Sequence record: MN445185.1
Length of the DNA stretch: 64,000 bases
From: Escherichia phage vB_EcoM_EC001
Strand: one strand, 5' to 3'
How positions within the stretch are numbered: the first letter of the stretch is position 1; each line of letters begins with the position of its first letter. This document shows positions 1 through 64,000 of the stretch, piece after piece. The notes below the pieces were generated by a model, which was not told the origin of the DNA, did no database searches, and was given only the letters and a program-made list of their open reading frames with translations. The translations under genes and the position numbers were made by a program.

Positions 1-260
1 AAATCTTTGTTACCCTCGGTATCGAACGTCCAAAATCAACAGCTTATCCGGTATCGGTTGCCAGTGTGATTCAGGAACTGGGCAAAATGCAGGAGCAGAC
101 TGTCGAAGTGAAAATCGACGAAGAGCAAATGCAGATTGTTGCGCAGGTACAGAAAACTCTGAACCTGGATAAACTGTACGCTGAAATCCGCAAGCTGCCG
201 AAAAAGAAACGTACTGCTGCCACAATCAAAGCAATGGTCCGCGACATCATCGGCAAATAA
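1..260 (+). CDS. hypothetical protein, 5'-truncated by window edge (frame open from position 3; track ORF starts at GTG 66)
   Basis: No in-frame stop between position 3 and 260; followed by strong terminator hairpin. Confidence 0.45.
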   Translation, partial: IFVTLGIERPKSTAYPVSVASVIQELGKMQEQTVEVKIDEEQMQIVAQVQKTLNLDKLYAEIRKLPKKKRTAATIKAMVRDIIGK

Positions 261-280
261 TGCGATAAAAAATAAAAGCC

Positions 281-318
281 TACCTACTCCCTTGGGAGTA
301 GGTAGTTCTTTTTTTCTT
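281..318. terminator. bidirectional rho-independent terminator
   Basis: Perfect 12-bp stem CTACCTACTCCC/GGGAGTAGGTAG, TT loop, T-tract downstream and A-tract upstream; between convergent genes. Confidence 0.8.
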
Positions 319-941
319 TAATTTGTTAACCCGTTATCTTTCAGGATTTTCAACATCGCATCATTCAACGCCTGCAGTTCTTGATTCTGCTTAGTGAGTG
401 TTGCAACTTGTTCTGTCAGAGGAACCTGCTCACGGATTTTGGCTTTACGCACCGCTTCCATTTGCAAGTGTTCTTCTTCCGTCACCGTCCCTTCGTAATC
501 CATCGATGTGATGTCCACACGTGCATCGATTCCTAAACCGCGTTCTAAGATGCTTTTCAGGTCGTTCGTTAGCAGTGTGACATCGACGTATTCGGGTATT
601 AATGCCAGGTCAATAACCACCACATTGCGTCTATAATTTAACCCGTTCAGTCCAGGATACGTCTCAATGTACGTATCAGGCAACTCGTAGACTTGACCGT
701 CCCTCGACTTTAATGTTACAATCGAGGCTTCGACATTAGCGTCGCTGATATAGTCGTCACGAGTTAGGCCGACAGGTTTATAATACTTGTTATAAACGTC
801 AATATTATTACGTTGGAGTTTCGGAAAGTTCTGTACCGCGTCAACACGGTAAATCACTTTATCTGGCAACGTATAAGGTGCCTTAACCTTGAACAACCCC
901 TCAAGGTTAACCTGAGGCGTGTTAGGCAACAGTTGTGCCAT
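318..941 (-). CDS. hypothetical protein (207 aa)
   Basis: Long ORF co-oriented and adjacent to 952..2331; no recognisable motif. Confidence 0.6.
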   Translation of the reverse strand: MAQLLPNTPQVNLEGLFKVKAPYTLPDKVIYRVDAVQNFPKLQRNNIDVYNKYYKPVGLTRDDYISDANVEASIVTLKSRDGQVYELPDTYIETYPGLNGLNYRRNVVVIDLALIPEYVDVTLLTNDLKSILERGLGIDARVDITSMDYEGTVTEEEHLQMEAVRKAKIREQVPLTEQVATLTKQNQELQALNDAMLKILKDNGLTN

Positions 942-951
942 TTAACCCTCC

Positions 952-2331
952 TTAGGCTTTTGGCTCTGCCGCAGGAACATCCCAAATGGCCTTACGGGCC
1001 AAGACACGATATTCCACGTTATCGAATTCGAAGACGTAGAAGTAAACGTTAGGATCAACGTCGTCTACGAGCTTCACGATATCCAACGGGGTGGAGTGCG
1101 GATGGTACTCTTCGGCTGCAATTAACGCCTGGAAGAACAGATCCAACCACTCGGTGGTTTTCTTCGACATTCTCGCAATATCCGCATTATTAGTGCCGAT
1201 TAATGCGTAGTCAGGAATTGTGTCATGCAGGGTCGTTTTGCGTGAATCGTTTTCAGGGCCAGCGATAACCACGGCGTTCAACGATTTATAGATGGACGGT
1301 AAATCCGTTACATCGGTAGTTGGAATCGAGATCGCTCCACTATTTTTTTCCGTAATGGTTTGAACAGTCCACTCCCCAAATCGGGAGATTGCTTTGACCC
1401 AGAAATCATATGGGAGAATCGGCGAGTATAATGCCGCAACATCTTCCTCATTTGGAATCCCACGAATTGACCAACCGGGAACAATTGTGAACTTGGTGGT
1501 CGTAAAGATTTCTGGGAACACTTTGACACCCAACGCCACAGTAAAACTGGAGTTTGCCAAAATGTAATCACGTAACGCTTGTTTAATCCTGCTCGGGTTA
1601 CGACCCGCGCGTCCGTAGATGATAGCCGACATCGGTATCGGTAAGGTGGAGTCAAAGTCTTCCTGGTCGTGCCAAGTATAGATGTTAGTAATCAGGCTAG
1701 TGTACGGATAACCGTCAGCTAATTCGTTAATCTTATTATGGTGATCCGGAAGGTTGAACCCTTCCATTGCCTTTTCGACTACAGATTTCACAGCCAAGAA
1801 AGTATCAACCGGTAATATCGGCATTTGGACTTCAATTTCAAATCCAGTATAGTCCTGATTGAAATCTTCATCAGCAAACCAGAGAATAATCTGGTTATTT
1901 ACATCAGACGGGTCTTCGACTTTATCTGCTGTGGTTTCAAGTTTCCAACTGACCCAACGTGGGAACCAGTTACTGTTAGTCTGAATCATCGCGCCAGACT
2001 GAACACCGCTGATGACACTATTAAATTGCCCCAACAGCAAACGCTGGAATTCAACTTCGTCGTTTCTTAAGTTGCCCAGGATAGACTGTTGGTAGATCCA
2101 TTGGGAAACAGTAAGAACGTGGTCGCTAAAGACGGCCGGGGTCTTAATAGGCAACTCGTCACGTTTAGAAGTAAAAGCAACCAGTTCCACCTGCAGATTT
2201 TCTTTAGTAAAATACTGCTTGCTTTTAGCGAACGAATATGACAGCTCAGACAACTCACCTACCGGAGCGGTGTTGCCAGGGCCATTATCAATCAGAGCCG
2301 CTATTTGAATAAAGCCTTGTAAATCATACAT
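952..2331 (-). CDS. hypothetical protein (459 aa)
   Basis: Long ORF, ATG start; no recognisable catalytic motif. Confidence 0.65.
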   Translation of the reverse strand: MYDLQGFIQIAALIDNGPGNTAPVGELSELSYSFAKSKQYFTKENLQVELVAFTSKRDELPIKTPAVFSDHVLTVSQWIYQQSILGNLRNDEVEFQRLLLGQFNSVISGVQSGAMIQTNSNWFPRWVSWKLETTADKVEDPSDVNNQIILWFADEDFNQDYTGFEIEVQMPILPVDTFLAVKSVVEKAMEGFNLPDHHNKINELADGYPYTSLITNIYTWHDQEDFDSTLPIPMSAIIYGRAGRNPSRIKQALRDYILANSSFTVALGVKVFPEIFTTTKFTIVPGWSIRGIPNEEDVAALYSPILPYDFWVKAISRFGEWTVQTITEKNSGAISIPTTDVTDLPSIYKSLNAVVIAGPENDSRKTTLHDTIPDYALIGTNNADIARMSKKTTEWLDLFFQALIAAEEYHPHSTPLDIVKLVDDVDPNVYFYVFEFDNVEYRVLARKAIWDVPAAEPKA

Positions 2332-2349
2332 AATTAAAAACTCTCCGAG

Positions 2350-2865
2350 GTGAGCATGATAGCATCAGTTTTCAAACTGCTTCCATTCTTACAGATGCTG
2401 TGGGAAGCATTTAAACCGGGCGAGGGGGAGAAAGTAACACGAGCCGGGAAGATAGTGACACTAGTGATAGTGGCACTGGTCGCGTTCTCTGCATTTGTCT
2501 CATATGCCTATATTGTTCAATACCACACACTGGTTAGCGTCCAATCGCGTACTCAGTATCTGGAGATATCCTATAAGGAGCTAAAAGAGAAGTCCGATCA
2601 TGGCGAAGTGGAGAACAATAAGCTGTACGATCGTCTCTTCACATGCCTGGGTTCTCGATCGCCATATGATGGTACCAAATCTCCAACAGGGACAGGCACT
2701 GGGGCCGCGGTTCCGCCTGAAGAACTCAAGCCGGTAACACCACAGGCACCGTTAAATCCGTCTAGCCCGCCTGCCAAGAAACACCAGGCGGCTTCTCGCC
2801 CAGTGGGGTCGCAGGCGGCAAACGATTTCCGACAGGAGATTATCAAGACGCTTAATAATCCATGA
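2350..2865 (+). CDS. membrane-anchored protein (one TM helix, coiled-coil-like segment, Pro-rich C-terminus); possible i-spanin
   Basis: Hydrophobic segment KIVTLVIVALVAFSAFVSYAYIV; GTG at 2350 or ATG at 2356; SD-like site upstream; function is inference. Confidence 0.5.
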   Translation: MSMIASVFKLLPFLQMLWEAFKPGEGEKVTRAGKIVTLVIVALVAFSAFVSYAYIVQYHTLVSVQSRTQYLEISYKELKEKSDHGEVENNKLYDRLFTCLGSRSPYDGTKSPTGTGTGAAVPPEELKPVTPQAPLNPSSPPAKKHQAASRPVGSQAANDFRQEIIKTLNNP

Positions 2866-2874
2866 GGAGCATAC

Positions 2875-3354
2875 ATGAAGTTATTTTTGGTGGCGATACT
2901 GGTGCTATTGTTGACAGGATGCCCTGGGGTCATCCGTCACGTAGACCCAGATTACTCCTCAACCGGAGATTGGCCTTTTCGTCCTTTAGAACACCCACCA
3001 GTATATAACGGTGGGAACAGTCCTGAGGCGAAAAAGCTGGCAGGGAAAATGTTTGTTGCGGATGTGAACGCTTATGCTTATTACGTTTATCTGTACGCTA
3101 AGTCAGTAAACAACTATGCAGAAGCTAAAGGGTGGCACACCCCGATGACCGCACCGCTTTGTGAAGAGTTTATTCGCCCCACTCTTCATGGTATACCCTC
3201 CGGGATATATCTCGACCCTGGTTCTCGTAGCCCTCAAGACATTAGTCGTGATTTGTCACGACAGATTAAGTCTCTCATTCGCAGCTATCGCGAAGACAGA
3301 GAGTCTTTTAATCGTGCCTACGAACGGCACAAAAGTAGTTGCCTTGTGCAATGA
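2875..3354 (+). CDS. lipoprotein (159 aa); possible o-spanin or superinfection-exclusion lipoprotein
   Basis: N-terminus MKLFLVAILVLLLTGC is a signal peptide with lipobox L-T-G-C; GAGGAG SD 8 nt upstream. Confidence 0.6.
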   Translation: MKLFLVAILVLLLTGCPGVIRHVDPDYSSTGDWPFRPLEHPPVYNGGNSPEAKKLAGKMFVADVNAYAYYVYLYAKSVNNYAEAKGWHTPMTAPLCEEFIRPTLHGIPSGIYLDPGSRSPQDISRDLSRQIKSLIRSYREDRESFNRAYERHKSSCLVQ

Positions 3355-3358
3355 AAAC

Positions 3359-3397
3359 TCCCTCTTACCTTCGGGTAAGAGGGGATTTCCTTTTTTA
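3359..3397 (+). terminator. rho-independent terminator
   Basis: Stem TCCCTCTTACC/GGTAAGAGGGGA with TTCG loop followed by T-tract. Confidence 0.75.
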
Positions 3398-3442
3398 CGT
3401 TAATAGTCAATAGTGTGATATATAATCTCGTGGAGAGTTGAA

Positions 3443-4162
3443 ATGACCTATCCTAAAATTCTGCCTGTTTTAACGCCCACCGTTGTTGTTGGGACGGACT
3501 TAGAGACCCTGGCTTTACGTCCAGATGCCTACATCTTAACGTTGGCAAACGTGGCATTCGATGTTCCGACAATGAAAATGATCGGTTCATGTTACCACAA
3601 AATCGACCCCAATGATGCAAAAGCAAAAGAAATCTTCTACATCGATCCACAAACGGTCGGTTATTGGGAAGGTAAAGGCGACCCCGAATACGCACCGAGC
3701 GAGAAAGCACGTATTGAAGCGTTTTCTGGGACCACACCACTGCCAGAAGCACTGTGGGCGGCCAAAAAATGGTTGGATGATCTGGGCAACGTGAAAATGG
3801 TTATCACCATGCGCGGTCCCGATTTCGATGCTCCAATTCTGATGAACGCATTTGCACAGTGCGATATCCCGCCGGGCAAGTACCGCAAGTTTTCTATTTT
3901 GGACTCTGACCGGACTGCAGAACGTATTGCATATGCGTTTGGCTTGGAACCTAACTGGCACGCAGAAGCCCACCACTGGACCCGTGGCAAAGAAGCGTAC
4001 GAGCATAACGCTAACTTTGATGCTGCGAAGGAAGCGTATTCTACGGCACGCATCTATCATTTGGCCCTGGTCGCGCGTACGTACGGCTTCGAACGCATGT
4101 TAGAAGCCCACCGCGAAATGTGCACAGGTGAATACATTCCACCGCAGTTGCGAGGAGAATAA
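3443..4162 (+). CDS. DEDDh-family 3'-5' exonuclease (DnaQ-like), putative
   Basis: Exo I-like VVVGTDLETLAL, Exo II-like GPDFDAPIL, Exo III-like HNANFDAAKEAY; motif-level only. Confidence 0.5.
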   Translation: MTYPKILPVLTPTVVVGTDLETLALRPDAYILTLANVAFDVPTMKMIGSCYHKIDPNDAKAKEIFYIDPQTVGYWEGKGDPEYAPSEKARIEAFSGTTPLPEALWAAKKWLDDLGNVKMVITMRGPDFDAPILMNAFAQCDIPPGKYRKFSILDSDRTAERIAYAFGLEPNWHAEAHHWTRGKEAYEHNANFDAAKEAYSTARIYHLALVARTYGFERMLEAHREMCTGEYIPPQLRGE

Positions 4163-5676
4163 TGAAAGACGTCGACGTAGCGGTTATTTATACCGATGGT
4201 AGTCATACTGAGTCCCCGAAAGGTTCGGGGGCTGGTATTCATGGTTATTTATTCAACAACGGAGATTTGGAAGACAGTCAGGCTTATAGCCATCCGGGTG
4301 TTTCAGAACGGATTACCACTGTTGGATACAAAAAAGTGCCGCAGGATGTGAAGTGTCCGGAGTTGCCGGACACCGTTCAATTTGTCGACGCCGTTATTCC
4401 CGTTCCGAAAGAGTTCTACTCAGATGTGGGCGAGTTAATCGCCTTCATCACGTTGTTTGAGAACGCACCCTTCCGCGCGAAGAACTATATTATCTACGTG
4501 GATGCCAGTTATGTTGTAAACACTTTTAACGAGTGGATAGACGGCTGGCATAAACGTGGTTGGGTTCGTGCTGACGGTACTCCGCTGGCGAACAAAGAAC
4601 TTATTGTTCGTATCTGGGAAATCAAACAGCAGATGAAAAAAGAAGGACGGGGTGTTAAGGTTATCAAAATCAAAGGACACTCCGGCCACTACGGTAACGA
4701 CCGGGCGGACGAATTGGCTAGAAAAGGTTCAGCTATCACAGCGACCAACGACGGCGTTCCATATCAGCCGTACTGGTCGAAGGATGAGTTGCCTGCATCC
4801 GCGGAACCCGAGCCCATCGCCGCTGGGATGAACCTTGCGGCATATCCGCCGATTTGTACGGTTAAATATTGCTATCCGTTGGTGAACGAGGACCATCCTA
4901 CTGTAAAAGTGAAAGATGAAACTTTCTATTACATGTTTGGTGGCAACCATGCAAAGAACAAGGACGACTTGGTGTTTATTGGGAAAATGATTCCTGATGC
5001 ACACTTTTCCGTAATGTTCACTAAACAACCGTGGGATAACATCTACACGATTGTAAACAACCACGCCGCCCTGGCATGGAAAGATACACCGAAGATGCGG
5101 CAGTATGATCCAATCGGCGTTGTTAACAATGAGTTCGTTAAACGTAAGAAGTTCGTTGACGTGGCAGGTGATGGATTACCAGCAGACAAGATGCATTTCA
5201 GTGGAGAAGATTCCAACGTCTGGTTCTTTGAAGACCTGGCCATCTCCAGAATGCTTCGCCCACCCTTATTGTCGTACCGTGCGCTGGATATTCGTGACGA
5301 ACTCGCTACAACGTTGCGTGATGTTCTGCATCAGGAAAAGGGTTATGTCTTAAACGATATTACCGACTTGCTATTCGACGACAAAGGTAAACCTGTCAAG
5401 GAATACTACCGCAGCGTCGATAAGTCAATAACGTTAAAGATTGACTTTCCGATGGGTAAACGACCTGTCTCGGTTATTTTGACGCGTGGTATCGATATTC
5501 CATCGCGTACGGAAATCAACCGTATTAAAGAACCGGAAGGCCGTTATTACATCGCGGTGTGTCGTCCTGAAAAATACTACATCCGTTACTTCTTAATCTA
5601 TATCGGTAAAGAGTATCATGGGTTGTGGTGTGCGTATTACGCAAACCGTCGCATACTGCGAGAAGAAGAGGTGTAA
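4162..5676 (+). CDS. RNase HI-like domain fused to ~280-aa C-terminal domain of unknown function
   Basis: TDGS, GELIAFI, DASYVV, WIDGWHKRGW and KGHSGHYGNDRADELARKG match the E. coli RNase HI catalytic motifs (from memory); start overlaps upstream stop (TAATG). Confidence 0.7.
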   Translation: MKDVDVAVIYTDGSHTESPKGSGAGIHGYLFNNGDLEDSQAYSHPGVSERITTVGYKKVPQDVKCPELPDTVQFVDAVIPVPKEFYSDVGELIAFITLFENAPFRAKNYIIYVDASYVVNTFNEWIDGWHKRGWVRADGTPLANKELIVRIWEIKQQMKKEGRGVKVIKIKGHSGHYGNDRADELARKGSAITATNDGVPYQPYWSKDELPASAEPEPIAAGMNLAAYPPICTVKYCYPLVNEDHPTVKVKDETFYYMFGGNHAKNKDDLVFIGKMIPDAHFSVMFTKQPWDNIYTIVNNHAALAWKDTPKMRQYDPIGVVNNEFVKRKKFVDVAGDGLPADKMHFSGEDSNVWFFEDLAISRMLRPPLLSYRALDIRDELATTLRDVLHQEKGYVLNDITDLLFDDKGKPVKEYYRSVDKSITLKIDFPMGKRPVSVILTRGIDIPSRTEINRIKEPEGRYYIAVCRPEKYYIRYFLIYIGKEYHGLWCAYYANRRILREEEV

Positions 5677-5677
5677 C

Positions 5678-6418
5678 ATGTTGCGAGTCGTGAGTGAATC
5701 GCTCACGCTCCACACACAAAGTCTGATTAACTGTGTGGAGCAATACGGATGGATGTCATGGATGGCAACGAACCGTGAGTTCGGTGCTGCGCCCATGGAA
5801 GATTACGACGTGTTGTACAAGTGGGGATTTGAAGCGGCTTGTGATGTTGTGGCAGAGCTGGTTACTGAAACAATTGCGCGTTACAATGCAAGATGTGATG
5901 AACCGATGCCTAAACAAGTCCCGCCGCAAATACCTCCGCTACCGACAATCGATCGTGAGCAGTGTCGAATCTGGACAATGGAAGAGTTGTACGACGAACA
6001 CGTTAGAATGCTGAAACCGAACGAGCTAATAACCGGTGCGTTGAACTGGTTCTTACATCGTTTCTGGACAGAGTTGGTCGATGTGGCGGGTGACGAAGAT
6101 AATTGTTCTCAGGTTATTTGGTACGATCGAGCGATGTTTCATCGCAGTCTTAAAGATCGCAGTCTCTGCAACCTGTATATTGTTGACCCGTGTGAAGACA
6201 TTGTAAGGGTGGCAGAAGGTAACTCTTATTCGGACTTGGTGATGCCTGTGGTAGAAAAACCGATGGGTATTTTCCTGCAGGGAGACGCTTGGGTTTTAAC
6301 GGATGATATCTCGGGCTACCTGCTGGACCCGGATGACATTCACTCGGACGAACCTGACACCATCGAGTATTTTCACTTTACAGAACAGGCAGCACGCTTC
6401 TTGCATCTCTTAAAGTAA
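5678..6418 (+). CDS. hypothetical protein (246 aa)
   Basis: ATG at 5678 with SD GAAGAGG, 1 nt after upstream stop; track ORF from 5618 overlaps the preceding gene. Confidence 0.6.
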   Translation: MLRVVSESLTLHTQSLINCVEQYGWMSWMATNREFGAAPMEDYDVLYKWGFEAACDVVAELVTETIARYNARCDEPMPKQVPPQIPPLPTIDREQCRIWTMEELYDEHVRMLKPNELITGALNWFLHRFWTELVDVAGDEDNCSQVIWYDRAMFHRSLKDRSLCNLYIVDPCEDIVRVAEGNSYSDLVMPVVEKPMGIFLQGDAWVLTDDISGYLLDPDDIHSDEPDTIEYFHFTEQAARFLHLLK

Positions 6419-6420
6419 TC

Positions 6421-6442
6421 TGAGATAGATATTATCTACAGG
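6421..6442 (+). promoter_or_regulatory. candidate phage promoter, AT-rich motif family A (TGAGATAGATATTATCTACAGG)
   Basis: Intergenic, ~30 nt upstream of the 6472 start; shares CTSAGAYAKATATTAYCT core with sites at 14950 and 46607. Confidence 0.4.
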
Positions 6443-6471
6443 GACGTAACCTTAAGGAGAATTTATTCACG

Positions 6472-7206
6472 ATGCTTAAAGTCGAAGTGCCAGTGCTTTT
6501 AAACCTCACGCCCCAGTTCTTTGAAGCGTTGTTCGAAAAGCATTGGCCCGCGTTCGCGAAGAACGAACTAAAGGATAACCCACAGTGGTATCCTCTGCGC
6601 GATGAATTCAAGTATACAGCCATCAACGTCTGTATAGAAGTCTTCACTGCGTGGTTACAAGAGATGTACGACTGCATCAACACCGAACGGCTGTTCACGC
6701 TAGAACATGTAGAGATTAATGTTGTTGACGTCTACGAAGGTTACTCCTACGAAGAAGGCATTACTGCCACGGGGTTAAGCCAGCAAGACGTTGAAGAACA
6801 AATCTTTGCGTGGATCGAGTGGTTCACGGAAAAGTTGATGCTGGCTGATTTTGTCACGCAGGTGGAAGATGTATTCATCCCAATGTACGAGCGGTTAGCT
6901 GAGATACGTCGTAACCATCGACTGCTCGGTTACTGGTATGACACTTATACCACCTCCTCAACACTGTGGTCTTCCGCTACTGCCGCTTTTGGCATAACTG
7001 AAGGCGATTACGATGTCGTTCATTCTGGCCCTTGGCAGTACGGTTTCGGCACACTGTGGCACGAACTGACCGATGTCATGTGTCTGGACTTTTATCTCTG
7101 TGAAGGTAAGTTTTACACGGATAACTGCGTGAGCCAAATTCCGAATGGTGCGACGGTGGTGATGTGTCGCATCCGTAAAGAAGTCTCTAAGAAACTAAAC
7201 TACTGA
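6472..7206 (+). CDS. hypothetical acidic protein (244 aa)
   Basis: Long ORF with SD AAGGAGA upstream. Confidence 0.6.
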   Translation: MLKVEVPVLLNLTPQFFEALFEKHWPAFAKNELKDNPQWYPLRDEFKYTAINVCIEVFTAWLQEMYDCINTERLFTLEHVEINVVDVYEGYSYEEGITATGLSQQDVEEQIFAWIEWFTEKLMLADFVTQVEDVFIPMYERLAEIRRNHRLLGYWYDTYTTSSTLWSSATAAFGITEGDYDVVHSGPWQYGFGTLWHELTDVMCLDFYLCEGKFYTDNCVSQIPNGATVVMCRIRKEVSKKLNY

Positions 7207-7219
7207 AGGAGTATTTAAC

Positions 7220-7591
7220 ATGACGCAAGACGAATTTGAAACACTGGTTAAACAATACTTTAAAGAAGGGACTATTCTGTACATAGTCGCACCCGAGAGC
7301 GAAAACTGGTTGACGTTATCGTCGCGGGTAACCACCCTACGCGGCCCAGTTTCTCAAGAAATAAGACAGATGGCTCGTATAGTTCGAGATACCGCCATCC
7401 AGGGCGGTAAAGTCGTCAGCTTCTCCCACCTCTCTCCGATCGGCCACTCTAACTTAGAAACCGAAGTTGATGTGGTTGCAACCGTCGGTTTCGATTTAGA
7501 CGGCTCCCCAGGCACTAGCCTTGTTGCCATTAAGAAATGGCGTGGATACGATGCGATTCCATCGCCGGGGGTTTGGCCAGCTACCAGCTAA
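7220..7591 (+). CDS. hypothetical protein (123 aa)
   Basis: ORF with SD AAGGAG and TATTTAAC spacer before ATG. Confidence 0.55.
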   Translation: MTQDEFETLVKQYFKEGTILYIVAPESENWLTLSSRVTTLRGPVSQEIRQMARIVRDTAIQGGKVVSFSHLSPIGHSNLETEVDVVATVGFDLDGSPGTSLVAIKKWRGYDAIPSPGVWPATS

Positions 7592-7601
7592 TGGGGGCGG
7601 T

Positions 7602-8009
7602 ATGTTAAAGGTGTATAGCGAGTCATTGATGGACTTGCAAGAGTATCTAAAGCATGTGGAAATTAACGGCAACCGAGGAATGATATACTCCATGGTTGTC
7701 GAGATTTTAATTAAAATCGTGCTTGTTTCATTCCACGTGGCAGAAAATGGCACTGCTGTACCAGGCGATGTTTATAAAGGTGTTATTAAACATCTTAGCG
7801 ACCGCTACAGTTGTTTACGTGAACCGGATATCTTTAATGAGGTGCAACGTGTTGTGTTGCTTATCCTCGACAACCGTGGAGACTTGGCGTTCAAGCTTGC
7901 GCGTGAATTGGCAGACACGTCACAGCACGGTGGACAACTGAAATATAACGTTGTGGATCTCGTAGCGTGCAGATACTGGTATACGCAGCCCGAGTTAAGT
8001 AACTTTTAA
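7602..8009 (+). CDS. hypothetical protein (136 aa)
   Basis: ATG at 7602 just after upstream stop; track ORF from 7521 overlaps the preceding gene. Confidence 0.5.
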   Translation: MLKVYSESLMDLQEYLKHVEINGNRGMIYSMVVEILIKIVLVSFHVAENGTAVPGDVYKGVIKHLSDRYSCLREPDIFNEVQRVVLLILDNRGDLAFKLARELADTSQHGGQLKYNVVDLVACRYWYTQPELSNF

Positions 8010-8019
8010 GGAGCATTAG

Positions 8020-8559
8020 ATGCAAATCGTAATTGACTTCGCTCTGTCGGAGTCGAGACGTCAGCTAGATGAAATTCTGTTAGGATTAAAACGTGACGTG
8101 GAATTTGAACTTCACGATGCGTTGGCCGTCCACGAAAATCGTTTGTCTGACGAAATAGGTTCGGGTGTAGATGTGACTATCTGTGACACTGGGGATATGG
8201 TAAATCAGCTTATTGAACGTATGTTCACGCGGCTGCGTAACATTCTGAACTATCCCCATCGTTTTGAACTGGTAGAAGGGACGGACCAAATCACCGACTT
8301 ATTGAGTGAAGCCTTTGATAAGGTCGGTGAGTCTCTGGCGGGGTTACATCAAGAGAACCTGGGCGAGACATACGTTGCTGTGGTCATTAACGGGCAATCA
8401 TCGAACGTCACGGACACGGTAACATGGTCTGATATCGTTGACCAGCCAATCATTGACAAAATCACCAAGTTGTATCGTGATGCGGAAATGAAGGTGCTGG
8501 CTATCTGTCGTCGTGAACTACTGTATCTCGGCGAGAAATATGGGAAACCTGCTGAATGA
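8020..8559 (+). CDS. hypothetical protein (179 aa)
   Basis: ORF with SD AAGGAG upstream. Confidence 0.6.
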   Translation: MQIVIDFALSESRRQLDEILLGLKRDVEFELHDALAVHENRLSDEIGSGVDVTICDTGDMVNQLIERMFTRLRNILNYPHRFELVEGTDQITDLLSEAFDKVGESLAGLHQENLGETYVAVVINGQSSNVTDTVTWSDIVDQPIIDKITKLYRDAEMKVLAICRRELLYLGEKYGKPAE

Positions 8560-9098
8560 AAATATTCATTGATTTACTCGATGACGAATTTCGCGAAATA
8601 TTTCCAGCGGCGTTGTTCGAGTTTAAACGCAAGTGTGAAGACTATCTAATACCGAAGAATATCGATCGTCAGCACCTCGCCGGGCTTATCTCTGCGGCGT
8701 ACGTCAACATCGCGGTAAATGAAGTTCATCAACTCGCCCAGCGTATTGCGTGTTTCGAATACAACGACGAAGACATTGAAGACGGCTTCCTGCAGTCTAA
8801 GATGGGTCGCTTCTCACTCGAACTCAAGACCGATGAAGTTATTGATAAGGTCGGTAAAGCGTTTGATGAAATGAAAGACATCGAAATGATGATTAAAATG
8901 TCTGGACCGGAAGCTGGGCCGTTGAAAGAAGCGTGGGAAAATCTCAACCGCGAAGGGTATAAAAAGATGTATATGGAGGAGTTCACCACTATGCTACGTC
9001 ATCTCGAAGCGCAGATCTGGGAGCATATCGTTTCACGTCTGAAAGAAATACTGATTGTGGTCGAACCAATGCAGCCCATCACTATTGGCAATTTCTAG
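8556..9098 (+). CDS. hypothetical protein (180 aa)
   Basis: ATGA start/stop overlap with upstream gene (translational coupling). Confidence 0.6.
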   Translation: MKIFIDLLDDEFREIFPAALFEFKRKCEDYLIPKNIDRQHLAGLISAAYVNIAVNEVHQLAQRIACFEYNDEDIEDGFLQSKMGRFSLELKTDEVIDKVGKAFDEMKDIEMMIKMSGPEAGPLKEAWENLNREGYKKMYMEEFTTMLRHLEAQIWEHIVSRLKEILIVVEPMQPITIGNF

Positions 9099-9102
9099 TT
9101 AA

Positions 9103-9135
9103 ACGGACACTCTTCGGGGTGTCCGTAGTTTTATT
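9103..9135 (+). terminator. rho-independent terminator
   Basis: Hairpin ACGGACAC..GTGTCCGT followed by T-rich tract. Confidence 0.65.
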
Positions 9136-9149
9136 TTAATCGACCATTA
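9136..9149 (+). promoter_or_regulatory. conserved 14-mer TTAATCGACCATTA (motif family B), candidate phage promoter or 5' leader element
   Basis: Exact 14-mer 17 nt upstream of ATG 9167; identical copies at 46667 and 47536, each 17-19 nt before a start codon. Confidence 0.45.
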
Positions 9150-9166
9150 ATCTAAAGGAGTATTAA

Positions 9167-10090
9167 ATGGACAGCTTTCTTTTTGATTTGGCAGAATCGG
9201 TAAATGTAGATGTAATCGGTATGCGCGAATCCCCGAGTAATTTCTTAAACGGTCTTACTAAAATCGACGAACGTGTGAAATCCAGAAGTGGAGATCCCGC
9301 CATCATCGAGCAATACGCAATAGCCCATTGTGGCGAGATAGGCCAGCACTTTATACCGATTGAGGCGTTCCTAAAGAACTGCTTCGCCGAAGAATGCACC
9401 GCAGACTTCCTGTCTCTTGCCTACGGCTGGCGATACGGGGGTATCCAAATGGAATTTGATCTTAATATTTTTGAACAAGTTCTACTTGGCGACGTTCTCA
9501 CTGAGATACCACGCAGCTGGATAGACAAGATTCCCGGTTGGGCCGTCTCCTTTTCAGTGTGCTATCGCGCTAAAGATATCGGTATCCAAGAAAAGACTTA
9601 CGTTTTCGGTCGGCGAATGTTTAAAGGGAAAGATTGTTTAACAATGATGATTTTTGGAAAACGTATCGAGGGGGAAACCTTTGAAATCGTGGACGTGGGT
9701 GACGGCTTTGTATCCTTGCGTGTGGCGGAAACTGGTACGCCGGCCAATGAGAAAACGTTACGCATTGTCGGCGCTACCATGTTTACATTCTCACTGATCC
9801 CGCACAACCCTACACCCGTCAAACTGAGACAATTAACTGGAAAGAAACGTATCGCCAATTACCACATTGAACCAAAATCTAAACCGACTGTCCTCTCCAC
9901 CGTAAAAGCACAAAGCGAGTATCTTGAAGAATTTGATACTGATACGGAGAAAAGAACACAAGGTAGCAGATGTGCGCATATGCGTCGTGCACACTGGTGT
10001 ACTTACTGGCTCGGTCCACGTGACGGGAATCGGACAAAGATTTTGAAATGGATACCGCCGACATTTGTCAACGGTTCTAAATGCAAATAA
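9167..10090 (+). CDS. hypothetical protein (307 aa)
   Basis: Long ORF with SD AAAGGAG upstream. Confidence 0.65.
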   Translation: MDSFLFDLAESVNVDVIGMRESPSNFLNGLTKIDERVKSRSGDPAIIEQYAIAHCGEIGQHFIPIEAFLKNCFAEECTADFLSLAYGWRYGGIQMEFDLNIFEQVLLGDVLTEIPRSWIDKIPGWAVSFSVCYRAKDIGIQEKTYVFGRRMFKGKDCLTMMIFGKRIEGETFEIVDVGDGFVSLRVAETGTPANEKTLRIVGATMFTFSLIPHNPTPVKLRQLTGKKRIANYHIEPKSKPTVLSTVKAQSEYLEEFDTDTEKRTQGSRCAHMRRAHWCTYWLGPRDGNRTKILKWIPPTFVNGSKCK

Positions 10091-10099
10091 AATAAAGCC

Positions 10100-10150
10100 T
10101 ACCCACTCCCCTTATGGGAGTGGGTAATGCTTATTTTTTTTTTATTTTTT
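10100..10150. terminator. bidirectional rho-independent terminator
   Basis: Stem TACCCACTCCC/GGGAGTGGGTA with long T-tract and upstream A-tract; stem nearly identical to the terminator at 281-318. Confidence 0.8.
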
Positions 10151-10897
10151 GTTTGCTTTCAGGGTCTTGAGGCGATCACCGGTTACGTTCAGGCATTCTG
10201 TCAGTTCATTAATCTGTTTCATAAACAGTCCGAACAGCTCAACCCAGTCAGCACCCATGTCAGCCATTTTCACTAACTCTGCCGCCACATTAGGATGGAC
10301 TTGTGAATTAGAGATAATGTCTACAGAGACGTTGATGCTTTCAACTGTACGGTCAATACTTTTCTGAAGTTTCTTAGTCACTTCCAGGTTCAGCGCTTTG
10401 GCACGATTAAATGCAACATCGATCTCGCCCGCGCTGTGGTAGGTCTTTTCAATCGGACGCTGGTCAATGACGTTGTTGGTATACGACTTCGCCAGTTTCT
10501 CAACCAGATCTTTTGGATTGATATTTTTCAGCGGGTAGTTCAGGTCTTTGAACTTAAACCCAATCGGCAGAGTTAACATGCCCAGGTCATGGGTCATCGC
10601 ACCGAAACGTTTATCGATGGGTGTTAAAACCCCTTCCTGAATCTTCTGGAGCACAGCCCATACAGATTCCAACCGTTCTATGTGGTCCATCACATACGTG
10701 TTGAAGCCCGGAGGTACGGGTACAAGCATTCCGGTAAAGTTTAAAAACTTCTCTTGCTGCATCCACTTGGACACATCAGACATGTCGTCATAGGTGGTCA
10801 GCGCGAGTTCCTGTTGAGAGCCGCTAAAGGCTTTAGGCAGAATCGTGGATGCTTTGGCAACAAAGCCCGACAACGCTGCAAGTGGATTAACATTCAT
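10142..10897 (-). CDS. hypothetical protein (251 aa), isolated reverse-strand gene
   Basis: Long ORF antisense to flanking + operons, with its own upstream intergenic region 10898-10995. Confidence 0.6.
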   Translation of the reverse strand: MNVNPLAALSGFVAKASTILPKAFSGSQQELALTTYDDMSDVSKWMQQEKFLNFTGMLVPVPPGFNTYVMDHIERLESVWAVLQKIQEGVLTPIDKRFGAMTHDLGMLTLPIGFKFKDLNYPLKNINPKDLVEKLAKSYTNNVIDQRPIEKTYHSAGEIDVAFNRAKALNLEVTKKLQKSIDRTVESINVSVDIISNSQVHPNVAAELVKMADMGADWVELFGLFMKQINELTECLNVTGDRLKTLKANKK

Positions 10898-10995
10898 TCT
10901 ATCAACCTCGAATATATAAGGGATTGGGCTACATAGTAAGTCTTTTACGTATCACCCAAACCTTATGTACGAGAACTGCATAAAGGTAACATCTG

Positions 10996-11295
10996 ATGAG
11001 AATCAAATTACTGACTCGCGCTTTAACCTCTCGTATCGAACCTGAGATTTACACCACCCCGACGAAGAAGAATACCGATGGTAGTCCGATCGTGGTTGGT
11101 AAAATCCTGAACGTGACCACTCGTGCTGATGGTCAGCGCGTTCTTGAAATCGAAATCGACGAACGTAACCGTAACCGCTTCAAAAGCATTTCTAACATCA
11201 ATCCTAAGGATGACAACCAAGTCACCGAGTGGGCAGAAGTGCATTTCGAAGTTTGGCATAAACGTCGTCTGTTACTCCCACTGAAAAAACGCTAA
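10996..11295 (+). CDS. hypothetical protein (99 aa)
   Basis: ORF immediately upstream of and co-oriented with the recombinase-like gene. Confidence 0.5.
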   Translation: MRIKLLTRALTSRIEPEIYTTPTKKNTDGSPIVVGKILNVTTRADGQRVLEIEIDERNRNRFKSISNINPKDDNQVTEWAEVHFEVWHKRRLLLPLKKR

Positions 11296-11310
11296 TTGAC
11301 GGAGCGCTAA

Positions 11311-12804
11311 ATGGCAGGTCCAGCTAAACAAGTCATGGGTGAAGTGATTCGCCCTCGTTTTAACGTATATACCATCATGGACCACGCTCTCGGTAACTAC
11401 GAGCGCGGGGAAGATGGTTTGTACTACCTCAACGGTGGTTTTGCCCACATCATGGGCTTCGCAGGTCGTGGGAACACCTTTAAGTCTACCTTATTAGACT
11501 TCTGCATTTTCATGATTCTGCAACGTTATAATGCGGCCTGGGGATCGAAATACGATACCGAAGTTACGGCAGCATTAAGTCGTCTGGAAACGGGGTATAT
11601 CTCCGCTGCGAAAGCAAACGGATTAGAAGTATCACCAACAGGCGGCGTGCTGGACCTGATCCACGAAGGTCGTTACAACATGGTTGGCTCGGATATCATG
11701 GCGGGTGAGGAGTATTACTCTGCTTATATCCGTGACGAAGTCGAAAAACGTTTCAAAGAGTACATGGCTGGTAAGGCACGCGAAACACCGTTCCCGGACC
11801 CAATCCGTCGCTCTGCGAAAAAGATTCTCGACCCGTGGTTGTACTCGATTGACTCCCTGTCCGAATGGCACACCTCTTCTCTGGAAGAGAAACATGCCAA
11901 ATCAGAAGTCGGTGATTCTGAACAGAACATCCTGAACGCCCACGATGCGTTGCAGAAATCGAACATGATGAGCCGTTGGCCGTCTGCGTTTGCGCGTGGT
12001 GGTTTCTATATGGGCTTCGTTGCTCAGTTGGCCGACGATGCGGGTAAAGCAATGGCGGCAGGTGGCCGTGGTGGACCGAAGGCGAACGGTAAACTGTTGG
12101 ACGATGCAGGCGATGATCTGAAGTTTGCGGGTATCCCGCGCCGTCAGTTGTCGTTCTTAACTAACTCCCTGCTGGTTGCAACCAAGTCTGGTGAGTTGAA
12201 GCAGGATCAGACTTACAACGCGAAGACCGGTGTAAACGAAGAGAAATACCCGACTGCGCGTTCGAAAGCAATGAATGCTTCGGTGAACGACCTGAAAGAA
12301 ATTGTTTTCACGCAGTACCGTGCGAAGGGTGGTCACACAGGCGTTAAGTTCAAAATGGTCTTCTCGCAGGAGATGGGTCTGCTTTATCACCTCTCTCTGT
12401 GGCATTACCTGAGCGACACACTGAAAGATGAATGGGGCTACAAACGTAGTGGTGCTAACTATACCCTCGATTTGCTACCTGGTACATCTTTCATGCGTAC
12501 CACGATTCGCGACATGTGTGACAGCAACCCGCGTTTGCGCCGTGCGTTGGAAATCACCGCCGCATTAGCGTACATGCAGAATAACTACCACCGACTGGAA
12601 ATGAAATACCATCTCTCACCGGCGGAGCTTTATAAAGTTATCGACGAAAAGTGGGACTGGAATGAAATTCTGGACAATACAGTGGAATACTGGATGTTCA
12701 AGGATCAGGAAGTCAAAGGTGGTAAGCGTTGCTTAACAGCAATGTCATTACTGGCGATGGCCGTGGATGGTCTGGAACCTAAGTTCTTGACTAAGAAGAA
12801 ATAA
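11311..12804 (+). CDS. putative RecA/UvsX-like recombinase ATPase (497 aa)
   Basis: GGFAHIMGFAGRGNTFKSTLLDFCIFMILQRY resembles the T4 UvsX P-loop region GGMQSGLLILAGPSKSFKSNFGLT..YMRQY (from memory), followed by KYDTE versus YDSE; no canonical GK[ST] and no clear Walker B. Confidence 0.35.
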   Translation: MAGPAKQVMGEVIRPRFNVYTIMDHALGNYERGEDGLYYLNGGFAHIMGFAGRGNTFKSTLLDFCIFMILQRYNAAWGSKYDTEVTAALSRLETGYISAAKANGLEVSPTGGVLDLIHEGRYNMVGSDIMAGEEYYSAYIRDEVEKRFKEYMAGKARETPFPDPIRRSAKKILDPWLYSIDSLSEWHTSSLEEKHAKSEVGDSEQNILNAHDALQKSNMMSRWPSAFARGGFYMGFVAQLADDAGKAMAAGGRGGPKANGKLLDDAGDDLKFAGIPRRQLSFLTNSLLVATKSGELKQDQTYNAKTGVNEEKYPTARSKAMNASVNDLKEIVFTQYRAKGGHTGVKFKMVFSQEMGLLYHLSLWHYLSDTLKDEWGYKRSGANYTLDLLPGTSFMRTTIRDMCDSNPRLRRALEITAALAYMQNNYHRLEMKYHLSPAELYKVIDEKWDWNEILDNTVEYWMFKDQEVKGGKRCLTAMSLLAMAVDGLEPKFLTKKK

Positions 12805-12807
12805 GCA

Positions 12808-12834
12808 TGGGCGGGGCAACCCGCCTGTTTTTTC
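12808..12834 (+). terminator. rho-independent terminator
   Basis: GGCGGGG-CAA-CCCGCC hairpin followed by TGTTTTTT. Confidence 0.7.
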
Positions 12835-12849
12835 CCCTGAGGATTAGCG

Positions 12850-13125
12850 ATGCGTTATCAGAAAGATATTGTAGAGCGTCTGTGTCTGGGTCTCGCTGGT
12901 ATTAGCCAGGAACTTAGCACCGCGTTCCATAACGAGTTCTCAGCACCGCGACATGCACTGTCTGAATTTAGTCATCAGGTAAATGCCCATTACGGCAACC
13001 TGATTAATGATAAACCGAAGGTTGATGCGGTCGGTGTGCCTGAACACAATGAAGATATCCCGTACTGGATTGAAGACCTGGAACGTGTGGTTCTTCCAGT
13101 GCTCCGTGAGAGGATGAAAAAATGA
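12850..13125 (+). CDS. hypothetical protein (91 aa)
   Basis: ORF with SD GAGGA upstream; coupled to next gene. Confidence 0.5.
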   Translation: MRYQKDIVERLCLGLAGISQELSTAFHNEFSAPRHALSEFSHQVNAHYGNLINDKPKVDAVGVPEHNEDIPYWIEDLERVVLPVLRERMKK

Positions 13126-13790
13126 GATTAGACCCGGCACGGCGAAAAAAAGCAGAAGCTTATGCTTTACAGTTACTGAACTTAGTTGACCCGACCGGGA
13201 TTAACGCGGAAGCTGCCAAGCGCGCTTTCTCACGAATGTCTGACGAAGAGTTCAATCGTCTGCGCGAAGGGTTGCCTGTTTACAACCCAACTGGCGGCAA
13301 GGTCAAAATTGACCATATGCGCAATATTAAAATTTGCGAAGCGATGGGACTGAGCTTGTGTCAGCGCCTGTGGCTCACGGAACCGAAAACCGGTATCCTA
13401 CAACGTACCCGTTACCCCCATTTAGTCTTCCGCCTGCCTGCACGTCGCCAGACGCAGATGCAAGAGAAGAAAATGGCGGTGGCGAAGAACGATAAAGTCC
13501 GCGATAAACTCTCAGGTCAGGTAGTAGGTCCTTCCAAAGCTTCGGGTGTTTCGTTTCCAGAAGCCTACATCATGTACTCGGATGGACACGACTCAACGCT
13601 CCAGGAGTTCCTGTGGGCGCGTGGTGGTAACGATACGTTACAACGTGCGTTCTATCAATCGCTACGGCAAACCGGTAAAGGTCGCATCAACCTGGAAGGG
13701 GCTGAGCGTACCAGTTCAAAAGCGCCGCGTACATGGTCTTCGTACTTTAAAGCAATGCACATCGGTAACAACTTAGGACGCCCGGAATGA
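13122..13790 (+). CDS. hypothetical protein (222 aa)
   Basis: ATGA overlap with upstream stop. Confidence 0.55.
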   Translation: MRLDPARRKKAEAYALQLLNLVDPTGINAEAAKRAFSRMSDEEFNRLREGLPVYNPTGGKVKIDHMRNIKICEAMGLSLCQRLWLTEPKTGILQRTRYPHLVFRLPARRQTQMQEKKMAVAKNDKVRDKLSGQVVGPSKASGVSFPEAYIMYSDGHDSTLQEFLWARGGNDTLQRAFYQSLRQTGKGRINLEGAERTSSKAPRTWSSYFKAMHIGNNLGRPE

Positions 13791-14515
13791 GATTAGGACG
13801 CCGTTTCTTAGTCGATATCGACACAATCTTCGATACACGAATTGGTTGGGCGAAAGTGTTGCAGCCTGATGTATTAGAGAAGCTTGATTTAGAAGTGTAT
13901 CGGATGCGGTTCACAGATGCGTGGGCCGAAGTGGTAGGAATTCAGGACTGGAATAAAAAGTTCGCGGAGCGTGATAAACGCGCGTTGCAGAACGCGCAGC
14001 CAACAGAAATGTTGCTTACGCTAAAGAACGAAGTACAGGCAATGTTAATGACGATACAGATGCACGCTCCTATCGAGCGACCTGTCTTAACGTTTAACCT
14101 GTGGCCATACGCTGATCTCGATGATGAAGAACGTCATGCGTTTTTGGAAGAACTGCGTTACTACTATAACGAAGTGCAAGTAGACGTCGTTGTTATTCCT
14201 CACAGCGATCTTACACCAGGGCGACTTGCTTCGGCGTGGGACGGTTGGATAATGTACGATTGGTATCCGTGGATAGAACAACACGCGAACCATTTCCAGA
14301 AACCGATTCCGGATTTTACGATTACCCGACCGAGTATGCTGACCAGCGAATTAACGGAAGAAGCAATCGCGCAAATAAAAAGAGATAAGGTGAACCCCTT
14401 TAAGGAGTCCACCCGTTTTCTTGCTCAATACGTCGGTACTGACGTAAAGGACACTGCGCTGTTTAGTCTTCGTCGTCATCAGCAGGACGACGACTCGCAA
14501 ACGCAGACGCCATGA
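13787..14515 (+). CDS. hypothetical protein (242 aa)
   Basis: ATGA overlap with upstream stop; 3' end overlaps the convergent ORF 14463..14933. Confidence 0.55.
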   Translation: MRLGRRFLVDIDTIFDTRIGWAKVLQPDVLEKLDLEVYRMRFTDAWAEVVGIQDWNKKFAERDKRALQNAQPTEMLLTLKNEVQAMLMTIQMHAPIERPVLTFNLWPYADLDDEERHAFLEELRYYYNEVQVDVVVIPHSDLTPGRLASAWDGWIMYDWYPWIEQHANHFQKPIPDFTITRPSMLTSELTEEAIAQIKRDKVNPFKESTRFLAQYVGTDVKDTALFSLRRHQQDDDSQTQTP

Positions 14516-14933
14516 TCTGGTCAACGTCAATCTTTTCGCCTACTGGTGCCAACTCACCTTCTTTCGGAGGCCGTACTGCGGCAATCTGTGGGACGGTGGG
14601 TTGGTATCCGTTATTTAAATCTTCTTCATCGTCGTGACGTTTGATACCAACGCCTGCACGAGTCATTAAGAAGCCGTTTAAACTGTTGGCCAAATCTTGA
14701 GTCGCCTCAGCGCCTTTCTCAGCAGCTTTAATTTTCCGCTTCGTCATGACCTGTTTGTCGATGCCGTTGATTAGGCGTTCGATTCGGTCGACGGCTTTTA
14801 AGTCTTTGTGTACTTCACCGTCGTTCACCATATCTGTGACGAGCTTAACGCGTAGCTGTTGTGTTTGGCGGAGAAGCGAATCTTCGTTGTCCACATCTCC
14901 GTCGAACGCTTGGTATTTCACTTCTTCGCTCAT
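14463..14933 (-). CDS. hypothetical acidic protein (156 aa) with acidic C-terminal tail (ADDDED)
   Basis: ORF on minus strand; overlaps the 3' end of the + gene by ~50 nt, so one of the two ends may be mis-set. Confidence 0.45.
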   Translation of the reverse strand: MSEEVKYQAFDGDVDNEDSLLRQTQQLRVKLVTDMVNDGEVHKDLKAVDRIERLINGIDKQVMTKRKIKAAEKGAEATQDLANSLNGFLMTRAGVGIKRHDDEEDLNNGYQPTVPQIAAVRPPKEGELAPVGEKIDVDQIMASAFASRRPADDDED

Positions 14934-14949
14934 GGGATAACCTCATCTC

Positions 14950-14979
14950 AAAAAGAACTCAGACAGATATTATCTATCC
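14950..14979 (+). promoter_or_regulatory. candidate phage promoter, AT-rich motif family A (AAAAAGAACTCAGACAGATATTATCTATCC)
   Basis: In divergent intergenic region, ~30 nt upstream of the 15010 start; near-identical to the 46607 site. Confidence 0.45.
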
Positions 14980-15009
14980 GAGACAACATCTCATAATAGG
15001 ATAACACCT

Positions 15010-15540
15010 ATGCTTTTTAAATGGCTTTCAACACTCCTGCGTCGTAAGGCTGTAGAAGCTCGCAGACGCTCTTTGGAGGCTGAGTTTCATAAGAATACCC
15101 ATAACACCCTGCACAGAGTGATGGTGGGCTTAGAACTCATTACAGAGCCTCTGGAATATAATGGGAAAGAATACCTTCCTTTTTCATTACGTGGACAACT
15201 CGAATTACGTATTCGAGATTTTGACACGTTGGTGGAGCGATTGGAATTCTTCATTTCTGAGTATAACCGTGTATCCAGTAGCAACATTCCCAATCAACGT
15301 TGGTTAGAGTTGCCTGAGGCAATCGATAGAAAAGGAGAGAGTTCAGAACCACGATGGCTTGATCATTATTTCGGTGCATCCGATCCTGAAGTCGCGCGCG
15401 ATAAACTGCGCACAGTCTTCGCTATGTTAGAACTGTATCAGCGTGCATTTGATAAACAAACACCCGAACAGGATACGCTGTTTAATCAAACCGCACATAT
15501 CTTCCGCGAGTTAGAAGTGATAGTGGAACACTATCTCTAA
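15010..15540 (+). CDS. hypothetical protein (176 aa)
   Basis: First gene of a 5-gene + operon. Confidence 0.55.
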   Translation: MLFKWLSTLLRRKAVEARRRSLEAEFHKNTHNTLHRVMVGLELITEPLEYNGKEYLPFSLRGQLELRIRDFDTLVERLEFFISEYNRVSSSNIPNQRWLELPEAIDRKGESSEPRWLDHYFGASDPEVARDKLRTVFAMLELYQRAFDKQTPEQDTLFNQTAHIFRELEVIVEHYL

Positions 15541-15573
15541 CTTTTAATCTATTCCCTTGTAACAAGGTGATGT

Positions 15574-16452
15574 ATGGATGATGAGAAAAAGCCGCCGCTG
15601 AATAGCACACGCGAGCAAATTTGGCACGGTACGCCACCGGCGTCAGATTCCAGCTACCCGTTAAGGAAAGCTTATTGGAATCTGGTTAAGTTGATGGGTA
15701 TTAGCGACGGGATATGGAAAGACCTTATCCGTCAACATGTCAACGACCCGGAGTATCTGAAACAGTTTCGTGACAGCAAACTGACCACGATGACCGACCG
15801 CGTTAACCGGCTGAACACCTCACTTACGGGTGGTTCGGTACGTAACCTGACAGTCGATTTTACGTGGAAACGTTTCATCGAGGGATTAGTTATCCTGGAG
15901 ATGCAAACGCTAACAGTCACCCTGCTGACTAAGCGGGGAAGCTTTGACACGAAGTGTTTTGTATTCGACAGTACGTTTGTGCGTGAGGACTTCATTAAGA
16001 ACTTACGTAATGAGAACAGGAAGAAGCGTAAAGAGCGTTTCGAGCATCCCGCATCTTACGACGTTAACGAGTATGTCGCGAACATCGACCACACTATCGA
16101 ACATGTGATGAAGCACATTCTCCTGCGTTTAATCTACAAAGTTATTCGTGGGTATAAAATCGATGGTGATAAACTGGAACGGTGGACGACGAACTACGTC
16201 AACAACCCTAAGTTGTGCCCAGGCACATCATCCAAACGTGGGGACAGACGAAACAACATGAAACAGGCGATGCGTCACACCGAGGCAATCACCTGGCGTT
16301 GGTTTCTAATAATCTTACAAGCGCTGGACGTACGTGAGTTCGAAATCACTTTCAAAGTTCGCCATCGTAGTGGTAGAGAATATGAGGTCAGCGACAACGT
16401 TCCGTTAGCGACGTATAGATTCTGGAGTTCCAATGAAACTGAACAACCTTGA
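15574..16452 (+). CDS. hypothetical protein (292 aa)
   Basis: Long ORF. Confidence 0.6.
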   Translation: MDDEKKPPLNSTREQIWHGTPPASDSSYPLRKAYWNLVKLMGISDGIWKDLIRQHVNDPEYLKQFRDSKLTTMTDRVNRLNTSLTGGSVRNLTVDFTWKRFIEGLVILEMQTLTVTLLTKRGSFDTKCFVFDSTFVREDFIKNLRNENRKKRKERFEHPASYDVNEYVANIDHTIEHVMKHILLRLIYKVIRGYKIDGDKLERWTTNYVNNPKLCPGTSSKRGDRRNNMKQAMRHTEAITWRWFLIILQALDVREFEITFKVRHRSGREYEVSDNVPLATYRFWSSNETEQP

Positions 16453-17707
16453 TGGGATTACCAACCAGATAAGCAACACAACGGGCGCAATAGAGAACAA
16501 AGTTAACGATGTTCAAAACCGTGTCCAGTCAACGATTGGTAATGCCGAGCGCGGTATTGAAAGTGCTCAAAATTTGTACAATAACGTAACCGCCAAAGCA
16601 GGGGAAACTTTCGACAAGATCTCCAACATTGGCAACACGATAAGTGAGAAATTTGGTAACGTGTTCGGGGGTGGCGACCAAGTCACGGTAGGTGGTAAAA
16701 AGGCAGCAGGTTCAGCGGCTTCCGGAGTATCGCCGCCACAACGTGTGCCTACTTTTGCTTCCAACACGAAAGAAGCGCTGCCAGTTATCGATCCACAGAA
16801 GCGCGATGTGTCCGAACCCTTTCAGAAGGTAAACCAGGAAGGGAAAACTGCACTGAGCTATCTCTCACCGGGCGGCGCAGGTAGTCTGTTAAGTAAGGGA
16901 TGGGATACACTGACTGATCTTCGCGATAGCGCTTTAAGCGCGGTCGGGACAGATTATGCGTCAGTGAAAGCTCGCCTGGAGTCCACGATGAACATCGCGG
17001 GACAGCTTGCCAAACTGCCGGGTGAGGTACAGCGTGAAATCGGTAACTACGTCGATATGGCCAATAGCGCCAAGTGGCAAGTCACCGCACTGATTGACGA
17101 TGTTACGCACACGTTTGATAGCTTTAAGGACCTGGACGACTTCTTGTCTATCGACGGGATCATTGATAGCTTTACGGGCGGGAGTGGGAATTTCTCCTCG
17201 CTGGATATCAACACCTCGTCTGCATTGATATACGGTATGTCCACAAAGCTCAATCAATACGGTCTGCCGAATCGCATCGATCCGATGATTCAGGCTATCA
17301 CCGATCCTATTGCACAACAAGCGTTGTACGGCGAACTGATGATACAGGCTGCGGCGTCGGGTAATCTCAATTCTGTTGAGTATTACTTGCCTAAACTACA
17401 GCCAGGCCAAGGTGCTGAGATTGCAGATACTGTTATTCAGAATCTTCTGATGAACCTTAACGTTGAGCCGGGGGTGGGTTACAGCACCTACGGTCAGCGA
17501 CTGCTGACGTTGTTTAAAGCGCTTAATCCAAACTGGGATATCTCTAAAACGAATCCTGGAATGGTTGAGCTTAAGCTTTACACATACGCCAACAGTAATG
17601 CGATTCAAGCACTCCTGACCACCGAGAAACGTCCGTACGTTATCGCCGGTGGTAGTGTCCAATATCAGTCTGCCAGTACGCTGGTGCAGAGCTATTTCGC
17701 CTTGTAA
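16433..17707 (+). CDS. hypothetical Asn/Gly/Ser-rich protein (424 aa)
   Basis: Long ORF; 20-nt overlap with upstream gene, SD TGGAG. Confidence 0.6.
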   Translation: MKLNNLDGITNQISNTTGAIENKVNDVQNRVQSTIGNAERGIESAQNLYNNVTAKAGETFDKISNIGNTISEKFGNVFGGGDQVTVGGKKAAGSAASGVSPPQRVPTFASNTKEALPVIDPQKRDVSEPFQKVNQEGKTALSYLSPGGAGSLLSKGWDTLTDLRDSALSAVGTDYASVKARLESTMNIAGQLAKLPGEVQREIGNYVDMANSAKWQVTALIDDVTHTFDSFKDLDDFLSIDGIIDSFTGGSGNFSSLDINTSSALIYGMSTKLNQYGLPNRIDPMIQAITDPIAQQALYGELMIQAAASGNLNSVEYYLPKLQPGQGAEIADTVIQNLLMNLNVEPGVGYSTYGQRLLTLFKALNPNWDISKTNPGMVELKLYTYANSNAIQALLTTEKRPYVIAGGSVQYQSASTLVQSYFAL

Positions 17708-17716
17708 GGTACCTCT

Positions 17717-18568
17717 ATGTCGAAAGATGAAGGTAAGTTTTTGCGTAGTGCGTTGGAACGTCTACGTGTCGATGGTGCATCGGTGGATGCTTTGGCGGCT
17801 GCTTTTGGGTTTACGTTGCCCGCCTCGGTAGAAGCCACATATCCTGTTTTACGTCCCATCCTACCACCAGAAGAAAAGGAAGCCTTTGTACGCTATTTAC
17901 TGCGTATGGGTTACCAGAGTACCTTGGTGGATATCACGCCGTCTACAGACGGTCTGAATCACTTCAACATCTATTCGCAGGGGCGAACTGAGATAGGTCG
18001 GATGGCGAGTAACTTCTATGCTCGCCCTGGTGAGTATTTTGTTACCCCCCACGGACCTTTCCGGACGCTCGAAGGTTATTATCATTACCTGCGTATTCTG
18101 GATTACTTAATGCGTGAAATTGATAACCGCACTTTGGTGATGGAATTTGATATCATGCGACAGGCAGTGAACACCTGGCCTGATATTGAGAAGTTGCGTG
18201 CACTAGATGGCACCGACTGTATCCGGCTAGGTCGTAATCTGAAAGCGGAAATCTACGGAGGAACCAGTTATAAGCCCGGTTCATTTACCCCGGTTACAGA
18301 AAGCCGTTTTATCCATGCGCTGGTAAATAAACTCTTTATACTGTCGGTCGACGGGACATCGTTAGGTAATGTATTTGCAGAGATTCTGCGAGCACGTATC
18401 CCGCTTAAGCATTATTACATGATGCAAGGGCGTAAGATATTCCCAGCACACTGGGACTGGCTACCAAATCTGATTGAGATGATAGCTGAACATATCGATC
18501 CTGAGGACAGTACGTTTGATCGAACCGAACTTTTGAAGAAACTAGGAATCGATGATGGGACTATTTGA
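17717..18568 (+). CDS. hypothetical protein (283 aa)
   Basis: Long ORF. Confidence 0.6.
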   Translation: MSKDEGKFLRSALERLRVDGASVDALAAAFGFTLPASVEATYPVLRPILPPEEKEAFVRYLLRMGYQSTLVDITPSTDGLNHFNIYSQGRTEIGRMASNFYARPGEYFVTPHGPFRTLEGYYHYLRILDYLMREIDNRTLVMEFDIMRQAVNTWPDIEKLRALDGTDCIRLGRNLKAEIYGGTSYKPGSFTPVTESRFIHALVNKLFILSVDGTSLGNVFAEILRARIPLKHYYMMQGRKIFPAHWDWLPNLIEMIAEHIDPEDSTFDRTELLKKLGIDDGTI

Positions 18569-19214
18569 TATTCTCAAAAACTTAGACGAGCAGCAGGAAA
18601 AAGAAGTCATTACTGTTGCGCGTGAGTCCATCTCTACGGAGAAGGAACGTGAGTATTGCATGTGGGTTAAGCCCACTGAAGAAGGTTGGCAATGGCTGTT
18701 TGGTCAGACAGGCGAAACCTTCCTGGATGTCATTATGCCGGTCCTTAACGGCAAACGTCGTGTGCGGTTGTCCACCGATAAAACTGCGGTCTTAACGTTA
18801 AAACGACAAGCATCTGATGGTCGTATCGAAGAGAACTCGGATATCGGGTTTGCCTCGGGTCTGACCTTCTACGAAGATGGCAATCTTGCACATCTCGTGC
18901 GTCGTATCAAACTCGAACCAGGTGAACTGGCAGAGCAAGGTGCGAAGCATTGGGATATCGACTTGTTCTTTAAACTGGCAGGTCACCCAGTTATCGAATC
19001 GCAGGCAGGTTTCGAAGACCTTGTCAACGAACTGCGCGACTCCACGACATTCGGCGAGTGGGTAAAAGTCGAACTGGAAGTTGAGCGATTTGAGCTGACG
19101 TCTATCAAGGACGTATTGCCGTTTGCAGTAGAAGACGCTATTCCAGGCAACCCGTCGGATGCGGAGTCCCAGTTAGTTATTTCGAACTACTGGGATAATG
19201 AAACCCGCATCTAA
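18552..19214 (+). CDS. hypothetical protein (220 aa)
   Basis: Long ORF overlapping upstream stop. Confidence 0.6.
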   Translation: MMGLFDILKNLDEQQEKEVITVARESISTEKEREYCMWVKPTEEGWQWLFGQTGETFLDVIMPVLNGKRRVRLSTDKTAVLTLKRQASDGRIEENSDIGFASGLTFYEDGNLAHLVRRIKLEPGELAEQGAKHWDIDLFFKLAGHPVIESQAGFEDLVNELRDSTTFGEWVKVELEVERFELTSIKDVLPFAVEDAIPGNPSDAESQLVISNYWDNETRI

Positions 19215-19218
19215 GTCG

Positions 19219-19255
19219 TGCCCTCTCCTTCGGGAGAGGGTATCTTTATTTTTTA
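19219..19255 (+). terminator. rho-independent terminator
   Basis: CCCTCTCC-TTCG-GGAGAGGG hairpin plus T-tract. Confidence 0.8.
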
Positions 19256-19272
19256 TCTTAAGGAGTATGTAA

Positions 19273-19635
19273 ATGCAAATCGGCTTCTTCTTTAATCGTC
19301 ACGGAATCGTGTTTGTTTGTGGTGTTCCGGATAGTGACGGGAGACGTGTACGCACGTTAGAACTCGACGAAACATCTATGGTCGAGTGGAAAGAGAAACT
19401 TGCTCCCTTCGCAGAAGGTAAGTTTCAACTGCTGCAGCTCTACACGCAAGCTGCATCACCACGCGTTGCTTTCTCCCGACTTGGAGACGGCGAAGACACC
19501 ACACATCTGGTTATCTTCAGTGGGCAGCCTGGTCGTGTATTGAGCGAATTATTGATGGGATTCAATCCGCCTAGCAAGCCCAGGATGAATACGTACAATG
19601 TGCACGACAGTAGCCAAATTCTTATTCTTCGATAA
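19273..19635 (+). CDS. hypothetical protein (120 aa)
   Basis: ORF with SD AAGGAG upstream. Confidence 0.5.
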   Translation: MQIGFFFNRHGIVFVCGVPDSDGRRVRTLELDETSMVEWKEKLAPFAEGKFQLLQLYTQAASPRVAFSRLGDGEDTTHLVIFSGQPGRVLSELLMGFNPPSKPRMNTYNVHDSSQILILR

Positions 19636-19683
19636 TTTACGGCCACGGCTGTACGTATGTAAAAGACCTCAAGGAGAACTATA

Positions 19684-20103
19684 ATGAACAATATCGCGTT
19701 TGAAAAAGGCGTTGGGTTACTTCTGAACAACACCATCGTCGCTGGCACTAATAACGCTAACTGGGAAGCGTTAGCGCAACGTCTCAAAGACAAGCCTGTG
19801 AAGATTGTGGTAACGAGCGAGCTGCCGTTAAACGGCACGATGGCGGACTGTGGTCCAATGTTTGCGGCGTTTAACATCGACTATGATTGCGGTTCCGCTT
19901 TCTTACAAAACGCCGCGTTACGTAGCCGTCTGTACAGCTGGCGTTTGCTGGGTCCGGTAAGTAAAGCCGCAGGTCAAATGGTTAACCAGGGCACACCGAT
20001 GTCGGGTGTAGAAGACCAGACTATCGCCGTTGTCGTTTCTCGCGCAACCGGCCAGCTTAACTTTGCAATCTGCTACGCGTATCAGGAGGAAGAGTATGCT
20101 TAG
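19684..20103 (+). CDS. hypothetical protein (139 aa)
   Basis: ORF with SD AAGGAGA upstream. Confidence 0.5.
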   Translation: MNNIAFEKGVGLLLNNTIVAGTNNANWEALAQRLKDKPVKIVVTSELPLNGTMADCGPMFAAFNIDYDCGSAFLQNAALRSRLYSWRLLGPVSKAAGQMVNQGTPMSGVEDQTIAVVVSRATGQLNFAICYAYQEEEYA

Positions 20104-20956
20104 TATTATTCAGCAGACTCAGGCGGTTGATGATTGGTACCGGCAAGCGAAGATTTACCAATACGGGACACGCGAGCAGCAGCTAGCCAAGTTCTATCGC
20201 ACATTAGGCGACGTCGCTGAAGGTGTGCAGAAGATGGACAACTTGAAAGTGGCGGCGGCCATGGGTCGCTCTCTTTGGGCGTTCGTTGGTCTGTTGCACT
20301 TCGGCAAGCACACGAACGTGGGAGATTTCGTTATTCCACTGGATGCAGCTATAAAAGACCGCACCACGGGAAACACCAAAGAGTTCCGTCTTCATAACCT
20401 TTTTGTTGTTGCCACCGAAGTGGTTGGACTCATATTGCAAGATGAGCACGAGCCCCACAGCTACGTTACCGAGCTGCATAGTTTGGCGCGACAATACCGA
20501 ATGTTGGCGCGTATCTGCGGCCTGGAATTCGGCCGTGTAATATACAACGGACATCGTGTGCTAATCAACACGAAAGGTGAAATGAACGGCATCGGGTTGT
20601 TTGTTCCCGCGTCTGATGATTTTACTGGCGATAAATTGCCTGGTTCTAGACAGATGTCTGGGCCAGCCATCTGTCTGATGTTCCAGACTGTCCTGGACAG
20701 TTGTGTCGCTACGCACCTTGCGCCCTATTGCCACCGGCCGTTTAAACGCGACGAGTTGCCGACAATCAATGCTGCACTCGCAACTACGTTAAACGAACTG
20801 CTGGACAAATATGTTCGTGACTCAGTGCGCTGGAATCGTATCCTGTTCGAACGTGTACCTGAAATAACCGCAGCCTACACAGATGGCGGTGTGAATGTGG
20901 TGATGAATGATGATCTACTTTACTTATTTGAAAGCTTAAAGAGGGATAGTATCTAA
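20096..20956 (+). CDS. hypothetical protein (286 aa), coupled to thymidylate synthase
   Basis: ATG at 20096 with SD AGGAGGA; stop overlaps the thymidylate synthase start (TAATG); MazG-like pyrophosphatase considered but motif match is weak. Confidence 0.5.
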
Positions 20957-21987
20957 TGAAGCAATACCTTGAAACGATGCAGAATATTCTGGATGAAGGG
21001 CATGTTAAAGGCGACCGTACTGGAACAGGGACGCTCTCCGTCTTTGGTCGCCAAATGCGTTTTGATTTGCGCAAAGGTTTCCCGCTAGTCACGACTAAAA
21101 AACTCCACCTGCGTTCTATTATTCACGAACTGCTGTGGTTCCTTAGTGGCGATACCAACACCAAATATCTGGAAGATAACGGCGTTACCATTTGGCGGGA
21201 GTGGCAAGATGAAAATGGGAACCTTGGCCCCCTGTATGGGGAACAGTGGAGACGTTGGAAAGATGTGAAACTGGTGCCTAAGAAAAATGCAGCTTTACTC
21301 GAGAAACTGCAAGATGCAGGATACGTGGATTATGGCGACGCGGACGACGGTTCACAAATGTTCGATGCGCGTGTACTTCTGAAAGAGCACGACCAAATCT
21401 CTAAGGTGATTGACCAACTGCGTAACGATCCTGACAGTCGCCGTATTATTGTCAGCGCATGGAATGTGGGTGAGTTGGATCAAATGGCGTTAGCTCCGTG
21501 TCATGCGTTCTTTCAGTTCTACACTCGTGAGCTGTCTATCGACGAGCGGGTGAATTGGGCAGAAGATAACGATAACGAACTCTGGTCTGATTATGTCCAC
21601 AGCACGTACGTACCCGCACCTAAGCGATTAGAGTGGTTGGATAAAGCCAACGTGCCAACCCGTATGTTGTCTTGTCAGCTGTATGCACGTTCCCAAGACT
21701 TCTTCCTGGGAACACCGTTCAACATCGCGTCTTACGCATTACTCGTGCACATGGTAGCTCAACAAGTTAACATGGTGCCAGGCGATTTCGTTTGGAGCGG
21801 CGGTGACGTGCATCTGTACTCCAACCATCTGGAGCAGGCCAAGCTGCAGCTGACGCGTGAACCTTTACCTTTGCCGAAACTGGTCATCAAACGTAAACCG
21901 GAATCTATCTTCGGTTATAAGTTCGATGATTTTGAGATCCAGGATTACGTATCACACGACCCAATTAAAGCGCCTGTCGCTATCTAA
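20956..21987 (+). CDS. thyA: thymidylate synthase (ThyA family) with two insertions relative to E. coli ThyA
   Basis: N-terminus [31 protein letters not shown], active-site [12 protein letters not shown]-terminus [25 protein letters not shown] all near-identical to E. coli ThyA (from memory). Confidence 0.92.
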
Positions 21988-21999
21988 ATAGGAGCGTTT

Positions 22000-22536
22000 A
22001 TGGTTGACAACGTCGTTCCATTCAAACCTAAAGTGGTGGTTGCTACGGACGAACCGCCGTTTATTCCTGTCAATGGACAGAAGATCATCGAGTTTCCAGA
22101 CGAGCATCGTGGGCAATTGCACGTTCCACAACCGGACGGGACGATGAAAGCTATCGGTTTCCCGATAGCTGAACAAGAATGGTGGACGCTTCTGGCCATC
22201 CAGATGATGTCGCGTGGTCTGGGTGTGTCTACGGAACCTGTCGTTCGCATTAATACCGACCCGTATATCCACGAACAAGGCAGTTGGATGGAACGACGTC
22301 GGACAATGGAGATGCAGATTAGCAAAGAAACGCTTTTGCAAATCGCCGAGTCCACGCCCTTTATCCTGACCTCATCTTTTAACGGGGATATGGATGAAGA
22401 CCTCTACATGCACCTTTCAGGCTTAGCAGCTGAACACCGCATTGCAGAAGAAGAGCCTATCTATACCGAAGCGATGATTATCCATCCGACTGGCTTAGAA
22501 GGTGATACCTTTAAACTGATTTGGGTGGAGCTATGA
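22000..22536 (+). CDS. hypothetical protein (178 aa)
   Basis: ORF with SD AGGAG upstream. Confidence 0.55.
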   Translation: MVDNVVPFKPKVVVATDEPPFIPVNGQKIIEFPDEHRGQLHVPQPDGTMKAIGFPIAEQEWWTLLAIQMMSRGLGVSTEPVVRINTDPYIHEQGSWMERRRTMEMQISKETLLQIAESTPFILTSSFNGDMDEDLYMHLSGLAAEHRIAEEEPIYTEAMIIHPTGLEGDTFKLIWVEL

Positions 22537-22784
22537 CTGACCGACTCAGTAAAACAATTCGACTACCACAACAGCGTAATGTTCGCAAAGGCGATGTTTT
22601 CACGGCGGAAGAATGGGTTGCATTAAAGGCCCTGTTCCCGGACGAAACCGATTCACATGTCGTCCAAATGGCATTGAAAGAGTTTGCAAAGAACGCTCCT
22701 GAAATGCTGCTGCGTAAGAAAGAAGAAGAACTGAATATGCTCCGTAACAGCGTAGACGTTCTCTTTAAAACAATGGAGAAATAA
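22533..22784 (+). CDS. hypothetical small protein (83 aa)
   Basis: ATGA overlap with upstream stop. Confidence 0.45.
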   Translation: MTDRLSKTIRLPQQRNVRKGDVFTAEEWVALKALFPDETDSHVVQMALKEFAKNAPEMLLRKKEEELNMLRNSVDVLFKTMEK

Positions 22785-22785
22785 G

Positions 22786-23553
22786 ATGATGAAACTCTTT
22801 GCGTTCTCCGATGAATTCTACACAGTGGAATTCGACGACTACGAATACGGGTTATTAGGGGCCGTCGACATGGAGGACGCTAAACGGCAGCTTCCTACTA
22901 GCGAAATAGAAATCATTGAGATTGGGGAAACTAATCTTAGTGAGATTTTGATGCTGGGGCGGCGACCACGACCTGCGGAACCTGAGCAGGAAAGAGAGCA
23001 AGCGCAAGCGATTTGTCTGGTTTATGAGCCGATAGACCCTGCAGCGATAGCGAAGGTAGTCGATACGTTACGGCCACAGATTGGCGTCGCGATTGAAAAT
23101 TATCGCTGGGCTCGTTTCTCGGGCGACACGCCGATATTTTCGAATAAGCACTGGTTGTTATGTATCAACGACGACACGATAATGGTACCGTTAACAGGGG
23201 AGAAGAATTTTGAAGATAACTTCGTCCCTGGCGAAGAGTCTGTTATCTTCGAGTATAGCCATGTCATCGGAAAGCCGAGCTTCTACCAAGTTCTGATTGA
23301 TGTCTTGACTCACGTCGGTCGAACCATCGAATACCACTACTGGGCACGCCAGGCGCGTTCTAAATGGTTCTCGTTGACGTACGTCGAAGGTTGGGAACGT
23401 GTTGTTGAAAAGATTGACGGGCGCTATGAGCAGATATGGTTCCTGAACCCGGCATTCCGTGAAGAATTACCCGCATGGGTAAAAGAAGAGGCGAGCAAGC
23501 TGACGGTTGGCTTTACTAAGCAGGGCGCGCCGTATATGGTTAACTACAAATAA
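22786..23553 (+). CDS. hypothetical protein (255 aa)
   Basis: Long ORF immediately after upstream stop. Confidence 0.6.
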   Translation: MMKLFAFSDEFYTVEFDDYEYGLLGAVDMEDAKRQLPTSEIEIIEIGETNLSEILMLGRRPRPAEPEQEREQAQAICLVYEPIDPAAIAKVVDTLRPQIGVAIENYRWARFSGDTPIFSNKHWLLCINDDTIMVPLTGEKNFEDNFVPGEESVIFEYSHVIGKPSFYQVLIDVLTHVGRTIEYHYWARQARSKWFSLTYVEGWERVVEKIDGRYEQIWFLNPAFREELPAWVKEEASKLTVGFTKQGAPYMVNYK

Positions 23554-23564
23554 GGTGAAAACAG

Positions 23565-24044
23565 ATGTCTATAACTCGGATCGATTATCGTGCCGTGGTA
23601 AAAGAACTGTCCAAAGGTCTTATCGAACTGGACTCCGATGAAGCCCGTAGCTGTGGCTTTTTACCGCATATTGCACTGAGTGAGTTCCGCACTATCCGCT
23701 ATGGAGCTGGTCGTCAGAAAGGCGTTACAACACACGCTGTTGATATGTCAGCAAAGTTCCACGGCAGCGTTCTGTATCTGGTTCACAACGAAGCATTACG
23801 GAGCGAAGTGGTGGAGAAATTCCATGAAAAAGCCGCTGGGAACGGTTGGTTGACCGTACACTGTAACTACTTGCCCGAGGGTTGGAAACGCGCGACGGGT
23901 GCTGGTATATCCGGCTACGAGAAATTCGGCTTGGTTATTGTCGACGAAGCGGGTTTCTTCTTCAACAAGTTCAGTTACGATAAAATCTATCGCAGTCTGG
24001 TCGACGTAGTAACGCCAGACGTTGTGATACACCTGATTAATTAA
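23565..24044 (+). CDS. hypothetical protein (159 aa) with Walker-B-like LVIVDEAG
   Basis: Contains GAGRQKGVTT (non-canonical P-loop-like) and LVIVDEAG; too degenerate to assign. Confidence 0.45.
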   Translation: MSITRIDYRAVVKELSKGLIELDSDEARSCGFLPHIALSEFRTIRYGAGRQKGVTTHAVDMSAKFHGSVLYLVHNEALRSEVVEKFHEKAAGNGWLTVHCNYLPEGWKRATGAGISGYEKFGLVIVDEAGFFFNKFSYDKIYRSLVDVVTPDVVIHLIN

Positions 24045-24056
24045 GTAGAGGAAAAT

Positions 24057-24245
24057 ATGGCTGGAGAACTCGGTCGTGGGCAAGCCACAACGTTCATGTA
24101 TCGTGATGGGTTAGGTGCGGATGTAAACATGTCTCCGGATGACGAGATGGTTATCCCTGGACTTGACCCGGACGCAGGTGTGGAAGGTGGCGTCGACCCG
24201 TCGAAAGACGACGACAACTGCACCGGTGGTGCGTGCAAGATTTAA
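24057..24245 (+). CDS. hypothetical small acidic protein (62 aa)
   Basis: Short ORF with SD GAGGA upstream, directly before a terminator. Confidence 0.35.
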   Translation: MAGELGRGQATTFMYRDGLGADVNMSPDDEMVIPGLDPDAGVEGGVDPSKDDDNCTGGACKI

Positions 24246-24253
24246 AATACGTA

Positions 24254-24290
24254 TTAGGGTGTCCATATGGACACCCTACTTATTTTTTTG
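24254..24290 (+). terminator. rho-independent terminator
   Basis: AGGGTGTCC-ATAT-GGACACCCT hairpin plus T-tract. Confidence 0.8.
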
Positions 24291-24307
24291 TTTAAGGAGC
24301 TATCAAA

Positions 24308-25249
24308 ATGGGCGAACGTTTCATTATCCAGATTCCGTATAACGTTATTGTTGAACCTAACCAGTACCTGGCACAGATTAATGAGCTTCTGGCTGGATTC
24401 TGCCAACGTCAGTTTGTTAAACCGTGGTCCTTTGAGAAACTGTACACCCTGTGCGTGAACAGTGAAACCGGTCACACTTACGTCGAAGGTAAAGTCTTCA
24501 CAGGCGACCAGCGTTTGGAAATAAATGATTTCGAAATGCCGTGGACGTTGGAAGGTGTCGAGTATCGTGGTACGGTTGATCGTCCGCGTTACGTACCTTT
24601 GTACACCATCCCACAATGTATTACTAACGTTATGGGTTGGTCTAAAGCGCGTGGTATTCTGGATAACGGCGTCTGGTATAGCCAAGCCACCAAACTCTAC
24701 GAAGAAGACGGTGAAGCGGCAACCGGTATCAGTAAAAACAAACGCCGTTACATCATGGACGGTATCGGTGATGCTCTGGTCGTGCTGGTTAACTTGATGG
24801 AACTCATTAAGTTTGACTCAACCGATATCACCACATACGTCAACGACGCACGTTCAAAGAAACCACACGCCGGGAACAGTCATTACCTGTTCCACAAAAT
24901 GCGTTTCCATCTTACTTGTGCAGTTGATTATATCTGGGATCAGGCAGGCATCGACTCAGCTAAGCAACTCGAATATAAACACTTCGAGAACAGCGACGCG
25001 GTAATGATCGAATGTCACTTCGCGCAGATGGTCGAATACGCCAATGCGCTGGCTAATGCGTACGATATGACTCTGGAACAGTGCTTCTCCTTGGCGTGGG
25101 ATGAAATCAAAGACCGTAAGGGTTTCCTGAATGCGGACGGTATCTTCGTTAAAGAAGCAGACATGACTGCTGCTGAAATCGAAGTAAACGGTTCCCTTAC
25201 TGTAAAAGATGAGGCGTTTACCGATGGCGAAGAAACTGTTCACGGTTGA
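24308..25249 (+). CDS. hypothetical protein (313 aa)
   Basis: Long ORF with SD AAGGAG upstream. Confidence 0.6.
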   Translation: MGERFIIQIPYNVIVEPNQYLAQINELLAGFCQRQFVKPWSFEKLYTLCVNSETGHTYVEGKVFTGDQRLEINDFEMPWTLEGVEYRGTVDRPRYVPLYTIPQCITNVMGWSKARGILDNGVWYSQATKLYEEDGEAATGISKNKRRYIMDGIGDALVVLVNLMELIKFDSTDITTYVNDARSKKPHAGNSHYLFHKMRFHLTCAVDYIWDQAGIDSAKQLEYKHFENSDAVMIECHFAQMVEYANALANAYDMTLEQCFSLAWDEIKDRKGFLNADGIFVKEADMTAAEIEVNGSLTVKDEAFTDGEETVHG

Positions 25250-25646
25250 TTACGATGAATACGCTGATCGTTTACTGGTCAACAATATCGTCTGGGAAGA
25301 CCACGGTCTAATGCCATGGCATCTGAAATTCCTAGCGGAGCGTTCAGAACAATGCGGTGGTTTGGAGTTCGTACTTACCGACACACCAATTCCGGTACCT
25401 CACATTGCGCCGGTAGAAAATTTGTACTTCTTCGATGCTAATGTGAAGTTATTACAGCAGGTACTCTATACGCATGATTGGCGTGGCGGTTGTCAGTTCC
25501 CAGAGAACGTTTTAAAGCTCTCTGAACGCTTCGGCACCGACATTGCGTACTGTCAAACGTTCCCAAAAGACTTGGGACGAAACAGCGTGGTGCTGTGGTA
25601 TTACCCTCCGGTAGAAGATATCGTAAAAGTGATTATCGAACGCTAA
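25224..25646 (+). CDS. hypothetical protein (140 aa)
   Basis: ORF overlapping the upstream gene end; ATG at 25209 or 25224. Confidence 0.5.
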   Translation: MAKKLFTVDYDEYADRLLVNNIVWEDHGLMPWHLKFLAERSEQCGGLEFVLTDTPIPVPHIAPVENLYFFDANVKLLQQVLYTHDWRGGCQFPENVLKLSERFGTDIAYCQTFPKDLGRNSVVLWYYPPVEDIVKVIIER

Positions 25647-25702
25647 AAAATAAAAGCAAACGAGTACCCCGTTAGGGGTACTCGCATTACTTATTTTTTT
25701 TG
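25645..25702. terminator. bidirectional rho-independent terminator
   Basis: GAGTACCCC-GTTA-GGGGTACTC hairpin flanked by A-tract and T-tract, between convergent operons. Confidence 0.8.
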
Positions 25703-26254
25703 TTACGCTTGAGCCATGTCGGAAATGTCATAAACCAGACCATTCAACTCAGTAACGGTAATCAGTTTACTGATATCGACACCATCGCTCGGAACTTCGG
25801 TCAAATAAACCTCAACCGTACCTGTCCACGCCAGCGACTTTCCATTGAAACGCAGATTGTGTTTCGTGGAGGAAGTCATTGATTCTGTCGCGTAAATCTC
25901 GGTTGCGTCGATTAACCAATTGTATTTGGTTCGCAGCAAGGGAACAAGATCGGCAGCAGTCGACACGCCGGTGCCATCGACAGACAACACGACGTTCTCA
26001 AACAAATGAGCTACGTCCAATCGACGATAAGTAAGACCCATCTTACCGAACGTACCCTTCTCAATGATACCAGAAACATCAAGGTTGGTGTTCAGTCTGG
26101 TGTATTGCTCTGGGTCAGGATCGGCTGCGGTGATGTGTGCCGGGTTACCGAACGACAATTTATCGATGGTCACGCCCTTACCAGTCAGTCCAGGATTCTG
26201 AGACATGATGAGATCGTAAACCAACTCTTTTGCGGTTTTTCCAAATAAACTCAT
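25703..26254 (-). CDS. hypothetical protein (183 aa), last gene of the giant-protein operon
   Basis: ORF co-oriented and downstream of 26277..28538. Confidence 0.55.
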   Translation of the reverse strand: MSLFGKTAKELVYDLIMSQNPGLTGKGVTIDKLSFGNPAHITAADPDPEQYTRLNTNLDVSGIIEKGTFGKMGLTYRRLDVAHLFENVVLSVDGTGVSTAADLVPLLRTKYNWLIDATEIYATESMTSSTKHNLRFNGKSLAWTGTVEVYLTEVPSDGVDISKLITVTELNGLVYDISDMAQA

Positions 26255-26276
26255 AATGCGCTACCTCTGTGGTGTA

Positions 26277-28538
26277 CTATCGCGCTTGTGGTAGGAAAAT
26301 GTTCGCGATTTGTCGTGCTGGTATGATATCTAACGCGGCGTTGACGATGCTGCCCTGTGACCAGGCACTTGCCCAGTTCTGCGCCCAGATAGACGCGTTG
26401 ATTTTAGCCTGCGCGATGCCGTTGGTACGCTCGTAAAGCGTGGCAGCGCCCAACACAGACATAAATTCACTGAACTTGTTATCATCATCAAACACACCAA
26501 TATCAGTTACAATCGGCATGTACATAACACGCGACAGGTCACGAATAGTTACCTGTATATCACACGACAACGGCAGACCGTCAGCACGCCAACCTAAACC
26601 ACCTGTACCGAACTGGAGACTCAGGTTAGTTACCATGGCGTTACGCATGGAATAACGACCGCGAGAATAGCACTCCAGATAGAACGGGTGTGTAAACGAT
26701 TGTTTACCGGTTGCTAACGGACAAACTGCCGCTAACCAGAACGACAACGGGACAATCAGATCCTGGAACACATCTAAGTCGTTACCCGACCAACAGCGAA
26801 GGGGAATGCTTAGCGAGATATCGTCACCTGAGGTGTCTGAGGAGTCCCACACTTCCGGGAAGTCAATCACTGACGAGTTGTACAGCGACATAATCCCTGA
26901 TAAATGCAAGAAATCGAGTGCGCCTGTAAAGGCGGACTTCAACCCAGTAATGAGACCATCGACTGCGTCGAAACCAGTCTTACCACCAGAGAGGTTTACT
27001 TCCAAAGAACGTGCTTTCTGTGTGGCGGAGTTAACCGTGCCAGAGATTTCAGGTTCTTTGGTGGTGTTGGAGAACGAACGCCCTACGGTATCACGTCCAT
27101 CAACACGCCAAGTAATCCACTGCGAACCATTGCGTATCTCCGAAGCGATGTTCGAAGTTAACCCATCCATAGCGCCTTCTAAAATATCGATATAGTCTTT
27201 GAAGACGCTACCGACAGATTCTTTCTGGCCTTGGTCCATCCAGTTTTCAATCTTCCCAATGTCGAGATTATTCTCATCCATTGAGTTTGCTTCGGTCTGA
27301 CTTTTAGCAACCTGAGCCTGGTTCTTTTCAACCTGTGCCATACGCTCGGCAAGCTTTTTACGTTGCGCATCACCTTCGTTTTCGAAGTTTTCAGCCTTAC
27401 CCCCTTGTGACTGAGCATCCTGAATGCTGCCGTTCATCCCTGCTACCAGTTCGTCTTCTTTGTTGTCGACGTTTTCAAAACCAGCATCGTACCCTTTACC
27501 GGCTTTGGCTACGTATTCAAGGTTACGTAAAGAAACCTCGTACTGCGCAGCTTTCTCCAAATGGGTTGTTGAGTACGTCGCTTCCAGATAGAAGTTTCGC
27601 AAACGACGAGCCATGTCCTCTTCGTTACTCGACTCTTTACGAATTTTATCGATGGTTTTCGCCTGGTAGTTGGCTAATGTTTGGTAGCGGTTAATCATTC
27701 GATAGATATCGAACTCACCATCAGCTGTCCAGATTTCTGGCAGCATGGAGTACCACTCTTTGCGGTCGCCGTTGTACTTATTAGCAGTACCGCCTTTCTC
27801 AGACCCATCTACAGCATTAGCAAGCTGGAAAGTCCCTAACACACCCGTTGGCACCAATCGGCGATAAACTAACTGGGTGTTGACCATATTCTGCACAGCG
27901 CGCAGATACAAGTGCATTGTCGGTTTCACGTAGTAGTAGCGAGAAGTCTGCTTGTTCAGCACCATCTTCAACATACGTGGTGTAATTAGAATAACCGCAA
28001 AGGCAACCGTACCTACTGCGGCCCATATTGCTGCGGCGGCAACATACGTCCCCATCGCACGTAACATACCTGGGTAGTCACCTGTGCGTGCCAGATACGC
28101 TAGGTTGGAATCGTACATATTCGCGAAGAATGCAGCTACCCCGATATATCGAGGTTTACCGAAACGACAATGAAGATAAAAACTGTTTTGGTTAATAGCT
28201 TCGTAATAGAAAGTCCCTAGACGATAGGAACCACGTTGGTCTTGACCTTTAACGTACTTTGAGTACGAGCCACGACCTGCATCGGGTTGTGCAAAAGCAC
28301 CTGTTGAACTCGGATCAGCAAACATCGTAAACTGCGGCGGCGCATTTAACGCTTGCGAACCACCCATCGTGGTATCTTCAAACGAGAGCATCGCGTTAGA
28401 GTAACGACGCAAACCCAGGAAGCGCTCATCGCGCTGTGCGGTTGTACCGCCAAACAGGCCGGTTACCCATCCTGAATCTTTTAGTTGTCTTGCTTCCACG
28501 TAAAACCTCTCTGTAAGATGATTAGGGGGTGTTGCCAC
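26277..28538 (-). CDS. putative virion internal/ejection protein (753 aa) with one TM segment
   Basis: Long ORF directly downstream of the SLT giant gene; hydrophobic segment TYVAAAAIWAAVGTVAFAVILITP; function is inference from context. Confidence 0.5.
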   Translation of the reverse strand: MATPPNHLTERFYVEARQLKDSGWVTGLFGGTTAQRDERFLGLRRYSNAMLSFEDTTMGGSQALNAPPQFTMFADPSSTGAFAQPDAGRGSYSKYVKGQDQRGSYRLGTFYYEAINQNSFYLHCRFGKPRYIGVAAFFANMYDSNLAYLARTGDYPGMLRAMGTYVAAAAIWAAVGTVAFAVILITPRMLKMVLNKQTSRYYYVKPTMHLYLRAVQNMVNTQLVYRRLVPTGVLGTFQLANAVDGSEKGGTANKYNGDRKEWYSMLPEIWTADGEFDIYRMINRYQTLANYQAKTIDKIRKESSNEEDMARRLRNFYLEATYSTTHLEKAAQYEVSLRNLEYVAKAGKGYDAGFENVDNKEDELVAGMNGSIQDAQSQGGKAENFENEGDAQRKKLAERMAQVEKNQAQVAKSQTEANSMDENNLDIGKIENWMDQGQKESVGSVFKDYIDILEGAMDGLTSNIASEIRNGSQWITWRVDGRDTVGRSFSNTTKEPEISGTVNSATQKARSLEVNLSGGKTGFDAVDGLITGLKSAFTGALDFLHLSGIMSLYNSSVIDFPEVWDSSDTSGDDISLSIPLRCWSGNDLDVFQDLIVPLSFWLAAVCPLATGKQSFTHPFYLECYSRGRYSMRNAMVTNLSLQFGTGGLGWRADGLPLSCDIQVTIRDLSRVMYMPIVTDIGVFDDDNKFSEFMSVLGAATLYERTNGIAQAKINASIWAQNWASAWSQGSIVNAALDIIPARQIANIFLPQAR

Positions 28539-28547
28539 CCCCTACGA

Positions 28548-31500
28548 TTAGCTTGCTTTCCGACTTACGTTTAACGACGGTGTCGGTTGGGTTATTTCCT
28601 GCCTGCGTGCAGCTGAGCCCGGAGGAGCCACATTTGCCGCTTGCTGGATACTACCACCCCGTGTGTCGTTTGCCGCTCTCGGATTTGATTTCAAAATATC
28701 ACGAATCTCTTTCAAGTAATCGCGAGACTGAATCAGTACCTTGAGCTGCTGAACATCTATCGGGTCACCATTCAGCGTTGGCGTCGATGCTGTAGCATCA
28801 GAAGTTGGGGCGGCAACTGGACGAGCTGCTGCGTTAACCTGCGCTTCCGCGCCTGCTTTCACTTTAGCAACATCCGTTGCAGACAATCCTTCTGCTGCAG
28901 CTTGCGACGCTACGGTTTCGGCTGTTGTTGAGGCATCGGATGTTCCGGAACCACCTGTAGTTGGTGTAGGTGCTGCTGGTCCTACATTACCTGCGGCGGT
29001 AGCCATTGCATCTTGTGCCGCCATGGCCCCTTTCTGCGTCAATGCGTCATCACGACGATTAGCATTATCTGCCGGCAGGTTATCTGCTGGCGACAGACTC
29101 GGATCATTAGCGGCCGGTGCACCCATTGCTGCTGCCGGGTTGGTTGGTGAATTAGGCGACAAGCCTGCAACCATATCCTTCGTCTTACTCGGATCGGCAG
29201 CGACTTCGTTGGCAGAAATTGCGCCCATACGGCGGTTCAGTTCCTGAATAACCCCATCCACGCTACGTATACGACCGTTGCTGTAGAAGACGTTGGCATT
29301 CCCTCTCAATATTGCGGATGTAATCCCAGGAGCACTCGATGCCGCCATATTCGGATTACGCTTCCATGCTTCCAGGAATTTCTTACCGCCGCCCGCACCC
29401 AGGAAGTGATACAGATAAGCCACGGCTGGAGGTGGTGCTTTACCACCCAGGTCACGCTGTGCTTGTTGGATGTTGTCACGAATGAACTGTACACCCAATA
29501 TAGCATTCGCCCACGGGTCCATCTGGTTAACACGCGGAATACCGAACTTCCGCGAATACCCCTTCATCATCCCGTCCCACGTACCGTCAATAAACTGGAA
29601 CAACCCAGACGCCGAAGCATACGGGTTTTTAGCGGTGTAGTTAAATCCGGACTCCGCCTTAGCCATTGCTAACGCCACTGCAGGTGGCACGCCCATCATG
29701 TTCGCCGCATCGGTAATCAATGCTTTGATATTCGGAACGTTCAACGCACCCTTTCTACCCAACATTTCTATCGGGTATTTTTCAGCCAGTGACTTATAAT
29801 CACCGTCTTTCACATCACTCAGGTTAATCGAAGACGAACCAGTGGTCATTGCAGCGTAGTTCCGCACACCACCAACCGCATCGACGACTTGACCCAAGTT
29901 ACCCGGCACACCACCACTCGTACCCGATGGAATGTAGCCTGAGGCGCGAGCACCGTCAGATGACAAAGAATCTCCCGAACTGATGTTCGAGTCTTCTTCA
30001 TCTTCATCGGTGACTTCCAGAGAACTGCGGTTCTTGTTACGATCCTTCCAGCGCGCACGCTTGCCATTATTTCTAATGGCTTTAATCATGTTACGCACGG
30101 CAAGGTCAGCTTCTTTTGACAACAGCTTCAGCGTTTCCAGCTCGGCTTTAATAGACGATGGGTTCGTGTTAGCCTCACCCCCTAATGGGTTGATATTCAC
30201 TTCCCACACCGACTGTCTTATACCACCTTTCAAGCTGTAGGCTGTTGACATCATCAAGCTGATTTCGTACAGGTAACCACCAGTCAGCTTCAAGTTCAGC
30301 GGATCGGCTGTTGGCAGGTAACGCTTCACCCCAACCAAATACGTCATGAATACCGGTAAGAAACGGTCAAAGAACCACCGCTTCAAACGATCTTCTTTCG
30401 GTGTACCGATAGCGTCTGGAACCATCGAGGCGATTGCTTTCTTCCAATCTCCTTTGTAGCTTGCGGTTTTCACGTCAATGTCTTTGATGACGTTCTTCTC
30501 GAATACCGTGATCAACGTGCGGGTGGCGTTATCGATGGTGGTAAAGCCGTAAGTCTTCCAACGCACCGATTCCATCGCATTCATGTCTTTCTGGTCGAGC
30601 ACCGCATTCCAGTCTACCTGAATCTGAACCTGCTCTGTTCCGTCTTCCCAACCCTCTACCTTCGCCAGATTTTTATTACGTTCGTTATCCAACTGTCCAA
30701 GTTTGTTGATAGCTTCATCAACGCCCGCGGACTTAATCCCCTCCACGGCCGGTGCCATTCCGTACTTACGTGCTTTCTTATCGTCCATTCTGGACTTGAT
30801 TGCACGCTCGACTTCATTCTGCACTTCCATAACCTCTTCACCGCTCAAGAACTCCTTCGGTGTAAAGGTTACAACGTCCCAAGCTTTCGAGAAGAAACCT
30901 TGGTTGACTTTGCGTGGGTCTGTTAACGAAGAGAACGCTTTTGCATCCTTAGTCATCTTCATTTTGTTGAAGAGAGTCAGCATGTCCTCTTTCGATACTT
31001 TCTTCGCATCGCCGACGTCAGCCAACTGGATACTGTTCGGCATTGACTTCAGTGCCGTAATCCAGCGGAGATAAATCGGAATAAAGCGCTGAAGCATAAA
31101 CGCTTGGAAGGCCAACATCTCGCCTTTTTCCTCAACGTTAATACCGAACCCTTCAGCTAGCTTCTGAACGTCTTTTCCACTTAGCCCGCGGAGACTGGCT
31201 TGGCCATCTTCCGCGTAAGACACATACTCACGCAATGCGTCTTCTAAGTAACGCGCTTTCGCCCCGTCGTCCGACGACCACTTATCGTAATCACGGAAAC
31301 CGTACTGAGCTAAACGCATCTTATCCAGGTACTGGGTATAGGTAGTCGTTGCAATCCTGTACGCGGCGTAACCAGCCGCAGCGATCGCACCACCGATAAG
31401 AATTGCCGGCCAACCCACCGCAGTCACGACGGCAGATGCCGCAGTTGCCACAGCGGACACCGCGGGTGCCGCCAAACGGGTTACTGCGAACTTACCGACA

Positions 31501-34500
31501 TTCCACGCAGCCTTACCTAAAAGACCTACTGGTTTTAACACGCCCCATTTCGTGATAGAACCGAGTATATTACCCACAGTTCCCAAGATACTGACGATGG
31601 GACCGATGATAGGTAAGCTTTTCACCATATCCCACAGACCGCCAGATTTCCCTTTGGAGCCCTGCGCTTTCTCTTTCTTCTCCTTACGTTTCTCACGCCA
31701 ACGTTTGAAGAAGTTAAGGTAATCGCGTTTTTCATCACCTTCAGGCGGCTTGTTACGTTTACCGAACTTCGCAAACATGGTGCGAATAATGCCATCGTCA
31801 CCACCTGCACGGGATACTGATTCGCGCATGGTGTTAAACCATGACATCTCTTGCAAGCCAATCATTCGGTCCAAGCGTTCGAATAACCTTGCGCCTGCAG
31901 ACTTGGCGGCATTCTTCCCTTTGTTAATAACCCTCCCTGCTGCATCACGGGCGGTCTCAAGGTCTTCCTTCGCATCGCCGTAGACTTTACGGCCAGAAAG
32001 GCCACCTTTCGCGTTCAAATGGCTGCGATAAAACTCAGCAACATCATCGTCGCGTCCAGCCAACCGACGTTCAACTTCGTAACGTGTAGCAATGTCGTGT
32101 CGTGCTCCACGATATCCATCGAGCATATCCCCAGCCCGGCCTCGGAAACCACTGAACCAACCACGCAGGCGGTCACGTCCACGACCAAAGAACGCTTTTG
32201 TTCTTGACCAACGTCCACCAAAACGTTCAGACAGTGACGCTTTCGCGCGATCATACGCCCCGCGTACTGCACGACCGATCGTACTACCGCCACCCCCGAC
32301 GCCCTTCTCCATTTCCTCTGTCCAACTTTCGTCTTCCGGATCTCCCGGTAAACGTTGGTTCAACAGTTTATAGATACGGATAAGGATGTGGTTGGTTTTC
32401 TTGCCGGTTGATGAGAAGAGACTGAAACCACCGCCCCCACCATCTTTACGGCCTTTCCACCAACGCGTCAGTGGGTTGTCGGTAATCATGTCTTTCAGAC
32501 GATCGACACCACGTTTCGCAAAACCGAGCACTTTACCCGGTAAGCTCGTTACACGGTTGAACGCTTTCTGGAGACGTGTCTTTTCTTCGCCTTCCGGAAT
32601 CTCGTTCAGCCAGTCCTTAATCTTACCAACGATGCTGCCCGCTTTCGGTGACAGGAAATCCAGGAACCTTTTCGGTAGCTTAGCCACCTTATTAAAGCCT
32701 AAGCCAATCTTACTGGCCAGACCTTGGGTCAGTGCTTGGATTTTCCCGCCTTTATAGTAGCGGAGTTTACCCGCAGCGGCTAAGTCAGCGGCTGCTAATA
32801 TCAGATTACCTGCGGAGTCAACAATATCACTCCCCAGCTTGATGTCGTCCAGCGTTTTCAGCTGAACCATTTTACCATCAATGACCTGATAGTATTCTCC
32901 AGCTTCCAGACGTGCACCTTGCAGAACAACATTACCGTGGTCATCGTAAACGTCACGGATACCCAGTAGTCCTTTACCGAAAGAGCTTACCGCTTCAAAG
33001 CCACCACGGACACTACCGCTGATAAGGCCACGCATCCGGGTTAAGAAACCAGGACCTTCTCCGCCACCCATTCCTGCGACTTTACCGCGTGCCCAGCCAC
33101 CGAACTGGTTCAGTTTATTCCAGGCACCCTTAACACCACGTTTCGCAAAGCCACCGATTCCTGCTGCGGTGTCGAACAACACACCACCCCAACGACGAAT
33201 AAGCCCATCTTCACCGATGATAATACGACGGCGTTTACCGCCACCGCTACCACCACCAGGACGAGGTGGTCCCATCTCTTCGTCACCAGAACCAGCACCC
33301 CCTGCTAACGAAGCCAGGAGAACCCCTTCTTCGTCCATACTTCTGACGTGTTCCAGAATTTTCTGGAGGGTGTCACTGTTGTTATTACCCCGAATCGCTT
33401 CGATGATGCCGTCAAAGTTATTCCGTGGCGCTTCTTCGCCGCGGTTACGTTGACTCAACAATTCAACAAAGTTAGTCGAGGTTTCACCGTAGAGAACTGC
33501 GGCTAACTGCCGAGGCGACATTCCGCGGCCTTTACCACCGCCACGTAAAGCCGGCGGCAACGACGTGTCATCGGCACCACCATTTACCCCTTGGTTCATT
33601 CGGCGCAGATAGTCGCCTAACGCCGAACCGTTTTGCAGCTTACGTTGAATCTCCTGCTCACGAGTCAACGCACGACCGCTGCGTGTCTTACCCATTGCCA
33701 AGTCATTAAACAAGGTATAGGGATCGGACAGGTCTTTATCCACGCCGAAAGTGTCACTCTTCGCGTCGTAGTTAAAGATACCCGCATCGCGCAATGCTCG
33801 CTCACCGTAAATATTCACCGCCTCGTCGATAATTGCCTGACGTTGGGTGATAGATGACTGCACTGTGGAGATTTTGCGGGCCAGCTCGTTACTTAATTCG
33901 TTGCTACCGCCGACCAAGCTATCAGAATGCCCCTGTAACGCTTCCTTAATGCGTTCTGCGGCGTTTCCTGGCATATACCGATGAAGATGCATCGGGTCTT
34001 TCAGAATCGCTTCTACGTCGAATGCGCGGCCCTGCGAGGCTCGCGACTCGATATAGTCGGCGAGATGCTGTCGATCCTTCTGCGAGAGCGTTTTGCCGCG
34101 GTCAACAAAATCCACAGTGCTGTTAATGGAATTTTGGAGACGCAGGCGTTGTTCATCGTTTGCAACCGCCTTGCGTACGCGGTTACCGACCACTTTGCGG
34201 TCTACGAAACCACGGCTGGTGATGTCATATTCCAGGTCGGCATGTTCGCCATAGCCACGACGGACAGATTTGTTAATCTCTGCCAGCCAGGCAGGAATAA
34301 CTTCAACCAGGCTAAGATATGCTTTACGGTCAAACTTCGCCGAACGGCTTAACGTTTCGCCATTACGCTCGTCAAGGAAGGCTTTCTCGCGGTTTAGCGG
34401 TTGGACAATACCGAGTTCATTCAATACCCGGAACAAATCCGCCAACGGCCCTTGCGTTTCGCCTGCGATAGCTGAGTTCGAGATAGAGGAAAGATTACCA

Positions 34501-35669
34501 AAGGTGAACGCGCCTTTCTGCAGGCGTTTCATGACCTCTGGATTTTTCTCCATCTCCTCACGAGTCCATTTCTGGAGTTTCTCGATTTGTGGGCCGAGTA
34601 GTTTCTTCGCAAGGAATCCGCTACCCCACGCAGTTGCTTTATCACGAGCATTTGTTTTGCGACGTTCAGCAGTCAACGAAGAGCTGTCGCTCATGCCGAA
34701 ATCGTCTTCAACACCCATGCCGAGAACAGACTCTAACAAACCACGACCTTCGCCAAATATACCAGAAATCTTCTTCTTGGTATTTTCGCGAATCATGTCC
34801 ATAAACCCGTCAGCATAACGCAACGGGTTCATCCATTCCGCAGCCTGGCGTTTAACGTTCGCCCAACGGACTTCTGAGAAATCTTCCTTCGCGTAATCCG
34901 GCAATGCCGTGTTCTTCACGATGGCTTCTAAAGCAGGCGTATTACGATCGAACTCCGACTGCTTCATCTTCACGATGTCTTGGATGGCAAACAGGGTACG
35001 GTATTGCAGTTCGAGTTTCTTACGCTCGATGTTTAAGAATACCCCACGGCTTAACCCGGTTAGCAGGTTAATGTCTTTCGCCATCCCAATCATGGTTTGG
35101 TGCATTGCATCCGCACGCATCTCTTTGATGCTGTCGCGGAGCTTATCCTCTACCATGCGGTCCTGCAGCTGACGTTGTTCATCGGCATCCTTTGGCACAC
35201 CTGAGAATACGTCGCCCAGTTCACGATCCATCAATGCCTGATTCGGATCGTAGTTCTGGTAATCTAACTGGTCAGATTTTGACCACTTGTCGATGCGCTT
35301 AGTAACTGCATCCGGCAAGTATTTCTTCATCGTCGGACCGAGTTGGCGCGCTTGCATCTTCAGCGTGCGCTCGGTCTTCACAAGCTCCCCTTTCGTATGG
35401 GCGTAAATGTCCTTTGCTGCAGCTGCCGCTGACTGATAGCCCTCGTATGCATCAGCTGCCGGCTTAGGCATCCCCTTGAGGATAACTTGGTCGCGTTTCC
35501 CTTCTGGCCAGATAGTTGACAACGCCGACTTCCTGGCAACATTCAGGGTACTGAGTATCGGGCTTCGTTTTTTCTCGTCTTTGGGACGGGGTGGTTCACC
35601 GAAATCATCCCAGTCGTCGAGTCTATCTAAATCGATATCATCGAAACCGTCTTTGCCTCTTTTTGCCAT
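28548..35669 (-). CDS. giant virion protein (2373 aa) with lytic transglycosylase (SLT) domain near the C-terminus, internal TM/Ala-rich segment and Gly-rich tracts
   Basis: Uninterrupted 7.1-kb ORF; SLT signature AMAKAESGFNYTAKNPYASASGLFQFIDGTWDGM encoded around 29280-29680; hydrophobic AVSAVATAASAVVTAVGWPAILIGGAIAAAGYAAY. Confidence 0.85.
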   Translation of the reverse strand: MAKRGKDGFDDIDLDRLDDWDDFGEPPRPKDEKKRSPILSTLNVARKSALSTIWPEGKRDQVILKGMPKPAADAYEGYQSAAAAAKDIYAHTKGELVKTERTLKMQARQLGPTMKKYLPDAVTKRIDKWSKSDQLDYQNYDPNQALMDRELGDVFSGVPKDADEQRQLQDRMVEDKLRDSIKEMRADAMHQTMIGMAKDINLLTGLSRGVFLNIERKKLELQYRTLFAIQDIVKMKQSEFDRNTPALEAIVKNTALPDYAKEDFSEVRWANVKRQAAEWMNPLRYADGFMDMIRENTKKKISGIFGEGRGLLESVLGMGVEDDFGMSDSSSLTAERRKTNARDKATAWGSGFLAKKLLGPQIEKLQKWTREEMEKNPEVMKRLQKGAFTFGNLSSISNSAIAGETQGPLADLFRVLNELGIVQPLNREKAFLDERNGETLSRSAKFDRKAYLSLVEVIPAWLAEINKSVRRGYGEHADLEYDITSRGFVDRKVVGNRVRKAVANDEQRLRLQNSINSTVDFVDRGKTLSQKDRQHLADYIESRASQGRAFDVEAILKDPMHLHRYMPGNAAERIKEALQGHSDSLVGGSNELSNELARKISTVQSSITQRQAIIDEAVNIYGERALRDAGIFNYDAKSDTFGVDKDLSDPYTLFNDLAMGKTRSGRALTREQEIQRKLQNGSALGDYLRRMNQGVNGGADDTSLPPALRGGGKGRGMSPRQLAAVLYGETSTNFVELLSQRNRGEEAPRNNFDGIIEAIRGNNNSDTLQKILEHVRSMDEEGVLLASLAGGAGSGDEEMGPPRPGGGSGGGKRRRIIIGEDGLIRRWGGVLFDTAAGIGGFAKRGVKGAWNKLNQFGGWARGKVAGMGGGEGPGFLTRMRGLISGSVRGGFEAVSSFGKGLLGIRDVYDDHGNVVLQGARLEAGEYYQVIDGKMVQLKTLDDIKLGSDIVDSAGNLILAAADLAAAGKLRYYKGGKIQALTQGLASKIGLGFNKVAKLPKRFLDFLSPKAGSIVGKIKDWLNEIPEGEEKTRLQKAFNRVTSLPGKVLGFAKRGVDRLKDMITDNPLTRWWKGRKDGGGGGFSLFSSTGKKTNHILIRIYKLLNQRLPGDPEDESWTEEMEKGVGGGGSTIGRAVRGAYDRAKASLSERFGGRWSRTKAFFGRGRDRLRGWFSGFRGRAGDMLDGYRGARHDIATRYEVERRLAGRDDDVAEFYRSHLNAKGGLSGRKVYGDAKEDLETARDAAGRVINKGKNAAKSAGARLFERLDRMIGLQEMSWFNTMRESVSRAGGDDGIIRTMFAKFGKRNKPPEGDEKRDYLNFFKRWREKRKEKKEKAQGSKGKSGGLWDMVKSLPIIGPIVSILGTVGNILGSITKWGVLKPVGLLGKAAWNVGKFAVTRLAAPAVSAVATAASAVVTAVGWPAILIGGAIAAAGYAAYRIATTTYTQYLDKMRLAQYGFRDYDKWSSDDGAKARYLEDALREYVSYAEDGQASLRGLSGKDVQKLAEGFGINVEEKGEMLAFQAFMLQRFIPIYLRWITALKSMPNSIQLADVGDAKKVSKEDMLTLFNKMKMTKDAKAFSSLTDPRKVNQGFFSKAWDVVTFTPKEFLSGEEVMEVQNEVERAIKSRMDDKKARKYGMAPAVEGIKSAGVDEAINKLGQLDNERNKNLAKVEGWEDGTEQVQIQVDWNAVLDQKDMNAMESVRWKTYGFTTIDNATRTLITVFEKNVIKDIDVKTASYKGDWKKAIASMVPDAIGTPKEDRLKRWFFDRFLPVFMTYLVGVKRYLPTADPLNLKLTGGYLYEISLMMSTAYSLKGGIRQSVWEVNINPLGGEANTNPSSIKAELETLKLLSKEADLAVRNMIKAIRNNGKRARWKDRNKNRSSLEVTDEDEEDSNISSGDSLSSDGARASGYIPSGTSGGVPGNLGQVVDAVGGVRNYAAMTTGSSSINLSDVKDGDYKSLAEKYPIEMLGRKGALNVPNIKALITDAANMMGVPPAVALAMAKAESGFNYTAKNPYASASGLFQFIDGTWDGMMKGYSRKFGIPRVNQMDPWANAILGVQFIRDNIQQAQRDLGGKAPPPAVAYLYHFLGAGGGKKFLEAWKRNPNMAASSAPGITSAILRGNANVFYSNGRIRSVDGVIQELNRRMGAISANEVAADPSKTKDMVAGLSPNSPTNPAAAMGAPAANDPSLSPADNLPADNANRRDDALTQKGAMAAQDAMATAAGNVGPAAPTPTTGGSGTSDASTTAETVASQAAAEGLSATDVAKVKAGAEAQVNAAARPVAAPTSDATASTPTLNGDPIDVQQLKVLIQSRDYLKEIRDILKSNPRAANDTRGGSIQQAANVAPPGSAARRQEITQPTPSLNVSRKAS

Positions 35670-35698
35670 AATGTTTCTTCCAATTCAGGAGCTTAAAA

Positions 35699-37312
35699 GT
35701 GAGAAAGCTAAACTGGGTTGACTTTTACTTGTTAAACGTCAACAAGTCCCTGGTGTCGCATTTAAAACCAGTTACAACAACAGACACCTTTCAGGGACTG
35801 ACGAAAAACTTTCACCCTGAAGGACTGTATTCAACCGAAATTTTTGGCCTCACAGGGAGCGAAGCACGAGACTCAACGTTCTCGTACATTGATATCAAAC
35901 TGGATATCATTTCGCCGACCGTTTGTTTGGCATTGTTCCAGCTGAAACAGCTGTACGAAGAAATCTGTTCCGGGAAGCGATTCGCTATCTGGAATGAGAA
36001 AGAAAAAGATTTCGAGCCGGCTCTGCCCAGTGATAAAGGTGCAGACACCGGCTTCAACTTCTTCCTACGCTACTACGAACAACTGACGCCAGGACGCAAC
36101 GAATCAATGCGTCGCGACGAGACAGTCGATTTCTTCAATAAGTTCCGTCCGGTCAGTCTCAGCCGCTATGTGCTGGTTCTACCTGCGGGATTACGTGATT
36201 TGGTCATTCGTCAGGATGGCCGCGACCAAGAAGAAGAGATTGGCGGACTCTACCGCCGTCTGATTTCTCTGGCACGTGCAGTCCCCGACCGCAGTACGCG
36301 AACGGAACTGACTGACCCGGTTCGCTGGAAGCTCCAACAAACCTTTAATGACATCTGGATGTACTTCTTCAACATCCAAGACGGTAAAGGTGGTTTTGCG
36401 CGTCGTAAAGTGACGTCACGTAAGTTAATGAACGGTACGCGTAACGTACTGTCTTCATTCTCAACCGGTTCCAAGGTCATGGGTCGCGAAGATGCGATTC
36501 GTCCAACGGATACCCGTATCGGTTTGTACCAAACCCTGAAGGCGTTACTGCCTGTGGCTCAATACCACATCCGTGAACGTTACCTCAGTAACATCCGGGC
36601 AGGGGATGGCAACTTATACGGCGTTAACACCAAAACACTCAAGCGTGAGTTCCTGGAAGTCTCCGGGCGGGTGTATGACCTTTTCACTACCGACGATGGC
36701 ATCGAAACACTCATCAACAGAATGGAAGCGCGCGAGCTTCGACATAAACCGCTGATGATTGATCCGGACCATTACGTGGCATTAATCTACCAAGACAAAC
36801 GCAGCTTCAAAATCTTTTACGATATTGAAGACCTGCCGGAAGGACGTGACCGTAAGCTTGTCCGCGGACTGAGCTTAGCGGAACTCCTCTATTTGTCAGG
36901 TTACGATATTTGGAATGACTACTTCTCGTTCATCACGCGTTATCCGGTTACGGGACGCGGTTCGACTTACTCCTCGACCATAAGATTGGAGACCACCACT
37001 TCTTCCCTCTATTTGCATGAACTGGAAGACGATTGGGTCACGTTAAAAGAGAAGGGTGCAATTAGCTTCCCTGATCGTACCGTGAAAACCTTTGTGGAAT
37101 CCATGGCACCACATCCATCCCGATTAGGTGGATTGGGTGGTGACTACGATGGTGACACCGGCTCAGCAAACTGCCCGATGTCAACCGAAGCGCTCGAGGA
37201 AAATCGGAAGTGGGTCAGTTCGAAAAACTACTGGTTTGCAACAGACGGCAGTTTCAAAATCAATCCGGTTAACAACGTGATTAAAAGAACGACTGCTGCG
37301 CTGTTGAAATGA
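35699..37312 (+). CDS. multisubunit RNA polymerase beta-prime-like subunit, N-terminal catalytic fragment (537 aa)
   Basis: GGDYDGDTGSANCPMSTEALEE aligns residue-for-residue with the beta-prime catalytic loop [22 protein letters not shown] (three Asp, P+12, E+16, A+17, E+20), E. coli sequence from memory; GTG start with SD AGGAGC. Confidence 0.6.
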   Translation: MRKLNWVDFYLLNVNKSLVSHLKPVTTTDTFQGLTKNFHPEGLYSTEIFGLTGSEARDSTFSYIDIKLDIISPTVCLALFQLKQLYEEICSGKRFAIWNEKEKDFEPALPSDKGADTGFNFFLRYYEQLTPGRNESMRRDETVDFFNKFRPVSLSRYVLVLPAGLRDLVIRQDGRDQEEEIGGLYRRLISLARAVPDRSTRTELTDPVRWKLQQTFNDIWMYFFNIQDGKGGFARRKVTSRKLMNGTRNVLSSFSTGSKVMGREDAIRPTDTRIGLYQTLKALLPVAQYHIRERYLSNIRAGDGNLYGVNTKTLKREFLEVSGRVYDLFTTDDGIETLINRMEARELRHKPLMIDPDHYVALIYQDKRSFKIFYDIEDLPEGRDRKLVRGLSLAELLYLSGYDIWNDYFSFITRYPVTGRGSTYSSTIRLETTTSSLYLHELEDDWVTLKEKGAISFPDRTVKTFVESMAPHPSRLGGLGGDYDGDTGSANCPMSTEALEENRKWVSSKNYWFATDGSFKINPVNNVIKRTTAALLK

Positions 37313-37330
37313 TACCCATAAGGCACATGT

Positions 37331-40300
37331 ATGATTTTTCTGAAACAGTTTAACCAGCGCTTTACCGTGCGCAAGACCGATGAGTTCGGTCGTCCGCGTA
37401 TTATCCCGCTGGAGAAGCTCCAGCTCCCACGTGGTTCTATCTACCACACCATCGATTTAGACCAGGTGGTTTTAGCGCCGCCGTTAACCACACCGTGTTT
37501 TGGCCAGCTGGAAAAACCGGCGATGATTCGCCACCACTTCCAGCTGCCTGAAGACGGCATTATTGGCCACCCGCGTAAGAAACCGGTTGTTGGCCAAGAA
37601 CGTCAAATCTTCCAGTACCATCGTAACAACCGTCGTATTCGTCGCATGATTGAAGACGGCGTGGTACGTTCAGATCCGAAAGTGCTGCTCATCGAAAACT
37701 ACACCCCGATGCTGCCGCATTATTTCTACCCTGATACTCTGATGTCCTGGTACGAACGTCTGCACAACATTCAGCTGCTGATAACTAACCAGATGAAAAC
37801 TGACTCACGTGAGTACATGCGTCAGAACTACTACATCATCGAACTGGGTAACGTACTGCCTTCTTTCGATCGTTTTAAAATGACGTATAACGATCGTGTT
37901 AAAACCAAACTGGAGCGCTTTAAGGACTTTAATCTCCTGTGGTTACTGGAACTGTTCGGTTGGGCTTACGGCGATCAGCAAGCAACACTGTTTGACGGCA
38001 TGGACATGAACCAGCTGTCACGTGTGAACTTTATCTTCACGCACAACGGTGGTTTTACATCCATGAACATGGGTGTAATTGAAAGAATGCGTAAGTCTGC
38101 CGGCGGTCGTTTGACTGACGTGCAGATGGGCAGAATGTTCTACCGTACACTGACTACGGTGATGACCACACCGCCGTCTACCGACTACGAAGATGACGAG
38201 TTCGTTACACCGGAAGGGGACGAACGCGTACATCTGGGAGAGGACGACGATGTTGTTGAAGCCGTTGCCAGTAAACCGGAAGAAACCCTCGATATCGTCG
38301 ACGATGAAGCAACACAAAGCGACAACGTTGACGATATATTGAACGATCATGAGTTCGATGAGAAAGAAGATCTGGTCATCGAAGCGCCGAAAGAAGATGT
38401 CAAACCAACCACCATCGTCGTAGAACGCACCATCCCACACGATGCTGTGATTAAACAGGAAGTTGAGCGCCTGGCAGAAGCGGGCCGCGTCACCGCCAAA
38501 GCGTATCAGTTCCTGAACGAATCTTCTAAACGTTTCGTAAACTTACCCAACCCGTACAATCCTAAAGAGACGTACGGCGAAGGTCTGACCATCGATCCGA
38601 AGAAACTCGAAGTTAAAGCCGAGCCTAAGAAGATTGAACGCTTAGTTACGGATGAAGCCTGGGCGGAAAATACCACCGACCAAATCATTCGTCAGTACAA
38701 CCAGGAAATCTTCCCGAAAGATATTCTGGGGGCAGTAGCGTCATCTCAGCGTCTCGGTTTGGCGATTCACAATCACACTGTTGAGAAAGAGATTTCCGTT
38801 ACCGGGAATATCGAACACCACACGTTGCGTATTCAGCCGATTGGCGGAGAACCAACCACGGTACGTTTCTCAATTCCTGCATTAACCGAAGACGGTACTT
38901 GGGTTGCAAATGGTGTGGAATATACAATGCGTCGTCAGCGTGTTGATCTTCCTATCCGTAAAGTGTCCCACGATACTGTAGCGTTAACCACTGCCTACGG
39001 GAAGAACTTTGTCCGTCGCAGTGATAAAGTCGTCAATGATTACGGACGTTGGCTCACTAACGCGATTATTACTCGCGCGGTCGATCCAAAGAACACCGAA
39101 ATCACTGATGCAAAACTGGCGAATGTGTTCGATCCGCTGTCTAAACTGCCGCGTCAATATACCGAAGTGGCGCGTCGTGTAGCAGCGTTCAACGCAATTG
39201 GGTACCAATGGAGCTTTGACATTAAACAGAAAGCGGCATTCTTTAACGAAGGGCAACTGGCAGACGCGGACCGTGTCGAGCTGGTACCTGTGGCGAAGAA
39301 ACCGCGGAGTCATGTCATCGTCGGTATGGATAAAAACTCCCAGCTTTATCGAGTGGATAAGGATAAGACCGAACCACTGGGTACACTCGCCGAGGTCTTT
39401 GGCGTGGACACCTCTAAGGCTCCACGAGAAATGACCGAACTGTCACTGATGGGCAAATCAATCTCGCTGGGCTTTGTGTTTTCGTACTATCTCGGGTTAA
39501 CCGGGATGTTGAAACACTTTGGTATCAGTTACGAGGTTCTCTCTGTCGGACAACGTATCGATAAAGGTCAGTTCGACTCCATCATTCGTCTCCAGGATGC
39601 GAAAATTGCAATTGTCTGCGAGAACGATCAACAGAGGATGATTGTCAACGGCTTAGACCGTTACATCAAACACTTTACCACGTATACCGAGTCGGAAGTT
39701 GACCGGGAAGACATTTATCTGAACCTGTTACGCGATGCAGATGGGCTAACACCACGCTACATCAAAGAGCTGAAACTGATGCGAACCGCATTTGTTGATG
39801 ACATGCACGCGCGTATCCTCAGGAAAATGGGCGAGCCGGAAACCTTTATCGGCTTACTGGAGCGTTCTAACGAACTGCTGCAGACGGACCACACGTTACC
39901 GGAAATTAACGGTGACGAAATGATGTTCATCGGGAACCAACGTATTTCGTATCACATCTACACCGCGATGGTGCGGGCGATGCGTAACTACAACAACGCG
40001 CCTAACTCGAATCGTAAGTTTGAGTTGACGCAGGACATGGTGTGGGGTGCGATTAACTCCGACCCGTCTGTTCTGCTGGCTCCTGGCGCAAACCCGGTAC
40101 AGAACATCAAAGAAAAAGATGTTGTTACCATGGGCGGTACAGGCGGTCGTAACCGCAAAACCATGGTATACAGTACCCGTGAATTCCAACCGAGCGACCT
40201 GGGGATTATCTCCGGTAACACGGTCGATAACGGCGACGTAGGTATCACCGCCTTTGCAACAAACAATCCGCGTTACGACACCGTGGACGGCACGACCTTT

Positions 40301-41536
40301 AAAAAGGACCTCGATAAACTGAAGCCAGGTGAGGCACTGTCATTTATTGATGGCTTGGTGCCGGATACCCTGATGGACGATGCTAAGCGTCAGAACTTCG
40401 TTGGGATTCAATTCGGTTCTGCGACCAGTTGTGTTGGCGCAACCACCACACCGTATCGTACCGAGCAAGAAAAGTTCGTGGCACACCGTACTTCTGTGAA
40501 GCACGCACGCGTAATCGATAAACCAGGCAAGATTGTGGAGGTTCTTAACGACCACGTTAAAATCAAATACGACGACGGAGAGGAAGAAGCTTTCCCACTG
40601 GGCCGTTGGTTCGGTCCACACGAAGGGACTTACTACCCACACACCCTGGTAACGAAATGGAAGCGCGGAGATAAACTCCCTGCCGGTGCCGTTATCACGT
40701 ACAACGAACAACACTTTGAACCAGACATCTACGATCCAACGCAGGTCAGCTTTAAAAACGGGATACTGGCAACTGTCGCTTTGATTGAAGGGGAAGAAGT
40801 AATTGAGGACTCCAACGCCATTAGTGAGCGGTTCGCTGCTAAGGCTGAAGCCGATGTTACCAAACTCAAAGAAGTCACAATGACGTTTACCCAGAACCTG
40901 TTGGAGATGGTAAAAGAAGGGGACCACGTAGACGTGGATTCAATTCTATGCACCTTCACCGACAACCTGACCGGCGATATGAGCGGGTTCAGTAAAGAAG
41001 CAGCGGAAACGCTGCGTGAGTTAAGCTCCTTTGCACCACGCTCTGGTGTTCGTGGGTTTATCGACAAAATCGAAGTGGTTTACCACGGCGAGGTGGAAGA
41101 TATGACCCCGTCTTTGGCGGAGATGGTTCGTAAATACGACCGTATACGTCGGAAGACTGCGCTGGCTCTCAAACGTGACGAGCCGAAGGACGGTCGAGTC
41201 AACGGTGATTTTCGTGTTGAGGGGGTGCCGTTAGCGTACAATAGCCTGTGTGTCCGATTCTACATCACACACCGGGTAGAGATGGCAGCAGCGGATAAGA
41301 TGGTTATTGCTAACCAGCTGAAAACGACGGTTCAGGAAGTGATGTATGGAACCAACAAAACGGAAGACGGGCAGGAACTCGACATTATCTTTGGTCGTGA
41401 TTCCGTCGACGCACGTATCGTGGGTTCTATCATGCGCATCGGAACCACCAACGCTGTCGGGTATCGTGGTGGGGAGAATATCGGACGCATCTTAGATGGT
41501 GAAGACGTCCCAGCCTTGCCGGCTAAAATCAACTAA
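37331..41536 (+). CDS. multisubunit RNA polymerase beta-like subunit (1401 aa), divergent
   Basis: C-terminal AADKMVIANQLKTTVQ..EDGQELDIIFGRDSVDARIVGSIMRIG resembles E. coli beta [39 protein letters not shown] (from memory); adjacent to the beta-prime-like gene. Confidence 0.5.
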   Translation: MIFLKQFNQRFTVRKTDEFGRPRIIPLEKLQLPRGSIYHTIDLDQVVLAPPLTTPCFGQLEKPAMIRHHFQLPEDGIIGHPRKKPVVGQERQIFQYHRNNRRIRRMIEDGVVRSDPKVLLIENYTPMLPHYFYPDTLMSWYERLHNIQLLITNQMKTDSREYMRQNYYIIELGNVLPSFDRFKMTYNDRVKTKLERFKDFNLLWLLELFGWAYGDQQATLFDGMDMNQLSRVNFIFTHNGGFTSMNMGVIERMRKSAGGRLTDVQMGRMFYRTLTTVMTTPPSTDYEDDEFVTPEGDERVHLGEDDDVVEAVASKPEETLDIVDDEATQSDNVDDILNDHEFDEKEDLVIEAPKEDVKPTTIVVERTIPHDAVIKQEVERLAEAGRVTAKAYQFLNESSKRFVNLPNPYNPKETYGEGLTIDPKKLEVKAEPKKIERLVTDEAWAENTTDQIIRQYNQEIFPKDILGAVASSQRLGLAIHNHTVEKEISVTGNIEHHTLRIQPIGGEPTTVRFSIPALTEDGTWVANGVEYTMRRQRVDLPIRKVSHDTVALTTAYGKNFVRRSDKVVNDYGRWLTNAIITRAVDPKNTEITDAKLANVFDPLSKLPRQYTEVARRVAAFNAIGYQWSFDIKQKAAFFNEGQLADADRVELVPVAKKPRSHVIVGMDKNSQLYRVDKDKTEPLGTLAEVFGVDTSKAPREMTELSLMGKSISLGFVFSYYLGLTGMLKHFGISYEVLSVGQRIDKGQFDSIIRLQDAKIAIVCENDQQRMIVNGLDRYIKHFTTYTESEVDREDIYLNLLRDADGLTPRYIKELKLMRTAFVDDMHARILRKMGEPETFIGLLERSNELLQTDHTLPEINGDEMMFIGNQRISYHIYTAMVRAMRNYNNAPNSNRKFELTQDMVWGAINSDPSVLLAPGANPVQNIKEKDVVTMGGTGGRNRKTMVYSTREFQPSDLGIISGNTVDNGDVGITAFATNNPRYDTVDGTTFKKDLDKLKPGEALSFIDGLVPDTLMDDAKRQNFVGIQFGSATSCVGATTTPYRTEQEKFVAHRTSVKHARVIDKPGKIVEVLNDHVKIKYDDGEEEAFPLGRWFGPHEGTYYPHTLVTKWKRGDKLPAGAVITYNEQHFEPDIYDPTQVSFKNGILATVALIEGEEVIEDSNAISERFAAKAEADVTKLKEVTMTFTQNLLEMVKEGDHVDVDSILCTFTDNLTGDMSGFSKEAAETLRELSSFAPRSGVRGFIDKIEVVYHGEVEDMTPSLAEMVRKYDRIRRKTALALKRDEPKDGRVNGDFRVEGVPLAYNSLCVRFYITHRVEMAAADKMVIANQLKTTVQEVMYGTNKTEDGQELDIIFGRDSVDARIVGSIMRIGTTNAVGYRGGENIGRILDGEDVPALPAKIN

Positions 41537-41538
41537 TG

Positions 41539-41562
41539 TAGGGCGGGTCGCTCCCGCCCGGT
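41539..41562 (+). terminator. GC hairpin, possible terminator or RNA stability element
   Basis: GGGCGGG-TCGCTC-CCGCCC hairpin after the 1401-aa gene; weak T-tract. Confidence 0.35.
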
Positions 41563-41583
41563 AAATAAACTCCGGAGTTAATA

Positions 41584-41877
41584 ATGGGAATTTTAGATAC
41601 GCTCAAGCAGCAGCATGGGATTCCGGTGGGCCGTAATAGCACGAATCCGGAAACGGAAGGTTATTCCCCACAGCAACGCATGAACTTTGTTGTTCTGGGC
41701 AATGCGGTTGAATTGGCCACCGAAATTATTCACGGACTGCTGAAGGGCAGCAATGGCCTGTCTGACCGCATGGGCGATCAGCGTTTGCTGAAACGAGACA
41801 TCGCTGATATGGTGGGTGCGCGCATTACTGGTCGCATCCAGGATTCCATCAGCACCAAAAACGGGGGTCAGGCATGA
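41584..41877 (+). CDS. hypothetical protein (97 aa)
   Basis: ORF with SD GGAG upstream; coupled to next gene. Confidence 0.5.
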   Translation: MGILDTLKQQHGIPVGRNSTNPETEGYSPQQRMNFVVLGNAVELATEIIHGLLKGSNGLSDRMGDQRLLKRDIADMVGARITGRIQDSISTKNGGQA

Positions 41878-43349
41878 TCAACTTATATTCACTTAATGCT
41901 GTCACCAACGCAATGAAACTGGCGAAACAACACCAGATTCGTTTGGATGCTGACGTTGACAGTCCTGTTGGTCTACTGACAAAAGCGACTACGCAGCAGA
42001 GCGTTTTCGATACACAGATAACTGACGAAGAGTTCTTCCAGTCTCTGCCGGATATCACTGCACTGAAAACGCCGCAGTCCGGAACAGGCGAAGCGTCTGT
42101 AATCGCAGACACCGCAGCGGGTCCAGAAACGCTGAACGTCGAAGACCACGAACCAACGCTGTTTGAACTGAAGCGTATGGCTATCCAGCGTTGTCAGGGT
42201 ATGCTTGACTTTGCCCGTAACGTTATTCAGCCGTTTGTTCAACTGGTTATCCAAAACAACCAGGGTATTGAAAACCAGGCAGTTAGCGAAGAGTGGGCAC
42301 TCGTACCTGCAGGTATGGACCCGGCGCTGAACTCCCCGGTGGTACAGGCGTTAATTGATTCGGTAGAAAACCCGCTGGGTAATGGTACTACGCATCCCGC
42401 AGTTAAAGCCAACGTCCCTGCCGATATCGAACTGCCAGAAACTGGCAGCAAAGCATACGACGATCTGGTTAAAGAACTGTTGAATGCGCTGGGTTGGAAT
42501 ATCAACGAAGCCGTTCGCAACATGCTCGAAGGGAACATGCTCTCTCCGGTAAGCGACCAGGCACCACACAACCTGAAACGCAACATTCTGTTTATGCTGC
42601 TTTCTGGCTACTACCTGGAAATGCCGTGGAAAGACTCTGGTCTGAATAGCGGGCAGTGGAAAGCACAGATGCTGCCATTGCATTACAGCTATATCGGGTG
42701 GGTTTACGCCTACACCCAGAACATCGTTACCCGCATCAAGACCGGTAACATTGTCTTCGGATACGACAACGTTGAGAAGAAAGTGTATATCTGCCAGGAA
42801 GTTATGGATGACTATCTGGAAAAAGGCGGTAGCGTTGAAGCGTTACTGGGCGCTATTTACCAACTGGACGAAGGTGACACCAATGTCTCCACGCGTGTAG
42901 CTTCACTGTTGGAAAAACAGAAAGACTACATCGCTGCCTGGAGCCACCGTTCCGCGATTCAGCGTGCTAAGCTCGATAGCAATTGGGTAACACGCAATCG
43001 CCAGTCACTGAAACAAGCGTTTAACGTGGCTATCGATGCGACCGATCCTGAACTGTTCTGGCGTGGACAGGACGGTCAGGTAGCAACGCCGGAGTTCGTT
43101 AAGAAATCAACGGCAAGCTTCATCGATTCGTTCTTCACAACCGACACCACAGACATCACTGAGTTCGTTATCAAGGTCTCCGCGACTGAGGTCTTCGGTG
43201 AATACGAACTGTCCAAGCTGATGCTGGATATTCATCGTGGTATGATTGCTAACCGTCAGCCTGACGAGGTGGCGACCGACTGGATGATTAACTACGTCCT
43301 GGATTGGATTTGTGGCGGTGTGGTTATTTCTGTACCGAGCAAAGTTTAA
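41874..43349 (+). CDS. hypothetical protein (491 aa)
   Basis: Long ORF, ATGA overlap with upstream stop. Confidence 0.6.
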   Translation: MINLYSLNAVTNAMKLAKQHQIRLDADVDSPVGLLTKATTQQSVFDTQITDEEFFQSLPDITALKTPQSGTGEASVIADTAAGPETLNVEDHEPTLFELKRMAIQRCQGMLDFARNVIQPFVQLVIQNNQGIENQAVSEEWALVPAGMDPALNSPVVQALIDSVENPLGNGTTHPAVKANVPADIELPETGSKAYDDLVKELLNALGWNINEAVRNMLEGNMLSPVSDQAPHNLKRNILFMLLSGYYLEMPWKDSGLNSGQWKAQMLPLHYSYIGWVYAYTQNIVTRIKTGNIVFGYDNVEKKVYICQEVMDDYLEKGGSVEALLGAIYQLDEGDTNVSTRVASLLEKQKDYIAAWSHRSAIQRAKLDSNWVTRNRQSLKQAFNVAIDATDPELFWRGQDGQVATPEFVKKSTASFIDSFFTTDTTDITEFVIKVSATEVFGEYELSKLMLDIHRGMIANRQPDEVATDWMINYVLDWICGGVVISVPSKV

Positions 43350-43358
43350 TAAAGAGAG

Positions 43359-44087
43359 GTGGTCGTGAGCGCCATTGAAACAGCACGTCGTGACGCGACG
43401 AAAATTCATGCAGATTTAGTGGACCAAGGCACGGCCACCATCACCAAAGGGGGATGTTACATTTACATCCCTGTTGGCTTCGTGGCTAAAGAGCTGGCGG
43501 TAATTTCTTCGCAAGTCGAAATCGTCGGCATTTTCGCTATCTCCACTGACCGCAAAACCTACGGGGTATCGAACGTCACGACGTTCATTGAAATTACCCC
43601 GTCGGCGTTTGAGGAAATTGATGTTCAGGGTGTGCCGTATTACGAGTTCCGTTTTGACCCCGGCACGGTGGTGTTCCCCAACCGAATGCTGCAAGTGCTC
43701 TCCTCGCCAGTCTACAACATCGCTTCGTACATCTACGACTTCGGAAACCGGCCTTTCTGGTACACCGCAGTAGATGACGCTGAGCTATTGTCTGACACTA
43801 AGACGTGGAACGGCTTTACGGTCTTTAACGACCAGATCACCGCTGACTGTTATGCTGCCCACACACAGCGTAAGGTTGGCGACCCGCGGACGTATTTCCG
43901 CTACACCCTGAAAAAAGACAGCGATTTGATGAATCGGGTGCAGTTTATTCCGCTGCGTTCAGGTTCATTGAACAAAACTTCCCGGTTGGCCAAGATTGCA
44001 GATGTGGAACTGAAACAGGGTATCCGTTCTGCACTCCAGGTCGATCCGGTACGTGCAGAGCCACTCGAGGATTTGTATATGAGGTAA
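43359..44087 (+). CDS. hypothetical protein (242 aa)
   Basis: Long ORF. Confidence 0.55.
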   Translation: MVVSAIETARRDATKIHADLVDQGTATITKGGCYIYIPVGFVAKELAVISSQVEIVGIFAISTDRKTYGVSNVTTFIEITPSAFEEIDVQGVPYYEFRFDPGTVVFPNRMLQVLSSPVYNIASYIYDFGNRPFWYTAVDDAELLSDTKTWNGFTVFNDQITADCYAAHTQRKVGDPRTYFRYTLKKDSDLMNRVQFIPLRSGSLNKTSRLAKIADVELKQGIRSALQVDPVRAEPLEDLYMR

Positions 44088-44149
44088 CTGAGGTAGGGTT
44101 ATTGTACGTCCCCAATAACCCGCTTCGGTAATAACAACTGGGGAAACCA

Positions 44150-44953
44150 ATGGAAAACTTGTCACTACGTTATAACTGCGTGGCACTCGCTGGGGTCAAT
44201 AAAGGGGCAACGCTAAAGAAAGATGCGGACGGATATTACTACGTCCTGTTAGGTGCATTGAATATTTTCAACTCTGAGAATATTTACTACGCCTATAACG
44301 AGTCAAAACATGTCTTCGAGCGCTCTAACGTTTTCATGCGTAAAGTTTTAGCGGGGAATCTCTTCGGTGAAGAAGACCATCCGCAATACGAACAAGGCAT
44401 GAGCGAAGCCCAGTGGATCGAACGTAACGAATGGATCGAAACGCGTAACGTGTGTATGCACATTCGCGAAGTAGAAGTGAAGCCGACTGACCAGATGTGT
44501 AACGGTCTGCCGGTGATGGAAATCTGGGGTTGGATTAAACCTAACCGTGAACGTGGTCCGCTTCTGGCGGAAGCACTAGAGAACCCACATCAGAACGTGT
44601 GTTTCTCACTGCGTGCTATCGTTCGTGAAGGTCGTCTGGGTACGACAATCGTACGCCGCATCGATAAACTGGTCACCTTTGACTGGGTTATTGAAGATGG
44701 CCTGCAAATCTGTAACAAATACTCTGCGATTCAACGCGGTAGTAAAGTGGCACAGGAATCTACTCGCACTTACGTCGACCGCCCTATCAGTCGTCAAGTG
44801 TTGGAAGACATCCTGTACAATCCGACAACGACCAGCGCTGTTGCCACTGAGTCCCGTCGTGGCGCTCTCCAGCAACTCGCGCAGGAATACCTGCAGCTGG
44901 CTCCGAAAGTGTCCAATCTGCGGGTAATGGGCATGGGTGTAAGGAGCTGGTAA
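44150..44953 (+). CDS. hypothetical protein (267 aa)
   Basis: Long ORF. Confidence 0.6.
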   Translation: MENLSLRYNCVALAGVNKGATLKKDADGYYYVLLGALNIFNSENIYYAYNESKHVFERSNVFMRKVLAGNLFGEEDHPQYEQGMSEAQWIERNEWIETRNVCMHIREVEVKPTDQMCNGLPVMEIWGWIKPNRERGPLLAEALENPHQNVCFSLRAIVREGRLGTTIVRRIDKLVTFDWVIEDGLQICNKYSAIQRGSKVAQESTRTYVDRPISRQVLEDILYNPTTTSAVATESRRGALQQLAQEYLQLAPKVSNLRVMGMGVRSW

Positions 44954-44956
44954 AAA

Positions 44957-45586
44957 ATGGCAGAACATATCGACCCGTCATTAGAGCGGTGGTGTGAACG
45001 CCAGATGCCGCACGTCGCCAAAAAGTTGACGTTACGTAAACTGACTGAACAGCCGCTGCATTTAAGCAAGTGTAAGATACCGACGTTTTCGCCGCGTATC
45101 CCACTTTCGTGCGCGCCAGATGAAGACAAGACCGTGCCCAGAATTTGCTGCTCGGTAGATTTAGAGCGAGCGATTAAGGGTGCACGTCACAACTTCTCTG
45201 CAATCGAAATACCCACACGATTGTATCTTTACGGTTTTGATGAGCGTGATGTAGCGCAGCCTTCGGTCAACCTGACGCAGGAACCGAATCGGGCGGGTGA
45301 AGTATGGATTGTACCACACCGCATGTCGAACTGGGATATCAAACCGACTTACCTGGGCGAGATGCGGTTGTCAGAACTTCGCAACGGCGGCCATGTTTTT
45401 GTCTATCACTTAAGTTTCGGACAAGATGTGCGCCTGTCTACCAGTCAACTGCTGAAAGCCGGCGAATTTTATCGACTGATTATCAGCGTCAACTGGGAGC
45501 GCGGTGAAGTTAAGGTCTCGGAGGCGGTCGCCACTGCGCGTACTGCTTTTGATAACGCACTGAACGAATACGTCGTTTCACCGTAG
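44957..45586 (+). CDS. hypothetical protein (209 aa)
   Basis: Long ORF immediately after upstream stop. Confidence 0.55.
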   Translation: MAEHIDPSLERWCERQMPHVAKKLTLRKLTEQPLHLSKCKIPTFSPRIPLSCAPDEDKTVPRICCSVDLERAIKGARHNFSAIEIPTRLYLYGFDERDVAQPSVNLTQEPNRAGEVWIVPHRMSNWDIKPTYLGEMRLSELRNGGHVFVYHLSFGQDVRLSTSQLLKAGEFYRLIISVNWERGEVKVSEAVATARTAFDNALNEYVVSP

Positions 45587-45641
45587 TGCTTAGTTCGTGG
45601 TCTGCAAATCACAACTAAAAACCACTACAGTAGGGGGACGC

Positions 45642-45941
45642 ATGAAGGTCGTTAACATCGCAATACCTCCGACCCTTCGTTGTTTGACGCCGGAAGAACT
45701 GAAAGCGTTAGCGATCTACGCTATCCAAGGAAAGGCTGGTAAAGAAGTGCTTGCCGAAATCTTATCGGAACGTTTTGATACAAAACGCAAGATTAATAAC
45801 ATCATCTCCGGAATCGCGTCGCTAGATATCATGGCACTCTATTGCGACATTAAAGAGGCTGGAGTGACAATCGACTATCGCCGTACTTACTTTCTACTCA
45901 CTGAGCCGTATCGTTCGAATATGGCAATAAAGCAGATGTAA
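45642..45941 (+). CDS. hypothetical protein (99 aa)
   Basis: ATG at 45642 with SD AGGGGGA; track ORF from 45597. Confidence 0.45.
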   Translation: MKVVNIAIPPTLRCLTPEELKALAIYAIQGKAGKEVLAEILSERFDTKRKINNIISGIASLDIMALYCDIKEAGVTIDYRRTYFLLTEPYRSNMAIKQM

Positions 45942-45994
45942 TTTTTTACATGACGTTGGTTTCATGTGTTGGGGAACAAAATAAGGACAAGAAG

Positions 45995-46543
45995 ATGTTT
46001 TATCTGGATAGCGATGGCGTTTTTGCACGCTGGCGTAAATACGTTTTATCCACACATTTTCCCGGAATGACGATTAAAGAGTTTAACGCACTACCTGAAC
46101 TCCGTCGCCGTAGTTTGGTTCGTTCGATGTATCAGAACGATCCTGACTTGTTTTACAAACTCGAACCAATTGAGGGTGTAGAGCGAATCCTGGAAACGGT
46201 AGATAGACTTTGCGACAGTTGGGCAATACTCACCTCTGGGTCAGAAGATCACTACGACCACCAATTGGTCGTGGATTCAAAACAACGGTGGTTCATGAAG
46301 CACTTTGGGGTACCAGCTGACAAAGTCATCGTCACCGAAAGTTCAGGGCAGAAGAAAGCTTACGCCTCGCGAGGTAATTTGCTTGTCGACGATTATGGTC
46401 GTAACTGTCGAGAATGGATTTTGCAAGGTGGCGCGGCGATATGGTCGCGAACTGAAGAACCGAACATTGATGGCATTTGCCTCCAGTGTGAAGCGTTCTA
46501 CAATGACCCGATTAGTCACTCGGGGACACTACTGCAAGTCTAA
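45995..46543 (+). CDS. HAD-superfamily phosphatase, likely 5'(3')-deoxyribonucleotidase-type
   Basis: N-terminal FYLDSDGVFA (HAD motif I DxDG), ILTSGS (motif II), LLVDDYGRN (motif IV-like). Confidence 0.5.
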   Translation: MFYLDSDGVFARWRKYVLSTHFPGMTIKEFNALPELRRRSLVRSMYQNDPDLFYKLEPIEGVERILETVDRLCDSWAILTSGSEDHYDHQLVVDSKQRWFMKHFGVPADKVIVTESSGQKKAYASRGNLLVDDYGRNCREWILQGGAAIWSRTEEPNIDGICLQCEAFYNDPISHSGTLLQV

Positions 46544-46553
46544 GCTCCACTAG

Positions 46554-46596
46554 GCTCATCCTATCTTCGGATACGGGTGAGTCTTTTTATTTTATT
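46554..46596 (+). terminator. rho-independent terminator
   Basis: CTCATCCTATC-TTCG-GATACGGGTGAG hairpin (one G-U pair) followed by T-tract. Confidence 0.7.
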
Positions 46597-46606
46597 AATT
46601 GCATTC

Positions 46607-46635
46607 AAAAAGAACTGAGATATATATTACTTAGG
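46607..46635 (+). promoter_or_regulatory. candidate phage promoter, AT-rich motif family A (AAAAAGAACTGAGATATATATTACTTAGG)
   Basis: Intergenic; contains TATATTAC; same architecture as the 14950 site. Confidence 0.45.
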
Positions 46636-46666
46636 TGAGCGTTACACGTTAACGCTTTAATCGACC

Positions 46667-46680
46667 ATTACCCAGAAGGA
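46667..46680 (+). promoter_or_regulatory. conserved 14-mer TTAATCGACCATTA (motif family B)
   Basis: Exact copy 19 nt upstream of ATG 46690 (via SD AGAAGGAG). Confidence 0.45.
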
Positions 46681-46689
46681 GTATTTACA

Positions 46690-47088
46690 ATGACTAACCA
46701 ACTACGCCAAGACCCGTTTGTTGCCATGATGCTTTGTGCTAAAGCCGAGAGCAACGAAGCCGATTTAATTCGTCTGTTGACTGATGACGAATACCTTATC
46801 GCTGAGCGCGATAAACGTTTAAAAGAACTCTACAAGCCAGAAACCGGTGAATCGCTCGACAATCAAGACGCCTGGAAGTTTCTTATTCTCATTGCTGATG
46901 AAAAGTGGCGAGCAGAAAATCCCATCGTCTGTGATATTACAGACCTACCGTACAAATACGGCGGACTCATCACCAGCGACCTGCATCTTAAAGCGTACTT
47001 TGATGGCGAAGCAATACAAGAGCTGCAAGATGTTCTTATTACAGCAACGAACACTTTGAGACGTTTGCGCGCTGAGCAGCTGATCTGA
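46690..47088 (+). CDS. hypothetical protein (132 aa)
   Basis: ORF with strong SD; preceded by the family B motif. Confidence 0.55.
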   Translation: MTNQLRQDPFVAMMLCAKAESNEADLIRLLTDDEYLIAERDKRLKELYKPETGESLDNQDAWKFLILIADEKWRAENPIVCDITDLPYKYGGLITSDLHLKAYFDGEAIQELQDVLITATNTLRRLRAEQLI

Positions 47089-47142
47089 TCTCTCAAAAAT
47101 AACGAATCGTACAAATCCTTTGACTGTGTAGGAAGGAATAAA

Positions 47143-47532
47143 ATGAAAATCGCAGAGGGGTTAGTAGATGCGTGCAGAGATCCATTTACGCTATGGGTTC
47201 TTTGTGGCTTGCGCCGAGACGATCGTTTCGGTGAGTTTGTTCGAAATCCAGATGCTTTACTAAGCTTCGTAGAAAGCGAGGAGAAGCGTTTAGAGGAGAT
47301 TAAGGAGGAAAGTAGTACCCTTACACCAGATATGGTGGTTTATAGCCGTATGACGTCACACAGGTGGCGTACGACCCATCGGCTGAAGGGAACCTCAATG
47401 AAGGAATTGATTGAAGGGTTATCAAAGGCGCTTTCGTCTGATAACATTATCTGGCCGGTGATGTATACCAACGAAGACCACTCTGATAACGTGAAGGTTA
47501 CACTGACACGTTGTTATCACACATTCTCGTAG
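47143..47532 (+). CDS. hypothetical protein (129 aa)
   Basis: ORF with SD AGGAAGGA upstream. Confidence 0.5.
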   Translation: MKIAEGLVDACRDPFTLWVLCGLRRDDRFGEFVRNPDALLSFVESEEKRLEEIKEESSTLTPDMVVYSRMTSHRWRTTHRLKGTSMKELIEGLSKALSSDNIIWPVMYTNEDHSDNVKVTLTRCYHTFS

Positions 47533-47535
47533 TAG

Positions 47536-47549
47536 TTAATCGACCATTA
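47536..47549 (+). promoter_or_regulatory. conserved 14-mer TTAATCGACCATTA (motif family B)
   Basis: Exact copy 17 nt upstream of ATG 47567. Confidence 0.45.
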
Positions 47550-47566
47550 TCGTAAGGAATATTTAC

Positions 47567-48238
47567 ATGCAGGGCACTGAACTCAACAAACTTTGGGAAA
47601 AACTGGTTCGTCAATTCCGCGACTTCTATCGTTATACCGATAGTGCGCATCGCATGGATCACATCAACTCAGTTAAATCAAATGCAATTCGTATCGCGTA
47701 TATGCTTGGGCAAACCGAACACCTGAAGCTGATACTGATTGCGGTGGCAGCTCATGATATCTTCTCTACCAAAGAAGACCGTGCGTCTCACCACATCAAA
47801 GGGTATAGCTGGATACTGGATAACAAACCAGTGCTCAAACGTAAGTATAAACTTACCGATGATGAATGTTTGACGATTGCCCATGCAGTCTTAGAACACC
47901 GCAGTTCTCACAAAGGGAACTACAACGGGATTGTCTCTGAGATAGTTGCCGCAGCTGACCGTGGTATACCGTCTGTAGATGACGTGAGCAATTACATGCA
48001 CCGTTCTTATCTGTTTGCCCGTGAGCAGGGTAAAAGTAAAGGTGATGCAAAATTCCATGCCGTTGGTCATGTCCAACAGAAGTTCGGACGCAACGGTGTT
48101 AGTAATGTCCCTAGTTGGTACGGTACGCTCTTCGCAGAGCGCATTCTGGAACGCAGGGATTTCGTGGAGCAGCTAGATATTAGCTATTTCACAGATACCA
48201 TTATCGACGACCTCGAAGCTCGTCTTTCACACGATTAA
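47567..48238 (+). CDS. HD-domain phosphohydrolase, putative
   Basis: AHRMDH..(30 aa)..IAVAAHDIFS fits the H..HD metal-binding signature. Confidence 0.5.
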   Translation: MQGTELNKLWEKLVRQFRDFYRYTDSAHRMDHINSVKSNAIRIAYMLGQTEHLKLILIAVAAHDIFSTKEDRASHHIKGYSWILDNKPVLKRKYKLTDDECLTIAHAVLEHRSSHKGNYNGIVSEIVAAADRGIPSVDDVSNYMHRSYLFAREQGKSKGDAKFHAVGHVQQKFGRNGVSNVPSWYGTLFAERILERRDFVEQLDISYFTDTIIDDLEARLSHD

Positions 48239-48264
48239 TCACACTGACCTTAAGGAATATTAAG

Positions 48265-48753
48265 ATGGCTGAAGTAACTTCAATGAAAGCACTGCACAAA
48301 CTGATCGCTGAACTGGACACGCCGGCAGCAACCCTGTCCGAAGACCTGGCGCTGAACGCTGACCCGCTGGTTAAGATTTACGAAGAAACACTCCCCGTAA
48401 CGAAAGTTGGGGATGTGGACTATCGCTTCACACTGGAAGACGCTGACGCTCTGCGACAGCACGACGCAAACTTCACTGAACTGTTCGGTGGCGTTGCCGG
48501 TGGTCTGATTGCTGACCGTGCAAAAGCGGATAGCGAAATCGGTGCACTGGACTTAACGCTCGATATCGGCAACGCAGCATTCTCTACCGTGTTCTCTCGC
48601 CCGGTTACTGAAAACCCAACTCAGAAAGAATGGGCAGCGTCCATCTCTTACGGTTTCGGTTCTCCGAAGTCTAAAGCGTTGGAAGGCAAGCTGCGTAAAG
48701 AGTTTGCCAAGTCCATGATGGCAACCGATGAAGAAGACGAAGACGACGAATAA
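48265..48753 (+). CDS. hypothetical protein (162 aa) with strongly acidic C-terminal tail (TDEEDEDDE)
   Basis: ORF with SD AAGGAATA upstream. Confidence 0.55.
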   Translation: MAEVTSMKALHKLIAELDTPAATLSEDLALNADPLVKIYEETLPVTKVGDVDYRFTLEDADALRQHDANFTELFGGVAGGLIADRAKADSEIGALDLTLDIGNAAFSTVFSRPVTENPTQKEWAASISYGFGSPKSKALEGKLRKEFAKSMMATDEEDEDDE

Positions 48754-48956
48754 TGATTCCGTCCAGCCCAAAGGAACTCGCTGAGCTACTCGGGGCTAAA
48801 GCGGAATGTCATCCTAATGTGAATCCCGCTACTGGGTTACGTTGGGATGGCACCCTTGCGTCACACGAGGAAATCGGTCTCACCGTCACCTTCCCTAAAC
48901 CTATGCCGAAGCCGCTGCAGTTAGAAGGGCTTGCTTCGCTATACGGTCGGAAGTAG
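48753..48956 (+). CDS. hypothetical small protein (67 aa)
   Basis: TAATG overlap with upstream stop. Confidence 0.4.
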   Translation: MIPSSPKELAELLGAKAECHPNVNPATGLRWDGTLASHEEIGLTVTFPKPMPKPLQLEGLASLYGRK

Positions 48957-48963
48957 TAAACAA

Positions 48964-48998
48964 TGGGGTGGTCTTATGACTGCCCTATTTTTTTTTTG
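48964..48998 (+). terminator. rho-independent terminator (stem with G-U pairs)
   Basis: GGGTGGTC-TTAT-GACTGCCC hairpin followed by a T-tract of ten. Confidence 0.55.
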
Positions 48999-49012
48999 AT
49001 TTTGGAGCTACA

Positions 49013-49555
49013 ATGAAGCAACTTAATACTCTCGGTCAGGACGATATCAAACCGATTCCATCTGATATGAAACGTGAAGACATTATCCGCCACATCAATC
49101 AGATCGGCGACGTGTTTACGTTGTCCATGAAAGCTATACTGGAAGATGCTTTCGAAACCATTGCCGAATATCCGGTTGAGATTATTCCGCACACCATCAA
49201 CGGCTACCAGCGTTTTCTCGACACGATCACCAAAGGTAGTAGCGGTCGTATTATCGCAGGTTTTATCATCCGCTTTAAGTGCCTGTTGCAAGTAGAGCTG
49301 GGCGACGATGTACTCCGTCGGCTGGAACACGAACTCATTAGCATGTCCGCCAACGACATTCTCGCGGCAGAATCAGGGCAAGGTTATAAAGACGGGATGT
49401 CTCTCTGGAAGATTGCCCACCCTGACTTGGGCGATGTTCAACCACCGTCTGAATTCGATGTGCTCGTAACCTATCTGTTATTGCTGCAAATCAAGAACTT
49501 GCTGATTCGTGCCAATGCGCAGCGTGAAATCGATGCTGGCCAACCGAAAAAATAA
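49013..49555 (+). CDS. hypothetical protein (180 aa)
   Basis: ORF with SD GGAGC upstream. Confidence 0.55.
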   Translation: MKQLNTLGQDDIKPIPSDMKREDIIRHINQIGDVFTLSMKAILEDAFETIAEYPVEIIPHTINGYQRFLDTITKGSSGRIIAGFIIRFKCLLQVELGDDVLRRLEHELISMSANDILAAESGQGYKDGMSLWKIAHPDLGDVQPPSEFDVLVTYLLLLQIKNLLIRANAQREIDAGQPKK

Positions 49556-49604
49556 AACGTACCTCTCTCCAAATGGAGAGAGGTAACGCTTGTTTTTTTT
49601 TTGT
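49546..49604. terminator. bidirectional rho-independent terminator
   Basis: CCTCTCTCC-AAAT-GGAGAGAGG hairpin with long T-tract and upstream A-tract, between convergent genes. Confidence 0.8.
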
Positions 49605-49605
49605 C

Positions 49606-50481
49606 TTAGCGCATCTGGTTGGCCATCTGCTCGTCGGAGACAGAGTTGTAACCACCTGGGGTTGCGTTGACGTCCGGGTTGATACCGTCGGTCTGCTGAG
49701 ACGGAGTAAGCCACAGTTTGCGTTCGTAAGGACGCAGACCGTACAGCTTCATACGATCCAGCTCTTTCGCAGCGGCCTGCATCGGACCCCAACCTGTCCA
49801 TTGCTGGGAGGTAAAGGCGATTGACAGTTCGTTAATCTGCGGACCAGTGTTGGTTTCACGCTCACCGATATCCTGACCGGCGGTTTCCGGAATCATGTTC
49901 GTTAACCACCACGCATTCTGCGGTTTACGCTGATATGCATCCGGTTCGATGAACAGCACGGTCATGCTGTACATATCCGGCAGGTGGTCAGGAACGTTCG
50001 GGTTGATTGCGGCCAGGCCTGGGTGACCAGTCTGGGGATCGCAAACACCGTAAACCAGCCACGCCCACAGCATGTTCTGGTACACCTTCCCGAGTTTATC
50101 CGGGGTGGTGAAGGTAACAGAGGACAGTGCTTCCGTTACCAGACCAGCTTCATACTGGGTGCGGTTGTTACGGCCCTGCTGAGTTTCAACAGCCGCATGG
50201 CTCAGGGTTTTATCCAGGCCAGTAATCTCGGAGTGAACCTCGATAAAGGACTTGATAGCCTGACGCCACATCTGCGGGTTCGGCATGTAATCCACCCAAC
50301 GAGGGAATTCCATGACGCGCGCAATGACATTACGACGCAGACGAGAGGCGTTAGTAACGAACTTGCCAACCTGTCCAACCGGGCCGTTTTGGCCCGAGGA
50401 GAACGCGTTGACCATATCGTACTGGCCGCCGTCGACGTGCAGACCCTGATCAGGCAAAATGAGACGATCTTTGATTGCCAT
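49606..50481 (-). CDS. hypothetical structural protein (291 aa), possible tail tube
   Basis: ORF directly downstream of the 681-aa gene; function inferred only from size and order. Confidence 0.3.
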   Translation of the reverse strand: MAIKDRLILPDQGLHVDGGQYDMVNAFSSGQNGPVGQVGKFVTNASRLRRNVIARVMEFPRWVDYMPNPQMWRQAIKSFIEVHSEITGLDKTLSHAAVETQQGRNNRTQYEAGLVTEALSSVTFTTPDKLGKVYQNMLWAWLVYGVCDPQTGHPGLAAINPNVPDHLPDMYSMTVLFIEPDAYQRKPQNAWWLTNMIPETAGQDIGERETNTGPQINELSIAFTSQQWTGWGPMQAAAKELDRMKLYGLRPYERKLWLTPSQQTDGINPDVNATPGGYNSVSDEQMANQMR

Positions 50482-50484
50482 CTA

Positions 50485-52530
50485 TTAGCTCTCCCGACGG
50501 TAAACTTTGATAGTGGTGTTGAACTGGGTGAGCAGCACACCGCCTTCAGCGATCAGGTCCAGCGTCACAGAGTAACCATTGGATTTATCGTCTGCAGTGA
50601 AGTACGCCTTCGGAGTGACGACAGCAACGTTATCGAGACGGCCTTCCAGACGTTCGATAATTTTGTTCTCAATCATCTTCGCACGTTCATCATCCGTCAT
50701 GGCCGCTTCGCCAGACATGTCCGCCCATACACGGTCGGAAACACGATAGACGTAGGTCATCATGAAGTTGAACAGGGCGTTGTTCAGTACAGAACGATCT
50801 TCGCTGTAGATTGACTGAATCGCCGGAATGAACAAGCGATAGTAGTCGTAGGAACGGGCAGTGATCAGCGACACATCCCAGTCAGACGCATACACTTCGT
50901 TGCCTTTCCACGGCATACTCAGGTCAGTCAGATCTTCGATAATCGTCAGTTCGCCACGGCTGAAACGATAAGCCGGTTTTGCACGACCGTCGCCTGCACC
51001 CAGGTACTTCGAGAAGAAGTTCGCCAGGGAGTAGTTCATCGGAACAGGCTTCTTGTAGGAAGAGTTCTTGATGAACGCCGATTGGCCGGTGACCATACCA
51101 CGTGCAGCCGGAGTGCCGTAATAGGCAGATTCCGGTACCGCTGTGATCAATTCGATCAGGGCGATTTTTGCACTTTCTTCTGTCTGCTCATCGTTACGGC
51201 CTTGGCTGTAAACGTGAGTCGCCAGCGTCAAGAAGGTGTTACGTGAACGACCGATGAAGTTCACGAGCGCAGCTTTAGTATCGAAGCTAAAGCCAGAGTC
51301 CCAGAAACAACCCAGCGAGTATTTCAGCTCGTTGTCGTAACGGACTTTACCGCCATCCGGGAACAGCAGCATTTCACGGCGAACGAGTTCGTCGTAAACG
51401 TCGTTGTTCATGGTACCATCGCTACCACCTTGCAGGTAGTGGATGTTGGATGCGGAGAACACAACTTTACCGGTTTCAGTAGCCGGGTTTACCTGAAGAC
51501 CATCGTAAGGCTGGCCCAGTAAATCATAGCCGCCAAAGATGTCAACCATATACGGGTCAGCAGGCGCATCAGTTGTGATAGCGGCCTGAGCCAAGCCCAG
51601 TACAGTTTCCAGGTTCTCGCGATACAGATAGAACTGCTCGAAAGGACCATAATCTGGCAGCTCGCCAATGTCAGGCATCGTCTGACGATATGCATCCGCA
51701 ACAACAACTTCGAAGTCGAGTTGCGTTCTCATCGGCTGATAGTATGCATCGGGCTTAAAGCTAAAATTGATGCTACTCATGCCAGTGAGAGTTTTCCACA
51801 CTACCGGAGAAGTCACGCCTGCCAGGGTTTCGAACCATTGCAGGGTGTAAACACGACCACCGACTTCATTTTGATAGGAGGAGGTCAGAGCCGGGCTGGA
51901 TTTCTCGCTGAGTGGGATCATTTTGAAACCGAAACCGTTGACGTCAGCACCCGCATACGGGCCTGCGATATCGAACAACGGATACAGCTTCGATTTCGTG
52001 CCGCCTTCGCCAGTCATCGTCCCGTCGATAACCACACCTGCGCCGATGGCCGGGGTAGTTTCGTCGATTACGACAGAACGGAAGACGATTACCAAACCGT
52101 CAACTTGTTCTTTGATCTTGGGCTTGCCCGAGTTGTCGTACTGAACGATCCCGTTGCTGTCGCGTTCGTAGGACGGAACTTTCGTTTCGAGTACGTCGGC
52201 GAATACGCGAACACTTGCGGTTTTCGCATCTTCAGGGATCAAGCGCTGATACATACACTCGTTTGCGTTAGCGTTCAACATCGCCTGATAGGGCGTGTTG
52301 AACGTCGCGTAGGGGCCTCGCAAGTCAAAGACATTGCGACCAAGCAGAGACAGTGCATTATCCCCGGTTAACGGGAACGCCTCGTTGTCTACCCCGCGCG
52401 CGGCAAAGGTGAAGATCAGCGGCTTATGAATTGCGTCACCCGTAGGGGTACGCACAAGCTCGGGGACAGAGTTATCCTGCCAACCTTGCTTGTTATTCAA
52501 CGGCGCGCCGTTTCGTGGAATAAAAGTCAT
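50485..52530 (-). CDS. hypothetical structural protein (681 aa), possible tail sheath or large capsid protein
   Basis: Long ORF adjacent to the terminase-side structural block; no diagnostic motif, assignment by size and context. Confidence 0.3.
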   Translation of the reverse strand: MTFIPRNGAPLNNKQGWQDNSVPELVRTPTGDAIHKPLIFTFAARGVDNEAFPLTGDNALSLLGRNVFDLRGPYATFNTPYQAMLNANANECMYQRLIPEDAKTASVRVFADVLETKVPSYERDSNGIVQYDNSGKPKIKEQVDGLVIVFRSVVIDETTPAIGAGVVIDGTMTGEGGTKSKLYPLFDIAGPYAGADVNGFGFKMIPLSEKSSPALTSSYQNEVGGRVYTLQWFETLAGVTSPVVWKTLTGMSSINFSFKPDAYYQPMRTQLDFEVVVADAYRQTMPDIGELPDYGPFEQFYLYRENLETVLGLAQAAITTDAPADPYMVDIFGGYDLLGQPYDGLQVNPATETGKVVFSASNIHYLQGGSDGTMNNDVYDELVRREMLLFPDGGKVRYDNELKYSLGCFWDSGFSFDTKAALVNFIGRSRNTFLTLATHVYSQGRNDEQTEESAKIALIELITAVPESAYYGTPAARGMVTGQSAFIKNSSYKKPVPMNYSLANFFSKYLGAGDGRAKPAYRFSRGELTIIEDLTDLSMPWKGNEVYASDWDVSLITARSYDYYRLFIPAIQSIYSEDRSVLNNALFNFMMTYVYRVSDRVWADMSGEAAMTDDERAKMIENKIIERLEGRLDNVAVVTPKAYFTADDKSNGYSVTLDLIAEGGVLLTQFNTTIKVYRRES

Positions 52531-52587
52531 GGAACGTCTCCATATATTCGTCTTAAAGACCTGATGGTCATACTAAGGATCATACTC

Positions 52588-53493
52588 ATGGCACTCGAAA
52601 ACGCTTACAGCGGTAATCCCTTTAATGCACTTGACCTTACTCGCACCAAGGCAGACCTGGAATTAGCCCGTAAACTTAACCAAACTGTCTCACAGTCCGA
52701 TGAAGTTCATTACGTTGTTGAGACCGCTGATGTAAAACCGTTTCCTTTGCCGATTGTTATCGGCGACGACGTTTATGTATACGCAGCCACGTTTACCACG
52801 CTGGATAAGACCAACGAGCTAAAAATACGAAACCCAGTCGAACACGCATTGCGTCTCGACCAGGCTCGCTGGGAATTGGTGTGGAAACGGAGTAATGGTA
52901 AGCTTGCTGCACTGATGGCACAGATGCCCTACCACCATGAGATTTTCAGCAAATGGGTGTCGGATGCGATTACCCACACGTTTGCACTTGCTCCATATCA
53001 AAGTGGGCAAATCAAAGCGTTGGCTGCATTGTTCTCTGTGGGACAGTTCTATAATCACGTCGAAGATGATGTGAAAGCTTTACGTTTGCAGCAGATGCTG
53101 GAGCAACAATTAGGCTTACCTGCGGAACTGTTTGAATCAGTGACAGGCCACACAGAATATCTTTTCCCGCGTAATATCGCAGAATTCGTCGAAATGGTGC
53201 AGGCTGCAGATATCACTCCGCGGGTGCGTGACCTGAGCATTCTGTCTCTGCAGCAGATGTTGAATACCAGCTTCTTCGGGGTGAGTTATGAAAAACAACT
53301 CGCTACCAGCGCCATCGAATATCCGCCTAGTCTCTTCGTTATGATTAAGGCTTGTCTGGATAATAACATGTTTAACCGCAGTCGGTTAGGTGGGATTGTG
53401 AAGAAGTCAGACACCGCTAAGAAACGCGATAAGTTTGAATTCACCTACAACCTTCTGATGAATCAAAACACCAAACCACTGAACATCAAGTAA
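52588..53493 (+). CDS. hypothetical protein (301 aa)
   Basis: ATG at 52588 with SD TAAGGA; track ORF from 52426 would overlap the divergent gene start. Confidence 0.55.
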   Translation: MALENAYSGNPFNALDLTRTKADLELARKLNQTVSQSDEVHYVVETADVKPFPLPIVIGDDVYVYAATFTTLDKTNELKIRNPVEHALRLDQARWELVWKRSNGKLAALMAQMPYHHEIFSKWVSDAITHTFALAPYQSGQIKALAALFSVGQFYNHVEDDVKALRLQQMLEQQLGLPAELFESVTGHTEYLFPRNIAEFVEMVQAADITPRVRDLSILSLQQMLNTSFFGVSYEKQLATSAIEYPPSLFVMIKACLDNNMFNRSRLGGIVKKSDTAKKRDKFEFTYNLLMNQNTKPLNIK

Positions 53494-53503
53494 GAGGCCC
53501 ACT

Positions 53504-56017
53504 ATGGAGAACTGGCTGGTCGCTCACGCCGTTAAAAATGCGTGGCAGCGTCCGTACCTCGATGGGGTGTTGAACATTGCGCCTTTTCGATTAACTGAAA
53601 AGACCGGAGCGATCGGGTTTTTCAAGCACGGGCGTAATCCGATTCCTTTACCGGGCGAGGGGTGGTGGCACGCGTTTGTAATTGACAAGCTCCACCTCAA
53701 CTACGGCAACTTGAGTATCCCTCCTGAGCGCTGGAAGAAACTTACTACGTGTGTAAATAACTTCCATGCGTGGATGCAGGTGTACAACGAAGATGGGACA
53801 ATTATCCCGTCGAACTCTGTGTATTTCTGGCGGACACTCTCTGGTCAGATTTACATGGCGATTCCGCAAACGGAACGCTACAAGTGGTTAGACGACACAC
53901 CATGTTATCTACGCATTTATGCCGGTAATGATGGCGGCGAAAACGCTCCTGTTGTTAAACCGACATTCATCGAACCGTATAATCCGCCGAACCCACAACA
54001 GATCCAGATCGTCTTAGACCGTTATAATCTGTTGAAAGGCCAGAAAATCGGCTATGTCGATTTCTGGGTAAACGGAAAGATGATTGCTAATCCTAAGCCC
54101 GCGGATATCAAAGCATGGGATGATGTTGAAATTCGTGTCGACGGCCGCATTCGTCGTGTAATTGAATACCGTTGTGGGGATTTGCAAACGTTCTACTCAA
54201 CGCTTGACCAAACACGAAAATACCTGCTGCACATTCCAAAAGGGGATGGCATTTGGATTTTCAACAACGACTGTGAAATTCAGTTGTTGTGGAAAGGCGA
54301 AGGGCGTTACTACCACCGCCACCGTCATCAGGCCGTGCGTCAATTGACGTGGAACGATATATCGATTCCGTCGATGCGGATTTCGAAATACCGCACCGCT
54401 TTCACTAACCCAATGAATGATATCGACGAACTAACGATTCGTTTATTGATACGTGACGATTTCCTTGACCTGAAGCCACTGTATAACTCCACCCACACGC
54501 ACGACCTCTATCGTCTTAGTGACGAGCAGATCATCGGTGCGATGGTGGGGGCAAACTCCAACGTACCAGAGTGGACCGCAGCAGCGCTCGAGGAATCGGC
54601 AGCGAATCGGTTAGCGGCAGCCAAACTCCGGAACATCACACGCGATCTCTGCACTGATGCGTACGGCTACAATGCCGCCGCACGTTACAGTGCCGACACT
54701 CCACAGCGTCTGGAACTTACATCCGGTGGCTATCGCGGTACCTTGCCCGACTTACTGGCAACGCTGTCAACTGTATACGAGTACGATGCCGATGGGTTGC
54801 TGTTAGAACATCACCGTAATGCAGGCTACGATGTTTACATCCCTCGCAATCCAGAAGCACGAATCATCGAGGCTATTGCGGGTGAAGTCTCGGATGCGGT
54901 GAAGATTGTTGACAACGCTCCTGACTTTGAAATTGAGCCAGGTTCAAACGTTGGGCTGTGGATTCGAATGGTCATCGGGGAAGTTCCAACCAACGACTAC
55001 TACAAAGCCGAGGAAGGAACGGATTATACTCGCGACGGAAATAAAATCACCTGGACCGTAGATCGGACACGACGTCACCCGACAGTGATTTACGACGACT
55101 TCCATCTGTTCTTCGAAGTGGATGTTAAGGTGTCGGAAGGCCAGATACGTATTCCGATTGTAGCACGCAACCAAGACGGGCAGCAGCGCACGCTGTGGCT
55201 ACCGATGGAAACGGTTGAAGTATGGTTGAACAACCACCCACTGGTGCACGGTATCGATTACCACACCCGCTGGCCGGAAATTGTGGTGGTTTGTAAAGCG
55301 TGGATGGCGGACGGGGATACAAATAAAGTCTCGGTGCGTTGTCGTGGTGTGACCGGTGAACTCCGTATTCCTAAACATGGTTTCGTGTCAAGCGGACTGC
55401 TGTCTAATAACAGCCAGTTTGATTGCCGTGACGACAAAGTGATTCGTGTCGTGGGTGGCGGTTCACTGCTATTGCGTGACGAAGTCGTGTTCCGTGAAGA
55501 CAACACTGTAGGTGTTGACATCGTGCAAGACGGGTTCCCATACTCGGTCGACGATCCGACTATTCCGTTGCGGACGCTGGTAAGCGGCGATACGTACGAC
55601 TTGCGCGACACTGCCCGTGATTTGGACACACGCGTCGAGGCTTACCTGTCTAACTGGTTCCCGACACCTCCGCCGGTTAACCCGGTACCGTTGCCGTATC
55701 TGTATCACCTCTATTCGCCAACCCTGAACAAAATCTTGTGGGACTACTTGCAAGGTATTCTGATTCTGCGGGAAGACGATCCAGAGTATCGTATCTCGAC
55801 GTCACAGCTGGATGACATCATGGAGCGTTATAAAGACCTCCTCCCGTTTGACCCGGCCTACATCGGTTACGATAAAGCGTTTGTGAAACTGCATCCGCAC
55901 GTGAAGTACGAAACGGTAGAAATCAACGAACTTGGCTTTGCCTTCTTAGACCGCGTCAATGAACGTTATCTGAATGGCGAAGTGCAGCTTAATCAGTATC
56001 TGATAATCAAGGGTTAA
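53504..56017 (+). CDS. hypothetical large protein (837 aa), possibly virion-associated
   Basis: Long ORF in the block upstream of the terminase. Confidence 0.6.
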   Translation: MENWLVAHAVKNAWQRPYLDGVLNIAPFRLTEKTGAIGFFKHGRNPIPLPGEGWWHAFVIDKLHLNYGNLSIPPERWKKLTTCVNNFHAWMQVYNEDGTIIPSNSVYFWRTLSGQIYMAIPQTERYKWLDDTPCYLRIYAGNDGGENAPVVKPTFIEPYNPPNPQQIQIVLDRYNLLKGQKIGYVDFWVNGKMIANPKPADIKAWDDVEIRVDGRIRRVIEYRCGDLQTFYSTLDQTRKYLLHIPKGDGIWIFNNDCEIQLLWKGEGRYYHRHRHQAVRQLTWNDISIPSMRISKYRTAFTNPMNDIDELTIRLLIRDDFLDLKPLYNSTHTHDLYRLSDEQIIGAMVGANSNVPEWTAAALEESAANRLAAAKLRNITRDLCTDAYGYNAAARYSADTPQRLELTSGGYRGTLPDLLATLSTVYEYDADGLLLEHHRNAGYDVYIPRNPEARIIEAIAGEVSDAVKIVDNAPDFEIEPGSNVGLWIRMVIGEVPTNDYYKAEEGTDYTRDGNKITWTVDRTRRHPTVIYDDFHLFFEVDVKVSEGQIRIPIVARNQDGQQRTLWLPMETVEVWLNNHPLVHGIDYHTRWPEIVVVCKAWMADGDTNKVSVRCRGVTGELRIPKHGFVSSGLLSNNSQFDCRDDKVIRVVGGGSLLLRDEVVFREDNTVGVDIVQDGFPYSVDDPTIPLRTLVSGDTYDLRDTARDLDTRVEAYLSNWFPTPPPVNPVPLPYLYHLYSPTLNKILWDYLQGILILREDDPEYRISTSQLDDIMERYKDLLPFDPAYIGYDKAFVKLHPHVKYETVEINELGFAFLDRVNERYLNGEVQLNQYLIIKG

Positions 56018-56019
56018 TC

Positions 56020-57663
56020 ATGGCGAAGATTGCGTCCAAATTAATCGACAAGGATCGCGGGTTCGAAGTCTGGGACCCGAGTGAATTGTACGAACCAAAC
56101 AAACCAACAGGTTACGTACCTAACCCACGCGACCTCATCGTGAACGACATGACCTCCGGATTTGACCGTGTGGTTAGCGTAAACTATTCGGTACCGTCGT
56201 GGGAAACAGAACCGTTCGGCGGCGTTGGTGTGGCAAACCAAGACGGGCGTCTTAATGGCCACTACCCATTACGCTCTGACAGATATCGCGTCTACGTGGA
56301 CAGCACCAAACTTCCACCGACGATGGTTATCGATGATGCCGTCACTTTCAACGGTCCCGATATCGACGGTGTGCGTATCTTGCGTGGGTCATCTGTAAAC
56401 GATGATGCGGAAATCCTGTCTGGTTATTACAAAGACGGGGTTCTGAAAAAGAACTATCTGCCGGTGCAGACTATCAGTGCGGCTGACGCAGAAACTGTGG
56501 TGAAGCAAGCGATTCCTGGGAGCTGTCTGGCTGAAGTCAGTAACGGCGAAGAGTGTACCTTCCTGGTTTACTCTGACACCGGTAACGTTGTTCAGATCGC
56601 TCACGGTCACATCATCAAGACCAATCTGGTGATGGCGCAAGAGACTCCGTCTCGCACTGTGCTAGGTATTAAACTGGTTTCACCGTTCCTGGTAGACGAC
56701 AATGGTACTACGCTGACGCTGCCGATTAACATCCCGCTGGAATCTATTCCGCTGTGGTGTGACATCCAGTACAGCGACGGAACCAAACGCCTACCTATCG
56801 ATGGTTCGCGTGTGAAGTTTAACGGTCTGCGTAACTCTGGTGCTCACGACACATTCTACATTGCGTCAAACGCCGGTAATGAGTTACCTTGCCAGTTAAG
56901 CTATCAGTTGGCTCGCGGTGAAACCTACGGTGGTACTGACATTGTTAAAGATACAATTGTCAAAGACTACACCGCTGTAACCGAAACAGTCGATGGTGCT
57001 TATTCCATGAAGCTGTTTGTGGTTCCGCGTTGGTTGGATGCGAACCGTGGCTATCGTCTGTCGTTCCTGTTGTACAACCTGACTCGCGGCCAAGTCTACG
57101 ACGCGACCGCAAACATCCAGTACACCACAGGGACTACTTTCGACCCACTATTGATGGGTGTGAAACAGCGTCTGAATGTGCAGGTGGATATCAGCAAAGT
57201 AAATCCACAATTCCGCGCATTCATCCAGGCGCAGTCTTTCGCCATCACGTTAGTGAACCCAGGTAACGAGTTGAATACCAACTTCCTTATCGAATACCTG
57301 CCTGATGGGCTGGTCTACGGTAATGAAATTTGGGCGGAGTTCAAATACTCTAACGTCAACTACTCCACGCTGAACCTTCGTTGTGGTTGTGCCTCTAAAG
57401 CCGAGTGGCTTAAAGCGTTGTACGAGCCGGTTTATCCACTCTACGATCGTCGTAATGAATCTGAGGCTCCCGAGCCTACACACTTTGAGGTGCATGTCGG
57501 TGGTAAGGTTTACACCCACAGCATCGATGAGTGGTTAAATGAGCAAACGGTAGATTATCGTATCGCTCTGGACGATTCGTTAGTTATTCGCTGGATTCGT
57601 CGCACTCCTACGGATACGCTTAACCTCGCGGCTACGCCAATGCTGGCGCACCACATCGAGTAA
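56020..57663 (+). CDS. hypothetical protein (547 aa), possibly virion-associated
   Basis: Long ORF immediately after upstream stop. Confidence 0.6.
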   Translation: MAKIASKLIDKDRGFEVWDPSELYEPNKPTGYVPNPRDLIVNDMTSGFDRVVSVNYSVPSWETEPFGGVGVANQDGRLNGHYPLRSDRYRVYVDSTKLPPTMVIDDAVTFNGPDIDGVRILRGSSVNDDAEILSGYYKDGVLKKNYLPVQTISAADAETVVKQAIPGSCLAEVSNGEECTFLVYSDTGNVVQIAHGHIIKTNLVMAQETPSRTVLGIKLVSPFLVDDNGTTLTLPINIPLESIPLWCDIQYSDGTKRLPIDGSRVKFNGLRNSGAHDTFYIASNAGNELPCQLSYQLARGETYGGTDIVKDTIVKDYTAVTETVDGAYSMKLFVVPRWLDANRGYRLSFLLYNLTRGQVYDATANIQYTTGTTFDPLLMGVKQRLNVQVDISKVNPQFRAFIQAQSFAITLVNPGNELNTNFLIEYLPDGLVYGNEIWAEFKYSNVNYSTLNLRCGCASKAEWLKALYEPVYPLYDRRNESEAPEPTHFEVHVGGKVYTHSIDEWLNEQTVDYRIALDDSLVIRWIRRTPTDTLNLAATPMLAHHIE

Positions 57664-57671
57664 CAAACCTT

Positions 57672-57695
57672 CCTCCACCCCTTCGGGGGTGGAGG
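57672..57695 (+). terminator. stable GC hairpin without U-tract (attenuator or processing/stability element)
   Basis: CCTCCACCCC-TTCG-GGGGTGGAGG perfect 10-bp stem; right arm overlaps the terminase SD region. Confidence 0.4.
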
Positions 57696-57707
57696 TATGG
57701 AGATTGT

Positions 57708-59819
57708 ATGATACTGCGAAAAAACGATTGGCGACACTATCCGGGGGCGATTGTTGACGATGTCACACCAAACGTGCACTTCCTTCAGTTCGCCACAACA
57801 CTACAAGGATTAGGTGTCCAGCATTGGTACGTCCACCTGGCATTACACAATCCCGAACTCCGTGGTGTTGATCCATTTAGCCCGGATTTAACACTCGAAC
57901 AAAAAGCGATGATTGTTACGGAGTGTGCGGAAAACCCATGGTACTTCTTCCGTGAGTGTGTCCGGGTCCCTGCGGATGGTGTAAAGAACGGGATGCCGTT
58001 TCGTCTAGACCGCGGTAACTTTTCGATGTATTGGATTTTCTTCAACAACATCGACGCCGCTATCGAGTTTCTCCGTCAGCATGGTAAAACTGTCGGGATG
58101 TCCGCATTGCTATTGTGGCTGATGCGCTTCCTGGAGAACTCACGTACGATTCTTATCACGAAGGGTCCTGCCCTGCGTGAAGAAACTATCAACAAAATGA
58201 AACAACTGCGTAACGCGTTACCGGATTATCTCTGGCCTCATCACCCAGACGATCCTGATAACCGTGAGACATTTGCATGTCTAGCGCAGGGTAACAAACT
58301 TATCACCGGCATCGGTCAAAACGATAAGGAAGCTGCGAACGGGGTAGGCCGTGGACTCACAGCCGGACGCCTGTTCTCGGATGAAGGACCGTTTACCAAC
58401 AACATCCACCATATCCTCCCTGCTGCACTAGCATCGGGTACCGCGGCGCGTCGTATTAACGAAGCCGAAGGTGTTCCATACGGCAACGTCTTCGCAACAA
58501 CGCCTGGGGATTTGGCGACAGAAGAAGGCGAGTACATGTACAGCCTGATGACGTCGGGGATTTCGTGGGATGAACGGTATATCGACATTCCGACTCGTGC
58601 ACAACTGATTGACATGATTCGCAAAGGCTCTACTGCGAAGATTCCACGTATCATGTTCTACGTGAAATACAACCACCGCCAACTCGGTACCACGGACGAA
58701 GAACTCGCAGATATGATTGCGAACGCCCCAGGTACACTAGACCAAATCCGCCGTGACTTCGGTGGTGAATGGACAACCGGTGGTTACAACAAACCGTTCT
58801 CAGGCGATGATGCAAGACGTATGAACGACTCGCGTGTTCGTGCGGCGCAGAAAATTATCTCTGCTTCCAACTACGTAACGGATTGGTATTACACTGAAGA
58901 ACAGATGCTGGTTAAAATGCAAGACCGCCACATCATCGGTTTGGATACTTCCGAAGCCGTTGGACGTGACGCCATTGCCATGTCAATCGTCAACTCTGTC
59001 ACTGCCGAATATGCCGGCAAGCTCACCGTGAACGAAACAAACGTCATCGGGTTTGCGATTCACTTAGCAGACTTCATGATCGAATATCCGAACACGGTAC
59101 TCATTCTGGAACGACGGTCTACCGGCTCCTCGGTAGCAGATGCCATCATACTGCAGCTGCAATCTAAGGTTCGCGATTTGCATCGTCGTTTGTACGTGAA
59201 AGTGACCCAGGATTACTCAAGGAACGATGAACTTTACAAAGAGTTCCATCGTGGCCCTGTGGGCAGTCCAGAGCGCTTCTGGGACAAATTCCGTAAATAC
59301 ATCGGTTTCTCAACCGACCAGGATAAACGCCGTAAGTTGTATGGTGAAGTATTTACCACGGCGTTGCGTCTTTCTGCGGACTTACTGCGGTCAGGCGAAT
59401 TGATCGACCAAATCCTCGGTCTCGTCGAACGAAACGGGCGCATAGACCACCGTGCATCCGGTCACGATGACCTGGTAATATCCTGGCTTCTGGCAATGTG
59501 GTTACTTCTGTTCGGCAACAACTTAGGCCACTACGGTATAAGTAACAGCCGACTGATGATGCGCAACCGCAATATGCTCGGGGGCATGGCAGGTGAATTC
59601 GATGAAGAGGCTGCAGTCGAGGAAGAAGAAAAGCAACAACAACTGATGGGGCAAATTGAAACGATGATTAGACAGAGTCAAGTTGTAGCCGACCCGGTAC
59701 AACAGCTCATGTACAAGAATCGTATTCAAGCGCTCGTCTCTCAACTCAACACTGACGTTCGTAACGTCGCATCGATGGAAAGCTTGAAAGAGCTAATCCA
59801 ACGACAGAGGATGAAGTGA
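57708..59819 (+). CDS. terL: terminase large subunit
   Basis: Walker A-like LRQHGKTVGMS, then a C-terminal Asp-containing segment HIIGLDTSEAVGRDAIAMSIVN consistent with a terminase nuclease domain; size 703 aa. Confidence 0.7.
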   Translation: MILRKNDWRHYPGAIVDDVTPNVHFLQFATTLQGLGVQHWYVHLALHNPELRGVDPFSPDLTLEQKAMIVTECAENPWYFFRECVRVPADGVKNGMPFRLDRGNFSMYWIFFNNIDAAIEFLRQHGKTVGMSALLLWLMRFLENSRTILITKGPALREETINKMKQLRNALPDYLWPHHPDDPDNRETFACLAQGNKLITGIGQNDKEAANGVGRGLTAGRLFSDEGPFTNNIHHILPAALASGTAARRINEAEGVPYGNVFATTPGDLATEEGEYMYSLMTSGISWDERYIDIPTRAQLIDMIRKGSTAKIPRIMFYVKYNHRQLGTTDEELADMIANAPGTLDQIRRDFGGEWTTGGYNKPFSGDDARRMNDSRVRAAQKIISASNYVTDWYYTEEQMLVKMQDRHIIGLDTSEAVGRDAIAMSIVNSVTAEYAGKLTVNETNVIGFAIHLADFMIEYPNTVLILERRSTGSSVADAIILQLQSKVRDLHRRLYVKVTQDYSRNDELYKEFHRGPVGSPERFWDKFRKYIGFSTDQDKRRKLYGEVFTTALRLSADLLRSGELIDQILGLVERNGRIDHRASGHDDLVISWLLAMWLLLFGNNLGHYGISNSRLMMRNRNMLGGMAGEFDEEAAVEEEEKQQQLMGQIETMIRQSQVVADPVQQLMYKNRIQALVSQLNTDVRNVASMESLKELIQRQRMK

Positions 59820-60058
59820 TGACTCAACTCTACTATGCAATCGTGATGGTAATGTGGATTTGTCTGTACTTTGGCTTACGCCACACCATCGAAGTAATAC
59901 GCATACACGCACAAAGTCACGATGTCTGCACACGCACAATGCGGCTCGGACAGATTATCTGTAGCTTTGGCGTATTGCTTATCGGTGGACTATCGACCGC
60001 GGGGCTACACGTTGTGTATACCCTACATCAAGTTGCCGTATCGGGAGCACTCGCCTGA
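59819..60058 (+). CDS. small membrane protein (about 2 TM helices)
   Basis: Hydrophobic segments YYAIVMVMWICLYFGL and ICSFGVLLIGGLSTAGL; start overlaps the terminase stop. Confidence 0.45.
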   Translation: MTQLYYAIVMVMWICLYFGLRHTIEVIRIHAQSHDVCTRTMRLGQIICSFGVLLIGGLSTAGLHVVYTLHQVAVSGALA

Positions 60059-60073
60059 ATCAACTTTAACTCG

Positions 60074-60131
60074 AAAAAATACGACGTTGCCACCTCTCCG
60101 AAACTGGAGAGGTGGCACTTTATTTTATTTC
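60074..60131. terminator. bidirectional rho-independent terminator
   Basis: GCCACCTCTCC-GAAACT-GGAGAGGTGGC hairpin with A-tract upstream and T-tract downstream. Confidence 0.8.
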
Positions 60132-61501
60132 TGCAAAGAGCGGATCAAGAAGTACAACAACAACGCATTACGCAAAGCGGCCAACGCGGCTTCATGGCGG
60201 ATATGTGTTTCACGTGCAGCCAGTTTCTCAATACGTTCACGTAACGATAACACGTACGGGTTGGGGGACTTCGAAGCCTGGTACAACGAACGCATACGCA
60301 GTAGAACCGTACTCGCATCGTTAAAGTTCAGACGAGAAGTAACAATTTCGTCGAACGCGTGCGATAGCGTGTCCTCCATGATAGCGTTAATCTCATCACG
60401 CTTTTTGCCAAGTGGTAGACTTGCAATATACGCCAGCAAAGTTTTCAGTGCCGCGGGAGATGCTTTGGGTACTAGCTCCAACACCACTTTTGCTAATTGC
60501 TCTTTGTAAAGATTGTTGATATCGTAAGACGCATCAAACAGATTCTGCTTAGCGATATCCAGTGCACCCACTTTGTCACGGATAATCGACTCGCCATCTA
60601 ACTCAATTCGGGTTGACTGCGTAATCACACGACTGTTATCACGACGCACTTTGTCCAGCACCGCGTAATAATCCTTCACGGTTTGTTTGGTACGGGTGTT
60701 CAGGTCGGTGATAAAACGCAATACCAGGTCTGGCGTATCAAAACGTTTAACCGCGTCGTAGTTTGGGTACTCCGGAGAACAGAAGTATTCTGAACGCTCC
60801 TGCATGTGCAGACCCCAGTTGCCTAAACGACGGATATCGAACTTTAACGACAACATCGAGTATGCGGCGTCGGCAGCGGCCATGTCGACCGGCTTGGGGA
60901 AGAAGTGATAATATATACTGGAGTAGAATTTGAATTGCAGAAGCGTTACTAACGATACCGCCGCGGCGTGGATTTCACGATCGGCGAATTTCGACATCAT
61001 TCGATGTAGAGTATACACCGTAGAGAGGTTATACGGATCACCCGCCACTGCCCAGTCGGTGTTAATCGTACCCGATTCTTTAATCATCTCGAACAGATAA
61101 TCTTCATCCACTTTCAAGACATCTTCAAAAAAGCGGTTACGGTCAGAATCGTAGAAACGAATGGTGTGGACGCCTAATAGATTAGACCCTAGCCACTCCA
61201 CATTGCCTTCACGTTTAAGAATGTTATCCACGTGAAGTTGAATTTGCTTTGCAAAACGACGATCGATAACGACGTGTTTAAAACATTCGTCAAACACTTT
61301 ACGTAATCGGTCATTCTTCATGGCTTCTGCAGCAACTACCAGCCCCATCGGAACGTAGCCGCCAAAACCGTAGTCGTAATACAAGCCCGTAGAATACGTG
61401 TCATCGTCGAAGAATGGGTCACGTCCGAATGATTCGACGGCAACCTTCACTCCGGTATCACGATAACAACCGGCACTGAAATCATAAACCAATTCAGACA
61501 T
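60125..61501 (-). CDS. hypothetical protein (458 aa), isolated reverse-strand gene
   Basis: Long ORF antisense to neighbours, SD upstream on minus strand. Confidence 0.6.
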   Translation of the reverse strand: MSELVYDFSAGCYRDTGVKVAVESFGRDPFFDDDTYSTGLYYDYGFGGYVPMGLVVAAEAMKNDRLRKVFDECFKHVVIDRRFAKQIQLHVDNILKREGNVEWLGSNLLGVHTIRFYDSDRNRFFEDVLKVDEDYLFEMIKESGTINTDWAVAGDPYNLSTVYTLHRMMSKFADREIHAAAVSLVTLLQFKFYSSIYYHFFPKPVDMAAADAAYSMLSLKFDIRRLGNWGLHMQERSEYFCSPEYPNYDAVKRFDTPDLVLRFITDLNTRTKQTVKDYYAVLDKVRRDNSRVITQSTRIELDGESIIRDKVGALDIAKQNLFDASYDINNLYKEQLAKVVLELVPKASPAALKTLLAYIASLPLGKKRDEINAIMEDTLSHAFDEIVTSRLNFNDASTVLLRMRSLYQASKSPNPYVLSLRERIEKLAARETHIRHEAALAALRNALLLYFLIRSLQK

Positions 61502-61525
61502 GGCGCTAAACCTCTAAAAATTTAC

Positions 61526-61549
61526 GGATATATGTTATCATACTGAGAG
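61526..61549 (-). promoter_or_regulatory. candidate promoter for the minus-strand gene (inverted family A-like AT-rich motif)
   Basis: Minus-strand reading CTCAGTATGATAACATATATCC resembles CTCAGACAGATATTATCTATCC at 14950; lies upstream of the 61501 start. Confidence 0.3.
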
Positions 61550-61573
61550 TATACCTGAAGGAGATTTTACCCA

Positions 61574-62707
61574 ATGATGAACTATGAACGTAAGCACGCG
61601 TGGCAAGAAAAGCTACGCACGGGGCAGATACATTCTGCCCAACAAGTGAAGATGTGGGTGCTGCCGCACGGCGTCATCTGCGAAACAGTCCAGGTCGGAG
61701 GATTACCTATTCTTCGAAATGGTAAATACGATTCGATGAACACGGTACTCGCACGCTTGCTGGCCGATGCAGGCATAATGGGTACCGTGATTTTATATTC
61801 AACCGCAACGATTCCTCAGAACCTTTCTCGCTGGTTAACACATTGGCTTTCCAATGACCCTAGCGAGGACGATCCTTGGCTACGTTCGATGACAGTGACA
61901 ACAATGGGTCAACGGCCGACGAAACCCCTCCCATTCCAGGTCAATGTAATTGAACCAGCTATTCTGGAAGCGGGTGAAGTGTTTGAAGCAATCAAACATC
62001 GATCTCGCGATGTTAGCATCAGTCAGTTTCTTATCGAAGCGAATGATGTGACTTACCGGCTGGAGCCTGTACGACGTATGGACGCTCGTATCGTCGACTG
62101 CACAGAGTTTGGGTATGTCTTGCGCACACAGGGCAACCACACGTTCCTGGCATCGATGCTTTCTCGCCGCGTGCAGGGACAATTAGCACACTACAAAGTG
62201 TCCCCTGCTGACCTCGTCGGTACCGACGTTAAGGTCGAATACACAATGTTTACCGAAGGGAATAGACTGTGTAATTTTAAGTCTCCGGTAGTCTATCGGA
62301 GTAAGGCACTTGATGCCTTAGGCGACCAGAATGTCCCGACATACGATGGCCCCTATCCGTTTAAATCGCAAGCATCTGCAAACCGTGCGCTCCTTACGGT
62401 AACTCGGTGTAAACGCGCAGCGATCACACTGACCGACGGGGAAATCTATGGTAAGGACACTGAGTCTGACGCAAAACTCTTTTCGTTCCGGCGTGGTGTA
62501 AAACCTGGATTGTATGCCGCAACGTTTGAAAAGGGGGATGACGTCGAGTTCTGGCAGTTCGACAGTGATTTTGCGGTAGATGCAATAGACCCAGAAGCGT
62601 TAGTGAGTGTCATCACAGACCAAATCTTTTACGCGACGGGTATGAGCCTGCTGGAAATCTTTTTAATGTACGATGCCAGATTACCTTCACAGTCAGTCAA
62701 AACGTAA
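61574..62707 (+). CDS. hypothetical protein (377 aa)
   Basis: Long ORF with SD GAAGGAG upstream. Confidence 0.6.
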   Translation: MMNYERKHAWQEKLRTGQIHSAQQVKMWVLPHGVICETVQVGGLPILRNGKYDSMNTVLARLLADAGIMGTVILYSTATIPQNLSRWLTHWLSNDPSEDDPWLRSMTVTTMGQRPTKPLPFQVNVIEPAILEAGEVFEAIKHRSRDVSISQFLIEANDVTYRLEPVRRMDARIVDCTEFGYVLRTQGNHTFLASMLSRRVQGQLAHYKVSPADLVGTDVKVEYTMFTEGNRLCNFKSPVVYRSKALDALGDQNVPTYDGPYPFKSQASANRALLTVTRCKRAAITLTDGEIYGKDTESDAKLFSFRRGVKPGLYAATFEKGDDVEFWQFDSDFAVDAIDPEALVSVITDQIFYATGMSLLEIFLMYDARLPSQSVKT

Positions 62708-62717
62708 GGAGCCTCCT

Positions 62718-63227
62718 ATGTTTACTGCGCCAACCGTGCAGGTGGGGCAAGGTCTTAACCTGGCGGTACACGACCAGCGGTTAATCGACCTCTGCGACAC
62801 AAGCATAATTACTGCGATGATGGACCATAACCCTTTAGGTGACTACGGAAATACCAGCGAGATTTTGGCTGTTGCTGCCGTCCTCCGTCGTATTTACGGT
62901 CAAATAACCATCGTAGATCTCTGTAACTTCATTGACAACCACAGAGATTTAACTAAAGGGTTGGTCGCACTTACTCAAGATGGTGTGTCAAGTTTTGACA
63001 GTTCTCTTGGTAATTTCCTAGACATCGGTTCCGGGTTCGACTCCGGGCTAATGTTCATCACTCGTGAACGCTACGTCGCCGTCTGGGAATTTCTGCAACG
63101 CATGGGTGTGCATGTTCCTGCAAAGATCATGCATTACCAAACTTACGACCTGAATATTTTCGGGGAGCCAGGGTTATGGATAAAACCAGTACACCTTGGC
63201 CTTGATGGCTATACCATCAAGTGTTAA
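62718..63227 (+). CDS. hypothetical protein (169 aa)
   Basis: ATG at 62718 with SD AAGGAGC; track ORF from 62673 overlaps upstream gene. Confidence 0.55.
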   Translation: MFTAPTVQVGQGLNLAVHDQRLIDLCDTSIITAMMDHNPLGDYGNTSEILAVAAVLRRIYGQITIVDLCNFIDNHRDLTKGLVALTQDGVSSFDSSLGNFLDIGSGFDSGLMFITRERYVAVWEFLQRMGVHVPAKIMHYQTYDLNIFGEPGLWIKPVHLGLDGYTIKC

Positions 63228-63233
63228 GTCACT

Positions 63234-63285
63234 AGGCGTACTCTCTTCGGGGAGTACGCCAATCTTATTTTTTTTGTTTTTTTAA
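63234..63285 (+). terminator. rho-independent terminator
   Basis: GGCGTACTC-TCTTCGG-GGAGTACGCC hairpin followed by long T-tract. Confidence 0.8.
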
Positions 63286-63289
63286 CCAT

Positions 63290-64000
63290 CTGATTAAAGA
63301 GGTCTAGGAAACACCAGAAAACGATTAAGTGGTCTGGATGTAGGGTAGCTCATTTTTGATAGTTTATCGTTTTCTAGGGTCAATTACGTGCGTTTTAGAG
63401 GGGGTCTTGCATCGAGTCGGTGAATTTATTTTTGTCGGGGCGAGGAAATTCAGGGAATGGGGATTCAGGATTGTATGTTTTTTAACCAGTTATTAAAAAC
63501 GCTCTAGAAAGCGCTAGAACGAGATTTATACCTGACCCAGTACACTTGGGTTCCCCCTACCGGAAAATCGCGCCAGCGGGCCGCTGAGAGCGCGAGAGAG
63601 CCATTCCCGTTTCGGTTCCGGGACGACGGTCGCGGCCGGCGACGACGATCACACGTTGGGTAGCACTTCGTGCCATGTCTGGGTGAAAACTGGATCGTTC
63701 TGTAACCGACACACACTGTCGGTTACTTACGAGTTCTTTGGGTTGTTTAACTCACTCTAAAATCCCCCTTAGGGGATAATTTAATCTAATTCTCAAAATT
63801 TCTTTTTAAAACAATCACTTAGATTGTTTTTTAGATCGATCCTGTGGATCGGGTCGAAGACCCTTTCCTTATACGCGTGCGCGTGCGCACACCCGTATCC
63901 TCCAGGATCTTTTAAAATATATAATAATATTAAATATAATAATACCTTTAGGTATTATATTTAATTATTATAATTATTTATATAAATAAATATATTAATA
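63290..64000. other. ~710-bp structured non-coding region: hairpins with ACAC loops, GC-rich island, alternating CG tract, terminal AT-rich block
   Basis: No credible ORF; perfect inverted repeat GTAACCGACA-CACAC-TGTCGGTTAC near 63700; CGATCC-TGT-GGATCG; ACGCGTGCGCGTGCGCACAC; final ~100 bp almost pure A/T with ATAATACC-TTTA-GGTATTAT. Confidence 0.6.

Follow-up and report, generated by a model that had tools for sequence, protein, structure and literature searches.

Stable stem-loops within bacterial operons, such as the malE-malF REP hairpins and the hairpins of the Rhodobacter puf operon, stabilize mRNA. These hairpins carry no U-tract and separate upstream genes of high demand from a downstream gene of low demand. 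In SD-sequestering hairpins, the functional Shine-Dalgarno (SD) sequence lies inside a stem, and systems that act through an upstream ORF (leader-peptide attenuators, coupled phage genes) have a conserved ORF with a usable ribosome-binding site, and either alternative conserved RNA structures or coupling between ribosome and polymerase.

The closest described junction is found in phiKZ. There, the hairpin after gp26 is the mapped TTS T006 (14840, minus strand; bioRxiv 10.1101/2023.10.13.562163 supplement), with transcript 3' ends 5 nt past the stem, and the late promoter P006 (TSS 14812), which comes after T006, drives the terminase gene gp25 (bioRxiv 10.1101/2023.10.13.562163). The phiKZ terminator motif is BCCYCCCCHWWDGGGRRGGBYTTATKYYGT (Putzeys et al. 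2024, PMC10914365 / bioRxiv 10.1101/2023.10.13.562163). For T028, T030, and T031, 3' ends were mapped at or 4 to 6 nt after hairpins without a real U-run, and at T028 at least, the ribosome-binding site of the next gene comes after (bioRxiv 10.1101/2023.10.13.562163); as ONT-cappable-seq 3' ends, such positions may reflect termination or trimming, which the method does not distinguish. In the literature searched, no transcript-end data were found for SPN3US or its close relatives. In SPN3US-type phages, transcription takes place inside the phage nucleus, apart from ribosomes (review PMC13282480).

A hairpin without a U-tract in the terminase operon

The stretch of DNA analyzed here, referred to as the window (64,000 nucleotides), belongs to an SPN3US-like jumbo phage related to phiKZ. 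Its plus-strand operon at 52588-60058 consists of five genes with virion-structural and packaging functions and holds the following features.

52588-53493, plus strand: first gene of the operon, hypothetical protein (SPN3US annotation ACQ60_gp009; ORF 52426-53493)
53504-56017, plus strand: gene of an 837-aa virion structural protein, DUF7193 (Pfam PF23823, E = 6.8e-197; SPN3US annotation)
56020-57663, plus strand: gene of a 547-aa virion structural protein (phrog_3430, E = 1.8e-224)
57664-57671, plus strand: spacer between stop codon and hairpin, short, A-rich, and single-stranded (CAAACCTT)
57672-57695, plus strand: hairpin, with 5' arm 57672-57681, UUCG loop 57682-57685, and 3' arm 57686-57695
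57697-57711, plus strand: mini-ORF ATG-GAG-ATT-GTA-TGA, judged incidental
57699-57702, plus strand: probable working SD, GGAG, 5 nt upstream of the terminase ATG
57708-59819, plus strand: gene of the terminase large subunit, 703 aa (phrog_2, E = 1.3e-62)
59816-60058, plus strand: 80-aa ORF, last gene of the operon, overlapping the terminase stop (phrog_8972; annotated in relatives)
60088-60117, no single strand: canonical bidirectional terminator closing the operon, a 13-bp stem followed by CTTTATTTTATTT

The first gene is divergent from the tail sheath gene. By position, the 547-aa gene is the counterpart of phiKZ gp26; its TAA stop (57661-57663) lies 8 nt 5' of the hairpin. The terminase, which PHROGs recognized and Pfam did not, is 33.8% identical to phiKZ gp25, and its N terminus (MILR..DW) is conserved from exactly the ATG at 57708. 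While the remaining junctions of the operon measure 10 nt, 2 nt, and a 4-nt overlap, a structured spacer of 44 nt is found solely before terminase.

The hairpin at 57672-57695, CCTCCACCCC-TTCG-GGGGTGGAGG, has a 10-bp stem without mismatch, 8 of the pairs being G-C, and a free energy of -21.6 kcal/mol. As had been predicted from the sequence, it ends at 57695 and no U-tract follows. Indeed, the 15 nt on its 3' side read TATGGAGATTGTATG and the tail reads TATGGAGATTGT, unlike the U-tract of an intrinsic terminator; the five nucleotides right after the stem (UAUGG) are expected to form a strong RNA:DNA hybrid. Six perfect stems of at least 10 bp with a 4-nt loop were counted in the window, compared to 0.07 per dinucleotide shuffle. 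When at least 8 G-C pairs were required, this hairpin alone was left (shuffles, 0.0). A terminator scan did not call it on the plus strand, and a search of 57000-58500 with the covariance models of Rfam 15 gave no match at E ≤ 1. No second copy of its sequence was found in the window, ruling out a repeated, REP-like element.

We compared the hairpin with phiKZ T006 and found it to be the positional counterpart of this site. Both lie at the same gene junction, after the gp26-type structural gene and before terminase, and both begin 7 to 8 nt past the stop codon. The C/T-rich 5' arm CCTCCACCCC and the G/A-rich 3' arm GGGGTGGAGG also agree with the stem of the phiKZ motif. However, the window hairpin does not have the YTTAT or T-rich tail of T006, and the ribosome-binding site of terminase follows after 3 nt, whereas phiKZ has about 100 nt holding the late promoter.

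The hairpin also resembles canonical intrinsic terminators, including those of the window, in having a G+C-rich perfect stem and a stable tetraloop just past a stop codon. The hairpins of the full terminators of the window (e.g., at 10100, 49560, 60088, and 63235) start 2 to 10 nt after stop codons, and in most of the window's terminators pyrimidines dominate the 5' arm and purines the 3' arm, which includes GGAG. Their free energies range from -16 to -24.5 kcal/mol, so that the stability of the hairpin before terminase is comparable or greater. What sets this hairpin apart is the sequence that follows, since the full terminators carry YTTATTTTTT 3' of the hairpin. If the rule for bacteria applied, the polymerase should pause at most, and not be released, at a hairpin that lacks a U-tract; the polymerase here is the phage's own. 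The malE-malF and puf hairpins are similar in several respects: the window hairpin is stable, lies inside an operon without a U-tract between genes of bulk need and one of low need, and by analogy would be expected to block 3'-to-5' exonucleases. Unlike them, it is single-copy and lineage-specific rather than repeated, its setting is a nucleus-forming phage with its own RNA polymerase, and its function is proposed from comparison.

Selection on the hairpin in relatives

Covariation was studied in loop-anchored alignments; MAFFT misaligned the divergent stems. All 144 of the 144 loop-anchored cells, that is, 16 distinct stem variants with 9 pairs each, held canonical pairs. In alignment A5, both sides had changed at 5 of the 9 pairs, and the covariation score was 0.522, compared to 0.150 in shuffles (reached in 0 of 500) and 0.07 to 0.19 in slid controls. 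Interior mismatches of the stem comprised 14 G.U (G.T) against a single A.C. This asymmetry (14:1) argues for RNA of the gene-sense strand, and not DNA, as the selected molecule, and a DNA cruciform or a minus-strand element was rejected. The alignments thus indicate that the hairpin is strongly selected as plus-strand RNA. RNAalifold returned the hairpin alone, with no conserved alternative helices; an outer helix joining the upstream stop region to the terminase start appeared in the single-sequence MFE structure and was rejected as not conserved.

All relatives with a terminase identity of 69% or more keep the hairpin in its position, as does Goslar (about 32%), while between lineages the stem sequences are wholly different. 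Loops vary as well (UUCG, GAAA, GCAA, GGUC, AAAA, and UUGC among relatives), and the sequence after the stem, G-TATGG in the window, is CATGG, TGAGG, GAGGA, or CGGGA in relatives. In the SPN3US clade, the hairpin abuts the ribosome-binding site of terminase, and no T-run was found 3' of the hairpin in close relatives. At 80 further loci, a strong hairpin was nearly always present 3' of the gene for the structural protein of about 550 aa. Where the intergenic region of these loci was compact (41 to 74 nt), the hairpin usually met the ribosome-binding site and had no T-run; where it was long (at least 83 nt), the tail of the hairpin was usually TTTAT or T-rich. In one relative (L046), the 19-nt junction has no hairpin, showing that the hairpin is not indispensable.

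Supply of terminase

Since its placement after a stop codon and its arm composition are shared with the terminators of the window, we class the hairpin with them. The reading that we favor, with modest confidence, is that it represents a terminator-type intercistronic stem-loop, which would form or protect the 3' end of the upstream message and lower the amount of terminase mRNA. The phage RNA polymerase would read through the hairpin into terminase, since no promoter dedicated to this gene is evident. Some of the transcripts would stop at the hairpin, through weak termination or because 3'-to-5' trimming halts at the stem, so that stable message of the three upstream genes (two for virion structural proteins) would outnumber the message running into terminase, an enzyme presumably needed in catalytic amounts only. 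Translation of terminase would start from the exposed GGAG (57699-57702) and AUG, the GGAGG of the stem and the mini-ORF having no part in it. We thus infer for SPN3US that 3' ends form at the hairpin and that read-through supplies terminase; the effect on terminase dosage would be a decrease, and the loss of the tail may have a selective meaning. If this holds true, a leaky terminator-type hairpin sets terminase dosage in SPN3US-type jumbo phages, while phiKZ relies on a dedicated promoter. The locus would then be a concrete case of operon boundaries shifting within a phage family with the RNA hairpin retained.

Alternatively, the hairpin could protect a 5' end. RNase E would cut the A/U-rich spacer, and the hairpin, being at the 5' end of the terminase message, would block 5'-end-dependent decay and raise expression; it would also keep the ribosome-binding site from pairing with upstream sequence. 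The spacer between stop codon and hairpin is indeed always short and A/U-rich (6 to 10 nt in close relatives, 11 nt in Goslar). In most SPN3US-clade lineages, the hairpin ends just short of the ribosome-binding site, at 10 to 12 nt from the ATG, and the 12-bp hairpin of Goslar lies 12 nt from this codon. When folding was modeled, SD and AUG stayed fairly accessible beside the native hairpin, and the CCUCC of the 5' arm, once freed, pairs with the real SD (probability of being unpaired, 0.02). However, the homologous hairpin of phiKZ lies upstream of the terminase TSS and hence outside the terminase mRNA, and the ATG is farther away in Derbicus-like and Vibrio relatives (20 to 27 nt) and in phiKZ (more than 100 nt). 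Moreover, the position of the hairpin tracks the upstream stop codon, as that of the window's terminators does. We therefore regard 5'-end protection as unlikely.

Search for a terminase promoter

With its 44 nt, the intergenic region has no obvious space for a promoter of terminase. Synonymous-site conservation was not raised near the junction, and on these grounds a promoter hidden within the 3' part of the upstream gene was rejected. The promoter-like motif TAATCGACCATTA was absent near the terminase operon. Because the core of phiKZ-type late promoters is so short (TATG), some residual chance of a cryptic promoter near the junction has to be allowed for.

Such a promoter could be the TATG at 57696-57699, directly after the stem. 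Terminator and promoter would then be compressed into one module, in which efficient termination is followed by a restart that produces a very short terminase leader. phiKZ shows exactly that arrangement over 139 nt, and the late promoters listed for it have TATGA as their last nucleotides, at the TSS (bioRxiv 10.1101/2023.10.13.562163); in the window, TATGGAG is also present before the tail sheath gene. Nevertheless, TATG is not conserved, being CATG in SPAsTU and TGAG in Erskinevirus and absent from two further relatives (L014 and L026). TATGGAG occurs 6 times where 4.65 would be expected, and TATG has no preferred position before genes. In addition, a transcript starting at 57700 would lose part of the SD. 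As neither sequence is enriched or conserved, a TATG or TATGGAG late promoter fused to the SD was rejected, and we consider a compressed module of this kind quite improbable.

Shine-Dalgarno sequence and mini-ORF

According to the original prediction, the GGAGG of the 3' arm doubles as the SD of terminase. This sequence lies 12 nt from the terminase ATG and is fully paired, and the stems of distant relatives (GTACCCCCGGCC, GGTCTAGGGG) contain no SD-like sequence at all. In contrast, the GGAG at 57699-57702 is invariant among close relatives (alignment A1), and its distance to the ATG falls within the spacing usual in this phage (5 to 8 nt). In the folding model, its probability of being unpaired was 0.47, compared to 0.00 for the GGAGG of the stem. 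The working SD is thus most likely GGAG at 57699-57702, downstream of the stem, and the GGAGG was rejected for this role. The hairpin is therefore not of the SD-sequestering type, although its GGAGG is paired to CCUCC as in such hairpins.

The mini-ORF itself is present as predicted, its TGA (57709-57711) overlapping the terminase ATG (57708-57710). It had been proposed to couple or attenuate the translation or transcription of terminase while the hairpin sequesters the SD. Like ORFs of known coupling systems, it shares an ATGA at its end with the start codon downstream, and a similar ORF, of 3 codons and with a terminal ATGA, is present in one distant relative (L025). Outside Seoulvirus, however, its ATG gives way to GAG or a different codon, as seen in Erskinevirus and the majority of other relatives, and it is absent from phiEaH2, Asesino, and most IMG/VR relatives. 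Its sole SD candidate is the GGAGG, which is tied up in the stem and leaves 1 nt to the ATG. Out-of-frame mini-ORFs with an upstream ATG were found at 12 of the 65 genes of the window, and in 3 of these the stop overlaps the start codon. A functional upstream ORF was thus rejected for lack of conservation, poor SD geometry, and frequency by chance, and the mini-ORF is judged a chance by-product.

Since the phage nucleus separates transcription from ribosomes (PMC13282480), ribosome-dependent attenuation of transcription is unsupported, and the coupling on which leader-peptide attenuators depend is excluded. Together with the conserved SD outside the stem and the lack of conserved alternative helices, this makes control through sequestration and the mini-ORF very improbable. 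The original prediction is partly supported as a whole: read-through attenuation of terminase dosage comes near to our favored explanation, given the T006 counterpart, the lack of a T-rich tail, and the lack of evident room for a promoter, while its ribosome-dependent form is not upheld. No new mechanism is revealed, as the hairpin is ordinary in kind and the mini-ORF idea, the more unusual part, fails.

The adjoining terminase gene and the very strongly conserved position could also suggest a site for a sequence-specific protein (translational operator, mRNA-export or packaging factor) or a DNA signal (cruciform, packaging site), but we give this hardly any credence, since neither stem nor loop sequence is conserved, the excess of G.U over A.C favors RNA, the element occurs once in the window, and Rfam gave no match.

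Other hairpins without a T-run

Returning to the terminator-type stem-loop, we found two further hairpins of the window that lack a T-run, both between same-strand genes.

28523-28544, minus strand: second hairpin lacking a T-run, separated by 3 nt from the stop codon of the tail-fibre gene and followed by the ribosome-binding site of the next gene
41541-41559, plus strand: third hairpin lacking a T-run, located between the RNA polymerase beta gene and the ribosome-binding site of the gene that follows

Together with the hairpin before terminase, they provide three defined sites of possible termination by a phage polymerase without a U-tract. On the favored reading, post-stop hairpins without a T-run in SPN3US-type phages should not be annotated as terminators of equal strength.

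Terminators with a T-run exist 21 to 23 nt from start codons in the window (12807 and 48962), showing that the loss of the tail is not forced by space.

More speculatively, the post-stop G+C-rich hairpins of nucleus-forming jumbo phages may represent tunable punctuation, read by the phage RNA polymerase or during the processing or export of RNA. A TTAT or T-run tail would act as a full stop (phiKZ T006 with its separate promoter) and its loss as a partial, read-through stop (SPN3US, Goslar), so that operon boundaries would be rewired whenever a tail is gained or lost, with selection on the hairpin itself persisting. The three hairpins without a T-run would be members of this class. We offer this generalization tentatively and think it rather unlikely to hold in full.

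The stem of the hairpin at 28523-28544 covaries with that of Asesino, and at this tail-fibre junction the tail is present in Asesino and absent in the window. The hairpin at 41541-41559 is conserved in Erwinia phages with five different stems.

Position and anatomy of the hairpin

As judged from 2 kb around the hairpin, where identity was 97.9% to SPN3US and 99% to Salmonella phages SPLA1a and SPFM series, the window belongs to an SPN3US-like (Seoulvirus) jumbo phage that measures ~240 kb and is related to phiKZ. The hairpin lies in a densely packed operon in which two of the other junctions span 10 and 2 nt and the third is a 4-nt overlap; a 44-nt spacer is found only before the terminase gene.

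52588-60058 (+), operon including the structural and terminase genes, divergent from the tail sheath gene
56020-57663 (+), virion structural protein gene, upstream neighbor of terminase (phrog_3430, E = 1.8e-224)
57672-57695 (+), hairpin with 10 perfect pairs (8 G-C) and a UUCG loop, -21.6 kcal/mol
57697-57711 (+), mini-ORF ATG-GAG-ATT-GTA-TGA
57708-59819 (+), terminase large subunit gene (phrog_2, E = 1.3e-62; 33.8% identity to phiKZ gp25)
60088-60117, canonical bidirectional terminator at the operon end

The junction consists of TAA (57661-57663), CAAACCTT, CCTCCACCCC, TTCG, GGGGTGGAGG, and T ATG GAG ATT GT ATG A. The terminase ribosome-binding site starts 3 nt past the stem, and no U-tract is present 3' of the hairpin. 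The elements described in the original prediction, namely a perfect 10-bp hairpin without U-tract and a mini-ORF overlapping the terminase ATG, were thus all found in the sequence. The hairpin greatly exceeds chance expectation: perfect stems of at least 10 bp with a 4-nt loop number six in the window and 0.07 per dinucleotide shuffle, and at least 8 G-C pairs occur in no other of the six. Its 91-nt context gave a folding z of -3.5.

Conservation and covariation

We aligned the junctions of SPN3US, SPAsTU, pEa_SNUABM_29, phiEaH2, and Asesino and added a set of 23 IMG/VR relatives with terminase identity down to 69%. Every relative of both sets harbored a perfect 9- to 12-bp hairpin at the same position, although the stems were widely divergent (for example, CCTCCACCCC, CCTCCTCTCC, GCCTCCTACCC, GTACCCCCGGCC, GCCCTCCTGCC, and GGTCTAGGGG) and the loop was UUCG, GAAA, GCAA, GGUC, GGCC, AAAA, or UUGC. 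In a loop-anchored count of 16 distinct variants, all 144 of 144 pairs were canonical, with at least two pair types at every stem position. A gap-free alignment of 12 variants had 100% paired cells and both-sided changes at 5 of 9 pairs (17 cells); its covariation score was 0.522, compared to 0.150 in shuffles (0/500) and 0.07 to 0.19 with slid partners. Judged by this covariation, the terminase-junction hairpin is a selected RNA structure.

Counterparts in phiKZ, Goslar, and other relatives

The structural-structural-terminase gene order is kept in phiKZ (gp27-gp26-gp25), Goslar, and Vibrio phage pVp-JHP1101. In phiKZ, GCCCCCTAGG-TGGTT-CCTAGGGGGC begins 7 nt past the gp26 stop and is followed by TTTATAACGTCTTTT. 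By ONT-cappable-seq, Putzeys et al. mapped terminator T006 to 14840 on the minus strand, 5 nt past the gp26 stem (supplement of bioRxiv 10.1101/2023.10.13.562163). Terminase is transcribed in units TU009 and TU010 from the late promoter P006, whose TSS is at 14812, 28 nt beyond T006 (bioRxiv 10.1101/2023.10.13.562163). Since T006 precedes this TSS, the phiKZ hairpin belongs to the upstream message, at its 3' end, and lies outside the terminase mRNA.

ARNold did not call T006 "intrinsic" (phiKZ TTS table, bioRxiv 10.1101/2023.10.13.562163). In the same table, the 3' ends T028, T030, and T031 fall at, or 4 to 6 nt past, hairpins without a real U-run, and at least for T028 the ribosome-binding site of the next gene follows directly. 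Of 132 terminators mapped in 201phi2-1, only 52 counted as factor independent (PMC11512511). Transcripts with 3' ends at hairpins of this kind are thus on record for the virus family, termination and exonucleolytic trimming being indistinguishable by the mapping method.

Goslar (~32% terminase identity) shares the compact design of the window junction: a 12-bp hairpin without U-tract stands 12 nt from the ATG, with GGAGGAGTTTATATG directly after it. We surveyed 80 further loci of 32 to 45% identity, and a strong hairpin followed the ~550-amino-acid structural gene in nearly all of those having this gene directly upstream. In compact intergenic regions (41 to 74 nt), the hairpin usually met the ribosome-binding site without a T-run, one locus (L045), which carries TTTTTATT, being the clear exception; in long regions (at least 83 nt), a TTTAT or T-rich tail was usual. 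The locus IMGVR_UViG_3300004097_000040 (45% terminase identity) has a 19-nt structural-terminase junction and lacks the hairpin, so loss of the element is possible.

Similar hairpins across the window

A survey of every intergenic region of the window showed that strong hairpins in this phage start 2 to 10 nt past stop codons, most with a pyrimidine-rich 5' arm and a purine-rich 3' arm containing GGAG.

Eleven hairpins with the T-rich tail YTTATTTTTT: 280, 3359, 9103, 10100, 12807, 19218, 25661, 48962, 49560, 60088, 63235
Three hairpins without T-run, between same-strand genes: 28523 (minus strand), 41541, 57672

The tail, often 2 to 5 nt past the stem, is similar to YTTAT in the terminator motif published for phiKZ, BCCYCCCC-HWWD-GGGRRGGB-YTTATKYYGT (PMC10914365); hairpin 57672 shares the stem style of this motif but lacks the tail. 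Among the eleven canonical terminators, several serve convergent gene pairs and are bidirectional. Hairpins 28523 and 41541, which also lack T-runs, are likewise conserved, with compensatory changes. At the tail-fiber gene, the stem is GGGGGTG/CACCCCC in the window and GGGGGCA/TGCCCCC in Asesino, which carries TTTTCTTTAA as a T-rich tail; the window has no such tail but ATCATCTTAC. The T-tail is therefore evolutionarily labile and the hairpins are persistent, on which a separate reading as tunable punctuation is based. The tail-fiber hairpin, within 28497-28550 (-), lies 3 nt past the stop of the 2,373-amino-acid gene, and the gene downstream probably starts at a GTG near 28497 rather than at the longer-ORF start 28538.

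Proposed role and alternatives

Hairpin 57672-57695 belongs with known terminator-type or intercistronic stem-loops. We have moderate confidence in the terminator-stem family of explanations, in which weak termination and stabilization are not separable in silico. The hairpin would be a terminator stem that the upstream structural-gene block has retained, at a junction compacted in the SPN3US lineage, where the T-rich tail and separate promoter of phiKZ are absent. The terminase and an 80-amino-acid gene would then have to rely on transcripts reading through the hairpin. Either weak termination or 3'-to-5' trimming halted at the stem would give some transcripts their 3' end there, leaving a stable message for the three upstream genes and the terminase mRNA as a minority species. 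The anatomy, the selection on the structure, the positional homology, and the phiKZ mapping are established; 3'-end formation in SPN3US and this effect on dosage are inferred.

It is unlikely that the hairpin instead protects the 5' end of the terminase message once RNase E has cut within the A/U-rich spacer: the constant 10- to 12-nt distance between hairpin and ATG would suit this role, but in phiKZ the hairpin is not part of that message.

Distinctly less probable is a compressed terminator combined with a TATG promoter. TATG directly follows the stem of the window, and in the part of the phiKZ late-promoter list considered here, entries P003 and P006 end in TATGA at the TSS (bioRxiv 10.1101/2023.10.13.562163). 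As a conserved promoter core, TATG was rejected, the relatives having CATG, TGAG, or nothing at this place. No hidden terminase promoter was found by synonymous conservation, TATG/TATGGAG statistics, or a candidate motif. Synonymous-site conservation was 0.35 to 0.39 over the final 20 to 40 codons of the upstream gene, lower than its mean of 0.50, and unremarkable at the terminase 5' end; TATGGAG was not enriched (6 matches versus 4.65 expected), and TATG had no positional preference upstream of genes. The candidate, an exact 13-mer (TAATCGACCATTA), is absent near the terminase operon. It occurs three times on the plus strand (9137-9149, 46658-46670, and 47537-47549), each 17 to 20 nt upstream of a gene start (9167, 46690, and 47567), and may be a phage promoter motif; the first copy directly follows terminator 9103-9126, and a looser copy, TTAATCACACTGACC, stands before gene 48265. 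Promoters for both directions must lie in the 57-nt region 52531-52587, which separates the minus-strand tail sheath gene from the divergent first gene of the operon. TATATGGAGACG stands before the tail sheath ATG, and the same TATGGAGA also follows the terminase hairpin; statistical enrichment of TATGGAGA was not found.

In the original prediction, the 3' arm of the hairpin doubles as the Shine-Dalgarno (SD) sequence; we consider the model of SD sequestration and mini-ORF control that follows from it very improbable. The GGAGG of the stem stands 12 nt before the terminase ATG and only 1 nt before the mini-ORF ATG and is fully paired: in a partition-function fold, the probability of being unpaired was 0.00 for this GGAGG, 0.47 for the downstream GGAG, and 0.72 for the AUG. 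Close relatives share the invariant block GGAGATTGTATGATACT, with GGAG 5 nt before the terminase ATG, and since SD cores in this phage mostly lie 5 to 8 nt from the start, the GGAG at 57699-57702 fits this role. In distant relatives, the stems are devoid of any SD-like sequence and a separate GGAGG lies downstream. The mini-ORF ATG is confined to the Seoulvirus group, being GAG in phiEaH2 and Asesino and missing from most other relatives. Upstream out-of-frame ATG mini-ORFs occur at 12 of 65 window genes, with the stop overlapping the start in three, and ATGGAG, with GGAG as the SD, is found at two others. Because its ATG is not conserved, its SD geometry is poor, and such mini-ORFs are common, the mini-ORF is best explained as incidental to an SD that by chance follows AT, the ATGA overlap arising from the conserved Met-Ile start of terminase. 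Nucleus formation, experimentally shown for SPN3US, Asesino, and Goslar, parts transcription from translation (review, PMC13282480), and leader-peptide attenuation by the mini-ORF is therefore implausible for this late operon. Of the proposed control of terminase, read-through attenuation is plausible, while a functional mini-ORF and an SD inside the stem are unsupported.

The Phobos- and Derbicus-like Erwinia phages (L023 and L025) carry GGGAGGTATGGCAA(A)T/CATG ~10 nt upstream of the terminase ATG. The ATG is in frame in L023, where it could lengthen terminase by 3 codons; in L025 it opens a 3-codon ORF ending in an ATGA overlap, and in L026 it is missing (ATC instead). The GGAGGTATGG string recurs independently and the reading frame is not conserved.

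Least probable of all is a sequence-specific protein site or a DNA signal. Neither stem nor loop sequence is conserved, so that the selected property is a stable helix per se and not a sequence-specific binding site. A search tolerating mismatches of any kind over all fetched loci gave 42 distinct hairpins, in which interior mismatches were G.T in 14 cases and A.C in 1, a signature of gene-sense-strand RNA and not of DNA or the opposite strand. Unlike the terminase hairpin, whose loops vary, the hairpin past the RNA polymerase beta gene (within 41541-41583, +) has five covarying stems with a constant UCGCU pentaloop in Salmonella and Erwinia phages (loci L115 to L118), which could reflect sequence-specific recognition. 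It is followed by the invariant, self-complementary CTCCGGAG, which contains the SD of the next gene.

Follow-up and report, generated by a model that had tools for sequence, protein, structure and literature searches.

A stretch of about 710 bp that closes the window, the whole 64,000 nucleotides of DNA analysed here, was singled out in a preliminary description as lacking a credible gene, which raises the question of what such a stretch is for. The DNA derives from an SPN3US-like jumbo phage of the genus Seoulvirus, within the nucleus-forming Chimalliviridae; over its last kilobases the window shares 98-99% identity with Salmonella phage SPN3US and relatives of that phage. The stretch (63290-64000) is gene-free as described, and it does not end at position 64000: in records that hold the region internally the ORF-free gap is about 1780 bp long (4029-5807 of the record designated L001). 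The 710 bp form its left part, and about 1 kb follows beyond the window end, which splits an A/T-only block in the middle. The gap begins where a 169/184-aa gene (window 62673/62718-63227) stops and is bordered on the right by a gene for an HslV-like peptidase, beyond which lie first tRNA genes and after them the genes for DNA and RNA polymerases. It sits between this block and the packaging and structural genes, with the large terminase gene 3.5 kb upstream. In SPN3US-like giant phages this gap is a conserved non-coding control locus of 1.8 kb, of which the stretch makes up the left half; the locus has several parts, with both RNA-level and DNA-level elements, from which its function is inferred.

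The open reading frames of the region span 34-70 aa only, and the longest, a 70-aa frame on the minus strand, has no Pfam match and carries 13-nt and 1-nt indels in relatives. Six-frame translated similarity is alike in all frames on both strands. In SPAsTU (L003 2572-3189) and pEa_SNUABM_29 (L004 1100-2256) the upstream gene and the conserved locus are separated by one or two additional genes, of which the window has no trace, and no remnants of the extra genes of other lineages were found in the region. A frameshifted gene retained by relatives, which the preliminary description had named as the finding that would speak against it, was looked for; the indels, the lack of a Pfam match, the similarity in all frames and the lack of remnants rule out a decayed or frameshifted gene. 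That the stretch is such a gene, or a neutral spacer with palindromes arisen by chance, is hardly credible. In favour of this explanation, some records carry small annotated ORFs at this place and close relatives are 93-97% identical in the region against 98-99% in the flanking genes; yet the stretch is conserved over four genera in which a neighbouring protein is just 48-60% identical, and it holds invariant blocks and compensatory changes with no conserved frame.

Four genera, Seoulvirus, Erskinevirus, Machinavirus and Wellingtonvirus, have conserved this non-coding locus, which is also found in metagenomic contigs. The comparison set consisted of 15 loci and pEa_SNUABM_11, together with six metagenomic relatives from two IMG/VR scans, which with two conserved strings as queries returned these six true relatives only, all of the same genera. 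In distant blastn comparisons the gap is 72% identical over 89% in SPAsTU and 67% identical over 83% in pEa_SNUABM_29, and conserved islands of it are matched in Erskinevirus, Machinavirus and Wellingtonvirus phages of Erwinia. Among close relatives the segments 63645-63740 and 63800-64000 scarcely vary, and variation is greatest in a T-run, a G-rich unit and part of a GC island, all described below.

The left part of the gap reads as a set of repeated modules in which a T-rich motif is followed by hairpins and then by a hairpin with a T-tract. At its left end stands the intrinsic terminator of the upstream 169/184-aa gene (63235-63285, plus strand), composed of the hairpin GGCGTACTCTCTTCGGGGAGTACGCC (63235-63260) and a long T-run; a terminator scan also scored it in the homologous L001 4036-4061. 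The T-run (window 63265-63285; SPN3US 239914-239955) differs in length among close relatives, and a g.239933insT change is among those listed for SPN3US mutants (Reilly et al. 2020; PMC7411985). The first copy of a promoter-like repeat, TTTTTTTAACCA-N14-TCTAGG, follows at 63277-63308 on the plus strand. Its core TTTTTTAACCA, which had been noticed as repeated, has exact copies at 63278 and 63478 and no other exact copy in the 64-kb window; the spacing to TCTAG is the same in both, and copy 1 is present in Seoulvirus relatives. Next comes a G-rich non-coding unit (63303-63434, plus strand) with a GC skew of +0.3 to +0.5, closed by the hairpin CATCGAGTCGGTG (63410-63422) and, after it, AATTTATTTTT, a terminator-like site at L001 4212-4224. 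This unit is conserved within Seoulvirus only, and no other part varies as much among close relatives.

The second copy (TTTTTTAACCA-N14-TCTAG, 63478) belongs to a promoter-like motif, TTGTAyryTTTTTAACCA-N14-YCTRG (63470-63507, plus strand, aligned in alignment A1), which doubles as an inverted repeat of a T-run and an A-run. Of the 15 loci scanned, 13 have it at 380-480 bp upstream of the A/T block, and it is kept in other genera as TTGTACACTTTTTAACCA, with YCTRG at a fixed distance; TTTTTAACCA, a variant of the T-rich motif, is conserved upstream of the A/T block. The SPN3US genome holds 11 exact copies of a similar motif, TTTTTTAC[AG]-N14-T[AG]TG, all intergenic and on the plus strand (291, 5952, 15473, 72635, 94185, 161436, 165052, 168841, 176689, 181012 and 222601), which is probably a second promoter class. 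One exact copy of this class lies just right of the A/T block (SPN3US 291), outside the window, and within the region only the variant TTTTTTAACCA-N14-TCTAG occurs, which resembles it. The T-rich motifs are putative promoters, judged by their sequence. The copies of the TTTTTTAC motif in SPN3US often stand directly 3' of a terminator hairpin.

A further promoter-like element, AAAATTTC-TTTTTAAAACAATCACTTA (63796-63821, plus strand), is A/T-rich and near-invariant, with invariant or near-invariant columns in A1; its flanks are akin to those of early promoters and its core is different. The early-promoter-like motif itself, of the class served by the virion RNA polymerase, is GATA[GT]ATATTA(Y)CTTAGGTGAG. 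It has 14 exact copies in the SPN3US genome (L016-L020), for example at 4428, 23811, 72685, 94240 and 223278, all on the plus strand and each with an A/T-rich upstream part, and none of them (0/14) falls within the gap. Host sigma-70-like sites number 4 against 2.4 expected, which is not significant, and transcription in this group of phages is reported to be independent of the host polymerase. Of the promoter cluster that had been suggested, conserved promoter-like motifs are what remains; the absence of canonical early motifs here leads to the rejection of the locus, or of the A/T block, as a cluster of early promoters.

Terminator-like sites, defined as a hairpin followed by T residues, are enriched in the gap (10 against 2.0 +/- 1.6 in shuffles), and 8 of the 10 are on the plus strand. 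Two short hairpins at 63837-63863 (plus strand), CGATCC-TGT-GGATCG, which had been described earlier and spans 63837-63851, and GGGTC-GAA-GACCC, change in sequence from lineage to lineage (as seen in A1), yet a hairpin is retained at this position; a terminator-like site is scored here at L001 4654-4666. The left part is predicted to form two or three short non-coding plus-strand transcription units with putative promoters.

One stretch is a candidate structured RNA of about 290 nt (63503-63790, plus strand), outlined by RNAalifold, a covariance model and the terminator scan. Its 5' part contains a hairpin at 63503-63518, an invariant hairpin ACCCAG-TACAC-TTGGGT (63535-63551), which is the TACAC-loop hairpin pointed out before, and a GC island at 63552-63643. 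The GC-rich character of this island is as had been stated, 63550-63649 being 69% GC against 38-41% in the flanks. The 3' part contains a 4-bp hairpin (63663-63673) and an extended 14-bp hairpin (63695-63732) built around the previously seen 10-bp inverted repeat with GTAACCGACA at 63702-63711, the loop CACAC and TGTCGGTTAC at 63717-63726. The candidate RNA ends with the hairpin ATCCCC-CTTA-GGGGAT (63762-63777) and a U-rich tail, a terminator-like site at L001 4565-4580. The SPN3US reference record (JN641803/NC_027402) lacks 57 bp across its two ends (window 63743-63799), judged against the window, MET_P1_082_240 and phage 1252, and the missing bases include this last hairpin.

Covariance across related genomes, which had been proposed as a check, shows that hairpins at homologous positions covary in four genera. 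Folding was done group-wise and with a covariance model, as a 13-lineage MAFFT alignment misaligned the hairpins for RNAalifold. For Seoulvirus plus Erskinevirus, RNAalifold predicted 57 pairs, 19 of them compensatory, and for Machinavirus plus Wellingtonvirus 39 pairs, of which 14 are compensatory. The covariance model R1, which covers the 4-bp hairpin and the 10-bp hairpin lengthened by four pairs (63643-63736), finds every lineage. In the corresponding alignment, A8, 95.6% of cells are paired and 16 of the 18 pairs have compensatory changes on both sides, a result reached by none of 500 shuffles and compared with 28-47% in slid controls; A8 is fitted to the model and hence biased toward structure, and the margin is nonetheless large. 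Covariation of hairpins and local palindromes, taken alone, does not separate an RNA from a DNA cruciform, or one strand from the other. The plus strand is favoured because the invariant hairpin at 63535-63551 has its G.U pairs there and because of the orientation of the T-tracts. The structured non-coding RNA that had been listed among the candidate functions is supported by hairpins that covary in four genera and by the enrichment of hairpin-plus-T sites, mostly on the plus strand.

None of this matches a described family. Rfam 15 covariance models, among them those of GOLLD, ROOL, group I and II introns, RNase P and tmRNA, gave chance-level scores of 9-17 bits in window 62500-64000, against gathering scores of 42-204, and over the full gap of five loci (L001, L005, L010, L027 and L032) they found tRNAs only. 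ARAGORN called neither a tmRNA nor an additional tRNA in the gap. Two more matches to the tRNA model, at L001 7815-7884 and 7887-7958 (39.9 and 31.9 bits), lie beside tRNA-Asn; they are unannotated and are not called by ARAGORN.

To the right of the A/T block, and already outside the window, the T-rich promoter-like motif recurs at a distance of 60-80 bp; after it come about 830 nt that are conserved, G+C-rich and free of ORFs. The 3' domain of this sequence folds, in a sequence-only alignment, into 57 pairs in 11 helices, long-range ones included; 94.4% of cells pair and 21 pairs are compensatory (0 of 500 shuffles; slid controls 38-48%), and many G.U pairs fall on the plus strand. This right-hand element is a genuine multi-helix structured plus-strand RNA. 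It has no Rfam match at E <= 1, and although it is like GOLLD and ROOL in being a large multi-helix phage RNA near tRNA genes, its conserved motifs differ and membership of either family is not supported. Within Wellingtonvirus, a gene for an HNH endonuclease is present or absent inside this region (L010 2395-2904 in Kwan; L036 189-700 on the reverse-complement strand; absent in L032 and L037-L039). A group I intron was rejected as its explanation, there being no Rfam match; just upstream of the gene an int-alpA RNA match scores 31 bits, below the cut-off of 35.8. Taken together, the locus adds candidate structured RNAs, including a large multi-domain RNA with solid covariation, that stand outside the Rfam families, for a phage group whose RNA biology is only starting to be mapped.

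Could the whole locus then be purely transcriptional? It would be a cluster of small and large non-coding RNA genes, in which the A/T block serves as punctuation or as an AU-rich part of a transcript, be it a strong terminator, an insulator or a polymerase entry site between the late and the middle/early units. The promoter-like motifs, covarying hairpins and enriched plus-strand terminator-like sites throughout the gap all agree with this, as does the right flank of the A/T block, which itself scores as a terminator-like site. Related giant phages, moreover, express short sRNA units that run from promoter to terminator, one of them just upstream of a tRNA (PMC11512511). The RNA part of the locus is this known kind of feature, as in phiKZ and 201phi2-1, in a new form: the units are likewise short, intergenic and non-coding, and theirs include one beside a tRNA gene, but there is no sequence relationship and the units predicted here are stacked in one 1.8-kb locus. 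As an account of the whole locus, a purely transcriptional function is nevertheless unlikely, if by no means far-fetched, and what speaks against it is the A/T block with its surroundings.

The window holds the left two thirds of this block (63910-64000, no strand assigned), with A/T-only runs at 63910-63944 and 63953-64000; the full block measures about 100-135 bp (L001 4706-4838). An inverted repeat had been reported within it and is present as ATAATACC-TTTA-GGTATTAT around 63939-63958. Apart from the T-run of the upstream terminator, the block is the sole stretch of >=40 bp with <=10% GC in the 240-kb SPN3US genome. On its left lies a conserved flank (63862-63915, no strand assigned), which comprises CCTTTCCTTAT, the tract ACGCGTGCGCGTGCGCACAC (63873-63892), correctly described before as alternating purine-pyrimidine, and TnTCCTnCAGGATCTTTT (63896-63913), the longest invariant run of the gap, at the left edge of the block. 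The columns of this flank are invariant in A1 and A2 (12 lineages) and nearly without variation among close relatives, an island of the distant blastn matches coincides with it, and TCCTnCAGGATCTTTT is an invariant sequence of the locus. The far side is closed by TTAAGATC, a (CG)n tract and GTGATCCTTATTAAGAGATCGTGATCGG, and the block is bracketed by GATCTTTTAA and TTAA(AA)GATC, with alternating CG tracts on both sides and GTGATCCTTATTAMGAGATCGTGATCGG on the right. The ordinary terminators of the genome do without an A/T-only palindrome of 120 bp, and the invariant 18-nt flank, the (CG)n tracts and a cluster of GATC sites are DNA-level features which transcription alone leaves unexplained.

The interior of the block behaves in the opposite manner to its borders: its sequence and length vary, even among close relatives, and it remains A/T-only. 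One or two small palindromes are kept, the arms of the inner hairpins covary (ACC/GGT, TCCC/GGGA, ATC/GAT), and folding gives a self-complementarity above that of shuffles in six lineages (z -1.8 to -4.4). As a whole the block is imperfectly palindromic, and its borders are the most conserved sequence of the gap and (CG)n tracts; covariation of the palindrome would also fit the site of a dimeric protein of any function. Another role that depends on a cruciform, such as a hotspot of recombination or resolution in recombination-dependent replication, acted on by the phage's SbcCD-like nuclease, or a site that anchors or organises DNA in the phage nucleus, could draw on this folding potential, which is found in all lineages tested, and on the phage annotation, which has an SbcD-like palindrome-specific endonuclease subunit and an SMC-like protein. 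It is an improbable explanation and leaves both the conserved asymmetric flanks and the co-oriented putative promoters unaccounted for. A protelomerase target resembling N15 telRL, i.e. a long perfect palindrome centred on TACGCGCGTA, was rejected: phiEaH2 carries ATTATACGCGCGTA, the symmetry stops after about 10-12 bp, and no protelomerase is annotated among the SPN3US features.

The 300 bp around the A/T block contain eight GATC sites, which makes this the densest window of the genome (mean 0.61; next-best 4). Most lineages keep 5-8 sites, and the clade of pEa_SNUABM_4, ChrisDB and Caitlin retains only 2-3. SPN3US gp161 is an adenine methylase of the D12/Dam family (PF02086, E = 2.5e-52), which from its family would be expected to recognise GATC. 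Such a cluster invites comparison with the pac site of P1, where GATC-containing repeats likewise flank a central region near the terminase gene. Terminase would here recognise the flanks and cut in or near the A/T block for headful packaging, or set a preferred end, with GATC methylation as a modulator. GATC clusters on both sides of the central region and a large terminase gene only 3.5 kb away suit this reading, and at least eight GenBank records begin within about 100 bp of the A/T block, several of them inside it. These starts are not decisive because some are conventional, because some records are corrupted and because an A/T-only palindrome is a typical break point of assemblies: the Erwinia phage records take their bp 1 from an alignment to the family (PMC6256631), and genomes of the phiKZ group are described as circular permutations whose ends are arbitrary (PMC12676376). 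GenBank record ends were therefore rejected as evidence for physical termini. A packaging site or preferred end, a function that had also been suggested earlier, is distinctly unlikely: the locus has one TGATC[AG] hexamer in place of the several of a P1-type site, and its centre is a 120-bp A/T palindrome, for which pac has no need.

The corrupted records concern the SPFM phages. In LR535906 (L033 1-2000) and other SPFM records the first kilobases consist of 60-nt blocks in reversed order that are not reverse-complemented, which is an artefact of deposit and not biology; the SPFM matches are fragmented because 60-nt FASTA lines were deposited in the reverse order.

The architecture of the locus suggests, at a little under an even chance, that the A/T block and its surroundings are a transcription-activated replication origin flanked by non-coding RNA genes. 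The reasons lie in the unique A/T-only palindrome with its invariant flanks and variable interior, in the co-oriented promoter-like motifs and the G-rich structured leader upstream, and in the GATC cluster combined with a phage enzyme of the Dam family and a position beside the replication genes. Conserved promoter-like motifs stand 90 and 430 bp upstream of the block on the plus strand, directed toward it, and the plus strand upstream is G-rich, with a GC skew as high as +0.51. The A/T block would be the DNA-unwinding element of an origin of lytic replication. Rightward transcription would begin at the conserved putative promoters 90 to 430 bp upstream and cross the G-rich, hairpin-rich leader, and an R-loop would then open or prime the A/T block, by a logic like that of the T7 primary origin, T4 oriF/oriG and ColE1 RNA II. 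The conserved flanks may be the binding sites of a putative phage initiator, and the phage's own Dam-family methylase could exert control through the GATC cluster. The RNAs on either side are possibly separate non-coding RNA genes that merely share the locus. A more specific version, in which a lytic origin is fired by phage RNA polymerase and gated by Dam methylation and the flanking RNAs, especially that of about 830 nt, form an undescribed class of large RNA, is possible and rather doubtful.

An origin had also been among the earlier suggestions, and it is the best fit for the A/T block, judged by its architecture (uniqueness, flanks, palindrome and GATC sites); an origin of the oriC type it is not. 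DnaA boxes (TTATNCACA) have six matches with <=1 mismatch in 8.8 kb against 7.0 expected and form no cluster, with one match in the gap and none near the A/T block. The 13-mers of oriC type (GATCTnTTnTTTT) have no match with <=2 mismatches at the A/T block, and no obvious iteron array is seen at the locus. A DnaA-dependent origin of the oriC type was thus rejected, although the GATC cluster typical of it is present. Cumulative GC skew was discarded as a marker, since in SPN3US it is monotonic and tracks gene orientation, with no origin signal. The low GATC count in the clade of pEa_SNUABM_4, ChrisDB and Caitlin and the missing homologue in Derbicusvirus also weigh against the origin.

In its logic, though not in its sequence, the origin-like element is similar to viral origins already known. 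The T7 primary origin, T4 oriF(uvsY) and oriG(34) and ColE1 RNA II are transcription-activated origins. They share with the present locus a phage-type promoter (here putative) shortly upstream of an A/T-rich unwinding region, a structured and partly G-rich leader that points at the block and the absence of host DnaA boxes. There is no sequence similarity, however, the block here is far longer, A/T-only and palindromic, and the polymerases would be multisubunit phage RNA polymerases. Herpesvirus oriS and oriL have an A/T-rich imperfect palindrome at their centre, flanked by G+C-containing initiator boxes. The A/T-rich palindromic centre, the conserved G+C-containing flanks and the difficulty of assembly recur in the phage locus, though the virus lineage is unrelated and the two flanks do not repeat a single box symmetrically. 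As in E. coli oriC and P1 oriR, a GATC cluster adjoins an A/T-rich region, in phages that infect Dam-positive enterobacteria and carry their own Dam-family methylase, but unlike these origins the locus has neither a cluster of DnaA boxes nor GATCTnTTnTTTT 13-mers. The phage nucleus, the protein shell within which these phages replicate, is presumed to keep host proteins out.

In the literature searched, neither an origin nor a pac site is described for chimalliviruses, nor is the locus itself. It offers nucleus-forming jumbo phages a candidate for these missing signals: a single, sharply bounded origin candidate, unique in the genome and conserved across genera, which makes the question directly testable and could also be useful for the engineering of such phages.

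Derbicusvirus relatives (CR5 and Phobos) have no recognisable homologue of the locus. At the equivalent position they hold about 130 bp of 32-35% GC (L030 4900-5140 in CR5; L031 4930-5150 in Phobos) with the short repeats GATAA, GAATGAATG and TTAGTTA, followed by an early-type promoter, and this stretch may be an analogous element.
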